Source: Phormidesmis sp. (GTDB lineage: Bacteria > Cyanobacteriota > Cyanobacteriia > Leptolyngbyales > Leptolyngbyaceae). From it: a stretch of 64,000 bases of DNA. The notes beneath the pieces were generated by a model, which saw nothing but the letters and a program-made list of their open reading frames with translations, had not been told where the DNA came from and ran no database searches. Positions 1 through 64,000 of this stretch are shown here, piece by piece (within the stretch, counting starts at the first letter, position 1; each line of letters starts with the position of its first letter). A program made the position numbers and the translations under genes. The stretch spans positions 1,632,001-1,696,000 of the forward strand of contig CBDFJR010000002.1 in the NCBI GenBank assembly GCA_965248535.1, given 5' to 3'.

Positions 1-99
1 TTGATTAGATAAAGTTCATCTGAAACCATGTCTCTGCATCGATCCCTGCCTCTAGATGGGCTAGAGTAAAGGGAGGAGCAGTCTTTCAGTTGACGAATA

Positions 100-750
100 A
101 TGGCAACTTCATCGATCGCAGTTCGAGAACTTCCTCTTTTTCCCTTACCTGAGGTCGTTTTATTTCCAGGTAGGCCTTTGCCTTTGCACATTTTTGAATT
201 TCGCTATCGAATGATGATGAACACGATCCTCGAAAGCGATCGCCGATTTGGAGTGTTGATGTGGGATCAAGTGCAAGGCAAGCCTGCGTTGGTCGGGTGT
301 TGTGCAGAAATTGTTCAGTTTCATCGATTACCCGACGATCGCATGAAGGTTTGGACGCTAGGGCAACAGCGGTTTAGGGTTTTAGAATATGTCCGAGAAA
401 AGCCCTACCGAGTCGGCTTAGTAGAATGGATTGAGGATCATCCTCCCTCTCAGGATTTGAGGCCGCTTTCTAATAATGTGAGTCAGCTATTGCAAGACGT
501 GGTTCGGTTATCTGCCAAGCTGACGGGGCAGGAGATTGAGCTTCCTGAAACGATTCCAGATTTGCCAACCGAGTTGTCTTACTGGGTTGCCAGCAATCTC
601 TATGGAGTGGCAGACGAACAGCAGTCACTGTTAGAGATGCAGGACACCGCAGCCCGCCTCGATCGTGAAGCCGAAATCTTAACCTCGACCCGCAACCATT
701 TAGCCGCCCGCACCGTTCTCAAAGACACCCTTGGAGAGACTTCTGACTAA
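100..750 (+). CDS. LON peptidase substrate-binding domain protein
   Basis: ELPLFPL...VLFPG..LPLHIFE.RY motif of the Lon N-domain; no protease domain. Confidence 0.9.
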   Translation: MATSSIAVRELPLFPLPEVVLFPGRPLPLHIFEFRYRMMMNTILESDRRFGVLMWDQVQGKPALVGCCAEIVQFHRLPDDRMKVWTLGQQRFRVLEYVREKPYRVGLVEWIEDHPPSQDLRPLSNNVSQLLQDVVRLSAKLTGQEIELPETIPDLPTELSYWVASNLYGVADEQQSLLEMQDTAARLDREAEILTSTRNHLAARTVLKDTLGETSD

Positions 751-763
751 GATTCTGGCTGCG

Positions 764-1603
764 TCAGATTGACGAAACGTTATAACTTCCAAATATCTTG
801 AGGGTTTCAGTGTGGTCAGCTAACTCTGCTAGGGCTGACTGCATTGAGTCTGCTCTGGCATCGGCTTCTAAATCGATGAAGAAGAGATATTCTCCTAGAG
901 AGCGCTTAGTCGGACGTGACTCAATGCGGCTTAGGTTGATCGAGCGCTTTGCAAAGATTTGTAACGGGGTGACTAAAGCGCCTGGTTGGTTTGCTCCGAC
1001 GCTAAAGGCTAGCGAGGTGAACGTGCCGCCTGGTGAGGGATTTAGGCTTAACAACAAAAAACGAGTGCAGTTGTCAGGATAATCATTGATGGGACAAGCC
1101 AAAATCGGCAAGTGGTGCAGTTGAGCCGCCCGCTGGGAGGAAATAGCCGCGATCGTCGAATCTCCATCTAAATATTGAAGCGCCTCAGTTGTAGAGTTGA
1201 GGGCGATCGATTCGGCTTTAGGCAAAAACTTGTCTAACCATTTCTGGCACTGGGCCAGCGCTTGAGGGTGAGAATAAACGACTCGAATTGCTTCCCAATC
1301 TTTGGCATGAGAGAGCAGGGCGTGAGAGATTGGCATAACGAATGCACGCTGAATTCTCAAGGTGTCTAGCTGCCAAAGATTATCTAGCGTCATGGTGACA
1401 CTGCCTTCGATCGAGTTTTCCATCGGCACTACAGCCATTTGAGCGTCTTGTGAAGCCACGGCAGCTAAAGTTTGACCAATGCTGGGGTAGGGATAGAGCA
1501 TCGCCTCTTGTCCAGTTTCTTGCTTTAGCCACTCTAAGGATGAGATCGCTGCCGCTTCGGTATAGGTGCCGGGAGGCCCAAGGTGCGCGATCGAGACTGC
1601 CAT
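764..1603 (-). CDS. pheA: prephenate dehydratase
   Basis: LGPPGTY, PMENSIEGSV, SHPQALAQC, NCTRF, ACT domain ESRP. Confidence 0.95.
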   Translation of the reverse strand: MAVSIAHLGPPGTYTEAAAISSLEWLKQETGQEAMLYPYPSIGQTLAAVASQDAQMAVVPMENSIEGSVTMTLDNLWQLDTLRIQRAFVMPISHALLSHAKDWEAIRVVYSHPQALAQCQKWLDKFLPKAESIALNSTTEALQYLDGDSTIAAISSQRAAQLHHLPILACPINDYPDNCTRFLLLSLNPSPGGTFTSLAFSVGANQPGALVTPLQIFAKRSINLSRIESRPTKRSLGEYLFFIDLEADARADSMQSALAELADHTETLKIFGSYNVSSI

Positions 1604-1724
1604 CTCACTACTCTTTTTCTAAACGATTTTTTAATATTCCGATAGGGCTACTTCAATTTATGAGAAGCTAGTTAGAATTACTTAACGATTGCCTCTCATC
1701 CATTAAACCCCTACATCATTATCA

Positions 1725-2309
1725 ATGGATATTCGGTTTGCCGCTTCTCAATCTGTTGAAATTGTCGTTCCAGAACAGCCGATTCCGATCGCTCACTATT
1801 TGCGCCAGCCTCAGCGAGTGGTGAACGCCCTTGCCGCTTCTAGCCGCATCGAACCGTTGAGTGAGGAGCGGTTTCGTCTCACGATGCGTCCGTTAAACTT
1901 CATGTCTCTCAGCATTCAGCCCACTGTGGATATGCAGGTATGGGCAGATTCCAGTGCAGCAATCAACGTGAAGTCGATCGCCTGTGAGATTCGAGGTGTT
2001 GACTATATTAACCAGCGCTTTTCGCTCAATCTGGTGGGTCAGCTTTATCCGACTCAGGTCAATCAAACGACTTATTTGAAAGGAAAAGCTGATCTAGAGG
2101 TGCAAGTCGAGTTGCCGCCCCCTTTTTTACTAACCCCTAGACCGCTGTTAGAAAGAGCAGGAAACGGACTGCTGCTAAGCGTTTTGAGCACCATCAAACA
2201 GAGATTGCTGCATCAACTTTTGCTTGATTATCGAACTTGGGCCACGAGTCAGGTAGACGTAGAAGCTCCAAGACCGCTTATTTTCCCGATCAATCACCCT
2301 GCTTCTTAG
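1725..2309 (+). CDS. DUF1997 family protein
   Basis: HYLRQPQRVV and LLERAGNGLL..VL..IKQRL pattern of cyanobacterial DUF1997. Confidence 0.8.
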   Translation: MDIRFAASQSVEIVVPEQPIPIAHYLRQPQRVVNALAASSRIEPLSEERFRLTMRPLNFMSLSIQPTVDMQVWADSSAAINVKSIACEIRGVDYINQRFSLNLVGQLYPTQVNQTTYLKGKADLEVQVELPPPFLLTPRPLLERAGNGLLLSVLSTIKQRLLHQLLLDYRTWATSQVDVEAPRPLIFPINHPAS

Positions 2310-2333
2310 TGATTTGGAACCGCGATCGCTGCC

Positions 2334-2960
2334 TCACTTTAGCCGCAGCAGCGCCTTTTGAATCGGGGCATAACTGTGGCGATGAACAGGCGTAACGCCG
2401 AGTTGCTCGATCGCGCTCAAATGTTCTTTTGTACCGTAGCCAGCATTGCGCTCCCAGCCATAGCCAGGATAGCGCTTTGCCAAACGGGTTAAAAATCGAT
2501 CGCGGCGCACTTTTGCGATAATCGACGCGCAGGCAATGGCGTAGGAAGACGCATCTCCATCGACGATCGCGGTGTGCGCTCCCAAATCGGCTTGCTTGAT
2601 TTCGCGTCCATCAATCAAGGCATGGTCAATGGGCTGAACGCGACGTAGCGATCGCTGCATGGCTAGATGAGAGGCCCTGAGCACGTTAAACTGCTCGATT
2701 TCTGCAACCGTAGCAATGCCGACTCCTACCGATGTGGCTTGACTGAGAATTTGAGCAAACAGGCGACCGCGCTGGGCAGCCGAGAGAAGTTTAGAATCAC
2801 GAACCCCAACGATCATGGGGCAATGAGCCGGAAGCACCACGGCAGCGGCCACGATCGGGCCACATAAACTTCCCAGTCCCGCCTCGTCTACGCCTGCAAT
2901 TTGCAGGATTCCCTGCTGCCAAAACGCTTGCTCAACCTCCAAGCCTGGATTTTTTGCCAT
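2334..2960 (-). CDS. rnhB: ribonuclease HII
   Basis: GVDEAG, DSK, GDA, ASIIAKV.RD, GYGT motifs; directly downstream of rne. Confidence 0.95.
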   Translation of the reverse strand: MAKNPGLEVEQAFWQQGILQIAGVDEAGLGSLCGPIVAAAVVLPAHCPMIVGVRDSKLLSAAQRGRLFAQILSQATSVGVGIATVAEIEQFNVLRASHLAMQRSLRRVQPIDHALIDGREIKQADLGAHTAIVDGDASSYAIACASIIAKVRRDRFLTRLAKRYPGYGWERNAGYGTKEHLSAIEQLGVTPVHRHSYAPIQKALLRLK

Positions 2961-3028
2961 ACCGCTGACCCCATTGCAGACCTCAGAGGGTGAATCTCAG
3001 CCACGCCCAGACTCACCCCAGGAAAATG

Positions 3029-5182
3029 CTACTCACCCGTTGTTGCAGAAGATCGACGGCGACGGCGACGGGTCACAAGCGTCTCTTCTTCCGGCTCAGA
3101 GGCAGGTTGCGCCTCTAAGATTGGTTCTGAAATCGGCTCTGAGATCGGTTCCGAGGGAGTCTCTGGGATAAGGTCAGCAATCAAGGGAGGAGCATCAACC
3201 ACTTTAGTAGACGGCTTTTTCCGAACCTTCAAAGAGAGCGATTCAGAGTTTTGTGAAGGAGCCACTTCAGCATCTAGGGCCAAGTCTTCGTCTTCGGTCG
3301 TCGCAACTTCGGCTGTCGAGGCGGGTGGTGGGGGAGGAGCTTGCCCTGGTAGAGTCACAAAAATGTTTGCCGACTTCGGATTTTTTAGCTCTTGAGTGGT
3401 GAGCACGATCGGAGAAATTCCCATCCAGGCGTAAACATCTTGCTCATCTGGAGTCATCTCAACGTAGATCGACTCAGGAGGCTCAACCGCCGACTTAACC
3501 CCGCCGCGTCGAGGCAAGCGACCGCGTTTATCTTCAGCGGGTCTGACCTCCTTTGCAGCCGAAAACTCTTCAACCTCTGGAGACGGTGGTTCAGAAAGCG
3601 GTTCCGCTCTCGAAGCGACAGGCACGATCGGCGCAGGCGTGGGCGTAGATCGAGTGGGTTCTTCCCAAGGAGCAGTCTTGGCACTCGTGACTTCTCTCGT
3701 GGTTGGGCCTTCGACGCGACGGCGACGGCGACGGTTGGCCCCGCCTCGGCCCCGTTCTTGATAGCTGGGGTGGTTGAGTAACTCTAGATCCTGGTCGCCA
3801 TTGTCTCCGTCTGCATCATCCCCTTCCCAAAACAAGTCGTTTGCCGCAGGAAGCTCTCGACGCGGCTCTGGAAGCCGACGGCTCTCACGATTTTCTCTCA
3901 GCGAGACTGCCGATCGTTCCAGGCTTTCCCCTTCGTCATCGTGTGATTCTCCGGGCAAGTGAGCCAAAAGCCCCAATCCGCCACAGGTTGCACAAGGGCG
4001 ACCAAACAATTCATAGATATTCTTACCCTGACGTTTGCGGGTCAATTCAACCAGCCCCAGTTCTGAAAGCTGGGAGATTTGCGGCTTAGACTTATCGGCT
4101 CTCAGGGCTTTATTGAAGTGTTCGAGCACTTGCAGTTGGTCACGCCGAGCATCCATATCGATGAAGTCTACAATGATCACCCCGGCAATATTTCTCAACC
4201 GCAGTTGACGAGCAATCTCGGTTGCCGCTTCGCAGTTAGTCCAGAGAACGGTTTCGCGGGCGGTTGCCGATCGGGTAAACGAGCCAGAGTTTACGTCAAT
4301 GACGGTTAAAGCCTCAGTGCGCTCGATAATAATATATCCGCCAGAAGGCAAGTCTACTCTAGGCTTCAGCGCTTCACGAATGGCGGCATTCACCCGAAAA
4401 TATTCTAAAATCGGAATCCGTTCCCGGTGATGGTCGATCAGCACACCTTGAGGAGACTTGCCGCCGCCCCAGTTGACCAGTTGTTGTTTAACCCGTTTCA
4501 GCCCCGTGTGCGAATCGACCACGATCCGATTGACATCTGAGCTATAGACATCTCGCAGCACCCGTTGAATAAAGTCATCGTCGCGGTTTAGCAGCGCCGG
4601 GGCACGAGTAGAACCTGCTTCTTGCAGAATAGATTCCCACTGCCGTTGCAGCGTTTCTAGATCCTCAATAATGGCCTCTTCAGGCATTGCCTCAGCTTCA
4701 GTGCGAACTACTAGCCCCATTCCAGCAGGTTTGACCAGAATAGCCAACGCCCTCAGACGGTTTCGCTCATTCTCGCTGCGGATACGCCGTGACAGATTAA
4801 CGCCGCGACCATAAGGCATTAAAACCAGATAGCGTCCAGGTAGGGAAACATTGCCTGTTAGACGAGGGCCCTTGTTGCCCGTGGGTTCTTTCATCACCTG
4901 CACAAGGACTTTTTGCTGAGGAGCCAGTAGCTCAGTGATCGAGCCAGCCGCCCGCTTCAACCGCAAAGGGCCTAAATCGCTGACGTGAATGAACCCGTTT
5001 CGCTCTGCGTCTCCAATATTAACGAAGGCTGCATCTATCCCAGGCAGGACATTCTCAACAATTCCTAAATAAATATCGCTAACCTGGTGGCTGCCCGTTG
5101 CTACGATAATTTCTTGAATCTGATCTTCTGAAAAAACAGCAGCAATTCTATGCTGTTCAGCGATAACAATCTGCTTGGTCAT
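3029..5182 (-). CDS. rne: ribonuclease E
   Basis: S1 domain, VIDVNSG, DFIDM, CxxC Zn-link, C-terminal RRRRRRSSA cyanobacterial motif. Confidence 0.95.
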   Translation of the reverse strand: MTKQIVIAEQHRIAAVFSEDQIQEIIVATGSHQVSDIYLGIVENVLPGIDAAFVNIGDAERNGFIHVSDLGPLRLKRAAGSITELLAPQQKVLVQVMKEPTGNKGPRLTGNVSLPGRYLVLMPYGRGVNLSRRIRSENERNRLRALAILVKPAGMGLVVRTEAEAMPEEAIIEDLETLQRQWESILQEAGSTRAPALLNRDDDFIQRVLRDVYSSDVNRIVVDSHTGLKRVKQQLVNWGGGKSPQGVLIDHHRERIPILEYFRVNAAIREALKPRVDLPSGGYIIIERTEALTVIDVNSGSFTRSATARETVLWTNCEAATEIARQLRLRNIAGVIIVDFIDMDARRDQLQVLEHFNKALRADKSKPQISQLSELGLVELTRKRQGKNIYELFGRPCATCGGLGLLAHLPGESHDDEGESLERSAVSLRENRESRRLPEPRRELPAANDLFWEGDDADGDNGDQDLELLNHPSYQERGRGGANRRRRRRVEGPTTREVTSAKTAPWEEPTRSTPTPAPIVPVASRAEPLSEPPSPEVEEFSAAKEVRPAEDKRGRLPRRGGVKSAVEPPESIYVEMTPDEQDVYAWMGISPIVLTTQELKNPKSANIFVTLPGQAPPPPPASTAEVATTEDEDLALDAEVAPSQNSESLSLKVRKKPSTKVVDAPPLIADLIPETPSEPISEPISEPILEAQPASEPEEETLVTRRRRRRSSATTGE

Positions 5183-5534
5183 TCAATTTCCTCAAAGTTG
5201 GGAGCGGTGAGGGCATCGAAGTTCTTGCGCCTCTCGCTTTTTTCTTAAATTTTGTGAGCTAAACTTTTAACGCCACCTATCTCTAGAAGCGGTCAGCGGT
5301 TTGAGATTTACAAAACCCTCAACCTCAAACCCGGCGCTTCAGTGTCAGACGAGTCAATTCACAAGCTGCGATCTGTCGAGCAGTTTAATTCGTCACTAAA
5401 CGAACTAAACCTGGCATACAGATCAACGATGAGCGGAAAGTCTAGCAAGAGGTAAGTTGCGTCTGGCATCTAATGCAGTTTACCCGGCGGCAACCACGGG
5501 AAACTGTAGTCCACAACGGCCTCTGATGCAAAGC

Positions 5535-5540
5535 ATTATA
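5535..5540 (-). promoter_or_regulatory. putative -10 element (TATAAT) for rne, implying a ~350 nt 5' UTR
   Basis: plus-strand ATTATA reads as perfect TATAAT on the minus strand; long intergenic region upstream of rne. Confidence 0.45.
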
Positions 5541-5659
5541 GCGTGCAGATATGACTCTGCCACCAATTTTAGAGAATTTGCTGAGATTTAGCCGAATTTT
5601 CGAGGATGAACGAAATTTTCGGCTACGTTGAAGACCCTGACTTTTACTGAGAGGCTGAT

Positions 5660-8263
5660 TTAATCGCTCGACAAAATCAGGTGATTTCGATGGGTTTGCA
5701 GCAGTCGCAATTCTTGCTGTGAAGCCTGTTCTATCAGATAGATAACGTGGTCAGGGCGCAGCAGAGTTCCATCATTGCGACAACTTCCGATGTATCGAAA
5801 CACAGCTTGCACGTCGTTGACTTCTATTAATGTCAGGTCAAAGAGCCGATCGCGCAGGTTGATCGATTGCACTTTTCCTGATTTTGTCGTCTGCTCAAAC
5901 CAGATTTCTGCTGCTGCTTTGATGGAGTCAATCCACCTCTGCCATTGAGTCGCAGAGGCTGTTTGGGTAAAATCAACGGTGATTTGATACTCTGCTTTCT
6001 CTAGAAGTTGAGTGGCGGCAGGGGCGGTGATCGCTACAGATTCAACGCTATAAATCGGAATCTCGGACGGTAGCTTGGCAGCAAGCCGCTCCCAAAAAAT
6101 CTTGGGTTCCATGATTTCGGTTAACTCAAAATCTACAATTTCGCCAGAGCTAGTGGTGCCTAACGGCAAGGCGTTGGCAGAGACAATGCGGGGCGCAGGG
6201 TGAAACCCGCCTGAAAATGTGATGGGCAATGATGCACGACGCACGGCACGATCGAACAGTCTCATCAAGTCTAGATGGCTGATCAGCGCCATCTCGCCCA
6301 CTTTGCCTAACCGAACTCTGAGGCGCTGCGATCGCTGCTGGTTGGGTTTAAAATGCCCGGCAAACTGAGGAATTGGCAGCGGCGGAACTACGACATTATG
6401 TCCAAAATCTACCCCACACACGCCACAGTGAGAGCAGCCTTCAAAGGAGCAATCTGGCACGATCGCTGCTTCTAATGCCCGCTGCAAGTCATCTTTAAGC
6501 CACTGTTTATCAATGCCTGTGTCCAAGTGATCCCACGGGAGCGACCGATCCAGAAAAGAATCGGAGGTGGATTGATCGGCCCCATCTTCACTTTTTTCAA
6601 AAACGTTCCATTCACCGCTTTCAACTTGGCGATATTTCCAAGTCAAGCCCGACTCCTCGATCGCCTGTGTCCAGGCTGAAAAGGCTTGATCGAGGCTTTC
6701 CCACCAGGCATCCATGCCTGCGCCAAGTTCCCAAGCGCGCCGAACCACAGATGACAAGCGACGATCGCCACGACCGACAAAATCTTCCATTGCCGAGATG
6801 CGAACGTCAGTGAAATTAATTTTTACCCCGCGCAGACCATAAAAAGCTGCTTTTAAAAGCCCTTGTTTCCGCTTGAACTCAGTCGTAGAAACCGAGTGCC
6901 ACTGAAAAGGAGTGTGGGGTTTGGGCGTGAAGTTAGAAATCGTGACGTTGAAATCTAGTCGTCGTCTGCCCTGCTTACTGCATTCTTGTCTGAGCCAGCG
7001 CATGGTTTCAACAATGCCCAACACATCCACATCGGTTTCACCCGGCAGACCAATCATAAAATAGAGCTTGATTTTATCCCAACCCTGTTCGACCGCCGTC
7101 TTGACCCCTCGCAGCAGTTCCTCATTGGTCAACCCCTTATTTACGATGTCTCGCATTCGCTGAGTGCCTGCTTCGGGGGCGAAGGTGATGCCACCCTGAC
7201 GGGTGCCGCCGATGATGTTGGCAATGTTTTCATCGAAGCGATCGACGCGTTGACTGGGCAGGGTTAGGGTAATGTTTTCGTCTTTGAGCCGATTTTTGAT
7301 CTCCATGCCGACGGCAGGCAGCGCTAGATAATCCGAACAGCTTAGAGACAGTAGCGAGAATTCGTTATACCCGGTCTCGCGCATCCCTTGCTCGATCGCT
7401 TCAACGACCTGTTCTGGCTCGACATCTCTGGCCGGGCGAGTCAGCATTCCGGGTTGGCAAAAGCGACAGCCCCGCGTGCAGCCCCGACGAATTTCAATCG
7501 TTAAGCGATCGTGCACCGTTTCGACATAGGGAACCAGCCCGATCGAGTAGGCAGGTAGGGGGTCAGCGACCCGGCGCAAAATTCGTATCGGGACATCAGA
7601 GCGATTGGGGTGCACTGAGCCATCGTCGGCCATGTCATAAAACTGAGGCACATAAACCCCAGGTATCTGGGCCAAATCTAGGAGCAGTTCTTCACGGCTC
7701 AACTGGCTGGCTTTTCCTTCTTCTAAAATCAGTCCAATTTCTGGCAGCAGTTCTTCGCCGTCTCCCATCGCGATGAAGTCAAAGAAGTCGGCGTAGGGTT
7801 CGGGGTTAGAGGTGGCGGTTTGTCCGCCTGCAAAAATTAGCGGATAGGACTGGTTCGCCCGATCGCGCCAGGTTAAAGGAATGCCCGCTAGATCGAGCAT
7901 TTCTAGAATGTTGGTGGCTCCTAGCTCATAGCTGAGACTAAAGCCGAGAATATCAAACTCCGTCAGCGATCGCCGTGACTCAACCGCAAAGAGAGGGGTT
8001 TGAGTCGCTTTGAGCTTCAGGGCTAGGTCAGGGGCAGGCAGATAAGCCCGATCGCACAACTGACGCGGCTGGGCATTGAGAATGCTATAGAGAATGATGT
8101 GCCCAAGATTGGATGCCCCAACTTCATAGACCTCAGGGTAAGTCAAGACCCACCGCACGGTGGCGGCTTCCCAGGGTTTATGGATGGCACCTAGCTCATT
8201 GCCTAAATATCGAGCCGGACGCAAGATATCAGGAGTCAGTAACGCTTCGACTGCAACTGCCAC
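5660..8263 (-). CDS. TIGR03960-family radical SAM protein fused to a TIGR03936-type radical-SAM-linked domain
   Basis: CTRGCRFC motif; C-terminal ISHLDL.R...RA..P domain. Confidence 0.9.
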   Translation of the reverse strand: MAVAVEALLTPDILRPARYLGNELGAIHKPWEAATVRWVLTYPEVYEVGASNLGHIILYSILNAQPRQLCDRAYLPAPDLALKLKATQTPLFAVESRRSLTEFDILGFSLSYELGATNILEMLDLAGIPLTWRDRANQSYPLIFAGGQTATSNPEPYADFFDFIAMGDGEELLPEIGLILEEGKASQLSREELLLDLAQIPGVYVPQFYDMADDGSVHPNRSDVPIRILRRVADPLPAYSIGLVPYVETVHDRLTIEIRRGCTRGCRFCQPGMLTRPARDVEPEQVVEAIEQGMRETGYNEFSLLSLSCSDYLALPAVGMEIKNRLKDENITLTLPSQRVDRFDENIANIIGGTRQGGITFAPEAGTQRMRDIVNKGLTNEELLRGVKTAVEQGWDKIKLYFMIGLPGETDVDVLGIVETMRWLRQECSKQGRRRLDFNVTISNFTPKPHTPFQWHSVSTTEFKRKQGLLKAAFYGLRGVKINFTDVRISAMEDFVGRGDRRLSSVVRRAWELGAGMDAWWESLDQAFSAWTQAIEESGLTWKYRQVESGEWNVFEKSEDGADQSTSDSFLDRSLPWDHLDTGIDKQWLKDDLQRALEAAIVPDCSFEGCSHCGVCGVDFGHNVVVPPLPIPQFAGHFKPNQQRSQRLRVRLGKVGEMALISHLDLMRLFDRAVRRASLPITFSGGFHPAPRIVSANALPLGTTSSGEIVDFELTEIMEPKIFWERLAAKLPSEIPIYSVESVAITAPAATQLLEKAEYQITVDFTQTASATQWQRWIDSIKAAAEIWFEQTTKSGKVQSINLRDRLFDLTLIEVNDVQAVFRYIGSCRNDGTLLRPDHVIYLIEQASQQELRLLQTHRNHLILSSD

Positions 8264-8386
8264 GGTTCACTACCTTGCTTTAGGTCTGAAGAGATCAACA
8301 CTTCAGTATACTGAAGTTCTAGCAAGGTGATTGACCGCAGGGTCGCTTTAGAAGCCGCTAGAGCCGCGTCAAGTGGGCTGAAGCCG

Positions 8387-8719
8387 TTAGGTTGTTGCCC
8401 CAAATGCGGCTGAGTCATCGAAGATCTCAAACACGCGGTCTAGTTGAGTTAATTCAAAAATAATCCGAATCGAAGCAGACATAGAGCACAGGCTAAACCG
8501 CTTGTTTTGCTTTTGAGCCAGACTCAGCGTAGAAACCAGCACCATCAGGCCAGCACTGTCTAAAGATTCGACATCGCGCAGGTCTACCATCAGAGCCGAG
8601 GTTTGCTCTGATGTCACTGCGATCGCTAGCTGAGTTTGGAGCGCCGACGCATTGGCTGCATTGACATATCCTTGGGGACAAATGACGATGGTTTGAGGAC
8701 GAACGAGCACGCTCTGCAT
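8387..8719 (-). CDS. STAS domain anti-sigma factor antagonist
   Basis: DL..V..LDSAGL..L, IFELTQLDRVF. Confidence 0.9.
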   Translation of the reverse strand: MQSVLVRPQTIVICPQGYVNAANASALQTQLAIAVTSEQTSALMVDLRDVESLDSAGLMVLVSTLSLAQKQNKRFSLCSMSASIRIIFELTQLDRVFEIFDDSAAFGATT

Positions 8720-9030
8720 TATCTGAATCCCTTGGTTTCTAAATTAAAGAACTTGATGCCGACGCTCTGACAATAACCGCACATCGATCGCAGCGCATCC
8801 CTCAACTACATCGTTTCGCGAAATCTTTATTAGATAAACCCTATTGTTTAAACTTTTCAGTAAGCTCAGTCAGATTAATGTATAAACCCATACAAAATCG
8901 CAGAACTAACTCAACACCGAGACTACCCTAGAAACTTGGTGACTTAAATCACCTTAAATCTACCTGTTAGATCACTTTAGAAGTGAACCAACAGATAGAC
9001 AATCTTAGTCACGGAGTCGTCACAACTTTT

Positions 9031-9270
9031 GTCACTGACCCCGCACTAAAGTGACGGGGATTGGGTAGTCAGACTCAAGTTAAATCAAAGACCAGGGCAT
9101 TCGAGCAAACCGTTAGGGCAGACTTCCGATACTTACTTCGTTCGGATTCACTCTCAGCCCTCTCATTCAGGGCATTGGGTTGAGCGCTGACTGCGCCAAG
9201 ACGGGTTTCCCGTCCTAGGCAAGTGAGCAAGATAACCAAGACATCTTACGGTTTGTGCCCGAAAGGACTT
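9031..9270 (+). ncRNA. omega RNA (HEARO-like, IsrB/IscB-type), standalone
   Basis: Begins GTCACTGACCCCGCACTAAAGTGACGGGG (IS200/IS605-type end hairpin). Long-range pairings GGGCA/TGCCC and CAAACCGT/ACGGTTTG, a TCCGA/TCGGA stem, and CCAAGACATC...GAAAGGACTT 3' motifs. Confidence 0.7.
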
Positions 9271-9406
9271 CGACGAGTTTGCTGGATCTCGGATTGGTCA
9301 GCGTCTAAAATCCAGTCCCCATTAGGGGTAGGCGACGCAAGCCGCCAGTGCGTTTTTCCTCTGCGATTTGAAGAGACATCGTTTCTAAACGTATTAGGAG
9401 TTTCTG

Positions 9407-9601
9407 ATGAAAACTAGTGAGATCATTCGTCAATTGGTGGGAAAAGCACTTTACTTTAAGTGCCTGACCCCTGATATCGAGAACGAAATCAATTATGAAC
9501 TGACCCGGCAAGGACACATTTCTGACGTAGATTATGAAGCGCTTGAGCTTCTGATGGCTGAGATGGATGCAGGTCGAATTCGGCTAGTGCCCAGTTCTTA
9601 G
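9407..9601 (+). CDS. small cyanobacterial hypothetical protein
   Basis: AGGAG RBS; 64 aa ORF with DYEAL..LM pattern. Confidence 0.75.
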   Translation: MKTSEIIRQLVGKALYFKCLTPDIENEINYELTRQGHISDVDYEALELLMAEMDAGRIRLVPSS

Positions 9602-9619
9602 GGTCTAAACCTGAGAAAT

Positions 9620-10060
9620 CTATAAACCGTGCTCCTCCCTTGACGATCGCGTTTTATTTCCACTGTTAGAAAAAGCATCAGGGTGACATTGGCAGAGTTG
9701 ATGAATGAACTCGCGAAGCTGGCGGTGAGCCGCTATTGCTTGAGGAGTCGAGCTAGTAAGTTCATCTAGACCATAGAGAGACGACAGCACAGGGATAGCT
9801 TCAACATCCAAAGCGGGACGAAAGAGAACGATCGGTAACAATAAGTCTGACCCTTGCCGTAAATCATGCCAGTCGGGTGTTGACTGCGATGAATCTATCA
9901 CCAAAACTAGAGGACGGGCCCAGCATAAGCGTCGAGCCTCCACAATTTGCACGACTTCAGCATAGAGGTGAGTTGCGTCAAGCTCAAGACAGACAATCTG
10001 TGAAGGCTGAAACTGAACGCTCCAGGCTTTTGCCGCTTGAGGGTGTGAATCCAGATCCAT
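9620..10060 (-). CDS. hypothetical protein
   Basis: 146 aa ORF, QIVCLE...LYAEVVQ...CWARPL pattern seen in cyanobacterial hypotheticals. Confidence 0.75.
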   Translation of the reverse strand: MDLDSHPQAAKAWSVQFQPSQIVCLELDATHLYAEVVQIVEARRLCWARPLVLVIDSSQSTPDWHDLRQGSDLLLPIVLFRPALDVEAIPVLSSLYGLDELTSSTPQAIAAHRQLREFIHQLCQCHPDAFSNSGNKTRSSREEHGL

Positions 10061-10396
10061 AGGGTGAATTCAAAATATAGTGAACCTAGCTTGATCATAG
10101 AGGTCTATTTCTGCTGACAGCCACCGTTATAATGCTGTGTTTCTCAAGGGCGAGTCTGCCTTGAGAAAATAGGCGGGTTAGTTTTGATGAAGTGGCTAAT
10201 TCCTGCGGGGAAGCGTTAACCTAGATAAGAGCCAATCGCGAAGCCTTTTTCCTTCAGAAGCCTGTGCGCCAGTTTCAATGAAGCTTGGAACCTGAGCTAG
10301 CTGGCAGCGCTGTCAAGGTTGAGAGGGGCGATCGTGGCGATGGGATGATCGTTTAGTCATTATCAGTCATTGATAGTTTACGGAGAGGATAGAACT

Positions 10397-10678
10397 GTGT
10401 CTGTTGAAACTATTGAAAAGCGTTCAACATCACGAAAGCTTGCGCCTCGCTATAAGGTTTTACTCCATAACGATGATTACAATTCGATGGAGCATGTGGT
10501 GCAGGTTCTCACAAAAACGGTGCCCAACTTAACCCAGCCCCAAGCAGTCAACATCATGATGGAGGCTCACACCAATGGGCTGGCGTTGGTGATTACGTGT
10601 GAACAAGAACATGCAGAGTTTTACTGCGAGACCTTAAAAGCGAACGGGTTGGAGAGTACGATCGAACCCGACGAATAA
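10397..10678 (+). CDS. clpS: ATP-dependent Clp protease adaptor ClpS
   Basis: YKVLLHNDDYNSMEHVV; start placed at GTG after GAGG RBS. Confidence 0.95.
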   Translation: MSVETIEKRSTSRKLAPRYKVLLHNDDYNSMEHVVQVLTKTVPNLTQPQAVNIMMEAHTNGLALVITCEQEHAEFYCETLKANGLESTIEPDE

Positions 10679-10688
10679 AACCAAAAAG

Positions 10689-11510
10689 TTGAAACCTAGG
10701 ATTGAACGCCTGTCTACATACCCCGCTCCCCTTCGGATCGGGGCGTTTTTGCTGATGCTCTTGCTGATATCGGCACCTTTTTTAGGACTCATCAATGGGC
10801 TGGTGCGCGATGCGAACACGGCTTCGATCGCAACGATAGTTTTGCTCTATGCAGAATTCATTTTTTTGGTGAGGCTGTGGGGGCGCTACGTTTATCGGCA
10901 ACCGGACTTACTCAAACACTACGGTCTGGTGATCACTCGCCAAAATGGCATTAACGTGCTGACGGGACTGGCGATCGGGCTAACCAGCCTCCTGTTAATG
11001 TTTGCTCTTCAAGGAGCTTTTGGCTGGGTCATCTGGCTGTCTCCTCAGCCGTTTTTGCCTCGCATGATCTTAGAAGGCTCACTGACAGGGCTAGGGTTTG
11101 GCTTTGCTGAAGAGCTTCTGTTTCGGGGCTGGCTGTTGGATGAATTGCAGAGAGACTACGGTCTGCGAAAAGCGATGTGGATAGACGCGATCGTATATGC
11201 TTTGCTGCACGCACCTCGCTCGATCGCACAGGTTCCGGCACTTATTCTTCTGGGTTTAGCATTAGTGCTAGCAAAACGGGCAAGTCAGGGCAGATTAGGA
11301 CTCTCGATCGGGCTACACGGTGGATTGGTTTGGGGTTATTACAGTCTCAACGTGGGGCAGTTGATCAAATACTCCCATCAAGTGCCCGACTGGTTAACGG
11401 GAGTTGGCGGCAACCCGTTAGCCAGCCTGACCGGGATGGTGGCCCTGGGAGCGATCGCAGTCGGAATGAAGGTTGCAGCGTCTCGCTCTACAGCCTTTCT
11501 GAAGCGTTAG
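10689..11510 (+). CDS. CPBP (Abi/CAAX) intramembrane glutamic endopeptidase
   Basis: EELLFRG, YALLH, IGLHG motifs; hydrophobic segments. Confidence 0.9.
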   Translation: MKPRIERLSTYPAPLRIGAFLLMLLLISAPFLGLINGLVRDANTASIATIVLLYAEFIFLVRLWGRYVYRQPDLLKHYGLVITRQNGINVLTGLAIGLTSLLLMFALQGAFGWVIWLSPQPFLPRMILEGSLTGLGFGFAEELLFRGWLLDELQRDYGLRKAMWIDAIVYALLHAPRSIAQVPALILLGLALVLAKRASQGRLGLSIGLHGGLVWGYYSLNVGQLIKYSHQVPDWLTGVGGNPLASLTGMVALGAIAVGMKVAASRSTAFLKR

Positions 11511-12141
11511 GCCCGTCTAAGTGAGTTCCGATCAGACACGCCCCAGCGAGATTTACGCCGTCTAGGTTGGCGTTTTGTAGATCTGCACACAACAGATTTG
11601 CGCCTGCCAAATTTGCGCCTGCTAAGTTTGCGCCTTGCAGGTCGGCTTCTTCTAAATTGGCTTCTGTCAGCAGTGCGCCTTGCAGGTCTGCTTGACTCAA
11701 ATTGGCACCGTGAAGATTTGCGCCACTCAGATTAGCACCCCGCAAGTCGGCACCCCGCAGATCAACTCCTTGAAAGCTAACCCCCATCAAGTTAGCACCA
11801 CTTAAGAAAGCCCCTGTAAGCGCAGCGCGAGTTAACCGAGCGCGCATTAAATTGGCACCCCGCAAGTTGCTGCCGCGCAAGTCTGCTTCGGTCAAGTCAG
11901 CTTGCATCAGGTTTGCACCCGTCAAGTTGGCTCGAAGGTCAGCCCCGACTAGCTGGCTGCCAATCAGGTTGGCTCCGTCTAAAGAGGCCCCGGTGAGTTT
12001 AGCGCCTGTCAGATCAGCCCCCGCCAGTTTAGCCCCCGATAAGTTGACCCCACTCAAATCTATCTGGGATAGATCTTCGTCTTGGAGGTCGGCCCCTGCT
12101 GAATAGTTGTTTTTGCTCGATCGGACTGCTTGAAGATCCAT
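11488..12141 (-). CDS. pentapeptide repeat protein
   Basis: Many A(D/N)LxG repeats; start placed at MDLQAVR. Confidence 0.9.
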   Translation of the reverse strand: MDLQAVRSSKNNYSAGADLQDEDLSQIDLSGVNLSGAKLAGADLTGAKLTGASLDGANLIGSQLVGADLRANLTGANLMQADLTEADLRGSNLRGANLMRARLTRAALTGAFLSGANLMGVSFQGVDLRGADLRGANLSGANLHGANLSQADLQGALLTEANLEEADLQGANLAGANLAGANLLCADLQNANLDGVNLAGACLIGTHLDGPNASERL

Positions 12142-12145
12142 AACG

Positions 12146-13603
12146 CTAAACCTGCTTGGTGACCAAATTTGTGATCGGCTGAGATGGCTCAATCAAGTTC
12201 AAAAGATCCTCATCTGAGTGAGAATCGAGCAGCCACATGCCCGCTGCAATCTTGGGAAGATTGATCGACAGGCTCAAGCCTTGCTGCATCCCAGCCGCCA
12301 AAAGTGAAAGGGCATCGACGAGCTTAGGGTCAAACCGATCGTCTTGCTCACCTTGACACGCCTCTAGAGCTTTCATGAAATGGGCTTCAGAATTGGGTTG
12401 AGCATTCGGACTGTTGCGTAAGTCAGCCAGGTGTTGCTGAAACTCAACAACCAAGCCCAAAATTCGCGACTCTAGTGGAATGTCGTCTCCGGCGAGTCCG
12501 GCGGGCTGGCCGCGACCGTCCCAGCGCTCTGACTGGTGAGTGATGATCGTGGCGATCGCTTTGAGTCGCTGCATCGTGCGAAGGATTTGAGCACCGGGCA
12601 CGATCGGGCAGCTAGGCGGTGCGTCGGTTTCGTCGTCAGAATAACGAGCAAAGCTGCTAGCGCTGAGAACGCTGTCCGAGCGCTGCAAAAAGGCGAGTCG
12701 ATGCAGCAAACTGGCAAGACGAAGGCGATTTAGCTGCCAGCTAGGAAGATCTAACAACTGAGCCATCGCTTCTGACAGGGTGGCAACTTCGGCGGCTGCC
12801 ATGGGGTTGCTGATATCGGTTTGGTCGATCAGTTGCGCCAACCGCAAAAATGCCTGCAACTCATTAGAGACTAAATTGTTGTCAAGCGCTTCGTGGCGGT
12901 GAGCAGCCGATGTATATTCTGGCTGCTGGCTGAGATGGGTCTGACCTGTTTGCAGATATTCCATCACTCGCGAGACGGCGGTGTAAACATCATCCCGATC
13001 GGCGCTCTGGGACTCAACTGAGATTGCTTCAACTCTCGCGATTAGCTGCGCTTGCAGATCAGGGTTATAGCGGCCGATGTGAGCGATCGCCAGATCTACC
13101 GTCTCCCGCACGAGACCAGATTCAAATGTCCAAAACCCATAGAACTTGCGCTCTAAATCCTCGGTGGGAACTCCATTTACACCATAATCGGCCACCGATA
13201 GCTCTTGACACAACACCATCGCCGTATAAGTTGGAGCCAAGATCATCAAGTGCCATTCTTGGGCAACGGGGTCGGTCGGCTCAAGCTCAACCAGCGAAAC
13301 ATTAGAACGCTGACTGGTTGGATGCTCGGCAAAGCCCGCATCGTGAGCAGCCATGAGCACAATTTGCCTAGAGTGCTCGGCTAGCTCTGAGTAGCGATCG
13401 GCTTCTTCTAAATACCATTTGCCGCGCTGAAAGGCAGTCACCACCAGAGGAGCACTGCTGCAAGTGAGAATGCAGTCTTCTAGGGCATGGCACAGAGAGA
13501 CTAGCGTATTTTTGTAGTAGACCCCAAAATTGAGAGGGCGTTTGCCAGCGTTTCCGCCCTCATGAGCCACCCCTAACTCATGGAGAATCGAACCTTCTAA
13601 CAT
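12146..13603 (-). CDS. DICT sensory domain + HD-GYP-like domain protein
   Basis: N-terminal K.TL..L..ALED, FQ, EWHL DICT motifs; C-terminal HQSERWDGRGQP, IPLESRI. Confidence 0.85.
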   Translation of the reverse strand: MLEGSILHELGVAHEGGNAGKRPLNFGVYYKNTLVSLCHALEDCILTCSSAPLVVTAFQRGKWYLEEADRYSELAEHSRQIVLMAAHDAGFAEHPTSQRSNVSLVELEPTDPVAQEWHLMILAPTYTAMVLCQELSVADYGVNGVPTEDLERKFYGFWTFESGLVRETVDLAIAHIGRYNPDLQAQLIARVEAISVESQSADRDDVYTAVSRVMEYLQTGQTHLSQQPEYTSAAHRHEALDNNLVSNELQAFLRLAQLIDQTDISNPMAAAEVATLSEAMAQLLDLPSWQLNRLRLASLLHRLAFLQRSDSVLSASSFARYSDDETDAPPSCPIVPGAQILRTMQRLKAIATIITHQSERWDGRGQPAGLAGDDIPLESRILGLVVEFQQHLADLRNSPNAQPNSEAHFMKALEACQGEQDDRFDPKLVDALSLLAAGMQQGLSLSINLPKIAAGMWLLDSHSDEDLLNLIEPSQPITNLVTKQV

Positions 13604-15201
13604 TACTTTCCTGCTCCAACACCTGCCAACGCTTGCTGTTTAGACTCGATCGGGGCAGAGAGCGCTTCTTCTAGCTCTGCTCGCCCCAGTCTTGACTCTA
13701 GAATGTTCATCACTTCGCGTCCAAAATCGTTGGGGTTGCGCTTCCATGCTTGAAGGCAGACCTCACCAAAGAAGGAGCCAAGGGGTTCAGGGTTCCAAAA
13801 AAGCTTACGGATCGACCAAGGCGTGATGTTCATCGGATCGTAGCCCGGTTTGAGAATATTGTTTTTAAAGGCATATTCTTCGAGATGGGTGTGGGGTTGA
13901 AGCCCGATAAAGAAGATGGCAGGTTCTACTTTGTCTGCGCCAAAAATTTCTTCTAGGGCGCGGTGATAAGCGATCGTCTGCCGAATTGTATCGGGGCGCT
14001 CATCAATCACGTTAAAGGAATAGTTAACGGAAACCAGGGCATCAAATCCGGCAGCTTTTAGGTCTCTACAATTTTCTAAGACAGTTCTCAAGTTGTAGCC
14101 CATTCGCATTTTGCGAACTAGCTCTTGCGACCCGCTCGTGATGCCGATTTCAAAGTAGTTCATCCCTGTCTTGACCATCAGCTCGCACAATTCAGGCGTG
14201 AGATTATCAGCCCGAATATAAGCAGCCCAGTGAATATCTTTCATGCCTGCGTCGAGCACTTTTTGAAGTAGCTCAATCACGTCATCCATATATTTACGAG
14301 CCGGGATGAGTTGAGCGTCGGTGAACCAAAAGTTGCGAATGCCCCGATCGTAGAGTTGCCGCATCTCAGCGACCACCTCATGGGCCGGATTAATCCTCAC
14401 CTGCTTGCCTTCAATCACCGTGTAGATGCAGTAGCAGCAGTTGTGAGGACAGCCCCGCTTAGTCTGAACGCCGACATAAAAATCTTGCGCCTGAAAATAA
14501 TATTCAAACTCACTCCAAATGGTCTGAATGTAATCGTAGTTGCAGGCAGTCTTCTCAATATTGGCGGGCGTTTCGTGAACCAAGCGATCGCGCGGTTTTG
14601 TTTCGCCCACGATATAACAGCGCTCATCTTCAAAGTTTTCGCCTCGAACCAGCTTTTCTAGCAGCGACTCGCCTTCGCCTACCGAGATAATCGATCCTTT
14701 GGGCAAGCTTTTGCCGATCTGCTCATAAAAGACGCTGACCGCACCGCCGCCGACCACAACACGGGCACCAGGGTTGTGCTGCTTGGCTCGATTCACTCCC
14801 CGTTTGATCAGTCCAATATTTCGCCAAAGCTCACCATAATAGCCAGAAGCGATTCGCAACAGACCCACTGCCCCTCTGGCCTTGACGAGAGGATTTAGAG
14901 AATAAAAGAACTCAAACGTGTGCTGTAGGGGGTTTCCGCCTCTCCCATCCACAGGGGCATAAATTTGGATGTCGCGCCATGAAAACACCAGCAACGTGGG
15001 CTTAAATTCGTCAACACAGTCATCTAAAGCGGCGTTGAAATCGAGGGGGGGAACTGTGCCCAAGTCAAAGATTTTTTGCTCAACGTTAGGAAACTGTTTG
15101 TGAATATGATCAGCCAGATAAACCACACCGATCGGAAAGATCGGGTTACAGGGAAGGCGAACGTAAAGAATCCGATTTTCCATGGCAGTGAGTCTATTCA
15201 A
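13603..15201 (-). CDS. B12-binding radical SAM protein (PSII high-light acclimation family)
   Basis: CPHNCCYC motif; LYVRLPCNPIFPIG N-terminus. Confidence 0.85.
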   Translation of the reverse strand: MNRLTAMENRILYVRLPCNPIFPIGVVYLADHIHKQFPNVEQKIFDLGTVPPLDFNAALDDCVDEFKPTLLVFSWRDIQIYAPVDGRGGNPLQHTFEFFYSLNPLVKARGAVGLLRIASGYYGELWRNIGLIKRGVNRAKQHNPGARVVVGGGAVSVFYEQIGKSLPKGSIISVGEGESLLEKLVRGENFEDERCYIVGETKPRDRLVHETPANIEKTACNYDYIQTIWSEFEYYFQAQDFYVGVQTKRGCPHNCCYCIYTVIEGKQVRINPAHEVVAEMRQLYDRGIRNFWFTDAQLIPARKYMDDVIELLQKVLDAGMKDIHWAAYIRADNLTPELCELMVKTGMNYFEIGITSGSQELVRKMRMGYNLRTVLENCRDLKAAGFDALVSVNYSFNVIDERPDTIRQTIAYHRALEEIFGADKVEPAIFFIGLQPHTHLEEYAFKNNILKPGYDPMNITPWSIRKLFWNPEPLGSFFGEVCLQAWKRNPNDFGREVMNILESRLGRAELEEALSAPIESKQQALAGVGAGK

Positions 15202-15550
15202 CAGTGGGGTTTAGATAAACAGAGCGATTTAAATGACATCAATAATGATCAGAAAAGTGCGATCCCAGCCTTTCGACTTCTAATTTAGGAGGATTCCCAG
15301 CGCCGTGCCCTCTGTCCAAAATCTTGATCGTGCTCAGATATGTGAGAAGATTCTGAAAACTATTTTCATATAACTTTACGATACCACCGACCCCTGACTT
15401 CTGCATGGTCTGAGGGGCAAGTTCTCAAGATCCTACGATCGCCAAAAGAGCCAAATGAGCACAATCCGCTCCCTGCCTGCGTAAACACTGAGAAATTATT
15501 CTTAACATTGCTCTAGATTAAGAAAGAATTCGCCATGAGGGAGGCAGTTG

Positions 15551-15593
15551 GTAATCGTGCTTACAGTTGTCAGGGATCGCCGGGTGTTAGGGT
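15551..15593 (+). promoter_or_regulatory. putative NtcA-activated promoter
   Basis: GTA-ATCGTGCT-TAC, then 23 nt, then TAGGGT (TAN3T), upstream of the DUF1830 gene. Confidence 0.4.
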
Positions 15594-15616
15594 TCACTTA
15601 ATAACCATCTTTAAGG

Positions 15617-16009
15617 TTGGAGCACCTCAATAGACTTATGGCTCAAGTCTTCGATCCCATCCCCTCCAATAGCGGCGATCGCCTTCTCTGTTGCTATGTC
15701 AATGCGACTAATCAGATTCAGATTGCTCGCATCACCAATATTCCTAACTGGTATTTTGAGCGGGTTGTTTTTCCAGGTCAACGCTTGCTGTTTGAGACGC
15801 TCCCTGATGCTCATCTAGAAATTCACACGGGGATGATGGCTAGCGCGATTTTGTCCGACACGATCGCCTGTTCGAGCCTGCTGATCCCCGAAGCATCTGG
15901 CCCAACATCTCCCCTTAAAGAACAGGAAATAGAGCACAGAAATGAAGGCACTGAGAGCGCTGCTCAGGCTGAGATTTCGCCCGCCGCAGTCTTGACTTCT
16001 GTAGATTGA
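15617..16009 (+). CDS. DUF1830 domain protein
   Basis: CCYVNAT..IQIARI.NI.NWYFERVVFPGQRLLFE; true start may be the downstream MAQVFD. Confidence 0.85.
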   Translation: MEHLNRLMAQVFDPIPSNSGDRLLCCYVNATNQIQIARITNIPNWYFERVVFPGQRLLFETLPDAHLEIHTGMMASAILSDTIACSSLLIPEASGPTSPLKEQEIEHRNEGTESAAQAEISPAAVLTSVD

Positions 16010-16121
16010 TGAATTGGTTTTAAGCCCAACCTCACCCGCAAGTGCAAAAAATTTTAAGGAAAACCTTTTAGCTCATGGGCATGGCGCTGCCGTGCCCTTA
16101 CACAAATCTGAGGACTGGACT

Positions 16122-16577
16122 TTAAGAATTGGTTGGTTTTTTGAGGCGATCGCGAATCTGCGACAGCAAAGTTTGGCTGCTGATGGGAGCGCGAGGCTGC
16201 GGATTTTCGGTATCCGGCCAGGTCGGCAAATCAAAACAGGGGCAGCTTTCGGGCGGTAGCCCCACCGATCGAGTCGGCACAGGCATGGCACACCGGGCAC
16301 AATCGCTGATTTCCCACTCAGAAGACAGCAACTCAGCGATCGTCTGATCGGTGCCCTCTAAATAACAGTCACCTGACTGAGGCGATCGGAGAATTTGCCA
16401 GCAGTCTTCAAACTCTGAACTGTAGCGATCGCCCGCAATCACAGAGCGGGGCTGTAGAGAGTCTTGCCCGTTGTGAATGAAAACTTTCTTGCCTAGCTGA
16501 AACCAGTAAGCAAGATATTGTCTAACTTGCTGCTCAGACGATGCAGGCTCTAAAGGGTTTAAGGGTTGTGAAGTCAA
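16122..16577 (-). CDS. conserved cyanobacterial hypothetical protein
   Basis: QYLAYWFQLGK, CYLEGT, CARC motifs. Confidence 0.8.
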   Translation of the reverse strand: MTSQPLNPLEPASSEQQVRQYLAYWFQLGKKVFIHNGQDSLQPRSVIAGDRYSSEFEDCWQILRSPQSGDCYLEGTDQTIAELLSSEWEISDCARCAMPVPTRSVGLPPESCPCFDLPTWPDTENPQPRAPISSQTLLSQIRDRLKKPTNS

Positions 16578-16640
16578 TTTTTTCTTTTTTATAATCCCTA
16601 TTTTACTGCGGGGAAATGATCTCTTTTGTGAATAAAATCT

Positions 16641-17195
16641 TTAGCTGTGATGGGTGATTTTGAGAGGCGATCCTAGCTGGCTCAAATTCAGCACATGGCC
16701 ACCCGTCACCAGATAAACTGGCTCGGCGATCGCGCCCACTTGCCTGACTATCATGCCCAAGCGATCGCGAAAGGTGCGCCCGATCGGGTAGGCAGGCACT
16801 ACGCCCCACCCAGCTTCTTCGGCTACCAAAATCACGTCCGATGAAGTGTGCACAAGGCTTTTCAGAAAGGCTTGCAGGGTTTCTTGCCAGGCTGATTCTT
16901 CTTGTTCTAACAGATTGGCTAGCCAAGTTCCGAGGGAATCGATGAGCAGACAATCGGCCGGAGTCGTCGATCGCAGCGTCGCTGATAGCGCGATCGGAAC
17001 GTGCAGGGTTGTCCACTCAGGGGGGCGACGAAGACAGTGCTGCTCAATGCGGGCTTGCCACTCGCGATCGTCCAGGTTAGTTTGAGCAGTTGCCACATAA
17101 ACAACCGACTTACCCGAGTGAGAAGCTAAATGCTCGGCCCACTCGCTTTTGCCCGATCGGGCCGGGCCAGTGACTAAAATAATTTGGCGTGCCAT
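16641..17195 (-). CDS. cobU: adenosylcobinamide kinase / adenosylcobinamide-phosphate guanylyltransferase
   Basis: GPARSGKS P-loop, YVATA, RI..H..RR, EEAGWG. Confidence 0.93.
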   Translation of the reverse strand: MARQIILVTGPARSGKSEWAEHLASHSGKSVVYVATAQTNLDDREWQARIEQHCLRRPPEWTTLHVPIALSATLRSTTPADCLLIDSLGTWLANLLEQEESAWQETLQAFLKSLVHTSSDVILVAEEAGWGVVPAYPIGRTFRDRLGMIVRQVGAIAEPVYLVTGGHVLNLSQLGSPLKITHHS

Positions 17196-17302
17196 GAGTC
17201 AGATTAGGGATTATGACTTGGGAGAGGTGCACGATCGCCCTCAGTTCACTAGCTTGGGGTTGAGTCAACATCATGCCTTAGAACGTCTTTCTAAAAACTC
17301 TG

Positions 17303-18637
17303 ATGCGCTATTTTTTTTGGTTGCTGCCTCTAGTGGTCACGCTTTCTGCCTGTGATTCTGCGATTCGGGGGCAAACGGCACCTGCACAACCCAGTCCTTT
17401 ACAAGCCTCAATGCCTCGATTGGCCCAAGCCAAACCTGACCAAATAGTGAGCACTCAAACTCTTACCCCCCAGCCGATTCGGATTTCTGTCAATCAACTG
17501 CCGCCACCCTATGCCAGTGAGAGCGCTTCTAAGTCTCCTAGCGTGGTGCCGATTCCTCAAAATCCTGTGCTGCGAGTGCCTGCCGGATTTGTTGTTAACA
17601 TCTTTGCAGACGGGCTAGATCGCCCTCGGTGGTTGGCGTTGACCCCCGATGGAGATGTGCTGGTGACAGAGACGCGCCAAAATCGCATTCGACGACTGCG
17701 CGACACCAACGGCGACGGGGTTGCCGATGTCAAAGAGACCTTTGCTACCGCCACTAACGGACTCAACCAGCCTTTTGGCATGGCCTTTGCAGGAAATTCT
17801 TTCTTTCTAGGCAACACTGATGCTGTGCTGCGGTTTCCTTATCAAAAAGGGCAAGCCCAGATTCAGGGCACGGGGCAAACGATCGCCAAACTTCCAGCCG
17901 ATGGCTATAACAACCACTGGACGCGCAACGTGGTCACTGCCCCAGATGGAAAGAAGCTGTATGTCTCGATCGGGTCAGGCACCAACGCCAGCGAAGAACC
18001 CTCGCCTCGCGCTTCGGTGCAAGTGATGAACTTAGATGGGTCGGGTCGGCAAACCTTCGCCTCTGGGGTTCGCAATCCCGTTGGGCTTGACTTTCAGCCG
18101 CGCACGGGCGAACTTTACGCCACGATTAATGAGCGAGATGGTTTAGGAGATGGCTTGGTGCCAGACTATTTGACGCGGCTACGATCGGGCGAGTTTTATG
18201 GCTGGCCCTATGCTTATTTAAGCCGCGATCGCCTTGATCCCCGCCTCGCCCAAAATGGCAAGAGTCTCCGCCCCGATTTAGTCGCCAAAACTCGCACGCC
18301 AGAGGTGCTGTTTGAGGCGCATTCTGCGGCGCTGGGGCTGCGGTTTTACAATGGCAGCACCTTTCCAGCCAAGTATCGCAACGGCGCTTTTGTGGCCTTT
18401 AGAGGCTCCTGGAACCGCAGCCAAGGCACAGGCTATAAAGTAGTCTTCGTGCCTTTTGACGCGGAGGGACGATCGCAAGGCTATTACGAAGACTTCTTGA
18501 CCGGATTTTTGCTCGATCCATCTGGGCCGACCACTTGGGGCAGACCCGTCGGACTGTTGACTTTGCCGGATGGCAGCCTGCTGATCACCGAAGAAGCCAA
18601 CAATCGGATTTATCGAGTCCAATATACGGGCCCTTAA
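17303..18637 (+). CDS. PQQ-dependent sugar / sorbosone dehydrogenase family lipoprotein
   Basis: Lipobox LSAC; HWTR, GVRNPVG, NERD, GSWNR motifs. Confidence 0.88.
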   Translation: MRYFFWLLPLVVTLSACDSAIRGQTAPAQPSPLQASMPRLAQAKPDQIVSTQTLTPQPIRISVNQLPPPYASESASKSPSVVPIPQNPVLRVPAGFVVNIFADGLDRPRWLALTPDGDVLVTETRQNRIRRLRDTNGDGVADVKETFATATNGLNQPFGMAFAGNSFFLGNTDAVLRFPYQKGQAQIQGTGQTIAKLPADGYNNHWTRNVVTAPDGKKLYVSIGSGTNASEEPSPRASVQVMNLDGSGRQTFASGVRNPVGLDFQPRTGELYATINERDGLGDGLVPDYLTRLRSGEFYGWPYAYLSRDRLDPRLAQNGKSLRPDLVAKTRTPEVLFEAHSAALGLRFYNGSTFPAKYRNGAFVAFRGSWNRSQGTGYKVVFVPFDAEGRSQGYYEDFLTGFLLDPSGPTTWGRPVGLLTLPDGSLLITEEANNRIYRVQYTGP

Positions 18638-19725
18638 AAGCCGAGGGTTTCGGGGGGCGCGATGCTGACTTTGGCACCCGATGGCCCAGAGGAATGATTC
18701 TGGATTTTGGGTGAGGGAGTGACTTGAGACGAATCAAGATCGATCGCGCTAGGGTTGGTGGGCGGAGTCGCCTGTCGAGAAAGCCAAAACAAGCCGCCCG
18801 CCATCAGCGCTGCATAGCCCACATACAAGTGCACAGGCTGAACGGCCAAACCCCGTAACCCGATCGCTGGAGTCGGTGGGTGATACCAGGTGGGCAAAAT
18901 CGCTTGTCTAGGGTCGGGTTTTGGCAGCGACGCTAACAGGCTAGCGCTGTCCATCTCTAGAACTTTGGCAATGCGTTGGATAAATCCGCGCAGATAAATA
19001 TCTTCGGGCAGGTGAGCGCCATAGCCAGCTTCTAAAGCCTGGATCTGATGCACAGGCACGAGGGTTTTGCTGTGCAGTTCCGACAAGGACATCGATCGGG
19101 CTAGCCGCGCTTGCTGAATTTGCTCACCCAATCGTCGCAGATGGTCGGCGCGCTCTTGAATGGCTTGTTCTGCTAAGTCTGCGGCTGAAAGCTTTTTGGT
19201 TGCCTTGGGGATTGCTCGCTTAATTGCCGATGGCTGGGCAATCTCAACTCCTTGCGGCTCGCTGGGAAGCGCTGGTTTTTGAGAGCGGTCTTGAAAAGAT
19301 TTTCGCCCCGATTTGGTTGGAAACTCTGCCACGTTAGAGGCGTGAGACCCTAGGGCCCGCGAAAAAGCTGCTACTGGAAATTCATCTAGGTCTGATTCTT
19401 GGGGTTCTCTCGCTCCCTTAGTCTCAATTTCTGGCTCACTTTGCTGCACAAAATGCCGCAGGGTGAGGCGAATGGCTTCTCGTCCGATCGCTTTCATTAA
19501 AAACTGAGCGCTCGTCGTTCCCTCGGGTGAGGGCTGCTGTGAATTGTCGATCGCGCGTCGATAGACTTCGCCGCGATATAGCTCTGCCTCAATCTGACTG
19601 AGCAGCGATCGCAGGTTGTCTACCGAAACCTCGATCGTGGCTTTGTGACCCGGTAACCCAAAACAGAATGTGGTGTCTTGTGCCAACATCTCCCCATCCT
19701 CGCCGTTATATAAAACTATTGACAA
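18634..19725 (-). CDS. RodZ-like helix-turn-helix domain protein
   Basis: G..IQQAR....SL.EL, ALEAG..LPE.IY.RGFI, C-terminal TM segment. Confidence 0.75.
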   Translation of the reverse strand: MSIVLYNGEDGEMLAQDTTFCFGLPGHKATIEVSVDNLRSLLSQIEAELYRGEVYRRAIDNSQQPSPEGTTSAQFLMKAIGREAIRLTLRHFVQQSEPEIETKGAREPQESDLDEFPVAAFSRALGSHASNVAEFPTKSGRKSFQDRSQKPALPSEPQGVEIAQPSAIKRAIPKATKKLSAADLAEQAIQERADHLRRLGEQIQQARLARSMSLSELHSKTLVPVHQIQALEAGYGAHLPEDIYLRGFIQRIAKVLEMDSASLLASLPKPDPRQAILPTWYHPPTPAIGLRGLAVQPVHLYVGYAALMAGGLFWLSRQATPPTNPSAIDLDSSQVTPSPKIQNHSSGPSGAKVSIAPPETLGF

Positions 19726-19841
19726 CCCTATAAGCCGTGACGGTTGCAGCTTAATCAGGCTACTTAAGTCTTGGCTTCTAAGTATTCATAGTTCTTCAAG
19801 AACGAATTAGAAGATCTGGACGATTTGAAATCAAATTTTTC

Positions 19842-20135
19842 TCAAGACGACTGAGCTAATTCGTTGGCTTTGCGGGCCCATTTGACATCTTTGATCGTGA
19901 TGCCGCCGGAATCGTGGGTCGTGAGGTCGATCGTGACCTGATTATAGACATTGAACCATTCAGGGTGATGCCCGATCGCTTCTGACACGAGGGCCAGACT
20001 CGACATAAACCCAAACGCTTCGACAAATGAGGGAAACTTAAACGCTTTGTGCAGTTTATTGTCTGCGATCGTCCAGCCGGGAAGTTGGGCAAGTTGGGCT
20101 GCTAGATCATCAGGGGATAGTTTTGGGTCAGACAT
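19842..20135 (-). CDS. pterin-4-alpha-carbinolamine dehydratase
   Basis: HHPEW..VYN.V...LTTHD motif; start at MSDPK after AAGGAG RBS. Confidence 0.92.
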   Translation of the reverse strand: MSDPKLSPDDLAAQLAQLPGWTIADNKLHKAFKFPSFVEAFGFMSSLALVSEAIGHHPEWFNVYNQVTIDLTTHDSGGITIKDVKWARKANELAQSS

Positions 20136-20223
20136 TTTTTCTCCTTGAGAGCGCGAATTAAATTCTAGGGTTGCTGGCAGAAATCCTGGGCACAGCACTG
20201 CTATGCCCGTACTGCAAAGCCCC

Positions 20224-21006
20224 TTAATGAACGATCGCCGCAGGGTGTAGGGAAATCTCAATGCGATCTCCGGGTTTAGGTTCTAAAACTTTAATGTCCA
20301 GATTGTTTTCAGCTAGCTTAGTGCGAAACTCGTCAGGGCTGCCGATCGCTTTCAGCATTGAGAGCAGCCATCCGTCAAACAAGATATCGCCCCCCGCCGC
20401 CGTCGGCAACATGACTTGAGGATGTACTGCTTGCGCTAGTTTTAATGCGCTTTCAGTGCCTTTGATGATCGAACCCACGATCGGGAGCGCTAAATCGATT
20501 AATGGAGTAATCACCACCTCGATCGGAGCATTCTCGCTTAAGGTTGGTGCATGAAACCCGTGCGGCTCATAATAAAGTTTGACTCCGCTCGTCAACTCTT
20601 TGAGCAAATAACCGTTTTCTTGCACCATCGGCCCCAAAGGAGAACCCGGCGTTGCCTGAATCGTCAGGTGATCTGAGGTGAAAGTCTCACCGTGCTTGAG
20701 GGCAGTCACTTGAGAAAACCCCAACTGTCTAGCGACAGCGGCGGCACTGGGCGAACCCACTACAGGAATCGATTTATCTAGCCGCTTTAGCGTTTCTGGG
20801 TGAGCATGGTCTTCTAAACCCTGCGACAGCAAAATCAAGTCTAGAGACTCAGGGAGCGATCGCTCTTGGTGGCGATAGCCCCTAAATAACCAAGTGAGAT
20901 TTCCAAAGGTCAGGTCGCCCACGAGCCAAGGGTCAAGCAAGATGCGCTTTCCGGCCAGTTCAATCAGCCAAGAGTTGCTGTCTAACCAGGTTAAATACAT
21001 CATCAA
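20224..21006 (-). CDS. MBL-fold metallo-hydrolase
   Basis: ILLDPWL, SQGLEDHAH. Confidence 0.85.
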   Translation of the reverse strand: MMMYLTWLDSNSWLIELAGKRILLDPWLVGDLTFGNLTWLFRGYRHQERSLPESLDLILLSQGLEDHAHPETLKRLDKSIPVVGSPSAAAVARQLGFSQVTALKHGETFTSDHLTIQATPGSPLGPMVQENGYLLKELTSGVKLYYEPHGFHAPTLSENAPIEVVITPLIDLALPIVGSIIKGTESALKLAQAVHPQVMLPTAAGGDILFDGWLLSMLKAIGSPDEFRTKLAENNLDIKVLEPKPGDRIEISLHPAAIVH

Positions 21007-21071
21007 AATCCAGATCAGCAGTGACTTCTAGATCTTAAAGGATGGTTGCGAACTATGAATATTTGTGGGGT

Positions 21072-21269
21072 CTACACGTCTACTTTGAGGTTTTCGCCCA
21101 TTGTGACGACGCGATCGCCCTTAATCAGTTTCCGTCCCCGTCTCGTCTCGATCTGCCCATTCACCTTGACCTCTCCGGCTTGAATGAGCATTTTTGCTTG
21201 CCCGCCACTTTCCACGATGCCCTTCATTTTTAGGAATTGGTCAAGCTTAATTGGTTCGTCAGTTGCCAT
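21072..21269 (-). CDS. S4-like RNA-binding protein (YaaA family)
   Basis: IKLDQFLK, SGGQAK, ETRRGRKL; start placed at MATDEP. Confidence 0.9.
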   Translation of the reverse strand: MATDEPIKLDQFLKMKGIVESGGQAKMLIQAGEVKVNGQIETRRGRKLIKGDRVVTMGENLKVDV

Positions 21270-21486
21270 GATCAAGTGCTCAGTGATTAAAGATTGGGGA
21301 TTGACCACAAATCTACTTTCACTCTAATCTGATTTTCTTTTAATCGATAGAGTTTAGGGTTGGTTTAAACAATTAGCACCGTTGCCTCGTTATGATAAAT
21401 AAAAGCTTTTTGAACTGATTTTTTGAATGCTCTGATCAAAGGTTTTGCCGAGACTTTGCGCTGACGGCAGTTTTACGGTCTAGAAG

Positions 21487-21873
21487 GTGCATCGGATGCT
21501 CAACGCTTTATCTGACCCTAGCAATGCGGCAGCGATCGTCGAATTGGTGGATGTCTCTGTCGTGACTCAGCCCCAAGGTTTGGACGACCTGCCCGCGCAG
21601 TTGGGGCATCGCAATCTTGCTGTTGAAGAAATTCTGGTTAACCCTTGGAAAAATGCTCCAATCGCCGTTCGTCTTAAGTCTGCTCCGGTTTGCATTGACC
21701 ATGCGGCTCCGCTGTCTCCGTTGCGCGATCGCGATCTCATCGCGCTTGACGAATTCTTCGATCGCGACGATTTGCCCGATTTAGAGCAAGATGTCAATCG
21801 CCATTTGCTGCGCCTATTTCCTGAACCGTGTTGGGAAGACAAGCTGAGTTTTTTGAAAGACTTTCTCTCTTGA
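21487..21873 (+). CDS. hypothetical protein
   Basis: 128 aa ORF with protein-like composition filling the intergenic gap. Confidence 0.6.
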   Translation: MHRMLNALSDPSNAAAIVELVDVSVVTQPQGLDDLPAQLGHRNLAVEEILVNPWKNAPIAVRLKSAPVCIDHAAPLSPLRDRDLIALDEFFDRDDLPDLEQDVNRHLLRLFPEPCWEDKLSFLKDFLS

Positions 21874-21890
21874 TCTTTGAGGTTTGAATA

Positions 21891-21929
21891 AGTTTTGAGT
21901 TTTGAGTTTTGAGTTTTGAGTTTTTGAGT
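21891..21929. repeat. short tandem heptamer repeat (AGTTTTG)n, STRR-like
   Basis: About 5 tandem copies of AGTTTTG. Confidence 0.8.
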
Positions 21930-21985
21930 GTGACTATTAGGAAAGGTTTTTGCGCTTCAGTGACCTTTCTTAAGTCAAATCTTTT

Positions 21986-23425
21986 ATGTCTGCATTGCCC
22001 GAATTAATCAACGGTTTACCCAATATTTGTGGTCACGAGGCGGCGATCGCGGCTTCGCTTCAGCCCGATCGCCCGGTGTTTTTGCCCAAAACCAACTTGC
22101 GATTAGAGTCTCTCTCGGCGACCTTCTCGATCGCGCTCCATATGCACCAACCGACCATTCCAGCCGGGTTGGATGGGTCGCCGATCAGCAATTTGCAGCA
22201 GATGTTCGAGCATCCCTACGAGGGCGACAATCACAATGCGGCTCCCTTTGCCTGGTGCTATGCGCGCATGGGTGACTTCATTCCTGAGTTGGTGGCTCAG
22301 GGCTGCAATCCGCGAGTCATGCTTGACTATTCGGGCAATCTGCTTTGGGGGCTGCGGCAAATGGGGCGCGGCGATGTCTTAGACAATCTAAAGCGCATCA
22401 CCTGTGACGAAACCTATCAGCCCTATGTCGAGTGGCTGGGCACAATGTGGAGCCATGCGGTGGTGCCCTCGACTCCGATCGCTGATCTCAAACTCCACAT
22501 TCAGGCGTGGCAGCACCATTTCGCGGCGATCTTTGGCTGGGATGCCCTGGCACGAGTTAAGGGATTTTCACCGCCAGAGATGCACTTGCCCAATCACCCC
22601 GATACGCTCTACACCTTCATCCACGCGCTGAAAGAATGTGGCTATCGCTGGCTGCTCGTGCAAGAACACTCGGTTGAAACCCTGACCGGGCAAGCTCTAG
22701 ACTTTAAGCATTTGCCCCATCGGTTGGTGTCTCGCAACTCTCAAGGTGAGACAGTCAGCATTTCAGTTTTGATCAAAACTCAGGGATCAGATACCAAACT
22801 AGTGGCTCAGATGCAGCCTTATTATGAAGCTAAAACCCTCTCAAAACAGACGATATCAGGGGTGAACATTCCGGCGATCGTGACTCAGATAGGCGATGGC
22901 GAAAACGGCGGCGTGATGATGAATGAGTTTCCGGGCGCGTTCAAACGAGCTTGGCATGAAGTCGCAGCCGATCCCACCGTTGCCGGAGTTAACGGCACTG
23001 AGTATCTAGAACTGATCGCCGCCGCCGGGTGTCGCGAAGAAGATTTTCCGACCTGTCAAGCGATCGGGCAGCATTTAATCTGGCAAGAAGTCGATCCCAC
23101 ATCGGTCACACCCGCCGCAGTCGAGGCAGCGATCGCGCACCTGACCCAAACGCAGCCCAACTTTCACATGGATGGCGCATCTTGGACAAATCACCTCAGT
23201 TGGGTCGCGGGCTATGAAGCGGTTTTGACCCCGATGAACGACCTCAGCGCCCTCTTTCACAAAACGTTTGACGGGGCGGCAATCACTGACTCTGAAGATT
23301 ATCGTCAAGCCCTGCTCTATAATTTGCTGCTGCAAACCAGTTGTTTTCGCTATTGGGGTCAAGGCACTTGGACAGACTATGCCCAAGAACTCTATCGTCG
23401 CGGCAAAACTCTGCTCAAAGACTGA
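21986..23425 (+). CDS. glycosyl hydrolase family 57-like protein
   Basis: ALHMHQP, PPEM, DGENGG motifs. Confidence 0.85.
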   Translation: MSALPELINGLPNICGHEAAIAASLQPDRPVFLPKTNLRLESLSATFSIALHMHQPTIPAGLDGSPISNLQQMFEHPYEGDNHNAAPFAWCYARMGDFIPELVAQGCNPRVMLDYSGNLLWGLRQMGRGDVLDNLKRITCDETYQPYVEWLGTMWSHAVVPSTPIADLKLHIQAWQHHFAAIFGWDALARVKGFSPPEMHLPNHPDTLYTFIHALKECGYRWLLVQEHSVETLTGQALDFKHLPHRLVSRNSQGETVSISVLIKTQGSDTKLVAQMQPYYEAKTLSKQTISGVNIPAIVTQIGDGENGGVMMNEFPGAFKRAWHEVAADPTVAGVNGTEYLELIAAAGCREEDFPTCQAIGQHLIWQEVDPTSVTPAAVEAAIAHLTQTQPNFHMDGASWTNHLSWVAGYEAVLTPMNDLSALFHKTFDGAAITDSEDYRQALLYNLLLQTSCFRYWGQGTWTDYAQELYRRGKTLLKD

Positions 23426-23533
23426 ATGAGTTAAGAAATTTTTTATACCAGGACTGTGATGGTTTGTTGTAACGTGGGGAGAATCCGCTCAGTTTGGCGT
23501 AACCTACGCTTAACAGTCCTGTGAGAGATTGGA

Positions 23534-23911
23534 ATGTTTGATTTCACACCCCTGTTTGAGTTTTCTCGAAGTCACTGCGTTGAGATTTGCGCTTTTTTGG
23601 TGCCTGCCAATCTTTTAGCAACGCTGCGAACGCTGCTTTTAACCGGATTCCGTCGTCCCGCGTCGCAAGTCTGGCTATCTACCTCGATCGCCACTTTTTT
23701 TGCCGGATTAATGGTGCTGCACGTCATGACCTGGCTGATCATTGGCGTGGTGATGGCTCCGACGTTTATTTTGCTAGGGCTGGGCAGTGTGTGTCTAGCC
23801 ACCAATCTCTGGGCAATCTTTGGGCGTGAAAGCTTAGCGCGGCTGCTCGTCGCAGTCTATAAATTTTGCACTAGAGTAGATTTGCCCGCTTTTCTGAATT
23901 TGCATGAGTGA
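23534..23911 (+). CDS. hypothetical membrane protein
   Basis: Three hydrophobic segments; CAFLVPANL..T. Confidence 0.8.
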   Translation: MFDFTPLFEFSRSHCVEICAFLVPANLLATLRTLLLTGFRRPASQVWLSTSIATFFAGLMVLHVMTWLIIGVVMAPTFILLGLGSVCLATNLWAIFGRESLARLLVAVYKFCTRVDLPAFLNLHE

Positions 23912-24671
23912 TCCCCGCGACAAAGCCCCCCGATCGAACTCAACACCTGACCCTGACGCTGAATCCTCTGAAGTAGACGATCCCTGGATTGACGATATCG
24001 TGCCCGATGCTCAAGAGTCTGGTCTACGCAGTCCTTATATCAGAAAGGTTGACCCGGCTAGTCCGATCGTGCTCGTCGAAACCGCATTTTTGGCCAGTGC
24101 CGCGAGTTTAATCTGGCTCGTCAACTCCTATTTTCCGATGGGGCCCATTTTGCAGGTTTTCTTTCCGGTGCCGATCGCGCTTGTCTATCTGCGCTGGGGC
24201 AATCGGGCCGCCTGGATGGGGGCTTTAGTGTCGGGCTTGCTGCTGTCAGTGCTGATCGGCCCGGTTCGCAGCATTCAGTTTGTGATGCCCTTTGGGGTAA
24301 TGGGCGTGCTGTTAGGCACCCTGTGGTATCGCCGCGCCAATTGGGCAACGTCTATCGCGATCGCCACTTTATTAGGCGTGTTTGGCACCTTCTTTCGCAT
24401 CTGGCTGCTGTCAATTTTGTCGGGCGATGACCTCTGGCTCTATGGCACCAATCAGATCACAGGCTTCTTAGAGTGGGGGTTTCTCAAACTCGGACTGTTG
24501 ATGCAGCCTTCTTTGCCGTTGGTGCAGGCGGTTGTCGTCGGAATGATTTTTGTCCAAAACATGATCTATTTGTTTGTGGTGCATATCGTGGCGTGGTTTT
24601 TGTGCGATCGCCTCAACACGCCAATTCCCCGCCCGCCCAACTGGGTGCAGGTGCTCTTAGACTCAGAATGA
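23904..24671 (+). CDS. DUF2232 membrane protein
   Basis: VETAFLAS, P.PIAL..LRWG; overlaps cobT by ATGA. Confidence 0.85.
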   Translation: MSDPRDKAPRSNSTPDPDAESSEVDDPWIDDIVPDAQESGLRSPYIRKVDPASPIVLVETAFLASAASLIWLVNSYFPMGPILQVFFPVPIALVYLRWGNRAAWMGALVSGLLLSVLIGPVRSIQFVMPFGVMGVLLGTLWYRRANWATSIAIATLLGVFGTFFRIWLLSILSGDDLWLYGTNQITGFLEWGFLKLGLLMQPSLPLVQAVVVGMIFVQNMIYLFVVHIVAWFLCDRLNTPIPRPPNWVQVLLDSE

Positions 24672-25780
24672 TTTCTATTTACACGCAGGATCGACAGGCC
24701 CAGCAGTGGCTTCAGCGCTATCGGGGACGATCGCCCCTATTTGCCTGCGTCTTAGGGTTCACCGAAACCGGACTGATTCCGGGAATCTCGGCCGCCGGGG
24801 CAACGCCTCACGATCGCCAATATACCGCGATCGCCGATGCCGAGTTTTTGGTCAATGGAGTGCAAGCCAGTCCTCAATATCCACTACCACCCTTGAATGC
24901 GGGTGCATCTCCAGTCTTAATCTCGCGTGCAGTAGTCGAGGCGCAATCGATCCCCGTGCAGTTAATCAATGCAGGCTTGCCTCAAAACCCACCCGTGGCA
25001 GCGATCGATCTCAACGGACAGCCTGCGCGATGTTTGAGCACGGGGCAAGCAATGGATCGAGCGATCGTCGAGCATTTATTTGAGCAAGGGCTGGTCTGGG
25101 GAGATAAATTATCGATTCAAGTCGCAGACAGCTATCTGATTTTGGGGGAATGCGTAGTGGGCGGCACGACAACGGCCCTAGCAGTTCTCACAGCATTGGG
25201 GATCAAAGCCTCTGGCAAAGTCAACAGCAGCCATCCGATCTGCAATCACGCTCAGAAGTGGGATCTCGTTCAACAAGGACTTTCACACCTTTCTGCCAGG
25301 AATGATCCCCTAGCGATCGTGGCCGCAGTCGGTGATCCCATGCAAATTGTGGTGGCTGGAATGGCGATCGCGGCGAGCCGCAGATGTGGCGTGCTGCTAG
25401 CAGGTGGAACGCAGATGTTAGCCGTCTATGCCCTGGCTCGGGCCATTGCTCAAGCCCGTGCCATACCCTGGGATCTCGAACAAATTATCATAGGCACCAC
25501 GCGCTGGGTGTCCGAAGATCCCACCGGAGACACCGTTGGTTTAGCCCAGGATCTCGGCTCTGTGCCTCTAATCGCCACTCAACTGAGCTTTGCCACCTCT
25601 CGCCACCCGCAGCTTCGGTCTTATGAGCAGGGATATGTCAAAGAGGGAGTCGGGGCAGGAGGGTGCGCGATCGCGGCTCACCTCTCGCAGAACTGGGGAC
25701 AAAGAGACCTATTGGCAGCGATCGAAACATTAGCCGATCGCCATCAAATCACAACCAATGAATCAAAAAAAGAGAGGTAG
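24668..25780 (+). CDS. cobT: nicotinate-mononucleotide-dependent phosphoribosyltransferase CobT (TIGR00303 type)
   Basis: GISAAG, GECVVGGTTTA, GGTQM, VKEGVGAGG. Confidence 0.9.
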   Translation: MISIYTQDRQAQQWLQRYRGRSPLFACVLGFTETGLIPGISAAGATPHDRQYTAIADAEFLVNGVQASPQYPLPPLNAGASPVLISRAVVEAQSIPVQLINAGLPQNPPVAAIDLNGQPARCLSTGQAMDRAIVEHLFEQGLVWGDKLSIQVADSYLILGECVVGGTTTALAVLTALGIKASGKVNSSHPICNHAQKWDLVQQGLSHLSARNDPLAIVAAVGDPMQIVVAGMAIAASRRCGVLLAGGTQMLAVYALARAIAQARAIPWDLEQIIIGTTRWVSEDPTGDTVGLAQDLGSVPLIATQLSFATSRHPQLRSYEQGYVKEGVGAGGCAIAAHLSQNWGQRDLLAAIETLADRHQITTNESKKER

Positions 25781-25807
25781 GGAACAAGGCTCCCTTGCTC
25801 TGGTTTT

Positions 25808-26179
25808 TTAGTGAACTCTCTGGGACAAAAGTTGCTCTTCTAGCGCAGCAATGCGATTGTAAGCAGCCGTGAGTTGTGCAGTCAGTCGTTGGATTTGAAT
25901 CTCTGGAGAAAGCCCTTTTTCGCCGCCCTGCATCGAAGCCTCAGACGAGTGGTTGTCAACTAAAACATCTTTGTGTTCCATAGAGGGTGGCGTGATGCGA
26001 GTGCTTTGATAATAGCGCCCCGAACCGCCACCAAACGATGAAAAACCAGTGCCGTTATGAGAAGATGACCTGATTTCGGTGACAACCTGAGAGAGGTTGC
26101 CAGTCAACTGTTCAAGAACTTGATGTATCCCATCAATCTTGCCATTCATCGCATTAATTTGCTTTTGTAGCGTGTCCAT
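25808..26179 (-). CDS. conserved cyanobacterial coiled-coil protein
   Basis: HKDVL, QIQRLTAQLTAAYNRIAALEEQLL. Confidence 0.8.
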   Translation of the reverse strand: MDTLQKQINAMNGKIDGIHQVLEQLTGNLSQVVTEIRSSSHNGTGFSSFGGGSGRYYQSTRITPPSMEHKDVLVDNHSSEASMQGGEKGLSPEIQIQRLTAQLTAAYNRIAALEEQLLSQRVH

Positions 26180-26632
26180 CTATTGACCTAACTGCCCCTA
26201 CTTTTGATACATCTCATAGTACGTGAGCAAATCTGATCTAGGGGAGATAGTCCTGAATCATTTAACGTTTGATGAAGAGACCAAACCCATCCAGAAAAAC
26301 GACCTAGTTATTGATTTGAAAAATAGCTTAGAAACCAGACTGCAAACGCAAAATTTGGATTAAATTTGGCTTTGATTTCAAGTGTAGAGATCTTATTTGC
26401 CAAATGAACGATTTATCTCTAGTTTTATCCAAATATGAAATATCAAGAATTCGCAATTTAAATAAAGAATTAAGGGTTCGCATCAGATGCAGAGAAACGA
26501 GTGAGTTTTGCAAAACTAGGACTTCAGATCAGATGGTATGCTTTTAAAGGCGATCGCCCAAAACACGCTCTTCAGACTAAACAGCTTGGCTAGGGTTTGA
26601 GACCACTGAGTTGATGAATTTGAACAACGCGA

Positions 26633-27262
26633 ATGCTAACCTTTCAAGAATTTTTTGCCGTCTGCGCTGGATCTTGGACAACAGAGAGAACCTATCACTT
26701 TGTGCAAACCGGAGAGATTGAGCGGTCTTACACCGAGTTTCAAGTGCAGGCGCTAACCGACCCAGAAAAGCAGCGCATTCTAGACTCAGTGAGTCAATTT
26801 TCAGAGGCTCTCCAGATTGATTTGTCTAACCCAATCCCCACAGAAAACCCCTGCCCTGGCTTTGCGATCGCCTTCAACACCGTGTCCGACAAAGGCGAAC
26901 GGGTGGCTATGAGTCTCAACGCGCTATTTGTGCCTGAAGACTCTATGGCTGCGGTCGATTCATCTTCAAAACTGCCCCTGCCCTTGGCGGCTGAGGTGCC
27001 TGACGGTGACGTGATTCAGGGCTATTATCTGCGAGATGAAGGCTACTCAGAATCTGGGTCGATCGCGGGTCGATTTACCTATCAGCCCACCCGACAGACC
27101 TTAGAAATGACGACTTACTACTCACGATCGGTGGCGGTTGATCAGATGCGATTGCTTTCTCCCAATGTGCGCCTGCGAACGATCGTCACTTATCAGCGAG
27201 ATGACGGACAGATTCCTTCAGTGATGACGCTGATCGGGTTTGGGGTCGAGAAGAAAAACTAG
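26633..27262 (+). CDS. S/U-type phycobiliprotein lyase (CpcV-like)
   Basis: FF....G.W.TERTYH, YLRDEGYSE, RLRTI. Confidence 0.8.
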   Translation: MLTFQEFFAVCAGSWTTERTYHFVQTGEIERSYTEFQVQALTDPEKQRILDSVSQFSEALQIDLSNPIPTENPCPGFAIAFNTVSDKGERVAMSLNALFVPEDSMAAVDSSSKLPLPLAAEVPDGDVIQGYYLRDEGYSESGSIAGRFTYQPTRQTLEMTTYYSRSVAVDQMRLLSPNVRLRTIVTYQRDDGQIPSVMTLIGFGVEKKN

Positions 27263-27271
27263 GGGGAACTG

Positions 27272-28453
27272 ATGGAGCGACGATCGTTTATGACCGGGGC
27301 AGGAGCGCTGGCCCTAGGAACCTTGTTGACCGGATGTAATCGTCCAGATCAGGCAGCGCTAGCCGTTAGGCTGTTAAAACATTCGATTCCTGCTCCACTA
27401 GTGGGAGCCTTTAAAAAAAGCTTGCAGGGGCAGCAGGTCAACCTGGACTTTAAACCAGAGTCTCAGCTACAGGCGCTGTTTGCATTGCTGCAAGCCTGGA
27501 CGCAGCCTAGAAATCAGCCCCAGCCCCAGCCATGGCCGATCGAGATTCCGTTTTTAAGCCCACCCGCGACCGCGACTCCTGCTGATCTGGTCACGTTGGG
27601 TGATTATTGGTTAACCACCGCGATTCAGCAAAAGCTGATTCAGCCGCTTGACTCAAGCTTGTGGCCACAGTGGCCGCAGGTGCCCGCTAAATGGCGGGCG
27701 ATCGTGACTCGCAACCCGCAGGGCTTACCTGACCCCAAAGGCTCAGTCTGGGCGGCTCCCTACCGTTGGGGTAGCACCGTGATTCTCTATCGCACTGACC
27801 TCTTTCGCGAAAAAAACCTTCAGCTCCCGACCGATTGGAGCGATCTGTGGCGGGATGATCTGCGAGGACACATTTCGTTGCTCGACCAGCCGCGAGAGGT
27901 GATCGGTCTGACGCTGAAGCGGTTGGGCAAGTCTTACAACACGATCGACCTCAAAACCGTTCCGGCATTAGAAAGTGAACTAAAAACTCTACATCAGCAG
28001 GTCAAATTTTACAGTTCTGATAATTATCTACAGCCCTTGCTGTTGGGCGATACCTGGGTGGCGGTAGGGTGGTCTACTGACGCATTGCCTTTGATGCAGC
28101 GCAATCAGTCGATCGGGGCAGTCTTCCCGCCATCGGGGACGGCTCTTTGGTCAGATCTGTGGGTGCACCCGATCGCGAGTCAGCCCTCGCCCGCGTCGCA
28201 AGCGCTGCTCTCCCAATGGATCAATTTTTGCTGGAATCCTGACGTTGCGCCTCAATTGTCTTTGCTGAGTGACGCGGCATCGCCCATGCTTACCACTCTC
28301 AATGCCGCAACGTTTCCGCAGGCGTTACAAAAAAATCCTTTATTAGTGCCGTCGCAGGCCTCGCTCGATCGCAGTGAGTTTCTAGAACCCCTGCCTAACT
28401 CTACGGTTGAATCGTACCAGACCCTTTGGGCGAAAGTCCGTCAAACGAGCTAG
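27272..28453 (+). CDS. polyamine ABC transporter substrate-binding protein (PotD-like)
   Basis: Tat/lipoprotein signal RRSF...LTGC; PYRWG, DWSDLW, GTALWSD. Confidence 0.85.
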   Translation: MERRSFMTGAGALALGTLLTGCNRPDQAALAVRLLKHSIPAPLVGAFKKSLQGQQVNLDFKPESQLQALFALLQAWTQPRNQPQPQPWPIEIPFLSPPATATPADLVTLGDYWLTTAIQQKLIQPLDSSLWPQWPQVPAKWRAIVTRNPQGLPDPKGSVWAAPYRWGSTVILYRTDLFREKNLQLPTDWSDLWRDDLRGHISLLDQPREVIGLTLKRLGKSYNTIDLKTVPALESELKTLHQQVKFYSSDNYLQPLLLGDTWVAVGWSTDALPLMQRNQSIGAVFPPSGTALWSDLWVHPIASQPSPASQALLSQWINFCWNPDVAPQLSLLSDAASPMLTTLNAATFPQALQKNPLLVPSQASLDRSEFLEPLPNSTVESYQTLWAKVRQTS

Positions 28454-29144
28454 AATGCCCTCGAAATCCCGCTTTGCCAGACGAGTCGAGCGATAGATTG
28501 CACACGATCGTAGGAGCCAAAGCCGAAATCGATAGGTTGGCTGACGCGACTTTCACCCCCCGATCGCCGGGTTCTCTGGTTGCAACTCCGCGGGCTGCAA
28601 AATCACAGGTGTAGGCGGCTAACAGCCCTCCTTGGCGGCTAAAGACCCGCATGTTGTAGCCATAGCCACTGGCAACCGTGCCAATCTGCTGAACAAAGTC
28701 ATACCGATCTAAATAATCTAGTAGGCTCCAGACTTGTTGATTGACGATAAAATCAACTCGGTTGGTGCGATCGGCTTGACCAGGACAGGCCAGCCAGCTA
28801 TCTAGCAACTTGCCGCCAAACTGAGGCTGTGCCGAGATTTGATCTCGGGCCCACCAAAAACTAGGAGTCGTGAGATTGGCTTGAGAAATGGTTTGGTCTG
28901 TCACCCCCGCAGTCGCTGCTCTGTCACACCGACCCTGCTGAACTTGACTGAAGTCGAGGGGTTCTAAAGACGGCTGTAGGTCGGCTTGAGCAGAGAGATA
29001 AGCGGTGAGATTTAGAGACGTTTCGGCGGCGATCGCTGGCCCGCTGGCCCCGCTCGCCACCGCGAGCAAACTCAGGCCCATCAGTGCTTTTGACCAAGCT
29101 GCTAAAGTCTGGAACGATCGGGGAAGGGACTTGCTTTGATTCAT
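28401..29144 (-). CDS. hypothetical exported protein
   Basis: Signal-like N-terminus; PSFWW..DQ..GGKLL..W motif. Confidence 0.75.
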   Translation of the reverse strand: MNQSKSLPRSFQTLAAWSKALMGLSLLAVASGASGPAIAAETSLNLTAYLSAQADLQPSLEPLDFSQVQQGRCDRAATAGVTDQTISQANLTTPSFWWARDQISAQPQFGGKLLDSWLACPGQADRTNRVDFIVNQQVWSLLDYLDRYDFVQQIGTVASGYGYNMRVFSRQGGLLAAYTCDFAARGVATREPGDRGVKVASANLSISALAPTIVCNLSLDSSGKAGFRGHSSSFDGLSPKGSGTIQP

Positions 29145-29302
29145 GCACCCAAAACTCGTGTAGAACTATAACGACTGCGAGATCGTGCGATCGCTCTCTC
29201 CATCATAGTCAGGAGGTCGATCGGTGCCCATCCATTCCCTAGTTTAAAACGCTGGCATAATACGCGCATGAAGCGGTCTTCACCTTCCTTAAAATAAGTC
29301 CT

Positions 29303-29719
29303 ATGAATGATCCTTTTCGCCGTTTAAAATTCCTTCCGTGGATCTCGTTACTTCAGATTTCCTTAATTACGGTGTTGATGGCGATCGCCTTTGATGTTTT
29401 GCTAGCTCGGATTGCGGCCTCGGTGCCTGTGATTTTAAACCTTTTGAGCAAGCTGCTGGTTTCTCCGATCGGGGTATTGCTCGATCTCGCCATCCCAGTT
29501 GGGATCGGGGCCCTGTCCGTCGCCGTTTTAGAACGCTGGTTTCGGCAAGTGATCATCACCAATTCAACGCTGTGGGCCCTCGTTCCCTGCGTGGCGCTGT
29601 GGCTGCTGCTCAGATCATTTGTGCCGCTTCCCACGGTGCTGATTCCTGATATCAATATTGTCTCGCTAGCCGGAGTTGTCGTCGGCGTTTTTTGGAAGGG
29701 ACGACCCTATTGGCGATAG
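29303..29719 (+). CDS. hypothetical membrane protein
   Basis: Four hydrophobic segments; FWKGRPYWR terminus. Confidence 0.8.
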   Translation: MNDPFRRLKFLPWISLLQISLITVLMAIAFDVLLARIAASVPVILNLLSKLLVSPIGVLLDLAIPVGIGALSVAVLERWFRQVIITNSTLWALVPCVALWLLLRSFVPLPTVLIPDINIVSLAGVVVGVFWKGRPYWR

Positions 29720-29807
29720 CGAGGTGGCAAATTTCTTAAACGACTCACTGATGATGGGTTCAGTCCATCTCTCAATCATCTCTACTGTCAGAAATGTCTC
29801 CTAAATT

Positions 29808-30665
29808 ATGCTGGTTAGCCCAACTGCAACGCTTCTGATCTCTTGCCCTGACCAAAAAGGATTGGTCGCTAAAATCGCGAACTTTGTTTACTCAAATGGG
29901 GGCAATATCATTCATGCCGATCAGCATACTGACTTTTCTGCGGAGTTGTTTTTGGCTCGCGTTGAGTGGCAGTTAGATGGGTTTAACTTGCCCCGCGATG
30001 TGATTGAGCCAGCTTTTAGAGCGATCGCGCAACCCCTAAATGCCAGATGGCAGATTCATTTCTCTGACACGGTGCCTCGCATTGCGGTTTGGGTGAGTCG
30101 TCAGGATCACTGTTTGTTTGACTTAATTTGGCGACAGCGCGCTAAAGAGTTCACCGCCGAGATTCCATTAATCATCAGCAACCACGAAAATTTAAGCGCG
30201 ATCGCGGCTCAATTTGACATCGCCTTTCAACACATTCCGATCACTCAAGACACCAAACCTCAGCAAGAAATTAAGCAGCTAGCGCTTTTGCGGCAATACA
30301 AAATAGATCTCGTGGTGTTAGCTAAATATATGCAGGTTTTGAGTTCAGATTTTGTGTCTCAATTTCCTAATATCATTAACATTCACCACTCATTTTTACC
30401 CGCATTTGCAGGGGCAAATCCCTATCAAAGAGCTTACGAACGAGGCGTTAAAATCATTGGAGCAACGGCTCATTATGTGACAGCAGACTTAGACGAAGGG
30501 CCGATTATTGAGCAAGATGTGGTGCAGGTCAGTCACCGAGATGATGTGAATGATCTGATTCGCAAAGGCAAAGATTTGGAGCGAGTCGTGTTGGCCAGAG
30601 CCGTGCGATCGCACCTCCAAAATCGCGTTTTGGTCTATGGAAATCGCACGGTGGTGATTGGCTAA
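29808..30665 (+). CDS. purU: formyltetrahydrofolate deformylase
   Basis: ACT domain CPDQKG; INIHHSFLPAF, GATAHYV, LDEGPII. Confidence 0.96.
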   Translation: MLVSPTATLLISCPDQKGLVAKIANFVYSNGGNIIHADQHTDFSAELFLARVEWQLDGFNLPRDVIEPAFRAIAQPLNARWQIHFSDTVPRIAVWVSRQDHCLFDLIWRQRAKEFTAEIPLIISNHENLSAIAAQFDIAFQHIPITQDTKPQQEIKQLALLRQYKIDLVVLAKYMQVLSSDFVSQFPNIINIHHSFLPAFAGANPYQRAYERGVKIIGATAHYVTADLDEGPIIEQDVVQVSHRDDVNDLIRKGKDLERVVLARAVRSHLQNRVLVYGNRTVVIG

Positions 30666-30695
30666 CGGTTAGATTTTTTCTGATGAAGTAAATCA

Positions 30696-30947
30696 ATGAA
30701 ATTAATTCTCTACAGCAAACCGGGGTGTCATCTATGCGAAGGCTTACAAGAAAAGTTAGCCGACGTGAGGGCAGTGGCGATCGAGCTTGAGATTCGCGAC
30801 ATCACCACCCGCGACGACTGGTTTCAGGCTTATCAATATGAGATTCCGGTGCTCTATAGCGGGTCTGCGCGCTTGCCTCGCCCGTCTCCTCGCGCTACAG
30901 TTCAACAATTAGAAAGCTTGCTACAGAAGTTTGAGTCGTCAACTTGA
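30696..30947 (+). CDS. glutaredoxin-like protein (DUF836)
   Basis: SKPGCHLC, YEIPVL. Confidence 0.88.
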   Translation: MKLILYSKPGCHLCEGLQEKLADVRAVAIELEIRDITTRDDWFQAYQYEIPVLYSGSARLPRPSPRATVQQLESLLQKFESST

Positions 30948-30987
30948 TAAAAATAAGCGCAAATCCAGTCGGGCAAGGAGTGAACGA

Positions 30988-32490
30988 ATGCAGCTAATCG
31001 ATCTACTGGCCCAGGTTCTTGGCGTGGAGGCATTGCCCGATCATGCAGCCTTGAGCGCCGAGGTGAAGGGCTTGACGACAAACTCGCTCACCTGTCAGCC
31101 CGGCGACTTGTTTATTGGGATGCCCGGCACGCGGGTAGATGGCGGAGACTTTTGGCATAGCGCGATCGCGGCAGGGGCGATCGCCGCCGTTGTGTCTCCT
31201 CAAGCGGCTGCTAAAGCGACAAATGACCCAGCGTTTAAAACTCAAACCCCGCCTCTGGTGGTTGCAACGGCTGATATGACTCAGGCCTGTGCGGCGATCG
31301 CGGCCGCCTTCTACAACTTTCCGGCCACCAAGCTCAAACTCGTGGGGGTGACGGGCACCAACGGCAAAACGACGACGACTCATTTGATTGAGTTTTTGTT
31401 GGAAAAAAGTCAGAGACCTACTGCCCTATTTGGGACGCTCTACACCCGTTGGTCAGGCTTTCAGCAGATTGCGCTGCACACAACCCCGTTTGCGATCGAG
31501 TTGCAGCGTCAGTTTAGTGACGCGATCGCCGCTGGGTGTCAAGTGGGCGTGATGGAAGTCAGTTCTCACGCGCTGGCCCAGGGTCGGGTGATGGGTTGCC
31601 CCTTTGAGGTGTCCGTGTTCACCAACTTGACGCAAGATCATCTCGACTTTCACAAAGATATGGATGATTATTTTGCGGCCAAGGCACTGCTGTTTAACTC
31701 AGATTATCTCAACGGTCGAGCCGTGATCAATCTTGATGATCCCTACGGGAAGCGACTGATTGAGCGATCGCGTCAGCCCGTGTGGACTTATAGCACCCAG
31801 CAGCCCGCAGATTTGTGGATGAGCGATTTGACCTATGGGGCAGAGGGCGTAAGCGGCACCCTGCACACCCCTAAAGGAGACACGCCCTTTCGATCGCCGC
31901 TGGTGGGTCAGTTTAATCTAGCCAATCTGCTGGCCGCGATCGCCGTTGGGCTGCATCTAGACTTGGATCTAGAATTGATGGTCAACGCTCTTCCAGACTT
32001 TAAGGGCGTGCCCGGACGGATGGAACAAGTCCAACTCCATTCCCGGCAAGACATCAGCGTGATCGTAGACTATGCTCACACGCCTGATAGTCTAGAAAAT
32101 ATGCTCAAGGCAGCTAGACCGTTTATTGCGGGGCAGATGATTTGTGTGTTTGGGTGTGGCGGCGATCGCGATCGCACCAAGCGGCCGCTTATGGGCAAGA
32201 TTGCGGCAACGCTGGCCGATCAAGCGATCGTCACTTCTGACAATCCCCGTACCGAAGACCCAGCGAGAATTTTAGCAGATGTCGCTGCCGGAATTCCGGC
32301 TGACGTAACGGCGATCGTGATCAGCGATCGGGCAACCGCAATCCGCACTGCCATTTTGCAAGCCAAGCCTGGAGACGGCGTGCTGATTGCAGGCAAAGGA
32401 CACGAGGATTATCAGATTTTGGGCACTGAGAAGATTCATTTTGACGATCGAGAACAAGCCAGAGCCGCCCTGATAGAACGACTTAAGTGA
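30988..32490 (+). CDS. murE: UDP-N-acetylmuramoyl-L-alanyl-D-glutamate--2,6-diaminopimelate ligase
   Basis: GTNGKTTT, MEVSSH, DHLDFH, DNPR, GKGHE; start after AAGGAG RBS. Confidence 0.96.
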   Translation: MQLIDLLAQVLGVEALPDHAALSAEVKGLTTNSLTCQPGDLFIGMPGTRVDGGDFWHSAIAAGAIAAVVSPQAAAKATNDPAFKTQTPPLVVATADMTQACAAIAAAFYNFPATKLKLVGVTGTNGKTTTTHLIEFLLEKSQRPTALFGTLYTRWSGFQQIALHTTPFAIELQRQFSDAIAAGCQVGVMEVSSHALAQGRVMGCPFEVSVFTNLTQDHLDFHKDMDDYFAAKALLFNSDYLNGRAVINLDDPYGKRLIERSRQPVWTYSTQQPADLWMSDLTYGAEGVSGTLHTPKGDTPFRSPLVGQFNLANLLAAIAVGLHLDLDLELMVNALPDFKGVPGRMEQVQLHSRQDISVIVDYAHTPDSLENMLKAARPFIAGQMICVFGCGGDRDRTKRPLMGKIAATLADQAIVTSDNPRTEDPARILADVAAGIPADVTAIVISDRATAIRTAILQAKPGDGVLIAGKGHEDYQILGTEKIHFDDREQARAALIERLK

Positions 32491-32521
32491 TCTTTAACTC
32501 CTGTAGTTTTCTGGTTTATTC

Positions 32522-33298
32522 ATGACTTATTGCCTCGGAATTTTAACGAGTGATGGCTTGGTGATGGCGGCTGACTCGCGCACCAATGCCGGGGTTGACT
32601 ACGTTTCGACTCATCAAAAACTGTTTGACTTTTCGCTGCCGGGCGATCGCGTGATTTTGCTTTGCACATCGGGAAATTTGGCGGTGACGCAATCGATTTT
32701 GACGCTGTTGCGACGAGATATCAAACTTCAGGAGCCGATCAATCTGCACACGTTGCCCAGCTTCTATGAGATTGCTCAATATATTGGCGACAAGACGCGG
32801 CAGATTCAAGAACGAGACCGATCGTGGCTCGAAAAAGATCACATCGACTTTAAATGCACGTTTTTGCTAGGCGGACAGATTCAAGGCGAAGACCCAGAAC
32901 TGTATATGCTCTATAGCCAGGGCAACTGCATTCAAGCGTCTAAGGAGACGACGTTTTTGCAGATTGGCGAGGCTAAATATGGCAAACCGATTCTCGATCG
33001 CGTCCTCAATTTCGACACGTCACTAGAAGCGGCGGCAAAATGTGCGCTGCTGTCGATCGATTCCACCATGAAGTCAAATATTTCCGTCGGGCCGCCGATT
33101 AATCTAGTCATGTATGAAGCGGATAGCTTTAAAATTCGCTATGAGTTGCGCCTCGATCGCGGGGCCCCTTATCTGGCTCAGATTCGCAAGTTTTGGGAGG
33201 GCTATCTCAATGAAGCCTTTGAGCGGATGCCCAACATCGATTGGGATCAGGCTCTAAAAGACGATTTGCTTAAAAACTCTCCTCAAGAGAGACCCTGA
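32522..33298 (+). CDS. proteasome-type Ntn protease (Anbu)
   Basis: MTYC..., DSRTNAGVD, QIGE.KYGKPILDR, DSTMKSN. Confidence 0.92.
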   Translation: MTYCLGILTSDGLVMAADSRTNAGVDYVSTHQKLFDFSLPGDRVILLCTSGNLAVTQSILTLLRRDIKLQEPINLHTLPSFYEIAQYIGDKTRQIQERDRSWLEKDHIDFKCTFLLGGQIQGEDPELYMLYSQGNCIQASKETTFLQIGEAKYGKPILDRVLNFDTSLEAAAKCALLSIDSTMKSNISVGPPINLVMYEADSFKIRYELRLDRGAPYLAQIRKFWEGYLNEAFERMPNIDWDQALKDDLLKNSPQERP

Positions 33299-34152
33299 AT
33301 CTGAATCTGATAGTCGATCGTAGACTGCACGGCTCCGACTCGGTTAAAGCTGCCAGAGACCGGAGCCGCATAGTGAGACACCGCACTAGCCACGAGCGCA
33401 ATGTGGCGATCGCTAACCGCTAACCCGTGAGTGGGGTCATAGCCTCGCCAGCCTGCCCCCGGCAAATAAACCTCAGCCCAAGCGTGCAGGTCACGATTGT
33501 CTCGGTTTAAATCGCCTTCTTGATAGCCACTGACAAATCTGGCCGCCAGCCCGATCGAGCGACAGACTTCGATAAACAGCACCGTTAAATCTCGACACGA
33601 TCCCAATTTTTCTGACCAGGTGATGCCCGGTGAGAGCGGCTTTCCGGTTTCGCGCACGAGATATTTACAGCTTTCATAGATGCGTTGGTTAAGCGTGCCT
33701 AAAAAGCTCACCGTGTCGCCCGCCACTTCATGACTAATTTCTTGGGCGAGTTGCAGCGCGATCGGGTCAACCGAGGTGGCATAGTTAGCATTTTGTCCGC
33801 TTAGATAGGGCTGAAGCTGCATCAATAGCGAACTGGGATAGTCGATCGCCAGTCGCGCCGCCCAAGGCTCCATCAAATAGTTAAACGGATTCGATTCGTG
33901 AGTCTCAACCTGAGACTGAGCCTGAATGTGCAGTTGCTCGGTTTTTTGGGGCGCAAACCACAGCTTAATCAACGCATTGCCATCTAGGTCAACAAGCTCC
34001 GATCGTGAGATTGGCTCCGGCTTGACTTGCAGCGAGAACAATTTGAGGGTCTGCCAACCATTCGATCGCGGCCGCAACCGCACCAGATGGGGCTGCAACG
34101 TCACAGGCTGACTGTATTGGTAAGTAGTGGTGTGAGAAATCTGATAAAGCAT
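33283..34152 (-). CDS. transglutaminase family protein
   Basis: I.H.T.Y.Y N-domain; GSCRD, HAWAEVY, W...DPT catalytic triad. Confidence 0.92.
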   Translation of the reverse strand: MLYQISHTTTYQYSQPVTLQPHLVRLRPRSNGWQTLKLFSLQVKPEPISRSELVDLDGNALIKLWFAPQKTEQLHIQAQSQVETHESNPFNYLMEPWAARLAIDYPSSLLMQLQPYLSGQNANYATSVDPIALQLAQEISHEVAGDTVSFLGTLNQRIYESCKYLVRETGKPLSPGITWSEKLGSCRDLTVLFIEVCRSIGLAARFVSGYQEGDLNRDNRDLHAWAEVYLPGAGWRGYDPTHGLAVSDRHIALVASAVSHYAAPVSGSFNRVGAVQSTIDYQIQIQGLS

Positions 34153-34181
34153 TGGGCAGTTTTGAGTTTTAACAAACGACT

Positions 34182-34295
34182 GGGCTGCGGTTAGAAGCTC
34201 TCGCCTCCTGCCCCTTAAAAAGGAGCTTCAAAGTCCCCCTTTTTAAGGGGGATTTAGGGGGATCTCCAAATTGGCAAGAGCTTCTAACCACGCCC
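34182..34295. mobile_element. MITE-like element with imperfect terminal inverted repeats
   Basis: GGGCTGCGGTTAGAAGCTCTCGCC ... GGCAAGAGCTTCTAACCACGCCC enclosing CCCCCTTTTTAAGGGGGATTTAGGGGG. Confidence 0.65.
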
Positions 34296-34304
34296 TAAAA
34301 AACG

Positions 34305-35261
34305 TTAATGATTCATGGGTTCTAAAGCAAAAAATGTCTCAAAAATATTCTTGCCAACTTCGTTCATTCGACGCTGTAACCCATCCAGAAACTCGTGCAG
34401 CCCAACTAGAACAATCTCATCGATCGTCAGATAATCTAAGTCAGCGCGCAACCGTCCCAGCGTCCGCTCGGCCGGGTTGCTCCAGGTGCCTGCCGGAGTG
34501 CCCGTGATTTCGTGCAGCGATCGCTCGGCCCGCTGAATGCAAAACCGAATCGATCGGGGAAATTCGCGCTCCAACACTAGAAACTGGGCAACCGACATCG
34601 GCGTGATCCGGTGTAGTCCCTGTTTGCGATACATCTCATAGGCACTAGCAGACCTCAGCAACGCCATCCACTGCAAATCGTCAAGCGTGGTGCCAACATC
34701 TTTAACCGATGGCAGCAAAATAAAATATTTCACGTCGAGAATCCGCGTGGTTTTGTCGGCTCGTTCTAAGAGCTTGCCGATTTGCGCGAAATGCCATCCT
34801 TCATTGTGAGTCATAGTCGCGTTGGTGATGCCTGCAAACATATGGCTCGCGAGTTTTACCTCGCTAAAAAAGTCGGGCAATTTAGCGGGTGAATCTATTT
34901 GAGCCGCTTCTTTGACCATGAAATAAAAGGCGTTGACCTGCTGCCACATTTCTGACGAGATGATTTCTCGCACCGATCGGGCATTTTCTCGCGCCGAGTT
35001 GAGACACGACAAAATCGAATTGGAATAATTGCTGTCAAAGGTGAGAAACCGGATCACATTTTCAGCCGTTGCCTCGCCATAGCGCTCTTTAAATAGCGGC
35101 AAATCGCCCGTAGTGAGGACGAGCGGCTCCCATTGTTGAGTCACCCCGATCGGAGAATCCAACAGCAGATTCAAATTGACATCAATAAATCGAGCAATAT
35201 TTTCTGCCCGCTCAATATAGCGGTTTAGCCAGTAAATCGAATCAGCAACACGACTCAGCAT
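34305..35261 (-). CDS. alpha-E domain protein
   Basis: MLSRVADSIYW..RY.ERAEN, ERADKT.R, FPRS. Confidence 0.93.
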   Translation of the reverse strand: MLSRVADSIYWLNRYIERAENIARFIDVNLNLLLDSPIGVTQQWEPLVLTTGDLPLFKERYGEATAENVIRFLTFDSNYSNSILSCLNSARENARSVREIISSEMWQQVNAFYFMVKEAAQIDSPAKLPDFFSEVKLASHMFAGITNATMTHNEGWHFAQIGKLLERADKTTRILDVKYFILLPSVKDVGTTLDDLQWMALLRSASAYEMYRKQGLHRITPMSVAQFLVLEREFPRSIRFCIQRAERSLHEITGTPAGTWSNPAERTLGRLRADLDYLTIDEIVLVGLHEFLDGLQRRMNEVGKNIFETFFALEPMNH

Positions 35262-35270
35262 AGAGAATTT

Positions 35271-36734
35271 TTATGATTGACCAACAACCCACGTATCTTT
35301 GCTGCCGCCCCCTTGGGAGGAGTTGACCACCAGAGAGCCTTTTTTAAGCGCCACACGAGTCAACCCACCCGGATTCACGTAAATATCTTTGCCGTAGAGC
35401 ACGTAGGGGCGCAGGTCTACATGACAGCCCTCAAACTGGTCGCCAATCAGCGACGGCACGCGAGACAGTGAAAGTGTCGGTTGCGCGATGTAGTTGCGGG
35501 GGTGCGCTTTGATCTTGTCGGCAAACTCGTCTCGCTCTGCCTGAGTGGAATGTGGGCCGATCAACATCCCATAGCCGCCCGACTCGTTGGCGCATTTAAC
35601 CACCAGCGTCTCTAAGTTGGCTAAGACGTGACTCTGCTGCTGCGGCTCCCAGCAAAGATAGGTCGGCACATTGGCTAGAATTGGCTCTTCGCCTAAATAG
35701 TAGCGAATCATCGCCGGGACGAACGCATAAATCACTTTGTCGTCGGCGACCCCGGTTCCTAGAGCGTTAGCCAGCCCGACTCTGCCAGCGCGATAGACTT
35801 CCATCAACCCCGGAACGCCCAAGAGAGAATCAGACCGAAACGCTAGCGGATCGATAAAGTCGTCGTCAATGCGGCGGTAGACCACATCAACTCGCTTGAG
35901 GCCCTTTGTCGTTCGCATTTGCAGATAGCCATCTGAGACGACGAGATCGCGTCCTTCGACGAGTTCGACCCCCATTTGCTGGGCGAGAAACGATTGCTCA
36001 AAATAAGCCGAGTTGTAGATGCCCGGAGTCAGCAGCACCACGGTCGGGTCAGGCAAATGGTGCGGAGCCAGATTCAGCAAGGTTTCCAGCAGGTGACTGG
36101 GATATTCTTCGACAGGCTGAATTTTCATGCGCTCAAAAACGAGCGGCAGCGTGCTTTTCATCACCCGGCGACTTTCTAGCACATAAGAGACTCCTGACGG
36201 GCAGCGCAGATTGTCTTCTAGCACATACCATTCACCGGAGCGATCGCGCACCAAGTCCGTCCCGGTGATGTGGCACCAGATGCCTTCGGGCGGCTTAATG
36301 CCCACACATTGCTTAAAAAAACCCGTTGCCGAATAGATCAACTCTGCCGGGATCACGCCATCACGAAGGATTTTTTGCTCATCGTAAATGTCAGCCAAAA
36401 ATTGATTGAGAGCAGAGATGCGCTGTTTGAGACCTTTTTCTAGCTTTGCCCACTCGTTTGCTGAGACAATGCGAGGAATAATGTCAAACGGAAAAATGCG
36501 CTCGGTGCCTTGGGTGTCGCCGTAGACGTTAAAGGTGACCCCCATCTTAAACAACGCGATTTGAGCCGACTGCTGCCGTCGCTGCAACTCTTCCATGGAC
36601 AGGGAATTGATCCGATCTACAAGCGGAATCGCGTCTGGTCGAGGCTGCCCTTGCTCAATAAACAGTTCATCATAAAAGTCTCCGGGTTCATAATCATGAA
36701 AATTCACAGCCGTCTGCCCATTGAGGTTGACCAT
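35271..36734 (-). CDS. circularly permuted type 2 ATP-grasp protein
   Basis: [37 protein letters not shown]; start uncertain (36707, 36734 or 36761). Confidence 0.93.
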
Positions 36735-36772
36735 TGACTTCTTATCAATAGAGTTGACCACGACTTCAAACT

Positions 36773-36786
36773 GTAACTGTAACTAC
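36773..36786 (-). promoter_or_regulatory. putative NtcA binding site
   Basis: GTA-N8-TAC (minus strand GTAGTTACAGTTAC) just upstream of the ATP-grasp operon. Confidence 0.55.
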
Positions 36787-36904
36787 TTAATCTTGTTTTC
36801 ACAGCAGTGAACAATGTGAAGAAATATAGCGATCGGGGCATTCATCGAGTCATTCGTCGCAGGCCATTGATAGAACAAAAGACAGAGGATGCAGGATCTG
36901 AACT

Positions 36905-37414
36905 ATGGCTTATCAGTGTGATTTAGGAACCGGGCAGCGGCTTTATCTCGAAAACCGAGGCACCCAGACGATCGTTAGGCTAACCAGTGGCAGCGCTCGA
37001 CAGCAGCAGAGTCAGCAGAGCAACTTTGAAACTGGAGAGTGGCAAACCTTGCCCAAAGTCTTTCGCACGGGCACGGGAATCATTTTGCAAATCGAGTCTG
37101 CCCAAAAGCAATCGTTTCTCAGTTTGCAAGCACAACGCATTGGCACCTTAAGCAGTTTGCCTGACATGACGGGTGCAGAGGTGCTGTCGCTCCAGTCTAC
37201 TGAGGCGATCGCGTCGTCGTTTAAGCCGATGGAGCCAATGCAGCCAATGCAGCCAATGCAACCAATGCAGCCGATGCAGATGACAATGGGCACAATGCAC
37301 ATGCAGATGAGCAGTCCCCAGAGCGCCCAGCGCTTTTGTTCTCAGTGTGGAGAATCGGTGAGAGAGAGCGATCGCTTCTGCTCTCACTGCGGCACCCAAT
37401 TATCAACTAGTTAA
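36905..37414 (+). CDS. zinc-ribbon domain protein with MQP repeats
   Basis: QQQ.Q...F.TG.W, (PMQ)n, FCSQCG...FCSHCG. Confidence 0.85.
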   Translation: MAYQCDLGTGQRLYLENRGTQTIVRLTSGSARQQQSQQSNFETGEWQTLPKVFRTGTGIILQIESAQKQSFLSLQAQRIGTLSSLPDMTGAEVLSLQSTEAIASSFKPMEPMQPMQPMQPMQPMQMTMGTMHMQMSSPQSAQRFCSQCGESVRESDRFCSHCGTQLSTS

Positions 37415-37526
37415 CCTATTGCCGAGGTGACGAGCTGTTAAATAGTGGATGTAATTCTCTTTTTAGATGCGGTCGCCAAACGGCCAAAACCAACGATCGT
37501 GAACCTTCTGTGATTTTAGCTGCTGC

Positions 37527-37600
37527 GCATAACGTTCCCGATCACCGGACACAGACAAACGATAACTTAAATTCGTTCCGGTGCAGCGGGGTTGTTCGGC
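37527..37600 (-). other. integron attC site
   Basis: Minus strand GCCGAAC (R'') ... GTTATGC (R'), 74 bp imperfect palindrome, 21 nt after the GNAT stop. Confidence 0.8.
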
Positions 37601-37621
37601 GGCTGTTGATTGGCTGGAGGT

Positions 37622-38137
37622 TCACTTTGTTTTAGCCTGTAAGAGCAGTTTCATCAGATGCTCATCATAAAATTGACCTTGATTAGAAAAAGCTTCATGT
37701 TCTGTCCCGTAAATGCAGAACCCCAGCGATTTGTAAAGTTGGATGGCAGCGTCTTGGACTGTGACGACCGTGAGATGTATCCTACGCAAGCTAGTATCTC
37801 GTTGAGCACGCACGAGGACTTCGGTTGCCAGTGCTCGTGCGAGACCACGCCGCCGAAAGTCAGGTCTAACATAGAGTCCAGCAATAAAACCACGATGCTT
37901 TTCATTCGCTTCTTCAAAACGTGAAAAGCGGATGGTGCCGACAAGAATTTCAGCCGAAAAAGCTCCAAGAATATATGTATCTTCAGATTCTTGGAGACGT
38001 AAAGCCATTGCTTCGAGTGCGAGCTTTTCTTCCTTTTCGGCTAGGGTGCCGAATGCAGGTGGTTGCTCACGCAATGCAGCCAAACGGAGTACTCGATATT
38101 CTTTTACGTCTGCGGGTGCAAGTGTTCGTATTGTCAT
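37622..38137 (-). CDS. GNAT N-acetyltransferase (gene cassette)
   Basis: LYV.PDFRRRGLA acetyl-CoA motif, A..LYKSLGF; bounded by GTTCGGC core site and attC. Confidence 0.9.
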   Translation of the reverse strand: MTIRTLAPADVKEYRVLRLAALREQPPAFGTLAEKEEKLALEAMALRLQESEDTYILGAFSAEILVGTIRFSRFEEANEKHRGFIAGLYVRPDFRRRGLARALATEVLVRAQRDTSLRRIHLTVVTVQDAAIQLYKSLGFCIYGTEHEAFSNQGQFYDEHLMKLLLQAKTK

Positions 38138-38182
38138 ACCCTGCCCTAAATTATATCAAACATGACAATACTGTGCGTAGCA

Positions 38183-38260
38183 GCCGAACTATTGGATATA
38201 CGGAAACTTTCCGTATATCTCCCTAATTTGAGCAGATACCCCGAAGCTTTCCGTATATAG
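38183..38260 (-). other. attI-like site 1
   Basis: GTTCGGC core complementary to the cassette's attC R''; adjacent perfect 12-bp inverted repeat GATATACGGAAA-C-TTTCCGTATATC and a third TTTCCGTATAT. Confidence 0.55.
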
Positions 38261-38348
38261 CCCCTCACTTTTCATCAGATATCTTAGAGCAACGATCGCC
38301 CCCTCTCTTCCCAAAACCCGATCGCTTCCTTCTCTTCAAAATTCAGCC

Positions 38349-38377
38349 TTCCAAAAAACAAAAAACTCTTGTACAAT
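38349..38377 (+). promoter_or_regulatory. putative sigma70-type promoter of the module
   Basis: TTCCAA-17 nt-TACAAT. Confidence 0.5.
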
Positions 38378-38474
38378 ACACCGCAGTGATGGAGTTGTGC
38401 CCCGAAGTCTGATGTGGCTATCAGACTCCGAGGACTTCCATCCCTAGTTACTACCGATAACTCAGGAGGCGTTC

Positions 38475-38594
38475 ATGATTGTACACCGTCAGCTTTGCTA
38501 TGGGATCTTGAAAGGCTGGAATCAAGATCCTGCATACAGTTTTCCCCTCAACCGAATTTCTGAGCTATCAGAGTTTTTGTCCTCTTTGAATTAA
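38475..38594 (+). CDS. 39-aa leader peptide, copy 1 (MIVHRQLCYGILKGWNQDPAYSFPLNRISELSEFLSSLN)
   Basis: AGGAGG SD 5 nt before ATG; frame and length conserved in copy 2; below the ORF-track cutoff. Confidence 0.65.
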   Translation: MIVHRQLCYGILKGWNQDPAYSFPLNRISELSEFLSSLN

Positions 38595-38611
38595 TCGAGA
38601 GGACAAAAAAC

Positions 38612-38983
38612 ATGGCAGTTAGGACGATCGTGCCTAGCTCGATTTCGTTCACCATTGAGTTACGTTGCTCAATCGAAAAGCGTTATCGGGTGAGTGTGAC
38701 TTTGGATTTGCAAGAGCGTTATCTCTTTGTGTCGTCTGGCATTGTTTCGGATGTTAGCGACTGCATTGAAGAGTTCGTGTCTCAACTGAGTGAAATTTCA
38801 TCCAATCAACTAGCATTGCTGAAATGGGATGGCACGAGTGATTTGACGACCGAGTATCAGATTGTTCGAGTGTTGCCCGGTTATCAAGTAGAACGATCGC
38901 TTGTGAAGTTCAACATTGTTCTGGGCGATGGTTCATTAATTCAAGTAGAGGAATTGCACAACAAAACGACGATTCAACTGTGA
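38612..38983 (+). CDS. hypothetical protein, 123 aa, copy 1
   Basis: GAGG RBS; 8 aa differences from the copy at 45164, with many silent changes. Confidence 0.8.
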   Translation: MAVRTIVPSSISFTIELRCSIEKRYRVSVTLDLQERYLFVSSGIVSDVSDCIEEFVSQLSEISSNQLALLKWDGTSDLTTEYQIVRVLPGYQVERSLVKFNIVLGDGSLIQVEELHNKTTIQL

Positions 38984-39341
38984 TTAGGGTTGGGGAGCCG
39001 TCGATTATCTTTTGGGAATCTGTGCAGCCAGCGATCGGGCAACTTCTCGGTCTAGGTCTAATTCAAACTCTGATATTCCCCATTTTGGCGGCTCTCTAAC
39101 TCTGTAAATCTTTAGGGAATAAAGCGATCGTGTCTCCTTTAGGGCGCTAGATAATTCACCCTCTGTTGCGAAATGCCCGCAAATGGCACAAATTTTTAGG
39201 AATCAGAACACTAAGACTCATTCAGGTTGAGTCTGCTGGTGTTAAATGCCCTTGCCAAGGGTGGCTTGACCGATATCTCAATAATTCGACCCTCAGATGG
39301 ATGGTAGCTTGTGCTCTCAACGTCCATGACCATAACGGTTA

Positions 39342-40071
39342 GTCGCCTCAAGGGGTAGCGTTTCCTCTGTTTTGGCATCTATTAGACAAGCGGGGTAACT
39401 CGAACACGCAAGAGCGCTTTGATCAGTGGGTCGAGTTTTTGTGCGTCTTTGCACCCGAAGACATCGCTTTTTTGACCGCAGACCGAGAGTTTATTGGCAC
39501 CCAATGGTTTGCCTTGCTAATGGCAGAGCCTGTGACTCGCTTTCGCATCCGTATTCGCGAGTCGGAGTTCCTGTTTGATGGGCAGCAATCGCTTAAAACC
39601 ACGATTGTGTTTCAAGATTTGCAGCCTCATCAATCCAAGGTGCTGTCACGCAAACGACGGCTTTGGGGGCATTGGCTTTACTTGGCAGGATTACGACTCG
39701 AAGACGGGTCGTTGCTGGTGGTTGCCACGAACCATGAACCCTCCACTGCCATTGCTGACTATGCTCTGCGTTGGGGCATCGAAACCTTGTTTGGCTGCTT
39801 GAAAACTCGTGGCTTTTGCTTGGAGGCAACCCACCTTAAAGACCAGGAACGGCTCAAGAAGCTCATCGCTCTCTTAACCTTGGCATTTTGCTGGGCGCAT
39901 CGGGTTGGCGAATGGGTGGTGGAACGTCAGCCCATTCAAATCAAAAAGCATGGACGCAACGCCAGGAGCATCTTTCGTACCGGGTTAGATCACCTCCGCC
40001 AGATTTTACTCAACCTCGATACTCGTCAAGCGCAGTTTGTCCAAGTTCTAAAACTTTTGTCCTGTACTTAG
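39342..40071 (+). mobile_element. IS4-family element, 5'-truncated
   Basis: QGVAFPL.W..L.KRGNS remnant, ADREFIG, Y..RW.IETLF..LK..GF.LE; ends ...LSCT stop. Confidence 0.85.
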
Positions 40072-40108
40072 AACCTGGATACGGTCGGCTCCAATGCGAT
40101 CGTTAGCT
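40072..40108 (-). other. half attC site truncated by the IS4 element
   Basis: Minus CCAGCTAAC-GATCGCATTGGAGCCG is the exact complement of the cassette core GTTAGCTGG at 40933-40941. Confidence 0.6.
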
Positions 40109-40212
40109 GGAGGACGCACTGCTCTCTCCCCAATCCCATCTGACAGGTAACCTCGTGGGCAGTGTCGGAAGGTAGATTGCTGTCTAAGCGTTTTTGAGTA
40201 CCACAAACAACC

Positions 40213-40755
40213 TTATTTTGCGATTTCTAGTTCGACAGATCGGTAGAACTCTTTCACATGTTTAGGCGACTGAAGATGATATACTCGCTTGCTTTCCTTA
40301 GCTTTAGTCACGTATTCTCGATACTTTGGAGTGAGCTTCTTATTGCACAGCCAAACCGTATAATAACTGTTTAGCGTACCCTTCAAGAGCGGACTATTCT
40401 TGGGCCAGTTTTCTGGTGGAACTAGAAAGCCCTTCATGAATCGCTTCGTTACCCACCAATAGTGCTGGAGAACTGGCATATCCAAATAAACTAAGGTGTC
40501 TGCAACCTCCAGTCGTTCCCATACCGTATCCAACGATCCATATCCATCAATTATCCATTGGTCTTGCTGGAGGAGTTGATCATGAGCAGCTTTATAGTCT
40601 TCGTAGGGAACTTCGCTACCGCCAGGTTTATACTTCAGAAGGTCTAAAGCAACCATAGGCAAACCTGTCATTTCTGTTAAACGTTTGCTGAGCGTAGACT
40701 TCCCGCCTCCAGCATTACCAAATACAGCAATTTTATTCACGGTCATCTCCTTCAT
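40213..40755 (-). CDS. P-loop kinase-like protein (FlaR / DNA topology modulation family), gene cassette
   Basis: GNAGGGKST, WIIDG.G, ADT.VYLD. Confidence 0.85.
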   Translation of the reverse strand: MKEMTVNKIAVFGNAGGGKSTLSKRLTEMTGLPMVALDLLKYKPGGSEVPYEDYKAAHDQLLQQDQWIIDGYGSLDTVWERLEVADTLVYLDMPVLQHYWWVTKRFMKGFLVPPENWPKNSPLLKGTLNSYYTVWLCNKKLTPKYREYVTKAKESKRVYHLQSPKHVKEFYRSVELEIAK

Positions 40756-40934
40756 GAATGTTGCTTTAAACTACTCTTTAGCAATGAACTTTTACGGTCT
40801 AACTTACGGTACGTTGATAAGCTATTTCAGTGTCTGAAACAGATTCCAAGTGCTGTAACCCTTATGGGTACTTCTGGATCATTGGTGACAATGGCAGGTA
40901 CATACAAGGCTGCGCCTACACGAATGCCTCAGCC

Positions 40935-41017
40935 AGCTAACGTTCCGGTTGAGCGGCAGCAGATTGACCACGACGATAGACGCAAAGACTCTCAACTGCC
41001 CGCTCCAATCGGGTTGT
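40935..41017 (-). other. attC site interrupted by a group II intron (remainder at 43016-43020)
   Basis: Plus AGCTAAC-GTTCCGGTTGAGCGGCAG...CTGCCCGCTCCAATCGGGTTGT|TATGC; removing the intron restores GTTATGC. Confidence 0.8.
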
Positions 41018-43015
41018 GTACGCCCAGCATGGGCGTGAACTAATGGGGTGAAAGTCCCCTGGAGGAGAACCAGCGCCCAAATGATCCCAAAAGATCCGAG
41101 TGGTGATCACTCCTAGCTCAAGGCAAGGGCGTTTCCGTGAGGGAAGGTCTGAAGGAAGCCAGCGGCAAACCGACGAGCCGACGAACAGAAATGTCATAGA
41201 AGGCTGAGACCCCTGGGTGAGGAGCGCACAACACAACGAAACCTCTGGTTCAAGGGGCACAGTAAATGACACGGTTGCGGCGGGACAGTTCACGGTCTTA
41301 TCTGGGGAGGTCTGTGCGGTTGCGGTCTTAAAGATCATGGGAGTCTGACTGAGGTCTCGCGGGAAACGGCGAGGGAGCCACAGAACCCTAACGTCAAAAG
41401 ACAGCGCCCTGAAGAGTAATCTCAAGGGTTCACCGTACAGAAGTCAGCAGAGTCCATAGTAGTTTCCTTGTGAAACGAAGGGACGAACATGAACGAACTA
41501 AGGAGGAGCGATGAACAACTCAGACCCATCGATGAACCCGGATGGGGGAGATGGGGTTTGGCGTTCGGACAGAGAGCCAGCCTTAGACAACCTGATGGCG
41601 CGAATCTTAGAGCGCGACAATGTTCAAGCAGCCTGGAAACGGGTGCAGTCAAACAAGGGTGCGCCCGGTAGCGACGGGATGACCTTAGAAGACTTTCCTG
41701 CCTACGCCCGCGAACATTGGCAAGAGATTCGCCAGTCCTTACTCGATGGCAGCTACCAACCACGTCCTGTACGCCGGGTAGTGATTCCCAAGCCGAGAGG
41801 CAAGGGAGAGCGGAAATTGGGGGTTCCTTGTGTCATAGACCGAGTGATCCAGCGACAAGCCATCTTACAAGTGCTCACGCCAAGGGAAGCGGAAATTGGG
41901 GGTTCCTTGTGTCATAGACCGAGTGATCCAAGCCATCTTTGCTCACGCCAATCTTTGACCCAAGCTTTTCTGAGTCAAGCTATGGCAGCCGACCCCAGCG
42001 TTCGGCTCATGGAGCAATCCAACAGGTGAAAACGATTGTAAAAGCTGGATATCGTGTTGTGGTCGATTTGGATCTGGAGAAATTCTTTGATACCGTCAAC
42101 CATGATGTTTTGATGTCTCGTGTTTCCCGGAAAGTCACTGATAAAGTGCTTTTGGGGTTAATCGGTCGTTACCTGCGAGCCGGAGTGTTGGTCGGGAACA
42201 CCGTTGAACCGACCGACTGGGGAACCCCGCAAGGGTCTCCCCTTTCACCCCTGTTGTCGAATATCCTTTTAGATGATTTAGACAAAGAGCTAGAAGCGCG
42301 AGGACATCGGTTTGTTCGTTACGTGGACGACCTGGTTATTCTGGTCAAAAGCAGACGAGCAGGGCGACGGGTGATGGCGAAAATCAGCCGTTATTTGACC
42401 CAAACCCTCAGGCTCAGAGTCAATCGGGAAAAGAGTCGAGTGGTCAAGATTGAGGATTTGAATTACTTGGGATTTACGTTCCGAGGGATTCGCATTTTCG
42501 TCTGCCAGCAAGCTCTGCAAGACTTCCAGCATCGATTGCGCGGGTTAACCTCGCGCAGTTGGGGAGTCTCAATGTCAGAGCGTTTCGTGCGCTTGAACCG
42601 ATACTTACGGGGGTGGATGAACTACTTCGGCATTTCTCAGCACTACACCCCAATCGCAGAGCTAGATGGTTGGCTCAGGCGACGCATTCGCATGTGTTAC
42701 TGGAAACAGTGGCGCAGACCGAGAACGCGCATTGCTAACTTGCTCAAGTTGGGAACCAGTAAGCGTCATGCGATTTTGACCGGCATTAGTCGCAAAGGCT
42801 TTTGGCGTTTGTCAAAGACTCTCGCAACGCAAACGGGAATGACGAATGAGTGGTTAGAACAACAGGGATTGTTATCGATTCGCCAACTCTGGATGAAAGT
42901 ACAGGGTTACGCTTAAGTGATCAGCGTTGTTTGCGCGTCTTCATGAACCGCCCATTGCGGACCCGCATGATGGGTGGTGTGGGAGGGGAGAGTTAAATGC
43001 TCTCCTCGACCCGAT
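41018..43015 (+). mobile_element. group IIC intron (attC-targeting type)
   Basis: 5' GTACGCCCAGCATGGG; short domain V GAACCGCCCATTGCGGACCCGCATGATGGGTGG near 42945; DVI ending CCGAT; inserted at TTGT/T. Confidence 0.88.
41511..42916 (+). pseudogene. ltrA: group II intron reverse transcriptase/maturase, frameshifted by an internal duplication
   Basis: NKGAPG.DG, R.LG.P...DR.IQ, GTPQGSPLSPLL.NI, RYVDD, maturase X domain, no endonuclease; split at 41800-41950. Confidence 0.85.
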
Positions 43016-43291
43016 TATGCGTTGCTCGACACAACCGATCGCGCCCCAACTTCGCCAGACCGCACATCTCAAAAGACGAAGAACTCGGCATTCGCGGACG
43101 GATTTAAATCCTATGCGACCCGTCACCTCCCACTCTCAACGAAGTATCTTTGCTAAAGTCAACACCGATAAGTCGGCGCGATCGTTATAAACCACCTTAA
43201 CTTTCGCACTCACCAACCCGTTCTCAATATCGTTGATACTTAGATTAACGACAACTCTAAAAAACCGTGTTGACAGCTTGTCGGGCTGGCG

Positions 43292-43450
43292 GTCTAACTA
43301 CTATTTCTGCCGTTTGAACTCCTATCAAACAGGATAAATGCCTCTCTCAGAGAAATTATGCTGTATGCAAACCGGATAACTCCCATTTTTTTAGGAATTA
43401 TCCTGAATTCCCACAGGATAACTCTCCGATTTCGGGTAATTATACGGAAT
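43292..43450 (-). other. attI-like site 2
   Basis: GTTAGAC core site; upstream repeats CAGGATAA, CCGGATAA, TTATCCTG, TTATACGGA related to site 1. Confidence 0.45.
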
Positions 43451-43656
43451 GGCGCTCAGACTTCTCGATTCTAGGGGAGCCGTGAGTAAATTGTCTCGTT
43501 CCGATGAATCAGTCATGGCGCTGAGTCGATCGCATCCCTGCCGTTGCTCGACTGGAACATAAATCAGGGAGAAGTTACGATCGCCCCCCTCTCTTCCCAA
43601 AACCCGATCGCTTCCTTCTCTTCAAAATTCAGCATTCCAAAAAACAAAAAACTCTT

Positions 43657-44916
43657 GGGCACCTCGAAAAATTTGCCAAGAGGAGTCTTAACGTGAGACA
43701 AGTGTGAGATCATAGTTATAGAGCAGTGATGGGGCAATTGCAATGACACAGCCTGGATTTTGGGATTGGGAAACGCGCCAAGATAAGCTGAACCAGAAGC
43801 AAGACTTACTGGTGCGACTCAATGAGATTGTCCCCTGGGAAACTTTTCGCCCCTTGCTCGAACCCATTCATGACAAACCGCGCAAGAGTAATGCTGGACG
43901 CAAGCCGATGGATGTGATTGTGATGTTTAAGCTGCTGGTGTTGCAACAGTTGTACAACATTAGTGATGAAGCCTTGGAGTATCAAGTGAGTGACCGCTTA
44001 TCCTTCATGCAGTTTCTCGATTTTGGGTTAGCAGATGAGGTTCCAGATGTAACAACGGTATGGTTGTTCCGTAAGCAGTTAACAGAGCAAGCATTAATTG
44101 AACCATTGTTTGAGCAATTCGATGAGTATTTGATTCAGCAAGGCTACGCAGCTCAAGGAGGACAAATTGTCGATGCTACATTGATTCCCGTTCCCAAGCA
44201 GCACAACAGCAAGGATGAGAATCAACAGATTAAGCAAGGAGAGATTCCCCCATCGTGGCAAGACAACCCGCATCAACGTTCTCAGAAAGATAGCGATGCT
44301 CGATGGACGAAAAAGGGGGGTAAGAGCTACTTCGGCTACAAAGATCACATCAGCATTGATGCCCAACATGGGTTGATTCGTCAGTATGCTGTGACCGATG
44401 CCTCGGTTCATGATTCTCAAGTTTTGGGTCAACTCCTCGATGACGACAATGAGAGCGACAAGATTTGGGCAGATAGTGCTTACCGCGCTGAAGCAATTGA
44501 GGAAACGTTGAAGTTGATGCAGTTCGATAGTCAGATTCATGAGCGGGGATATCGCAACCGCCCGTTAACGGAAGAACAGAAGCAGTCTAATCGCACTAAG
44601 TCCACCACGCGCGTTAAAGTCGAGCATGTGTTTGGGTGTTGGGTGATGCAGATGGGTGGCAAACTGCTGCGTTCGATTGGCATTCAGCGGGCAACGGCAC
44701 AATTGGGATTGAAGAACTTGACCTACAACTTGTTGCGGTACACCTTCTTGGAAACGAAAGCAGTCGGTTAAGAAGTGGGAGCAGGAGTGATCTTGAATGG
44801 AGCCTGGATGAATCAATATTGCTCAGGTGAATGAGGGAGAAGCGATAGGCTTACATAGCTCTCTTCAGTCTCATTTGAGATCCTGATTCGCTAAAAATCA
44901 ATTAATCGAGGTGCCC
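43657..44916 (+). mobile_element. IS5-family insertion sequence, complete
   Basis: TIR GGGCACCTCGA...TCGAGGTGCCC; TSD TCTT (CTCTTG if the ends are 1 nt shorter); empty site present in module copy 1. Confidence 0.93.
43743..44771 (+). CDS. IS5-family transposase
   Basis: VDAT, DARWTKK, FGYK.H, ADSAY, R.KVEHVFG. Confidence 0.95.
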   Translation: MTQPGFWDWETRQDKLNQKQDLLVRLNEIVPWETFRPLLEPIHDKPRKSNAGRKPMDVIVMFKLLVLQQLYNISDEALEYQVSDRLSFMQFLDFGLADEVPDVTTVWLFRKQLTEQALIEPLFEQFDEYLIQQGYAAQGGQIVDATLIPVPKQHNSKDENQQIKQGEIPPSWQDNPHQRSQKDSDARWTKKGGKSYFGYKDHISIDAQHGLIRQYAVTDASVHDSQVLGQLLDDDNESDKIWADSAYRAEAIEETLKLMQFDSQIHERGYRNRPLTEEQKQSNRTKSTTRVKVEHVFGCWVMQMGGKLLRSIGIQRATAQLGLKNLTYNLLRYTFLETKAVG

Positions 44917-45026
44917 TCTTGTACAATACACCGCAGTGATGGAGTTGTGCCCCGAAGTCTGATGTACCAGATCAGAACTCCGAGGACTTCCATCCCTAGT
45001 TAGCGTTCATAACTCAGGAGGCGTTC

Positions 45027-45146
45027 ATGATTGTACACCGTCGGCTTTGCTATGGGATCTTGAAAGGCTGGAATCAAGATCCTGCATACAGGTTTTACCC
45101 CAACCCAATGTCTGAGAGATCCGTGTTTTTGTCCTCTTTGAATTAA
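45027..45146 (+). CDS. 39-aa leader peptide, copy 2 (MIVHRRLCYGILKGWNQDPAYRFYPNPMSERSVFLSSLN)
   Basis: AGGAGG SD; same length and frame as copy 1. Confidence 0.65.
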   Translation: MIVHRRLCYGILKGWNQDPAYRFYPNPMSERSVFLSSLN

Positions 45147-45163
45147 TCGAGAGGACAAAAACT

Positions 45164-45535
45164 ATGGCAGTTAGGACGATCGTTCCTAGCTCGATTTCGT
45201 TCACCATTGAGTTGCGTTGCTCAATCGAAAAGCGTTATCGGGTGAGTGTGGTTTTAGATTTACAAGAGCGTTATCTCTTCATGCCCTCTGGCATTGTCTC
45301 GGATGTTAGCGACAGCATTGAAGAGTTTGTGTCTCAACTGAGTGAAATCTCGTCTAATCAACTAGCATTTCTAAAATGGGATGGCACGAGTGATTTGACA
45401 ACCGAGTATCAGATTGTTCGAGTGTTGCCCGGTTATCAAGTAGAACGATCGCTTGTGAAGTTCAACATTGTTCTGGGGAGTGGTTCATTAATTCAAGTAG
45501 AGGAGGTGCCCAACAAAACCACCATCCAACTCTAG
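45164..45535 (+). CDS. hypothetical protein, 123 aa, copy 2
   Basis: Paralog of 38612-38983. Confidence 0.8.
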   Translation: MAVRTIVPSSISFTIELRCSIEKRYRVSVVLDLQERYLFMPSGIVSDVSDSIEEFVSQLSEISSNQLAFLKWDGTSDLTTEYQIVRVLPGYQVERSLVKFNIVLGSGSLIQVEEVPNKTTIQL

Positions 45536-45689
45536 AACAGTTGGGGTTAGGGAGTCGATTGTTCTTTAATGGATCGTGAAACAACCTGTTTGATCAACGC
45601 ACTTGCACCCAAAGCGGGTTCATCACTGGTTCCTTTATGGTCGCCCGGCTCCCTAACGGAAGACACGATCGTCAACCATACACACAACA

Positions 45690-45952
45690 AACTACGGCAT
45701 CGGGCACCTGGAATGCAGGTTTCACCCTTCAGTAAAAGATTTGCGGCTGCCGAAACTGCGGCGACCCAAGAGCGAGAGCGGCAAATTTTGCTGCCCTACC
45801 CAAGAGGATTGGGGAATCTGGTCAATTGGCCGTGCTGCCTCTATGGGACAGGACTGTCGCTGCGGGACTTGCAAGAAGCGTTATATTTTCTGATTAGGTC
45901 ATGTTTTGTCGCGCAGTGCCCTGAATCAAGTCACTCTTGCCGTTCAAAATGA
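45690..45952 (+). pseudogene. IS256-family transposase fragment
   Basis: R..QIL..Y.RGL...LY..GLSLRDLQEAL remnant; boundaries approximate. Confidence 0.6.
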
Positions 45953-46218
45953 AATTGGAACGTTCCCTCAAGAAACCAGTTGCTTGACGGTGTTTTTTCT
46001 AGTGATGGAGCGAGATCATGCTAAATACGACCGCAAATCCACGGCGAAAAATTCATGACACTCACGAAATTCCATCATGAGAATTGCCGATCGCTCGCCC
46101 TTCAGAAAAATCTTGTGTCCATGATCTGAGACAATATTTGGATTAAACCCGGCAGTTTGTGGACTCGATTTCAAGAACGATCGTCTACCTAACCATACCC
46201 ATTTTGGAGGACAACCCA

Positions 46219-46530
46219 ATGACTATTAGTGTAATTGCAGCGATCGCTTACGGCATTCTCTCGATCGTAGGCGGCTTAATTGGCTATGCCCAGGCCAAAA
46301 GCAAAATCTCATTGATTGCAGGGGTAGCTAGCGGCATTTTATTAATGGTGGGTGGCGTGTTGGTTGCTCAAGGTCAAACAGCCGGGTTGATTTTATCGGC
46401 GGTTGTGACGATCGTGCTCATCGTCGCCTTTGGCGTGCGGTTGGCAAAAACGCGCAAATTCATGCCAGCCGGGTTGATGCTCGTGTTGGGAATCCCAGTG
46501 TTGGCTTGTGTGGCGGGTCAACTCCGCTAG
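46219..46530 (+). CDS. TMEM14 family small membrane protein
   Basis: YG....GG..GY..AKS..SL.AG, KFMPAG; GGAGG RBS. Confidence 0.9.
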   Translation: MTISVIAAIAYGILSIVGGLIGYAQAKSKISLIAGVASGILLMVGGVLVAQGQTAGLILSAVVTIVLIVAFGVRLAKTRKFMPAGLMLVLGIPVLACVAGQLR

Positions 46531-46703
46531 CGATCGCTTATCTTTTGAGGCCGCGTGACTCCAAACAGATCTCGGCGTTTTATCATGGGAGAGACGGGTT
46601 GAGGCGGCTGAGAGATTAGCTCTCCCTGATTAGGTGTGCTGAATTGTGCACAACCCTCAACCCACGCAAATTCTCAACCATCACTCTCAGGAGTCAAGCT
46701 TAG

Positions 46704-47312
46704 ATGAATGTTATGGAGTTTTTTCAACTGAGTGCTGGCAAGTGGTTGTCGCAGCGCACCACACACCATCTGGCCTTCAAACGATCGGAGGGCGGCGAGT
46801 CAGAAATCGCGGTCGAAGCGCTGTCCGTAGACGATCCTAAAATTCTCGAAATTTGCAAACTGCACGACGTTGATCCCGGTTTGGCGATCGGGGGCGCACA
46901 AGTGCAGTGGATGGGCACTATGGCGTGGGATCGCTCCAGTGAAGAAAACCACGAAGGCTCCACCGTTTTTGTGCTGGTGCCCGACACAGACAACCCCCGC
47001 AACGGCAGACTGCTGCGAGAAGTGGGCTATGCCGAAATCGTGCCCGTGATCGGTCGCTATGAAATGGACGATGCAGACGGACTGGTGCTGACTACCGACT
47101 ACGACACGATGAGTTCTAAAGAACACTTCTGGTTTGCCAGCCCCGACGTGAGAATTCGCAGCGGCACGGTCAAACGCTTTGGCGGCTTTAGCACGGCCTC
47201 ATTTTGCACAGAGACGCGCATTCGAGAAGAGGCCCAAAGCGATCCATCAGACCCCCAACCCGTCAAAGAGGTCGCTGATTCGCGAGCCTTCTCCGCTAAC
47301 TTTGGCTGGTAG
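46704..47312 (+). CDS. cpcS: phycobiliprotein lyase CpcS/CpeS family
   Basis: FFQLSAGKW.SQRTTHHLAF, LLRE.GYAE, ASFCTE.R. Confidence 0.88.
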   Translation: MNVMEFFQLSAGKWLSQRTTHHLAFKRSEGGESEIAVEALSVDDPKILEICKLHDVDPGLAIGGAQVQWMGTMAWDRSSEENHEGSTVFVLVPDTDNPRNGRLLREVGYAEIVPVIGRYEMDDADGLVLTTDYDTMSSKEHFWFASPDVRIRSGTVKRFGGFSTASFCTETRIREEAQSDPSDPQPVKEVADSRAFSANFGW

Positions 47313-47391
47313 TCTGCCTGATTTTGATGCTGCGGTTCCCCCGTCGGGCAACTGACCCCTCACCATGGTTAGGCAACAAGCAGGAGGTTTT

Positions 47392-47868
47392 ATGATTGCA
47401 TTGAAGCTTTTGGCGGCGCTGGGCTGCGGGCTAATGGCCGGAGTCTTCTTTGCGTTCTCCACGTTCGTGATGAACGCTCTGGCCCGACTGCCGCCCGCCC
47501 AGGGTATTGCCGCTATGCAGTCTATCAACATCACAGCGATCAATCCCTTGTTCATGGTGGCTCTATTTGGAACGGCTGCGGCTTGCCTCTTTCTGGCAGT
47601 CTCCGTGCTATTAAAGTGGCATCAACCCGGTGCCGCTTACCTGCTTCTGGGCAGTTTGCTTTATCTTGTGGGTACGGTTTTGGTGACGATCGTGTTCAAT
47701 GTGCCGCTCAACGATGGGCTGGCGAAAGTCAAGCCCGACAGTCCTGACAGCGCAACTGTCTGGGTTAGCTATCTCACTAGCTGGACGTTTTGGAACCACA
47801 TTCGGACGGCGGCATCGCTTGCAGCGGCGGCATTGTTCACGGTTTGCGAAGCAAGTTTCCTTCGGTAA
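47392..47868 (+). CDS. DUF1772 / anthrone oxygenase family membrane protein
   Basis: GVFFAFS.FVM.AL, MQSIN, NVPLN, WNHIRT. Confidence 0.88.
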   Translation: MIALKLLAALGCGLMAGVFFAFSTFVMNALARLPPAQGIAAMQSINITAINPLFMVALFGTAAACLFLAVSVLLKWHQPGAAYLLLGSLLYLVGTVLVTIVFNVPLNDGLAKVKPDSPDSATVWVSYLTSWTFWNHIRTAASLAAAALFTVCEASFLR

Positions 47869-47904
47869 GTGCGCTGGCTCCTGTTGTCTGATAGCTTGAG
47901 CATT

Positions 47905-49370
47905 TTAAGATCGGGGTAGGGCGATCGTAAACGTGCTGCCTTCGCCCAGCTTTGACCTGACATAAACACTTCCATTCATGCCTTCTACCAGCGTTTTGAC
48001 AATGGCTAACCCTAGCCCATAGCCTCCCCCCGACTGCTCCACGGCTCCTCGCAGGGGCAGCGAGCGCGAGACTCATCGACGCGATAAAATCGCTCAAAGA
48101 CGCGAGTTTGATCGTGCAGGGGAATGCCCACCCCCCGATCGTGCACCTGAATTAAAACTTGATGATTAGTTTGCGCTAGCGTCAGGTCAATCGGCTGATC
48201 GGGGTCAGAATATTTAACCGCGTTATCGATCAGGTTGATTAAGATTTGTTTTAAGCGGCTGCGATCGGCAATAGCTGTCAGCGATCGCTCCGCGCTCAGA
48301 ATGATGGGGCGACCGCTAAATTTTTCTGACATTTCTGCAACTTCGACCAGCAGATCGTTGAGCGTCACCGATTCTAAATTAAATTGCACATAGCCACTAT
48401 CTGCCCGTGCCAGATCGAGCAAATCTTGCAGCAGATGAATCGTGCGATCGGCTTCAGATGAGGCCGTTTCTAGCGCTTCTCGCTGATAGTCATTCAGATT
48501 ATTACTCCGGCGCAGCAAGCTTTGTAGATAGCCTGACACCACTGTGAGCGGTGTGCGTAACTCGTGAGAGACATTGCTGACAAATTGCCGCTGTTGCTCC
48601 CATGCGTCTGAGAGCCGAGACAGCATCATATTAAACGTGTTTGCAAGCTCTTTGACCTCGCTCGGCGCATGGCGTAATTGCAGTTTGGCCTCGCCTAAAT
48701 CTTCGGCTGAGATAATGCCTGCCATTTGACTCATCTCTTGCAATGGCTGAAGCGATCGCCGAATTTGCAGCGCGATCGCGATCATCATCACAAGAGTGGC
48801 AATCATACACACCAGCGCCAGGCTTTGAATGGCGGTGATCAACTCGTGTTGATCGGCCGTAATATCTTGCGCCATATAGACTTTGCCCAACAGTGCTCCC
48901 TTCACCGTCACCGACCCTTCATAGAGCACTAGATAGCGATCGCGCGCTCGATAGACCTGGGGCTTGAGGGGCATTTCTGCTAGAGACATCAACTCAGCTT
49001 TGGCAGTGAAGACAGAATTGAGATCGGCTGATTGCGCCAAGAGCTTGCCATCAGGATCTTTGACCCAAATCAGCAGCCCCGGAACCGAGACATTGTTAAT
49101 CGTCTTTTGCAAGCCTGCTTCGACGGGCAACATCTCGCTATAAAGCTGCACATCGCGAGGAAACCGACTCGCAATATACTCTACGTTTTGCGTGTGCGTG
49201 GCAATCAAGATTTGCTGCATTTTCCAACTCGTCCAAATCGCCACGCTGCTCAAGCCCAAAATAGACAGAGCCGTGATCTCGATCGTCAAGCGAAACTGAA
49301 GGGAAGACGGATCGAGGTGTCTATGCCGAAGGTGGCTTATTTTGTCTTGAAGTCGGCGAATCAGTTGCAT
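47905..49370 (-). pseudogene. HAMP sensor histidine kinase with a frameshift before the G2 box
   Basis: SHELRTPL H-box, NLIDNA N-box; G2 box [13 protein letters not shown]...[11 protein letters not shown] stop continues in another frame. Confidence 0.8.
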
Positions 49371-49407
49371 GGAAGAGTAGACATCCCAGGTGAGCCATAC
49401 ACGATCA

Positions 49408-50115
49408 CTATAGTCCTCCAAACCACTCATAGCCTTGGTCTTCCCAATAGCCTTTCATTGGGGTTAAGTCGCTCAACAGGGTAATTTGAGTCACCCACTT
49501 GCTCTGTTTATAGCCCAGTTTGACCGGAGAGGCGAGACGCAGCGGCGCACCGTTCTCGATCGCCAAAGGTGCCCCGTTTTTTTGATAGGCCATCAGGGTT
49601 TGAGGATGCACCGCCGAGGCTAAATCCCAGCTTTCATAATAGCCATCGGCTGACTTAAAATAGACGTAGCGCACCGTTGATTTAGGCTGCGCTAACTGAA
49701 TTAAATCTTGCAATCGCACGCCGCCCCACTGCACGATCGCGGCCCACCCTTCGACACACACATGACGAATCACCATGGACGTGAGGGGCATGGCTTGCAG
49801 GTCAGCCAAACTTAGCTGCATCGGGTGAGCGACTTCGCCCTGAATCTGCAAACGAAACTGAAGCGGATCAATCTGCGGAGTCATATCAAAAGTGTTGATC
49901 AGCAGTTTGTCTGGCTCGATCGCGCTGACCGGAAATTCTGGCATGGGCTTTTGACTCAGCAGCAGAGATTGCAGACCCTGGTTAAGCGGCTCAAAGGTCT
50001 GCCCTACCTGCTCAGAAAACAAGCTGGTTGCACAGCCACCCAGCAGCAAACTCGCTCCAGACAGCCCTGACCACTGCAAAAGTTGCCGACGAGATATCAC
50101 AGATTTAAGAGTCAT
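49408..50115 (-). CDS. Tat-exported molybdopterin oxidoreductase (MsrP/YedY, sulfite oxidase-like)
   Basis: SRRQLL, HVCVEGW, GAPLRL..P.KLGYK..KW, GYWED.GY. Confidence 0.9.
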   Translation of the reverse strand: MTLKSVISRRQLLQWSGLSGASLLLGGCATSLFSEQVGQTFEPLNQGLQSLLLSQKPMPEFPVSAIEPDKLLINTFDMTPQIDPLQFRLQIQGEVAHPMQLSLADLQAMPLTSMVIRHVCVEGWAAIVQWGGVRLQDLIQLAQPKSTVRYVYFKSADGYYESWDLASAVHPQTLMAYQKNGAPLAIENGAPLRLASPVKLGYKQSKWVTQITLLSDLTPMKGYWEDQGYEWFGGL

Positions 50116-50126
50116 CAGAATCTTCT

Positions 50127-50735
50127 CTAGAGAAACATTGATTTAACGAGGCGAGTGCTGCCAACGGTAAGCGCTAACAAAGAATGCACTACAGTGAATA
50201 GAATAATGATTGGGACGGTGATGAAATGAACTACGCGCAGGGTTTGCCAACTCCCGAACCAGTGCGATAGCCAATAGAACTGAACAGGTTTATACATCGC
50301 TAATCCTGAAATGATTGCTAATAGCAATACGGGAATAATGATCGTGTAAACCAATCGATGTAGCGCGTAGTTCTTACGTTTAGCATTCTGACTGACCTGC
50401 AAAGCTTTGATATCACTAGTGCTAGCAAATCGCTTTTTCCAACGACGAGAGATCAAAACATATAACCCATAAAACAATAGATTTAGCGAATAAAACCACA
50501 TGGCGGCAAAGTGCCAGTTGCGCCCATCTGCTAACCCTCCCCCCAACACCACAAGACTTGGAAAATGCCAACCCTCGCGACCTCCAAACACCGGATTGGC
50601 GTTATAAATTCGCAATCCGCTTGTCAACATCACGAATAGACTGATCAGGTTAACCCAATGAAAGGTTTTGGCCAAAATCGCCTGAGTGGGCATCGGCGGA
50701 GATTTGGGACGTTTAGCAGGCACCGCAGCAGTCAT
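50127..50735 (-). CDS. cytochrome b/b6-domain membrane subunit
   Basis: FHW.N, SGL.IYNA.P, WHFAAMW, YKPVQF, R.VHF. Confidence 0.88.
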   Translation of the reverse strand: MTAAVPAKRPKSPPMPTQAILAKTFHWVNLISLFVMLTSGLRIYNANPVFGGREGWHFPSLVVLGGGLADGRNWHFAAMWFYSLNLLFYGLYVLISRRWKKRFASTSDIKALQVSQNAKRKNYALHRLVYTIIIPVLLLAIISGLAMYKPVQFYWLSHWFGSWQTLRVVHFITVPIIILFTVVHSLLALTVGSTRLVKSMFL

Positions 50736-50758
50736 CGATCGAAGCTCCTGACTAAGGT

Positions 50759-51454
50759 TTATAACGATGGCGTTGGAAAGAATGGAGCTAGCCAAAGCTG
50801 AAGCTGCACATCCCAGCCGAGCAGAATGGCGATCGCGGTGGCAATCACCAGCACTCCTCCCACTTTTTGCAGCTTCGCACTGTGGCGACGCAGCCCAATT
50901 AATCGCTGGCTCAGGGTTCGTCCTCCATAGGCGATCGCTAAAAGTGGTAAAGCTGCCCCTAGCCCATAGGCGATCAACAGACCAAAAGACCCGGCGATCT
51001 GATGGTTAACCGCCGCTAAAACTAAGATGCCGCCGAGCACGGGCCCCGCGCACGGAGTCCAGAGCAGCCCTAGCTGAGTGCCTAACCAAAACTCTCCCCA
51101 CAGCCCAATGCGAGGCGGCTCTTTAGTCCAGCGGGCGATCGGCAAATAGCCAAAAATGCGATAGCTCCAGGTCGGAAAGATGGCGAGAAGACCGAGTAGC
51201 AGGAGCAGCCCGATCGCTACCAGTCTCAAAAGATTAGCGACTCCGGTCAGCCAGCTTGCTGTCACGCCTAATAGACTTCCGGCGACGGCAAACCCCCCAA
51301 CTAAGCCTGTGACCAGGGCGATCGGGCCATAGCGATGAGATTGCAGCGATCGTCCGATGAGAATGGGCAAAATCGGCAGAACGCAGGGTGACAGAACGGT
51401 GAGTCCGCCTGCTAAAAAAGCCAGACCTGTCGAGAGGGTAGAAGTCATAGTCAA
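50759..51454 (-). CDS. CcdA/DsbD-family transmembrane electron transporter
   Basis: SPCVLP and WTPCAGP. Confidence 0.9.
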   Translation of the reverse strand: MTMTSTLSTGLAFLAGGLTVLSPCVLPILPILIGRSLQSHRYGPIALVTGLVGGFAVAGSLLGVTASWLTGVANLLRLVAIGLLLLLGLLAIFPTWSYRIFGYLPIARWTKEPPRIGLWGEFWLGTQLGLLWTPCAGPVLGGILVLAAVNHQIAGSFGLLIAYGLGAALPLLAIAYGGRTLSQRLIGLRRHSAKLQKVGGVLVIATAIAILLGWDVQLQLWLAPFFPTPSL

Positions 51455-51513
51455 AGGGAGATGAAGCGGGGATTGACGTGACAGATCCGTGAGCAGGGCG
51501 GGTTGCCCCGACG

Positions 51514-52140
51514 TTAGGCTTTTTCTGCCAAGAGTTGTTGAATCATTTGCTCTGTGGTGTCGTAGGCACCTTCGCCAATGTGGTCATAGCGCATGAGACC
51601 GCGACGATCGGCTAAAAATAGGTGCGGCCAATATTCATTGCTGTAGGCTTTCCAGGTTTTAAACTCGTTGTCGATCGGGACGGGATAGGTAATCTGATGT
51701 TGCTTTAAGGCGTTTTTGACGTTGTTGAGATCGCGCTCATAGGCAAATTCTGGTGTGTGAATGCCGATCACTTTTAGCCCCGATCGGGCATATTGTTGAT
51801 GCCAACGCACAACGGAGGGCAAGGTGCGCTGACAGTTGATGCAGGCAAATGTCCAGAACTGCACGAGCACAACGCTGCCTTTGAGATCAGCGATCGACAC
51901 CGGAGCCGAATTTAACCACTGACTAATTCCCTGAAAGTCTGGAAGGGTTGCTCCAGCCGAGGCTACGCTGCTGTTGTTGGGTTGCTGCGGATCTGAGGGA
52001 GTAGTAGCGGGCCCGATCGTAGTTGTCGAACGGGTCAAGTTTTTAGAAGTGACTCCAAACGCGGTGGCTGCCCCCGCACCAACCACTCCTAACCCTAGAT
52101 AAAGCAATAATTGCCGACGCTGACGCGATCGTTGATCCAT
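51514..52140 (-). CDS. exported thioredoxin-like redoxin (DipZ C-terminal type)
   Basis: FWTFACINC, HTPEF, YWP, HIGEG. Confidence 0.9.
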   Translation of the reverse strand: MDQRSRQRRQLLLYLGLGVVGAGAATAFGVTSKNLTRSTTTIGPATTPSDPQQPNNSSVASAGATLPDFQGISQWLNSAPVSIADLKGSVVLVQFWTFACINCQRTLPSVVRWHQQYARSGLKVIGIHTPEFAYERDLNNVKNALKQHQITYPVPIDNEFKTWKAYSNEYWPHLFLADRRGLMRYDHIGEGAYDTTEQMIQQLLAEKA

Positions 52141-52361
52141 AACGCTCTCTGGTTAATAAAGGAGCGACGACTGCAATGGACGCTGCCCCAAGAATAATCA
52201 TCTGATCAGAAATCTTGTTTGACTTCTCATTCATTAGACTGCTGTCAGTCTATTCACAAAGTGACTTTTAGAATATTCAATGGATCGTGAATTAAATCAT
52301 ATCGATGACGATTTTAGTCATGTGCAACTATTAGATTTTATTTAATCCACGATCCAATAGA

Positions 52362-52682
52362 CTATGGCTTGGTAGGAGTCTCTTTCTTCATGGCATCGCC
52401 ATCCTTTTTCATTGCGTCGCCTTTCATCGCATCGCCATCTTTTTTCATTGCGTCGCCTTTCATCGCATCACCATCTTTTTTCATGGCATCGCCCTTCATC
52501 GCATCACCTTTCATCGCATCACCTTTCATGGCACCACTAGCTGGAGATGCACTAGCCGCCGGAACACTAGAGGCTGGGCTAGGAGCCGCTTGTTGTTTGA
52601 CTTCAGGAGTGCTTGAACAAGCAGCTAGACTTGCCATCAACGCAAAACTTGCGACTGAACCGATCATTTTCCAATTCATGTT
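52362..52682 (-). CDS. methionine-rich lipoprotein with MXKDX-type pentapeptide repeats
   Basis: Lipobox LAAC; about 9 (G)DAMK(K) repeats; start approximate. Confidence 0.8.
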   Translation of the reverse strand, partial: NMNWKMIGSVASFALMASLAACSSTPEVKQQAAPSPASSVPAASASPASGAMKGDAMKGDAMKGDAMKKDGDAMKGDAMKKDGDAMKGDAMKKDGDAMKKETPTKP

Positions 52683-52852
52683 TGTTGCCATCCTGTTCAA
52701 AAACTGTGAATGTTTCTCAATGCTCACAGTATGGCGATCGAGTCTGAGGCGGCACTGAACTTAATCTTGAAGGTTGCTGAATTTTTCTACTAAATGTTCT
52801 CAGGTCACACTCAGGGTTTTCTCAGAAAAGTCTGCTAGCCAGAATTTTGGGA

Positions 52853-55800
52853 TCATTCCCAGCGATCGAGTTCGGCGACCCAATATTGCACGATCGCGGT
52901 TACCTGGCTGCGCCGAGCTTCAAAGGTGGCCGCGATCCAGATAAACACTAGCCCTAAAACAATGCCCATTGCCCACAACAGCAGCGATTCATTGTTGATA
53001 AAAAACCAAAGCTGACGCACGACTTTGAGCATAAACGTTGCAGTGCCGACATACAAAAACGCCCGAACTTGCAGGGTCAACCCGGCTGTGATTAAGCCGA
53101 GACTAAACCCGATCGTGACCAATCCCTGCACCCAACTGCGATCGGATTGATAGAGAGCCGTGAAACAAAAGAGTCCAACCGCTAAACAACGCAACAGATG
53201 ACGCACTTCACGAGATGAGGGCGATCGCAACGCTGGATCAATCTGCACACCATAGAGAATAGAACCGCTAATGATCGTCATTAACCAGAGTGGATCGGTC
53301 AGGGAATAGTCATGTAGAATTTTGAGAATCGCCCAATCTGCCAGCCCAAGAGCAAGATAGCTGAGACGAATCTGAGCCGTCTCTCTCGCAAACCAGGCAT
53401 AAAAGGCAGCCGAAATTAACAAACTTTGCACCGCAATGTCTGAACTCGTGATCGCCACGATCGTGCCCGGCAATAGCGCCGCCGATCGCTGCCAAGGTTG
53501 ACGTGACCAGCCCCAAGTTTGCCAGGGTAAAGTGTAGAGTCCAAACGCTATTAGAATGGCGATCGCGGCTCCCCATTCTAATAGCGTTGATTCTGGTAGC
53601 GTTTGGTAGAGGGCATATCCGATCGCGGCCGATAGTTCAATCACGCCGAGATAGACCCAAGCAGATTGCGATCGTCCTTGCCAAATGGCATAACTGGCTA
53701 ACAGGGTGGTCACTCCCATCCAGATCAGTCTGAACGGGGGACTGAGAGGAGCGATCAGCGCCGTCAACGCCAACAAGCTGCCGCCGAACCAGTGTAGATG
53801 GGCCCAGTTAGAAAGCTCAGATTGGGTGAGGCGCAAATAAGGGCGCAACCATCGAGCCGTCAGACGATAGAGGAGCGCGATCGCCGTTGCTAATCCTGCC
53901 AGTAGCGTCACGCCATCTCCCCCAGAGCCGCCAGAACTGTGCAGCAGTTGGTAGGTTAAGCCCTCATAAGCGGCGATCGAGGCGATCGTCATGCCTAAAA
54001 TCGTCAACGGTTTGAGATCAGGCTGACGACGACCGGCCCCGATTAACGGCAACGCCGCCGCAAGGCTATAGAGTCCGGTGGTGGGGGTGAAGTGAGAGTG
54101 AGCTAAAAACCCGCCGAGAAGGGCGTAGAATGCCGGAATTCCGTGCAGACTGAGCAGGACAGAATCGGGATGGCGACGTATCCAGTGATCGCCTAAGAGT
54201 TGGGTGACTAATCCCAAAATTAGCGTGACCAGCGCCAAATCGTCCCACGTTCCTCCGCGCAAATTGATCAAACTGAGGGAGAGCAACTCAACGCCCCAAG
54301 CGGCACCGCACAATCCTAAATTAGTCGGTCGCTGCAAGATGCGATAAGCGATCGCACCAGTGGTTAGCCCAGCCGTAAGCGCATAGCGCCAGTCAAGAGG
54401 GCGTAACCAAACCAGTTCGGCGTGAAGAGTAATCAGGGTCAGCACGCTCAGATTAAACAAACTGAGAGCGATCGCCCAGCCGTTTAATGCCCGCGCATAA
54501 AGACGAGCCAGCATGGTTTGCCGACGGCTGACCAGATGACGTAAGAGCCAAAGCCCGATGAGGACGATCGCCAAGAAGGGAAAAACCCATTCTGATGGAA
54601 TTGGGTTCCAAAGTCTCCACACTAGAGCGATCACAAAGCTAATACCAAAGCCAACCGTGATCGCGGCTGCTGTTAACTGCTGGAGTGATTGAGTGTTGAC
54701 GATCATTAAAATCGTAGCGATCGTAAGCGTAATCAGTAAAGGATTAAGCTCTGCGATCGTTAAAATGGGAGCACCTAATAACGCTAATATACTCAGCCAA
54801 CTTGCCCAACCAGAATAGGAAAACTGAGGACGACGAGCCAGTAACGTTAATAGAATGGGAGTCACTAGCCAGACAAGATTTCCCTGGGCGTTGGTAACGC
54901 TAGCGTAATTTAACAGCGTATAGCTTAAAGTAGCCAATCCGATGCCCAAATACCAAGCGCTGAGTTGCCAACCTCGATTGCGAGTCAGCCCGCACAACAC
55001 CCACTCAGCCACCATCGCGACCAACAGCCCGATCGCCCAAGGTCTTTCGGTCAGAGTCGGAAACCCCCAATTAATCCAGGCAAAAACGGCAAGCAGCCCG
55101 GTAATGTGAGTCAGATAGACATACCAAACCGCGGCAGATAATCGCCCCGGTATGAAAACGCCCAAGGTCAGTGCCGAGATGCCTAAATAAATGGCGCGAA
55201 CTAACGGATTAAACGCACCGGGAATTGCCAAAAGAAGCCCTAACCCCAAAGCCATTTTTTCGGCAGCGATCGCCAGATCAGCGTGCTGCGATCGTCGCAA
55301 ATAAGCCGCAAATCCCAAAATTATCAGCACGTAGAGGAAAAATCCCAACCCGGTCATTTCCCAGGCACCCTGCTGGAGATGGGCCCATTCGGCAATCATC
55401 GCCATCACACTCCGACGCACCGCCGGGGGAAAGATCACCCGCAGCAGCGCATAGGTTTGCAGCCCCACCAGCACCAGCGCCACCACCTCTTGCAGTCGCC
55501 AAAATCGCTGCAACCGCTCCGCTAGCAGCCAGAGCACTAACCCACTCACCGCTAAGGCTTGCCACAGTTGGTCGGCGGTGACTGTCACACACCAGCCCAG
55601 AATGAGCAACCCGGCTCCGGCTGGAGTCCACAGGGGTTTTGAGTTGCGGCGATTGATCCAGCAGAGAATCCAGCCGCAGATGCCTAAAGCTAGCCCCAAT
55701 CGACTGACCGGAATTCCTTTGACTAAAACGGCTCTGCCGATTAGCAGCAAGGTCGAAAACGCGATCGCGATCAGTCCCAAATCTAGCGGAAATCGGGTAG

Positions 55801-56593
55801 ACGAATCTTCTTCACGATCGCGGCGGCTGACTTGCAGAATCGCAGTCCCGATCGTGCCCACATAAACCGCGATGAGCGGAATTTCTGGCACAGCCCAGCC
55901 CCAGTGCAGCCAACTCAACCCCCAGGCATTTAGCAACGTGGTGCGCGAACCCGATCGCAACAGCCGAAACGACAGCGCCGAAAGACTCAGGGCAGCGATC
56001 GCGCCCATTCCCCAGCCCAAGCCATTTTGCCACAGCCCAAATCCATCAATCATCCAAAAGTTGACCGGAACGAGCAGCAGCGTCGCAATTTGCAGCATTC
56101 GCCCCGTGAGCCGCAGATTCGATCGCGCCCCTGCCCACAGACCCGCCAGCCCAAACCCCAGCGTGTAGCCCCACAAGATAGAATATTGACCGACGATCGA
56201 GAAGTTTTTCCACTGCGTTGCTGCCAAAACCGCAGACGACACAACCACCATAAACACGCCCAAAAACAGCAGCCAGACCACGCTAATCTCTGCCATCAGC
56301 GACGAGAGCATCTGACCCACCCAAGAGGGTCTAGCGGGAGTTGGGCGCGGCTGAGGAGTAATGGCAACAGCACTGAGAGCAGGTTCAGCAATAAAGTCTT
56401 CTGCATAAGGATCTGAAACTGGAGCAGCCACCCGATCGGGCAGTCGGCAAGTCAGCGATTGTTGCCCTAACTGCATCACCTGTTGATTAGAAAGCAGCCC
56501 CAGTTGCAGCCAAACGTCTAATCCTTCTAGAAACTCGGTTTGATCCGATCGCGGCTGTAGCTCAAGCTGAATCAAACGTCTGGGTTGTTCCAT
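52853..56593 (-). CDS. large polytopic membrane protein (DUF2157-like)
   Basis: 1246 aa, many TM segments, W.L.LGVF.VV.SS motif. Confidence 0.8.
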   Translation of the reverse strand: MEQPRRLIQLELQPRSDQTEFLEGLDVWLQLGLLSNQQVMQLGQQSLTCRLPDRVAAPVSDPYAEDFIAEPALSAVAITPQPRPTPARPSWVGQMLSSLMAEISVVWLLFLGVFMVVVSSAVLAATQWKNFSIVGQYSILWGYTLGFGLAGLWAGARSNLRLTGRMLQIATLLLVPVNFWMIDGFGLWQNGLGWGMGAIAALSLSALSFRLLRSGSRTTLLNAWGLSWLHWGWAVPEIPLIAVYVGTIGTAILQVSRRDREEDSSTRFPLDLGLIAIAFSTLLLIGRAVLVKGIPVSRLGLALGICGWILCWINRRNSKPLWTPAGAGLLILGWCVTVTADQLWQALAVSGLVLWLLAERLQRFWRLQEVVALVLVGLQTYALLRVIFPPAVRRSVMAMIAEWAHLQQGAWEMTGLGFFLYVLIILGFAAYLRRSQHADLAIAAEKMALGLGLLLAIPGAFNPLVRAIYLGISALTLGVFIPGRLSAAVWYVYLTHITGLLAVFAWINWGFPTLTERPWAIGLLVAMVAEWVLCGLTRNRGWQLSAWYLGIGLATLSYTLLNYASVTNAQGNLVWLVTPILLTLLARRPQFSYSGWASWLSILALLGAPILTIAELNPLLITLTIATILMIVNTQSLQQLTAAAITVGFGISFVIALVWRLWNPIPSEWVFPFLAIVLIGLWLLRHLVSRRQTMLARLYARALNGWAIALSLFNLSVLTLITLHAELVWLRPLDWRYALTAGLTTGAIAYRILQRPTNLGLCGAAWGVELLSLSLINLRGGTWDDLALVTLILGLVTQLLGDHWIRRHPDSVLLSLHGIPAFYALLGGFLAHSHFTPTTGLYSLAAALPLIGAGRRQPDLKPLTILGMTIASIAAYEGLTYQLLHSSGGSGGDGVTLLAGLATAIALLYRLTARWLRPYLRLTQSELSNWAHLHWFGGSLLALTALIAPLSPPFRLIWMGVTTLLASYAIWQGRSQSAWVYLGVIELSAAIGYALYQTLPESTLLEWGAAIAILIAFGLYTLPWQTWGWSRQPWQRSAALLPGTIVAITSSDIAVQSLLISAAFYAWFARETAQIRLSYLALGLADWAILKILHDYSLTDPLWLMTIISGSILYGVQIDPALRSPSSREVRHLLRCLAVGLFCFTALYQSDRSWVQGLVTIGFSLGLITAGLTLQVRAFLYVGTATFMLKVVRQLWFFINNESLLLWAMGIVLGLVFIWIAATFEARRSQVTAIVQYWVAELDRWE

Positions 56594-56807
56594 GATTTGC
56601 CATTGCGTTTCAGGTCAATGGGGTGATCATGGCAGAGCTTTGACCAGCGCGCACGGTAACCTGTGTAACTTTGGGCGCTGACTGCGATCGTGGGTCGAGT
56701 CCTATCGCCTACTGGCATCAGCAATGGGCATGGCGTGCTGTGCCCTTACCCAGATTTTGGGCGGTGCCATGGACTGATCAAGCCTCCGCTTTAGCGAATC
56801 TACACCG

Positions 56808-57938
56808 CTAAGGTTTTTCGCCTGAGATGATGTGCACGTCGATGTTTTTGAGAGACTTGAGAAGCTGTTGCGTTAATGAACCGCGCAAAAACACCTTCCA
56901 GCGCGATTGTTGGCTTTCACCAATCACAATCTGCGTGATGCGATAATCGTTAGCCACGTCAGCGATCGCTCTAGCTTTATTGTGACCACTCACTCGCACA
57001 AACCGCCCACCAAATTCCTGACATAATCGCTCACAGGTTTCAATGTGCAGGCTTTCTGATTTATTTAAGAAGCGATCGGGATCATCCACAAATAAACAGT
57101 AAAACGGGGCGTGCATATATCCTGAGATTCTCGCCCCTCGCCGCACTAGCTGAATCGCGTTGGGATAGGTCGAGACACAGACCAGCACGCGCTCATGCAC
57201 ATTGCAGTAGGGGGCTTTGTCGGTTGAATGGTTGTCTCCTTCGATCGCGCCTTCTTCAACTTGGTCTGCTAACTCTCGTAGGGCCAGTTCTCTCAGCGCG
57301 ATTAAATTGCGACGTTGAAAAAAGTTTTGTAGCGATTGATCGATTTTTTCAGGCGCATAGATTTTTCCGTCTCTTAAGCGTTCCTCTAGCGTTTCAGGCG
57401 TGACATCAACGACGACCACTTCAGCCGCTTCATCAAGCAATCGATCGGGCACTCGCTCTCTCACAACAATTCCTGTAATCCTCGCTACGAGGTCGTTTAA
57501 GCTCTCTAGGTGCTGAATGTTGACCGTTGAGAAGACATCAATGCCAGCCGCTAAAATCACTTCGACATCCTGATAGCGCTTTTCGCGCTCAGAGCCAGGA
57601 ACGTTGGTGTGTGCCAGTTCATCGACTAAAACCAGTTGAGGCTGACGGGCAATAATCGCCGGGGTGTCCATTTCGGTCAGCGTCACACCCGACCAGGTGA
57701 TTTTTTGACGAGGCACTTGCTCTAAACCCACCGCTTTAGCGATCGTTTCTTGGCGATTGTGGGTTTCGAGCAGCCCAATCACGATATCGGTGCCCTCTTT
57801 TTTGAGGCGCTCCCCTTCCTCCAGCATTTTGTAGGTTTTGCCCACGCCGGGAGACATCCCAATAAAGACTTTGTGCTTGCCACGGCGAGCGGGACGAATG
57901 TAAGCCCGATCGGGCGAACTATTGGGTGAGTTTTGCAT
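56808..57938 (-). CDS. kdpD: KdpD N-terminal sensor domain + USP domain protein (no kinase domain)
   Basis: GMSPGVGKTY.ML, DELAHTN, N.QHLESLND, LRELALR. Confidence 0.9.
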   Translation of the reverse strand: MQNSPNSSPDRAYIRPARRGKHKVFIGMSPGVGKTYKMLEEGERLKKEGTDIVIGLLETHNRQETIAKAVGLEQVPRQKITWSGVTLTEMDTPAIIARQPQLVLVDELAHTNVPGSEREKRYQDVEVILAAGIDVFSTVNIQHLESLNDLVARITGIVVRERVPDRLLDEAAEVVVVDVTPETLEERLRDGKIYAPEKIDQSLQNFFQRRNLIALRELALRELADQVEEGAIEGDNHSTDKAPYCNVHERVLVCVSTYPNAIQLVRRGARISGYMHAPFYCLFVDDPDRFLNKSESLHIETCERLCQEFGGRFVRVSGHNKARAIADVANDYRITQIVIGESQQSRWKVFLRGSLTQQLLKSLKNIDVHIISGEKP

Positions 57939-58008
57939 GGTTTGTGAACAGAATAAACAGCCGCCACATTTGCCGCATTAATCGCGAAGGAATGTAACCG
58001 AAATTCCC

Positions 58009-58036
58009 GTAGGGGCACGGCACCGCCATGCCCCCT
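58009..58036. repeat. GTAG-type REP-like palindrome
   Basis: GTAGGGGCACGGCACCGCCATGCCCCTA; degenerate copy at 56726-56749. Confidence 0.6.
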
Positions 58037-58104
58037 AATCATCGCCCATAACCCCAATCCTCGATCGCCAGTGAGAAAGTTCCTACCCGGCGATCGTCCG
58101 TCGA

Positions 58105-59574
58105 TCAGCCCATCACCCAATTTACCAGCGTTCTCACGCCATAGCCCGTTGCCCCCGCCCCGTTATAGCCGTTTTCTTTGTCTGCCCACACGGGCCCAGC
58201 GACATCCAGATGCGCCCAAGGAGTCTCTTTGACAAACTGCTTGAGAAACATCGCAGCACTGATCGCCCCGCCCGCCCGCGCCCCTGTATTTTTCATGTCA
58301 GCGATGCCCGACTTCATGCTCTCAAAATATTTTTCCTCCATCGGCATCCGCCAAAGTTTTTCACCTGCCTGCTCTGAGGCGTGTTGCAGTTGAGTGGCCA
58401 CCGCATCATCAGGACTCCACAGCCCAGCAATATCGTCGCCCAAGGCAACCACGCAAGCACCCGTTAGCGTGGCCAGATCGACGATCGCTTCTACCCCCAG
58501 CTTTTCAGTAAACACTAGGGCATCCGCTAGCGTTAACCGCCCTTCAGCATCCGTGTTGTTAATTTCAATCGTCTTCCCATTCGAGGCGGTGAGAATATCG
58601 CCGGGGTGAATAGCGCGACCGCTGATCATATTCTCGGCCGCAGCGACGATAAAGTGAATCTCAACATCGGGTTTAATTTGCGCGATCGCTTTAGCTGCGC
58701 CCAAGGTGGCACCCGCCCCGCCCATGTCGGTCTTCATCATCTCAATGCCGCTGCCCGCCCCTTTGATATTTAACCCACCCGAATCAAAGGTGATGCCTTT
58801 GCCGATGATGGCCAGTTTGCGGCGCGGCGTGCCGTCAGGCTTGTAGGTCAAGTGAATGAATTTTGGCGGCAGGTCAGAGGCTTGAGCAACTCCCAAAAAG
58901 GCTCCCATGCCGAGCTTTTCGCAGTCTTCCTTCTCTAGAATTTCGAGGTTCAAACCATAGTCTTGAGCGATCGCTTGAGCCGTTTCTGCTAGGGTGAGCG
59001 GGGTGACATAGTTTGCAGGGGCGGCGACCAGTTCGCGGGCTAAAAAGACCCCAGAGCAAACTTTGCGAGCATGGTCGATGGCGGCATCCTGTCCAGTCAG
59101 CCCGATCAGATCAACCTGTTCGATGCTAGGTTTGTCATCTGACTCTGACTTAAAGCGGGTGTCTTGATAGAGCGCAAGTTCGACCCCTTCAACGATCGCT
59201 TGGGCAGTGGCGGCCGCGTTTTGGTTCCAGATCGGCAAGCTCAGTCCTAGGGTTTTGCAGCGTTCTTTTTTAGCCAGTTTGGCCGCTGCTGCTGCTGACC
59301 GCCTAATCCCATCTAGTTTGAGCACATCTGATTTGCCCAACCCCACCAAGATCAGCTTGCGAATCGAGCTTTGAGGTCCAACGCGCATAGACACACTGCT
59401 GCCAGATTTGCCTTTAAAGTCCATGTCAGCGATCAAGTCCTTCACCGCCCCTGACAGTTTTTCGTCGAGGGCTGTTAGGTCGTCGGTTAGCTCAACCTCG
59501 TTTTCAAATAACCCGATCGCGAGACCATCGCCTGACCAGTTGAGATGCGAAGTATCTGTTGCTTGTAGCTTCAT
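58105..59574 (-). CDS. pepA: leucyl aminopeptidase (M17)
   Basis: [25 protein letters not shown]. Confidence 0.96.
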
Positions 59575-59849
59575 CTTTTGTTTGCGGTTCAATGATTGAT
59601 TTCCAGTATCGATCAAAAGTGAAAAGGGTGTAGGTCAATTTTGCGAATGGGACTCCCGTTTGGGGACTGTTGGATAAGCTCAACGCCGCGATCGCGCCTC
59701 TTTACGGGTAGCTAAAAGAACTTAGAACCCAGCAGCTAGTGTCTTAAGATACCAAACAGTTGCAGATTTGTTTTTTCTTATCAGCACCTTGTGAATCTTT
59801 GCTATAACTGCTGAGGGTTTGAGAAGATTTCACCCATCCGGGGAGAGAC

Positions 59850-62039
59850 TTGATGTTGAAGCAACGAAAGATTTGGATCGCGCTGGCAGCAGGCACCGGA
59901 CTGTTGGCTTTATTGATTGGCGCTTTTTTGCCGATCGAGAAACTAAGAGATGCTTCTCACCAAGCCACGCAAGGGTTCAACTCTAAGCAGCCTGAAAATG
60001 TGGGATCGCCGAGCACGATCGTCAGCCCTCTAATCGCGCAATCGCCCAAGCAACGCGCCGCAACTCTCAAAGCAACGGCTCAAAATTCCACTGTTTCTCT
60101 AGAGCGCAATCGGGCCCGCTATCTGCTAGCCAGCGATCTGATTGCTCAGGGGCAGGGCGAGAAAGCGATCGAGGCGCTCAAAAATCTTGAAAAAGACTAT
60201 CCGGTGCTGGCGGCGCAGGTTTTGCTCAAACGTGCCCAAGCCTATGAAGTCGCTGGAAAAAAAGCGGAGACCACCGCTACCTGGCAAGAATTGGTTAAGC
60301 AATATCCCCATGATCCGGCCGCTGCCGAGGCTCTGTTTTTCTTAGGAAAATCGAACCCTAGCTATTGGGATCAAGCGATCGAGCAGTTTCCGGCTCACCC
60401 CCGATCGGTAGAAATTGCCCAACTTCGGCTGAAAAAGAACCCCAATCAGTTTTCGCTGCTGATGCTGATGGCCAACAATGCTGTCAACAGCGAAGGCTAC
60501 ACCGGAATTCTCGATAAACTAACCGAAAAATTTGCTCCTCAGCTACAGCCCAAAGATTGGGAAGCGATCGCCTTTGGCTATTGGGAAAATCAGGTTTATG
60601 ACAAAGGGGCGGCGGCCTATGCCCGTGCGCCTCAGACGGCGGTCAACGCTTATCGAGCCGCTCGTGGGCTGCATCTGAGCGGCAAGCCCGGCGGCGAAGA
60701 GCGCTATCGACAAGTCGCCCAAAATTTTCCCAATTCGCCCGAAGCTGGGTTAGCTCTAACTCGACTGGCGGCGTTAGCAGAACAGCCCCAAGCGGCGATC
60801 GCCTATCTCGATCAGGTGATTGAGCATTTTCCCGATCGGTCCCCCGCTGCCCTAGTCGAAAAATCTAAACAACTCGACAAACTCAACAGCAGCAAATTTG
60901 CGGCTCAAGTCAGACAACTCGTGCTGACGCAATATGCCCACACCGATGCGGCCGCAGACATGCGCTGGTTTTATGCTCAAGAACGCGCCCAAGCCGGAGA
61001 TTTTCGACTCGCTAAAGAGTGGGCAGAGCCGATTCTCGACCAAAACCCCAACAGCGAAATCGCCGCCCAAGCCGGGTTTTGGGTCGGCAAATGGAGTGAA
61101 AAACTCGGCAAACCTGACGACGCAAAAGCCATCTATCAAAAGGTGCTATCCCAGCATTCCGACTCTTATTATGCGTGGCGATCGGCGAATCGACTGGGCT
61201 GGAACGTCGGCGACTTTAACAGTGTGCGATCGCTCAACCCCGCCGTTAATAAACCCGCCACTCGCCCCGAACTGGTAGCCGGATCGCCCGTGCTCAAAGA
61301 ACTCTATCAGCTTGGTCAAGACCGCGACGCTTGGACTCAGTGGCAAATCGAGTTTCAAAATCGCATGGCTCCCACCATGGCAGAACAGTTTACCGACGGG
61401 GTGATGCGGTTGGGGATCGGCAACAATCTGGACGGCATTTTTATGGTGTCAAATCTGAGCGATCGTGACAAGCCCGACGAAAAAGAGCAGTACCGATCGT
61501 TAAAGCAACAGTCCGCTTATTGGCAGGCGCTCTACCCGTTTCCCTACCTGCAAGAAATCGAGAACTGGTCAGGGCAACATCAACTTAATCCGCTTTTGGT
61601 GACGGCGTTAATTCGTCAAGAGTCGCGCTTTGAGTCAAAAATCAAATCCTCAGTTGGGGCAACAGGTTTGATGCAGGTGATGCCTGACACCGCAACGTTT
61701 ATCGCCAGCAATATTAAGCTCAAACAGTTCAAATTGGATGATCCCAATGACAATATTCGGTTAGGCACCTGGTATCTCGATCATACTCACTTGGAGTACA
61801 ACAACAATTCGATGCTGGCGGTTGCGAGCTATAACGCTGGCCCTGGTGCGGTTGGGGGTTGGTTAGCCAAGGCAAAAACTCAAGACACCGATGAGTTTGT
61901 TGAGATGATTCCCTACGATGAAACAAAGGGGTATGTGAAGTCAGTTTTTGGCAATTATTGGAACTATCTCCGGCTCTATAACCCTGAGATTTCGCAGCAG
62001 ATTTCTCAAATGACTTCTGAGCACCCCAAAGGGGGTTAA
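59850..62039 (+). CDS. slt: soluble lytic transglycosylase with TPR repeats
   Basis: IRQESRF, GATGLMQVMP, ASYNAG, ET.GYV. Confidence 0.92.
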   Translation: MMLKQRKIWIALAAGTGLLALLIGAFLPIEKLRDASHQATQGFNSKQPENVGSPSTIVSPLIAQSPKQRAATLKATAQNSTVSLERNRARYLLASDLIAQGQGEKAIEALKNLEKDYPVLAAQVLLKRAQAYEVAGKKAETTATWQELVKQYPHDPAAAEALFFLGKSNPSYWDQAIEQFPAHPRSVEIAQLRLKKNPNQFSLLMLMANNAVNSEGYTGILDKLTEKFAPQLQPKDWEAIAFGYWENQVYDKGAAAYARAPQTAVNAYRAARGLHLSGKPGGEERYRQVAQNFPNSPEAGLALTRLAALAEQPQAAIAYLDQVIEHFPDRSPAALVEKSKQLDKLNSSKFAAQVRQLVLTQYAHTDAAADMRWFYAQERAQAGDFRLAKEWAEPILDQNPNSEIAAQAGFWVGKWSEKLGKPDDAKAIYQKVLSQHSDSYYAWRSANRLGWNVGDFNSVRSLNPAVNKPATRPELVAGSPVLKELYQLGQDRDAWTQWQIEFQNRMAPTMAEQFTDGVMRLGIGNNLDGIFMVSNLSDRDKPDEKEQYRSLKQQSAYWQALYPFPYLQEIENWSGQHQLNPLLVTALIRQESRFESKIKSSVGATGLMQVMPDTATFIASNIKLKQFKLDDPNDNIRLGTWYLDHTHLEYNNNSMLAVASYNAGPGAVGGWLAKAKTQDTDEFVEMIPYDETKGYVKSVFGNYWNYLRLYNPEISQQISQMTSEHPKGG

Positions 62040-62093
62040 CTGAGATGCTGTGTTCATGCCCCTTGCAGCACAGATCGGGTTAACCCCTGGCTC

Positions 62094-62447
62094 TTACCAA
62101 CCCTTTTCAGACTGAGCGAGCACATAAGCCGCCACTGACTGAATTTGGTCATCGGTCAAGCGACCCTTAAACTTGGGCATCGCATTTTTGCCGTTGGTTA
62201 CCTGAGTGACGATCGCTGCGCTGCTGTTCATCGCATATTTAGCCAGGGCCGCTTTTTTAAGCGTTTTGTCAGGGCTGACAACATTTTTGCCGCCGATATG
62301 ACAAGAGGCGCAGTTGGCTGCAAAGACTTTTGCCCCTGTTGCTAGATCTGCATCTGCCAAAGCAGGTTGAGCCATTGTGAAAATCATGGATGCGATCGTA
62401 ATCAAAACCGTTGCAAGCAGTGTTCTCATAGACAGTAGTTTCTTCAT
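62094..62447 (-). CDS. petJ: cytochrome c6
   Basis: Signal peptide, CASCH heme motif, GKNAMP. Confidence 0.9.
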
Positions 62448-62778
62448 AACCGGATCGTTTGTAATGGGACTCTAGAGGATGGTTTTACACAGAGATATCC
62501 TCCAAACTTCCCTAAGGGAAATCGAGAGGATAGGAAACTTGTTGCTGGTCACGCGCTTCTCTAAAGATGCGCTGTGATTCAGTTATGAGTAGTGTGTCTT
62601 GCTTATTTCCTTTCGTCAAAAGACAGGCTGTAAAACTTGCGAAAGGCTCAAAGGTAGGGCGACGTGGGCAAGCGATCGTGAGATTCAGAAGTCATCGTGA
62701 TCAAATTCCTACAGCCCCTCAATGTCAGGTAGTCTGATTCAGGTATTCTAATAAAGTGTCATTTCACTGTTAGGAGAT

Positions 62779-63198
62779 ATGGTTTCTCTACCTCATCACC
62801 GTCCAAAACACCTGTCTCTCGGCCCGCTAGAGTCAGAGATCTTGCACATCGTTTGGGAGCTAGACGGCGCAACGGTGAAAGAGATTCACGATCGCATTCT
62901 TGCTGACCCCGATCGTGAGTTGGCCTACACGTCGGTCACCACGGTTTTAAACCGTCTCACCAAAAAAGGCTGGCTCGTGTGTGACAAACAAGCCCGCAGC
63001 TTTTGGTGGAAACCGCTCGTCTCAAAAGCCGAAGCCACTGCTCTGCAAGCCTATGAGCAACTCAATCAATTTTTAGCCGTCGGCAACCCCGATGTGGTCG
63101 CGGCCTTTGCCGATAGTCTCGATCAAGCCAGCGTCGAACAACTCGAAGCGATCGCTCAACGATTACAAGCCATCCGCAAATCACGGGAGGAACTATGA
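62779..63198 (+). CDS. BlaI/MecI/CopY family transcriptional regulator
   Basis: LGPLE.EI..IVW, LAYTSV.TVL.RL..KG. Confidence 0.92.
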   Translation: MVSLPHHRPKHLSLGPLESEILHIVWELDGATVKEIHDRILADPDRELAYTSVTTVLNRLTKKGWLVCDKQARSFWWKPLVSKAEATALQAYEQLNQFLAVGNPDVVAAFADSLDQASVEQLEAIAQRLQAIRKSREEL

Positions 63199-64000
63199 CG
63201 CATTTAATCCTGCTTTTATCCGCGTTGGCAGTCGCTTGGGGTCTGCGTCAAACTGCCCCGATTCCCACGGGTCGCTGGAGCGATCGCTGGCAAACCACGC
63301 TCGGATGGTTCCTGTTCTCTCCTTTATTGTTGAGCACCACCACCTTTGCCCTCATTTATATGGGGCCCTGTCATCAAATGACGCTCTGGTGGGAAGGCTG
63401 GGGCAGTTATGCGATCGCGATTTCGTTTCTGACGGCCGCGATCGGACTGGGGTTGAGCTTAACGATTTCGGCCCAGCGATCGCTGCATCAAGTTCGCCGC
63501 TACCCCACACTAGAGCTACACGGCAAGACCGCTCGACTGATTGCGATTCCGACTCCCTATGTGGCGCAGATTGGCTTCTGGAAACCAGAGCTAGTCGTTA
63601 GCCAGGGGTTGTTAGATTCTCTCGACTCTGCCCATCTTGAAGTGGTCTTAGTTCACGAACAGGGGCATCTTCACTATCGCGACACCTTCTGGTTTTTTTG
63701 GCTGGGTTGGTTGCGTCGTCTCACCGTCTGGCTGCCCCAAACCGAAGCGCTCTGGCAAGAACTGCTGATCTTGCGAGAACTGAGAGCCGATCGCTGGGCG
63801 GCTCAACAGGTCGATCAGTTACTCCTAGCCGAAGCTCTGCTTTCTGTCGTCAGCGCCCCTCAAATGCAGCCTGAAAACGTCTGCGCTTCGTTTAGCAGCG
63901 CCGTCGTCAGAAACCGTCTCACCGAGCGCATCACCGCGCTTTTAGAACCAGAGTCAGCGTCACATTCCGATTGGCGATCGTGGCTCTGGCTGCTGTTGGG
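63195..64000 (+). CDS. M56 (BlaR1-like) metallopeptidase, runs off the window end
   Basis: ATGA overlap with blaI; HEQGH zinc motif, RD, ELRAD. Confidence 0.85.
   Translation, partial: MTHLILLLSALAVAWGLRQTAPIPTGRWSDRWQTTLGWFLFSPLLLSTTTFALIYMGPCHQMTLWWEGWGSYAIAISFLTAAIGLGLSLTISAQRSLHQVRRYPTLELHGKTARLIAIPTPYVAQIGFWKPELVVSQGLLDSLDSAHLEVVLVHEQGHLHYRDTFWFFWLGWLRRLTVWLPQTEALWQELLILRELRADRWAAQQVDQLLLAEALLSVVSAPQMQPENVCASFSSAVVRNRLTERITALLEPESASHSDWRSWLWLLL

Follow-up and report, generated by a model that had tools for sequence, protein, structure and literature searches.

In plasmid R1 (CopA/CopT-tap-repA), as in the IncB and IncI-alpha plasmids, translation of a short leader ORF opens a structure that covers the ribosome-binding site of the gene behind it; R1 also has an antisense RNA that kisses the leader loops. 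In ColE1, the specificity of the RNA I/RNA II pair is set by 7-nt anticodon-like kissing loops borne on short stems. The Ibs/Sib type I loci of E. coli are multi-copy, their toxins are tiny hydrophobic peptides and short variable recognition domains give repression by the cognate partner only (PMC2943612). Among integron-linked genes, the promoter-bearing toxin-antitoxin (TA) cassettes of sedentary chromosomal integrons are proposed to stabilise or police the arrays (PMC13108822). Arrays without integrase (CALIN) and In0 elements are regarded as integron relics according to IntegronFinder, loss of intI being common (PMC4889954).

The window, that is, the whole 64,000-nt stretch of Phormidesmis sp. 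DNA analysed, carries two copies (A and B) of a gene unit in which all the features named by the original prediction were located. Their order could be read directly in copy A, on the plus strand. It begins with an upstream region that ends in a putative promoter (38292-38377; TTCCAA at 38349-38354, 17 nt, TACAAT at 38372-38377), near-invariant in 70 copies. Hairpin 1 (38409-38424) has a 5-bp stem, CTGAT/ATCAG, and a hypervariable loop of 6 nt here and 7 nt in most copies; hairpin 2 (38446-38462), with the 5-bp stem AGTTA/TAACT and a hypervariable 7-nt loop, lies immediately 5' of the ribosome-binding site of an upstream ORF (uORF). The latter (38464-38594 together with its AGGAGG at 38464-38469) comprises 39 codons from 38475 to the TAA stop at 38592-38594, and contains a 9-bp hairpin (38503-38530) within its first 21 codons. 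In a masking hairpin (38579-38604; GTCCTCT.../...AGAGGAC), the ribosome-binding site GAGAGGAC of the following 123-aa ORF (38612-38983) is paired, and the conserved unit ends with an inverted repeat, GTTGGGGAGCC ... GGCTCTCTAAC (38989-39100). The loop of this repeat in copy A holds an insert of about 70 nt.

The two copies proved to belong to a self-contained gene unit, about 0.75 kb long, that is present many times over. Seventeen copies with 83-92% nucleotide identity, far above chance, were found in the source genome, so that the proposed duplication of a ~690 bp unit was a real repeat whose extent had been understated. More than 400 relatives exist, nearly all in Phormidesmis, and the unit occupies 4-21 places per genome (counted as matches per genome). 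Copies A and B align at 38299-38371/43585-43657 (99% identity), 38366-38415/44916-44965 (100%) and 38425-38724/44977-45276 (92%). The limits first given to the unit (38292-38983 and 43577-45535) were too narrow, because conservation continues past the ORF through the inverted repeat at the end of the unit (as far as 39100 for copy A and 45657 for copy B), and the left conserved part of copy B begins at about 43295.

Copy B is interrupted by an insertion element, as had been predicted. Its upstream part with the -35 region (43577-43657, plus strand), recognised by sequence reading and the repeat pairs, is followed by an insertion of 1258 bp (43658-44915, plus strand) with 10-bp inverted ends, GGCACCTCGA, and a 6-bp direct repeat, CTCTTG, placed exactly between the -35 and -10 regions. 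Its transposase (43743-44771) contains DDE_Tnp_1 (E 5e-30) and DUF772 domains, a pair from which we take the element to belong to the IS5 family. The remainder of the module (44916-45657, plus strand) comprises the -10 hexamer (44922-44927), the leader hairpins, the uORF (45027-45146), the 123-aa ORF (45164-45535) and the inverted repeat (45546-45657).

The leader was almost invariant as nucleotides. Entropy was near zero from the -35 region to codon 21 of the uORF in 70 copies, next to an ORF with a dS of 0.45, and the constraint acts on nucleotides, not on the peptide: the first 21 uORF codons were invariant as nucleotides, while the peptide of the second half was not conserved. The only hypervariable spots were the two 7-nt hairpin loops, which are reshuffled among copies. 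Hairpin 1 showed 29 distinct loops among 62 copies, with the pattern Y-U-N-N-N-A-R (U at position 2 in 46/58 and A at position 6 in 47/58), and hairpin 2 showed 47 distinct loops among 62 copies. The mean pairwise identity of loop 2 was 0.33-0.39 whatever the third-position identity of the ORF, even when this reached 80-95%, and the loop sequences of both hairpins reappeared in differing pairings among copies. The uORF started with ATG in 101 of 102 copies and had 39-40 codons in 98, the sole length change in an otherwise intact uORF being one in-frame 3-nt deletion. Its stop lies within the loop of the masking hairpin, whose stem extension showed one compensatory pair, G:C in 49 copies and A:T in 9. 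The variable half of the uORF lacked codon periodicity and its +1 frame was equally free of stops, so that translation of the uORF is only putative.

A relative from another genus (L076), whose protein is 49% identical, retained the -10 hexamer, the two hairpins with 7-nt loops, GGAGGCGTTCATGAT, the hairpin in the middle of the uORF and the masking hairpin, whose loop again contains the stop of the uORF, and all its stems differed in sequence (TTTGG/CCAAA in hairpin 1 and GATA/TATC in hairpin 2). The predicted layout of a silenced gene, with hairpins, uORF and masked ribosome-binding site, was thus shared by 98 of 102 copies and this distant relative.

The invariant leader could also act on the minus strand or at the DNA level; the RNA data consisted of unstranded metatranscriptome contigs, in which DNA may be included. 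One such reading takes the leader mainly as an outward, Pc-like promoter with a structured 5' region, whose transcripts would cross attI and enter the array, the ORF being a separate passenger. The minus strand does carry an invariant TACAAT where the uORF begins (TAAGAT at the equivalent place in L076), 300-500 nt from the attI crossover in platforms without intI, and nucleotide invariance is strand-neutral. However, complete platforms would need a transcript crossing about 1 kb of intI antisense, solo modules without arrays still have the leader, and the geometry of hairpin, uORF stop and ribosome-binding site is sensible on the plus strand only and is conserved in L076. A consensus scan for promoters and terminators on both strands of 38200-39200 called none; it misses the putative module promoter because the -35 matches at just 3 of 6 positions. 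Altogether, we consider it improbable that the leader works mainly on the minus strand.

Strong constraint shows that the 123-aa ORF is a real gene: over 120 pairs, dN was 0.055 and dS 0.445 (ratio 0.12), whereas the shifted-frame controls gave 1.1 and 3.2. The protein has 418 homologues, and its AF2 model was confident (pLDDT 88), predicting a soluble beta3-alpha-beta3 protein. No motif had been recognised in it at first reading, and the searches agreed: it matched no known family, was unlike any known toxin, antitoxin or defence protein, had no counterpart among solved or viral folds, and showed no similarity to transposases or recombinases. That the protein is toxic is something we purely infer, and the suggested addiction and defence roles are likewise hypothetical. 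The suggested type I label fails as regards the toxin, the product being modelled as a soluble beta/alpha protein of 123 aa. Although the layout resembles hok/mok/sok and CopA/tap/repA, and recognition loops are hypervariable among paralogues, a classical locus made of a small membrane peptide toxin and an antisense RNA appears highly improbable, neither product being a small hydrophobic peptide and the second half of the uORF peptide lacking conservation.

The integron context anticipated by the original prediction, an attI-like site and minus-strand attC cassettes, held. An attC covariance model (R1) was built in this analysis from 8 training sites. Near the 17 copies of the genome it gave 21 matches at E<1e-3 (3 of them training sites; 10/17 copies covered), all on the attI side and in a single relative orientation. 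In platform A, the first cassette encodes a GNAT acetyltransferase (37622-38137, minus strand; Pfam Acetyltransf_1, E 2.5e-18), whose attC (37527-37600, minus strand; R'' GCCGAAC ... R' GTTATGC) scored 56.8 bits (E 1e-12) and is itself a training site; the cassette start, TTCGGC, is the complement of its own R'' box. From the sequence we infer that the adjoining region (38186-38291; type 1, repeat family D5, with repeated GATATACGGAAA..TTTCCGTATAT palindromes) plays an attI role, the minus-strand crossover AATAG|TTCGGC falling at 38189/38188. This attI-like sequence was also present 5' of an intact intI (genome G000, C2:1132596-1132772) and preceded the module at about 15 of 64 related loci.

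Array B contains an attC (40935-41023, minus strand; R1 match of 26 bits, E 3.6e-4) and a group II intron (41131-42916, plus strand, antisense to the cassettes; Rfam RF02001, 114 bits, and RF01998, 55 bits), with a split reverse-transcriptase ORF (RVT_1 and GIIM domains; TIGR04416) and repeat D4, of 79-nt spacing, at 41800-41930. Its attI-like region (type 2; 43295-43503) has a sharp outer end, c|TAACTACTATTTCTGCCGTTTGAAC, which reads ...AATAGTAG|TTAGAC on the reverse strand. It is common to 8 module copies and one solo genomic copy, with unrelated sequence outside, and is homologous to the sequence 5' of intI in the related locus L056. It is followed by an intI remnant (43504-43575, plus strand) comprising the first 24 codons with one stop (in tblastn, the IntI of L056 matched at 62.5% across 24 aa, with E 1.2e-5 for a 500-nt subject); such remnants were also found in 4 of the 64 related loci. 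No tyrosine recombinase was present in the window, as had been noted, apart from this overlooked remnant. Since intI was deleted from both platforms, the module abuts attI; contrary to what had been supposed, it does not replace the integrase gene but adjoins the former place of that gene.

Across the genus, the module forms the intI-distal end of integron platforms, in the order cassettes (-), attI, intI (+), module (+). For 10 of 12 intI matches (8 genomes), the same strand carried the module about 300 nt further downstream, and profile TIGR02249 identified intI as a genuine integron integrase (466 bits against a cut-off of 265). The co-occurrence and attachment proposed from two loci are therefore more strongly supported than a single window could tell, the module being the regular 3' neighbour of intI. 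The link is strong and not obligatory, because L076 had no intI in the 4 kb upstream of the module, one of the two intI genes of the source genome lacks a module, and 6 of its 17 copies had no recognisable attI or attC near. In one related locus (L014), an attC lay shortly downstream of the module.

The tight and consistent position of the module about 300 nt behind intI, together with retention of the module beside attI after intI loss and a terminal inverted repeat made of core-site-like words (GTTAGGG/CCCTAAC), would suit a protein that assists or regulates integron recombination. By binding attI, the terminal repeat or IntI, such a protein might adjust cassette capture or the expression of intI; modules would then be kept at platforms without intI because IntI acting in trans still uses attI. 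Nevertheless, a factor acting in trans would hardly need 17 intact copies, L076 has its module without a nearby intI, and the two histories are uncoupled: IntI proteins 54-68% identical stand beside ORFs 80-92% identical, and one IntI pair 97% identical stands beside modules at 85%. The fold search found no DNA-binding or recombinase-partner fold, and we regard this role as unlikely.

The unit ends were also compatible with a mobile element, either the unit or the whole platform, inserting site-specifically at GTTAG-like sites with the protein as a novel mobility factor. Both ends are sharp and bear TAAC; P. priestleyi ULC007 has a 2.47-kb block, made up of two TA pairs and the module, where G000 shows an uninterrupted site with a single CTAAC (GTTAGAT on the other strand), and only about 6 of 51 module positions of relatives are common to G000. 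But the right junction of this sole empty site can be placed only to within about 60 nt, three further searches for empty sites gave nothing clean, and IntI could itself produce GTT junctions. The copies, besides, are old (dS 0.45) and intact in 16 of 17 cases, unlike decaying transposon copies, and the protein does not resemble the enzymes of transposition. We give this explanation little probability.

The reading that we tentatively prefer is that of a gene that is off by default and is controlled, copy by copy, through antisense RNA and the uORF; it may serve as a platform-linked addiction module. The ribosome-binding site of the 123-aa gene would be locked in a hairpin opened only by a ribosome completing the uORF. 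The two upstream hairpins would control access to the uORF's own ribosome-binding site, their anticodon-like loops being kissing points for a cis-encoded antisense RNA that possibly starts at the minus-strand TACAAT over the uORF start. As the loops differ among copies, an antisense RNA would silence only the copy that encodes it. In the most speculative step, the module would act in addiction or policing, making each attI platform costly to lose, a cost that would account for the intactness of 16 of the 17 old copies once intI has disappeared. On this reading, a small gene, tightly switched off and present in many copies per genome beside the integrons of one cyanobacterial group, may be an unrecognised part of platform persistence.

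Compared with plasmid R1, the module shares a structured leader with recognition hairpins 5' of a short leader ORF (the antisense RNA being only proposed here), but it is chromosomal, multi-copy and integron-linked, and its downstream gene is no replication initiator (no match to a Rep family). Its 7-nt anticodon-like loops on short stems resemble those of ColE1, but kissing is only proposed for the module, which has no replication primer or plasmid context. Like Ibs/Sib (PMC2943612), it occurs as several paralogues per genome, and the same recognition logic is proposed for its hypervariable loops; unlike them, its product is a 123-aa soluble orphan with a putative uORF coupling step, and its antisense control and toxicity are hypothetical. 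The module shares with the promoter-bearing TA cassettes a promoter of its own, putative here, a selfish appearance and a tie to chromosomal integrons, but those cassettes carry attC, sit inside the array and belong to known type II families (PMC13108822), whereas the module lies outside the array behind intI, belongs to no known protein family and gave no match to the R1 attC model at its ends. Finally, both loci of the window are, like CALINs (PMC4889954), cassette arrays with attC and without integrase, and differ from them in keeping attI and a conserved non-integrase unit at the end that lost intI.

The repeat pair was confirmed, with copy A of the module running from 38292 and copy B from 43577, but the duplication described in the original prediction turned out to be part of a larger family: the genome holding the window (G000; 5.03 Mb in 5 contigs) has 17 copies, with 83-92% nucleotide identity and unrelated flanks. 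Copy A, as read from the sequence, contains every element that had been listed, namely TTCCAA, 17 nt and TACAAT, two hairpins, AGGAGG with a 39-codon ORF (the uORF), a hairpin masking the ribosome-binding site (RBS) and a 123-aa ORF. This core was as described, but the unit is longer, extending through a terminal inverted repeat, GTTAGGGAG...CTCCCTAAC, to 39100 in copy A and to 45657 in copy B, and the left conserved part of copy B starts at about 43295. Both window copies have an insert of ~70 nt within the loop of the terminal repeat (39010-39080 and 45560-45645); that of copy B has the stretch gcacttgcacccaaagcgggttcat in common with the G000 copy at C5:798283, and the sequences suggest a small mobile insert. 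The insertion reported to split copy B lies precisely in the gap that separates the two promoter boxes of module B, the -35 and the -10. It covers 1258 bp (43658-44915), with 10-bp inverted ends, a CTCTTG direct repeat and a transposase bearing the DDE_Tnp_1 and DUF772 domains, a pair by which we take it to be a member of the IS5 family, and it probably silences the promoter of module B; the ORF downstream of the split promoter is intact.

Other departures from the standard unit were seen among the related copies. In one decayed copy (locus L071), the features were lost together: the uORF ATG has become ACG, the RBS GGAGG has become GGAGA and the ORF bears an insert of ~150 nt. The solo module at C5:1266194 of G000 begins immediately after the 3' end of what, by eye, resembles a tRNA gene. 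Furthermore, the last ~45 codons of the 123-aa ORF plus the terminal repeat occur as solo copies 0.5-0.9 kb behind full copies, at 4902-5024 of L039, 2542-2662 of L063 and 2521-2643 of L115 (loci from other genomes) and at several places in two relatives' genomes (G001 and G003), the intervening insert of ~530 nt having its own tandem repeats. These sequences give the impression that the 123-aa ORF was invaded by another element at CAGATT|GTTCGAG.

The 123-aa ORF was intact in 16 of the 17 own copies of G000 and frameshifted in the remaining one. Comparison of 120 pairs of the intact ORFs gave a dN of 0.055 and a dS of 0.445 (ratio 0.12), as against ratios of 1.1 and 3.2 in shifted-frame controls on the same pairs, indicating that it is a real protein gene; the same copies indicate that each old one has been kept open. 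Pfam yielded no family for this protein, NCBIfam only matches far below cut-off and PADLOC only a sub-threshold DUF2290 match (E 0.014) in one of three family members, and none of the three placed it in a known toxin, antitoxin or defence family or yielded a usable result for its distant members. Neither the 123-aa nor the 39-aa product matched a transposase or recombinase family (Pfam; NCBIfam), the uORF peptides being represented by the two of the window, scanned against Pfam alone. An IS200/IS605-like element was considered and dropped, there being no Y1 transposase. AlphaFold2, run on an 18-row alignment, gave a pLDDT of 88 and a pTM of 0.82, and the predicted topology is three strands, a 30-residue helix and three strands, a soluble beta3-alpha-beta3 arrangement. 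No convincing fold match was obtained with Foldseek against the PDB (best E 0.034), with VIA-align against 48,161 chains (best Z 4.4) or among the viral models of BFVD (best E 0.064), and the ESM Atlas returned nothing usable. Homology and structure searches agreed with the initial statement that the ORF has no recognisable motif, finding no family and no fold match; they gave no pointer to the function of the protein, and the weak fold matches are no proof of a new fold. The idea of a type I toxin, that is, of a small hydrophobic membrane-active product, failed on the protein itself, which has 123 residues and is modelled as soluble. The peptide of the uORF, for its part, is polar, with an unconstrained second half.

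From the -35 to codon 21 of the uORF, the leader was almost invariant in 70 copies, beside an ORF with a dS of 0.45, indicating that the constraint acts at the nucleotide level. The variation in the second half of the uORF had no codon periodicity (entropies of 0.72, 0.62 and 0.76 at the three codon positions) and frame +1 was as free of stops as frame 0, which argues that the peptide sequence as such is not conserved. The frame is kept: 101 of 102 copies start with ATG, 98 of 102 have 39-40 codons and one copy has an in-frame 3-nt deletion. The masking hairpin (38579-38604) pairs GAGAGGAC, the RBS of the 123-aa ORF, and holds the uORF stop (38592-94) in its loop, where this stop always lies; the anatomy is that of a leader ORF ending in a structure over the downstream RBS, as in plasmid R1-type systems, with the coupling itself predicted. 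A consensus promoter and terminator scan of 38200-39200 on both strands called no site, and no promoter was called at the minus-strand TACAAT present in the leader. Rfam detected only two group II intron domains in the whole window at the gathering threshold, and only chance-level SAM-V and PVT1 matches in 38250-39150 at E up to 5. Four metatranscriptome runs from two studies had contigs with relatives of the leader and ORF; these contigs are unstranded, carry no start information and may include DNA.

The only hypervariable spots of the leader were the loops of the two 5-bp stems. Loop 1 had 29 distinct sequences in 62 copies and loop 2 had 47, with mean pairwise identities among the own copies of 0.48 and 0.37, respectively, the expectation at neutral sites being ~0.66 by our own estimate from dS; loop 2 identity was 0.33-0.39 even in pairs with ORF third positions 80-95% identical. 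Identical loop sequences recurred in different combinations among copies, indicating that the copies exchange segments. Loop 1 follows the pattern Y-U-N-N-N-A-R of an anticodon loop or U-turn, and does so also when read on the complementary strand. Mutual information among leader columns did not link either loop by Watson-Crick pairing to any other part of the leader. The loops were also considered as T-box-like or as tRNA mimics, and this was dropped, no pattern being visible by eye in the loop triplets.

A word-indexed search with the 123-aa protein returned 418 proteins at E<=1e-3. The top 120 all had 83-100% identity, and the homologues bore no other name than 'hypothetical protein', in records of Phormidesmis. 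HMMER, run over the full set of 1.84 billion cluster representatives, gave 12 clusters, whose most distant full-length members were 46-51% identical. The module was present in 8 of 41 genomes (G000 and 40 relatives), all eight of the genus and with 4-21 matches each, and in none of the 33 other genera of that survey; in a profile search of the order, 9/90 genomes and 2/27 genera had it. The GTDB species collection contributed 64 loci, all from Phormidesmis or Leptolyngbyales MAGs except L076, a 49%-identical relative in a Leptolyngbyaceae MAG. In metagenomes, a protein-pattern scan with the distant members found no relative, and the 35 loci from a DNA-pattern scan were of the Phormidesmis type without exception and added no covariation. 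In L076, the -10 and the blocks GAGGACTTCC and GGAGGCGTTCATGAT are retained, as are the two hairpins with their 7-nt loops, the one within the uORF and the masking hairpin, whose loop again contains the uORF stop; each of the four stems differs in sequence and the uORF has 31 codons and encodes a different peptide. This is the pattern expected of a conserved RNA design, as judged from one independent lineage. The leader and uORF are thus kept in homologues, as had been expected, both by the uORF length in 98 of 102 copies and by the layout of L076.

An integron platform is usually described as consisting of intI, attI and a cassette promoter. No IntI was detected in the window by tblastn, which bore out the absence of a tyrosine recombinase, except for a remnant at copy B (43504-43575) consisting of the first 24 codons with one stop. 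Since copy B keeps these codons, intI was deleted there and the module now abuts the attI-like region. An intact intI of G000 (C2:1131581-1132543; TIGR02249, 466 bits against a cut-off of 265) lies on the same strand as the module directly behind it, its stop ~290 nt ahead of the ATG of the 123-aa ORF. The genus survey detected 12 intI genes or fragments, with the module immediately downstream of 10; the two without it were the second intI of G000 and a fragment in a 65%-complete genome. The module had been placed where intI would normally sit; its link with integrons stands, but in the genus it is found behind intI, and the intI of the window has been lost. Among the 64 related loci, a full intI preceded the module in six and intI remnants in four, while type 1 attI-like repeats (as at copy A) were present in ~15 and the type 2 region (as at copy B) in ~7.

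A covariance model of attC (model R1, unrelated to the plasmid) was built from eight sites of G000 and used to search around the 17 own copies, with flanks of 8 kb on the upstream and 5 kb on the downstream side. It gave 21 hits at E<1e-3, three of them training sites. All were on the attI side of the module with the same relative orientation, and 10 of the 17 copies had such hits. Together with the 10 of 12 intI genes or fragments of the genus, these hits support the co-occurrence with attC and intI that had been looked for. In the window the model hit a training site (37527-37600) and 40935-41023; the latter is located between copies A and B, on the attI side of copy B. In nine related loci, eight hits were upstream of the module and one (L014) was just downstream. 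Integron cassettes are bounded by attC sites, imperfect palindromes of the form RYYYAAC...GTTRRRY. In the window, the GNAT gene (37622-38137) is by its sequence a textbook first cassette: its 5' end reads TTCGGC, complementary to the R'' box (GCCGAAC) in the attC of the same cassette. It is preceded by AATAG|TTCGGC, a putative attI crossover. Just past it, on the strand opposite to the cassettes, is a zinc-ribbon protein with a run of PMQ/PME repeats (36905-37414, plus strand). The module itself was considered as an attC cassette and this was rejected, given that there was no hit of the model at 38989-39100 or 45546-45657 and that the terminal repeat, GTT...AAC, is the mirror of an attC. The link between module and integron seems strong and not absolute, because six own copies have no recognisable attI or attC and L076 has no intI within 4 kb.

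The cassette array of copy B contains a group II intron (41131-42916), antisense to the cassettes and ~100 nt from the attC hit at 40935-41023. The ORF for its reverse transcriptase/maturase is broken up, in two frames that overlap (41511-42029 and 41939-42916), and, since the split adjoins a tandem repeat with 79-nt spacing (41800-41851/41879-41930), the enzyme looks broken. The same array has a minus-strand gene (40213-40755) for a 180-aa P-loop protein, probably a cassette gene, which matched 'DNA topology modulation protein' models below threshold (83 bits against a 215 cut-off). The stretch 39439-40071, between the two platforms, encodes the C-terminal part of a DDE transposase (positions 78-199 of the DDE_Tnp_1 profile) and looks like a truncated insertion sequence.

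The histories of the module and of the adjacent intI are uncoupled: IntI pairs only 54-68% identical flanked ORFs 80-92% identical, and one IntI pair at 97% flanked modules at 85%. Only ~6 of 51 module positions with a right-flank orthologue in G000 were common to relatives and G000. In P. priestleyi ULC007 (L053, 2015-4480), a 2.47-kb block comprises the module and two minus-strand toxin-antitoxin (TA) pairs, DUF433/PIN-like and HigA/RelE-like. This block is absent from G000 at C2:150636-150644, where the two flanks meet at a single CTAAC, which reads GTTAGAT on the opposite strand. Of the two junctions, the left is exact and the right is blurred by ~60 nt. The attI-like region has a sharp outer end, ...AGTAG|TTAGRY on the reverse strand, common to eight own copies and one solo fragment, and the other end of the unit reads G|TTAGGGAG on that strand. 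These junctions fit IntI-type recombination at GTT, and whole platforms may possibly be inserted, judging from one imperfect empty site. In the search for further empty sites, relatives conserved only the right flank of the copy at C5:2447589, with differing adjoining sequences, and only the left flank of that at C5:1167841.

Cyanobacterial integrons and integrase-less arrays are already reported (PMC4889954, PMC2426708). No such unit was described in the titles and abstract openings of part of the literature on cyanobacterial integrons, attC and intI, and a search linking Phormidesmis with integrons returned only unrelated work. Integron platforms and control by antisense RNA and leader ORF are known as kinds; what is new is that this variant is built around a protein without known relatives. 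This family, with a confident predicted fold, has a value independent of integrons. The module is retained beside intI across integrases only 54-68% identical and, in most platforms of a genome, is still there after intI has gone; such retention would suggest that a layer of platform maintenance or control has gone unrecognised, and the module may explain how a bacterium holds many integrase-less attI platforms. In addition, dozens of natural leader variants differing almost only in two 7-nt loops provide an unusually clean system for studying the specificity of RNA-RNA recognition and cross-talk between paralogues.

From the anatomy, the pattern of constraint and the position in the platform, which were read directly, we infer the following mechanism. 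The 123-aa ORF would be off by default, its RBS being paired in the hairpin, and a ribosome completing the uORF would open that hairpin. The two upstream hairpins would control access to the uORF, the simplest means being a cis-encoded antisense RNA that kisses their loops, and with differing loops each copy would respond to no antisense RNA but its own. That 16 of the 17 old copies are intact after intI loss calls for selection on every copy, which an addiction or policing role would fit. The most extended reading, which we consider rather improbable, is that the module is a fourth conserved component of platforms besides intI, attI and the cassette promoter, an RNA-gated orphan with a copy-specific antisense lock, the two hypervariable anticodon-like loops, that makes each attI platform individually addictive, and also that the whole platform (terminal GTTAGGG repeat, module, intI and attI) is an integrative circle entering GTTAG secondary sites via its own attI, seeding 4-21 platforms per genome and then losing intI while keeping attI and the lock.

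The CopA/tap/repA system of plasmid R1 has the same layout of leader hairpins, leader ORF and antisense RNA. The module shares with it the hairpins and the leader ORF, whereas its antisense RNA is a presumed one. For the Sib/Ibs paralogues, it is reported that each answers only to its own antisense RNA (PMC2943612); copy-specific recognition is demonstrated there and proposed for the loops of the module. Finally, a policing role is attributed to the TA cassettes of chromosomal integrons (PMC13108822), and it is by analogy with these cassettes that the module may have an addiction or policing role.

Follow-up and report, generated by a model that had tools for sequence, protein, structure and literature searches.

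Two leader sequences within the window (the whole stretch of 64,000 nucleotides of Phormidesmis sp. DNA that was analysed) raise the question why RNA hairpins with nearly identical stems should differ almost exclusively in their loops, and whether each leader, lying between two convergent TACAAT boxes, is controlled by an antisense RNA of its own, as the initial annotation had proposed. The elements on which this proposal was built, namely the TACAAT box at 38372-38377, the minus-strand TACAAT box at 38478-38483, the AGGAGG at 38464-38469, the loops of both copies and the extra A in copy 2, were all found in place. Both leader copies are real as well, but they do not form a pair: a BLAST search yielded 17 full-length copies of the leader in this genome, five on contig C2 and 12 on contig C5, and none on the three small contigs. 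Each leader belongs to a cassette of ~0.7 kb, in which promoter, hairpin 1, hairpin 2, AGGAGG, a 39-codon leader ORF, hairpin 4 and an ORF for 123-124 aa follow each other in this order, and which is usually closed by a 3′ stem-loop (present after most copies). The leader ORF is intact in all 17 copies, the 123-124-aa ORF in 16 of them. What had not been noted initially are the leader ORF, the 123-aa gene presumably coupled to it, the number of copies and the setting among integrons. The features of copy 1 and its upstream region are the following:

37527..38137, minus strand: GNAT acetyltransferase gene cassette (gene at 37622-38137; Pfam PF00583)
37527-37600, minus strand: attC-like site of the GNAT cassette (crude attC scan)
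38186..38263, no strand: attI-like palindromic repeats, integron platform without integrase; the repeats recur 5′ of the intact integrase G000:C2:1131581-1132543
38349..38377, plus strand: sense promoter with -35 TTCCAA (38349-38354), 17-nt A-rich spacer and -10 TACAAT (38372-38377); predicted start near 38384
38355..38471, minus strand: predicted antisense RNA of about 105-120 nt with putative ends, based on minus-strand fold, wobbles and covariation; parts in order are a 5′ tail complementary to the ribosome site of the leader ORF, hairpin 2, hairpin 1 and a U tract
38388..38442, no strand: hairpin 1, with the hypervariable loop 1 at 38414-38419 (6 nt in copy 1, 7 nt in most copies)
38443..38466, no strand: hairpin 2, with the hypervariable loop 2 at 38451-38457; the base of the hairpin pairs with part of the AGGAGG
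38464..38594, plus strand: AGGAGG (38464-38469) and 39-codon leader ORF (38475-38594), whose stop codon is located in the hairpin-4 loop
38478..38483, minus strand: candidate antisense -10 box TACAAT, within codons 2-3 of the leader ORF
38503..38530, plus strand: hairpin 3, located within the leader ORF; structure of the sense strand, its wobble variants being on the plus strand
38574..38609, plus strand: hairpin 4, predicted to conceal the ribosome site of the 123-aa gene (38597-38604)
38612..38983, plus strand: 123-aa orphan gene, with a predicted soluble beta3-alpha-beta3 fold
38989..39100, plus strand: 3′ stem-loop with variable loop length, right edge of the cassette

In the mechanism proposed here, the sense promoter would give rise to an mRNA comprising the two leader hairpins, the short leader ORF and the 123-aa gene, the ribosome site of which would be locked by hairpin 4. 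A ribosome translating the leader ORF up to its stop codon in hairpin 4 would free this next ribosome site. The convergent promoter would produce an antisense RNA of ~110 nt, whose two 7-nt loops would kiss the matching loops of the mRNA; its 5′ tail would then cover the ribosome site of the leader, so that both ORFs would be switched off. The loop pair would thus be the recognition code of each copy. As a copy with the loops of a resident one would be silenced by the antisense RNAs of the other copies, selection may favour new loop codes. We infer the transcription of both RNAs, the kissing, the block of the leader, the coupling and the copy specificity, and consider the combination of antisense control, coupling and copy specificity likely, with a toxin role of the protein left aside. 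By analogy, the predicted switch most likely follows the logic of CopA-Tap-RepA and Sok-Mok-Hok.

A genome scan resulted in 66 named loci, of which 57 had enough upstream sequence and were used and nine were dropped. Together with the 17 copies of the genome itself these are 74 cassettes, and both loops could be parsed in 71 of them. The stem tests include 64 sequences (67 alignable ones minus three with deleted or replaced 5′ parts). The family was present in three of 301 genomes of the class and in nine of 90 genomes of the taxonomic family, including all seven others of the genus; among 401 genomes of the phylum the genome of the window was the only carrier. A profile search against 1.84 billion representatives yielded 15 hits, and the repeat-rich profile hits P0124 and P0134 were taken as spurious on inspection by eye. 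A second lineage consists of four copies, one in G097 and three in G714 (two of the three being broken); two of 57 genomes in the taxonomic family of G097 were positive. In G097 and G714 the order of the parts is identical to that of the Phormidesmis cassette at ~47% protein identity. The layout is kept there, the stems have other sequences and the loops are again different. The Phormidesmis genome is rich in HIP1.

Among the 17 copies of this genome, the per-site diversity amounts to 0.52 in loop 1 and 0.63 in loop 2. The 123-aa gene, at its 32 four-fold sites, has a diversity of 0.28, the stems of hairpin 1 have one of 0.029, and the ribosome site plus the first 21 leader codons one of 0.008. 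The loops are about twice as diverse as synonymous sites and about 20 times as diverse as the hairpin-1 stems, in agreement with the initial description of differences being concentrated in the loops. An even spread of substitutions over stems and loops, which would have spoken against the initial proposal, is clearly not seen. The 20 copies of ULC007 exhibit a similar picture (loops: 0.51/0.67; four-fold sites: 0.32; hairpin-1 stems: 0.07; ribosome-site block: 0.035). When 14 sites were drawn 100,000 times from the 32 four-fold ones, no draw reached the mean per-site loop diversity of 0.574 observed among the 17 copies. Even the 12 closest gene pairs, being only 4-5% apart, differ at 6-11 of 14 loop positions in 11 cases and at four in the remaining one. 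The drift of the loops is not neutral; in both genomes their divergence outpaces that of synonymous sites.

In the 71 parsed cassettes 31 alleles were found for loop 1 and 47 for loop 2. The loop pair is unique in each of the 16 parsed copies of the own genome, with none of 120 pairs of copies having both loops in common, and ULC007 contains 19 distinct loop pairs among 20 copies, i.e., a single repeat. A shared loop 1 was observed in three and a shared loop 2 in one of the 120 pairs, and in CBDICO in seven and one of 36 pairs, respectively. Alleles are reassorted across genomes, with up to five and six partners, one loop-2 allele having six; in 15 groups of loci with a common right flank both loops are identical in only two. 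The idea of copy-specific antisense RNAs needs to be divided: wobbles, fold and the conserved antisense -10 box argue for the RNA, whereas the predicted lack of cross-reaction may be incomplete, as three of the 120 pairs share loop 1 and one shares loop 2.

Constraint is seen at positions 1, 2 and 6 of the loops. YU is found at positions 1-2 of loop 1 in 20 of 26 antisense alleles and 18 of 26 sense alleles; of the 45 antisense alleles of loop 2, 34 have U as their second base. A YUNR U-turn is present in 14 of 26 alleles of antisense loop 1 (shuffle mean: 1.9) and in 15 of 45 alleles of antisense loop 2 (shuffle mean: 4.0). YUNR loops are described as general in loop-loop antisense systems in PMC4485353. 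The allele UUGGUAG, present in five of 71 cassettes, equals the loop of two ColE1 RNAI hairpins (NC_001371, Rfam RF00106). As judged from their sequences, the loops show a kissing-loop pattern.

The strand on which the hairpins are formed was addressed by wobble pairs and folding. Read on the sense strand, two fixed and four common polymorphic positions of hairpin 1 are A·C combinations; on the antisense strand all six are G·U wobbles. The reverse case, a wobble on the sense strand, was not found in hairpin 1 apart from rows of 1-4 sequences. Counted over both lineages, the hairpin has 77 G·U cells on the antisense strand and a single one on the sense strand. In all 64 copies the minus strand of the leader folds more stably than the plus strand (mean -35.0 vs. 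-23.3 kcal/mol), and the fold z of copy 1 is -4.5 for the minus and -1.7 for the plus strand. In 24 aligned sequences 99.8% of the hairpin-1 cells are paired, compared with 29-49% in slid controls. Compensatory pairs over the two lineages were observed for five of 20 pairs of hairpin 1, a count which was matched by 24 of 500 shuffles and comes mostly from one lineage split; as alleles and copies are related, such shuffle counts overstate. The top stem of hairpin 1, which alignment folding had not recovered, was left out of the covariation test because the two lineages are misaligned by one column there. An Rfam search of 37500-46500 yielded only group II intron domains and no family match for the leader at E up to 5. 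Relatives of the cassette, with the whole cassette covered, were found in four RNA-labelled runs, the contigs of which have no strand and may hold DNA; their shares are small (0.06-0.11), and the start of one contig at 38385 is too weak to use. The strand bias of the wobbles, the stability of the fold and the conservation of the antisense -10 box point to, and support, a predicted minus-strand RNA.

The two boxes of the sense promoter are separated by 17 nt in 63 of the 64 copies aligned, with TAGAAT as -10 box in 39 and TACAAT in 20 of 64 copies, and G097 has a canonical TTGAC-/TATACT promoter at the equivalent position. As a generic promoter and terminator scan of 38150-39100 gave no site at all, both promoters rest on conservation and not on a consensus match. 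Of the 73 cassettes that include the 3′ end of the leader, 71 have TACAAT as antisense -10 box, one has TACAGT and one TACAAG; TAnnnT is retained in 72 of 73. In both cassettes with an exceptional box the sense promoter is broken, too. The second lineage has TAAGAT in all four copies at an unchanged distance to the predicted antisense start. The convergent promoters proposed initially are upheld with regard to the conserved -10 box, but not by the consensus scan, and the antisense promoter has no recognisable -35 box, which counts against an antisense switch. The same applies to the position of the antisense -10 box, since the surrounding 73 nt hardly vary in any case (diversity 0.008).

The U tract follows ~22 nt past hairpin 1 and does not adjoin a hairpin, and the 3′ end of the predicted antisense RNA has no canonical terminator. 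The tract is missing from copy 2 and from two of the four second-lineage copies. The minus-strand T tract of the initial annotation adjoins copy 1, but not copy 2, in which an IS5-type element lies between the -35 box with the T tract and the -10 box:

43635..43651, plus strand: -35 box and A tract of copy 2, separated from the -10 box by the insertion sequence
43658..44915, plus strand: IS5-type element within the sense promoter of copy 2 (Pfam DDE_Tnp_1 and DUF772; inverted ends; CTCTTG duplication)
44922..45035, no strand: leader of copy 2, with sense -10 box (44922-44927), AGGAGG (45016-45021) and antisense -10 box (45030-45035)
44964-44970 and 45003-45009: loop 1 and loop 2 of copy 2
45027..45657, plus strand: ORFs of copy 2, i.e., leader ORF (45027-45146) and 123-aa gene (45164-45535), followed by the 3′ stem-loop (45546-45657)

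With regard to their state, 61 of the 73 cassettes are whole, four lack the ORF alone and eight lack the sense promoter. None of the 65 cassettes with an intact sense promoter has a broken antisense -10 box. This pattern of decay also fits a simple constraint, because the antisense -10 box overlaps the first codons of the leader ORF. The 12 nt at 38487-38498, after the start of the leader, are identical in both lineages, synonymous sites included; they may belong to a promoter or serve as a contact site of an RNA.

Codons 22-34 of the leader ORF are near neutral (pN/pS of 0.99 in the own and 0.66 in a second genome), as expected if what counts is the passage of ribosomes along the leader and not the peptide it encodes. 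An equivalent leader ORF of 30-31 codons exists in the second lineage, which also has the layout of a leader stop codon in hairpin 4 and a paired ribosome site of the 123-aa gene. For this ribosome site an unpaired probability of at most 0.02 was predicted by folding. The core pairs of hairpin 4 are retained in at least 61 of 64 copies, with wobbles mixed between the strands. Hairpin 3 has another sequence in the second lineage and forms the same hairpin at the same position. The ribosome site of the leader itself is predicted to be paired even without the antisense RNA, which counts against the proposed switch.

Other explanations for the hairpins have to be weighed against antisense control with coupled translation. 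It appears improbable that no antisense RNA exists at all and that the hairpins are a structure or sensor of the sense leader, whose loops drift unconstrained. Unpaired loops are commonly the most variable parts of an RNA, both hairpins of copy 1 can form from the sense strand, and the RNA-labelled runs give strandless contigs, all of which would be in line with such a leader. However, the loops are twice as variable as near-neutral sites and yet nested in homogenised stems, stem variants preserve pairing on the minus strand only, three loop positions are under constraint and the leader has no Rfam family. With a still lower probability the antisense RNA would act by transcription attenuation (pIP501 type) instead of a translation block. 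This idea would suit the presence of two loop pairs and, downstream of them, of another two hairpins, and the pIP501 case, also having two loop pairs, is among the references in PMC4485353; against it stand the lack of a conserved U run after hairpin 3 or hairpin 4, the lack of a called terminator and an antisense tail that directly covers the ribosome site of the leader.

The least probable of the readings considered takes the leader as a guide RNA, as a single-stranded DNA recombination site (bridge-RNA- or attC-like) or, similar to type III toxin-antitoxin systems, as a protein-binding RNA with loops matched to variants of the 123-aa protein. It would be in agreement with the integron neighbourhood and the GTT triplet in hairpin 1, and attC bottom strands, too, have a G·T bias confined to one strand. 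Yet, the structure is preserved where no integron is near, and the GTT triplet is no crossover point, as the sequence is conserved on its two sides. Moreover, the loops match their own cassette or its 150-nt flanks no better than those of other copies (16 comparisons, largest gap: 0.26 nt), and loops as guides or pseudoknot partners were rejected. Loop distance does not track protein distance either: of four Mantel tests against gene or protein distance three were null and one was weak (93/2000), and a co-variation of loops and protein was rejected on these tests.

The 123-aa gene is under purifying selection (pN/pS of 0.16 in two genomes). Its product was modelled with a pLDDT of 86.6 as three strands, a long helix and three strands. 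With a maximum 19-residue hydropathy of 1.06 the protein has no membrane segment, and neither the leader ORF nor the 123-aa ORF contains a hydrophobic segment. No significant hit was obtained in Pfam, NCBIfam, PHROGs and PADLOC, and no toxin or defence match in searches with family and defence models. Foldseek gave no match in PDB and BFVD at E 0.001, a wide fold search reached a best Z of 4.3, and there was no usable Atlas hit. The Sak annealing protein was rejected as a fold relative, its Z of 3.3 lying within noise. A longer fused form was absent among 7,999 candidates (a weak search), and no match was found in viral contigs, phage records and 72,556 plasmid records or, in two scans with distant members, in metagenomes. 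The complex prediction of integrase and 123-aa protein gave no answer (score 0.00) and speaks neither way. According to the model, the protein would be soluble, with a confident structure that lacks a fold match.

Provided that the proposed mechanism is correct, a toxin is the likeliest job of this protein, with a probability slightly below even, and the copies would then be independent addiction modules. Layered repression and the decay pattern of the cassettes suggest such a role. Type I toxins are, according to PMC5367252, mostly small hydrophobic proteins of narrow range. As a toxin of the Hok, Ldr/Fst, Ibs or TisB type the protein does not qualify, having no hydrophobic segment and no Pfam or NCBIfam match. 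The main rival to the toxin role is a role in mobility, for which the genomic setting needs to be considered.

An intact integron integrase (TIGR02249, 466 bits vs. a cut-off of 265) immediately precedes one copy of the own genome, and the second integrase of the genome has no cassette behind it. At the same place, 58 other loci include five full integrases, one frameshifted integrase and five remnants (55-95% identity). Repeats similar to attI were found 5′ of 12 of the 17 own copies, a count that is partly circular because the pattern was drawn from the very upstream sequences. A first attC detector was too strict and gave one site; a second, crude one placed attC-like sites upstream of six of 17 own copies, vs. 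seven of 120 random windows, and downstream of none of the 17 own copies and of none in a set of 53. Five own copies and the second lineage exhibit no sign of an integron. With its own promoter and no attC downstream the cassette is, as far as can be told from sequence, not itself an integron gene cassette. It does not resemble an insertion sequence or MITE either, with no terminal repeats, target duplication or transposase match, and the right junctions of 23 loci lie 43-252 nt past the stop codon without a shared end. Plasmid replication control is not indicated: all 17 copies are on two large contigs, with neither an Rfam nor a plasmid match.

With the antisense switch being the same, the 123-aa protein might aid the spread or recombination of the cassette or of the integron platform. 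New loops would then evade repression by resident copies, and an incoming copy would gain a burst of expression; this alternative concerns the role of the protein and not the RNA. Plasmid incompatibility and the multicopy inhibition of IS10 are parallels for such an escape from repression. In its favour, sites are mostly unshared: of 51 mapped flanks of relatives, nine were within 6 kb of an own copy and seven of these nine on the matching side, i.e., at a site occupied in the own genome. As so few flanks are at occupied sites, most sites are polymorphic. Also, integrases of 55-95% identity carry the cassette directly behind their stop codon, with cassette proteins being more than about 77% identical, and the alleles of both loops are reassorted. 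On the other hand, 23 junctions lack terminal repeats, a target duplication and a fixed right end, no recombinase fold was matched (no Z of 5 or above among 48,161 chains) and the second lineage has no integron link. A mobility role is rather unlikely.

Among known systems, leader-peptide coupling is described for CopA/CopT-Tap-RepA of the IncFII plasmid R1, RepY-RepZ of IncI1/IncB and RepR-RepA of IncI2 (PMC8053102). The cassette resembles the former in a cis-antisense RNA of ~100 nt against an mRNA leader, a leader peptide and a coupled downstream gene, all of which are predicted here. Unlike CopA/CopT it is chromosomal and multicopy, its target is an orphan of 123 aa without a plasmid match, and it has neither a loop-to-downstream pseudoknot match nor an Rfam match. 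In hok/sok/mok and ldr/rdl/ldrX the antisense RNA acts via an upstream ORF needed for translation of the effector (PMC4147584); a (predicted) dependence on an upstream ORF and several chromosomal copies are common to these and the cassette. The cassette protein is, in contrast to Hok and Ldr, soluble and no short membrane peptide, and the leader ORF ends before the gene. According to PMC2943612, five Sib/Ibs pairs of E. coli are told apart by two variable regions, and one region alone still represses. As either region suffices there, copies of the cassette sharing one loop may cross-react. As in Sib/Ibs, the paralogous cis-antisense RNAs of the cassettes would be distinguished by a pair of variable recognition regions, of which one carries a YUNR loop. 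Unlike these five copies, they number 17 to 21, both codes are 7-nt loops of leader hairpins, alleles are common to several species and reassorted, and the protein is unrelated. ColE1 RNAI/RNAII is similar in an RNA of ~108 nt, in 7-nt kissing loops and in the identical loop allele. RNAI, however, blocks a replication primer, whereas the cassette has a translated leader as putative target, two hairpins and no Rfam RNAI match. Loop changes create compatibility groups in ColE1, and diverged loops permit but do not guarantee compatibility or orthogonality (both from PMC9458437). Integrons, In0 elements and CALINs are similar in that many copies follow an integrase or attI-like platform with opposite-strand cassettes. 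In contrast to integron cassettes, the unit is located on the far side of the integrase.

No paper on this cassette or on such an antisense-controlled cyanobacterial module was found among the matches listed for the open-licence literature. Mechanisms of this class have been described before. Not known to us from print are the protein family, the number of copies, the combinatorial code of two loops and the association with integrons. As a tentative overall reading, which is rather doubtful as a whole, the cassette may be a selfish chromosomal element that multiplies via new two-loop antisense barcodes, each switch controlling a protein with a new fold, a toxin or a mobility factor. If true, a genome would contain dozens of mutually orthogonal RNA switches, with alleles pooled and reshuffled across species, and incompatibility-group evolution would take place inside a chromosome. 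The cassette would also be a candidate for an antisense-controlled addiction module in cyanobacteria and would stabilise integron platforms after the loss of the integrase, possibly being the reason why the genus retains many platforms without one. Cross-talk among duplicated antisense modules has so far been studied in families of about five copies. As the 71 cassettes combine 31 and 47 loop alleles with a fixed scaffold and a loop divergence measurably above that of synonymous sites, they permit direct tests of the rules behind the orthogonality of kissing loops and of selection in favour of new specificities. They would further be a ready set of predicted orthogonal RNA switches native to cyanobacteria, and the protein, with its confident model and no fold match, a new family.

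Several minor observations concern the surroundings of the copies. The region 37527-45657 consists of two integrase-less platforms in tandem, with a cassette at the end of each and differing attI-like sequences (38186-38263 vs. from about 43290). Between the platforms, a fragment at 39140-40071, which we take to resemble an IS4-type transposase, has parts that recur at two other places of the genome. A gene for DNA topology modulation (FlaR-like; below the NCBIfam cut-off) at 40213-40755 is positioned like an integron cassette. Upstream of copy 2, among opposite-strand cassette-like genes, a group II intron (Rfam D1-D4) extends from about 40910 to 43015, whose RT ORF is in pieces, with a 52-nt duplication at 41800/41879; it is probably attC-targeting. 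In ULC007 (L070:1014-3481), a block of 2.47 kb plus the cassette is found where the own genome has 8 bp; its left junction is at a GTTRRRY-type site, and it includes two gene pairs that presumably resemble type II toxin-antitoxin pairs. On contig C5, the copy at 1266442 follows an apparent tRNA 3′ end and precedes an IS200/IS605-like pair, and attI-like repeats near 2090530 are without a cassette, which the relatives L036 and L062 carry there. Finally, short-period coding repeats are present at 52362-52727 (GDAMK-type repeat protein) and 37215-37277 (PMQ repeat).
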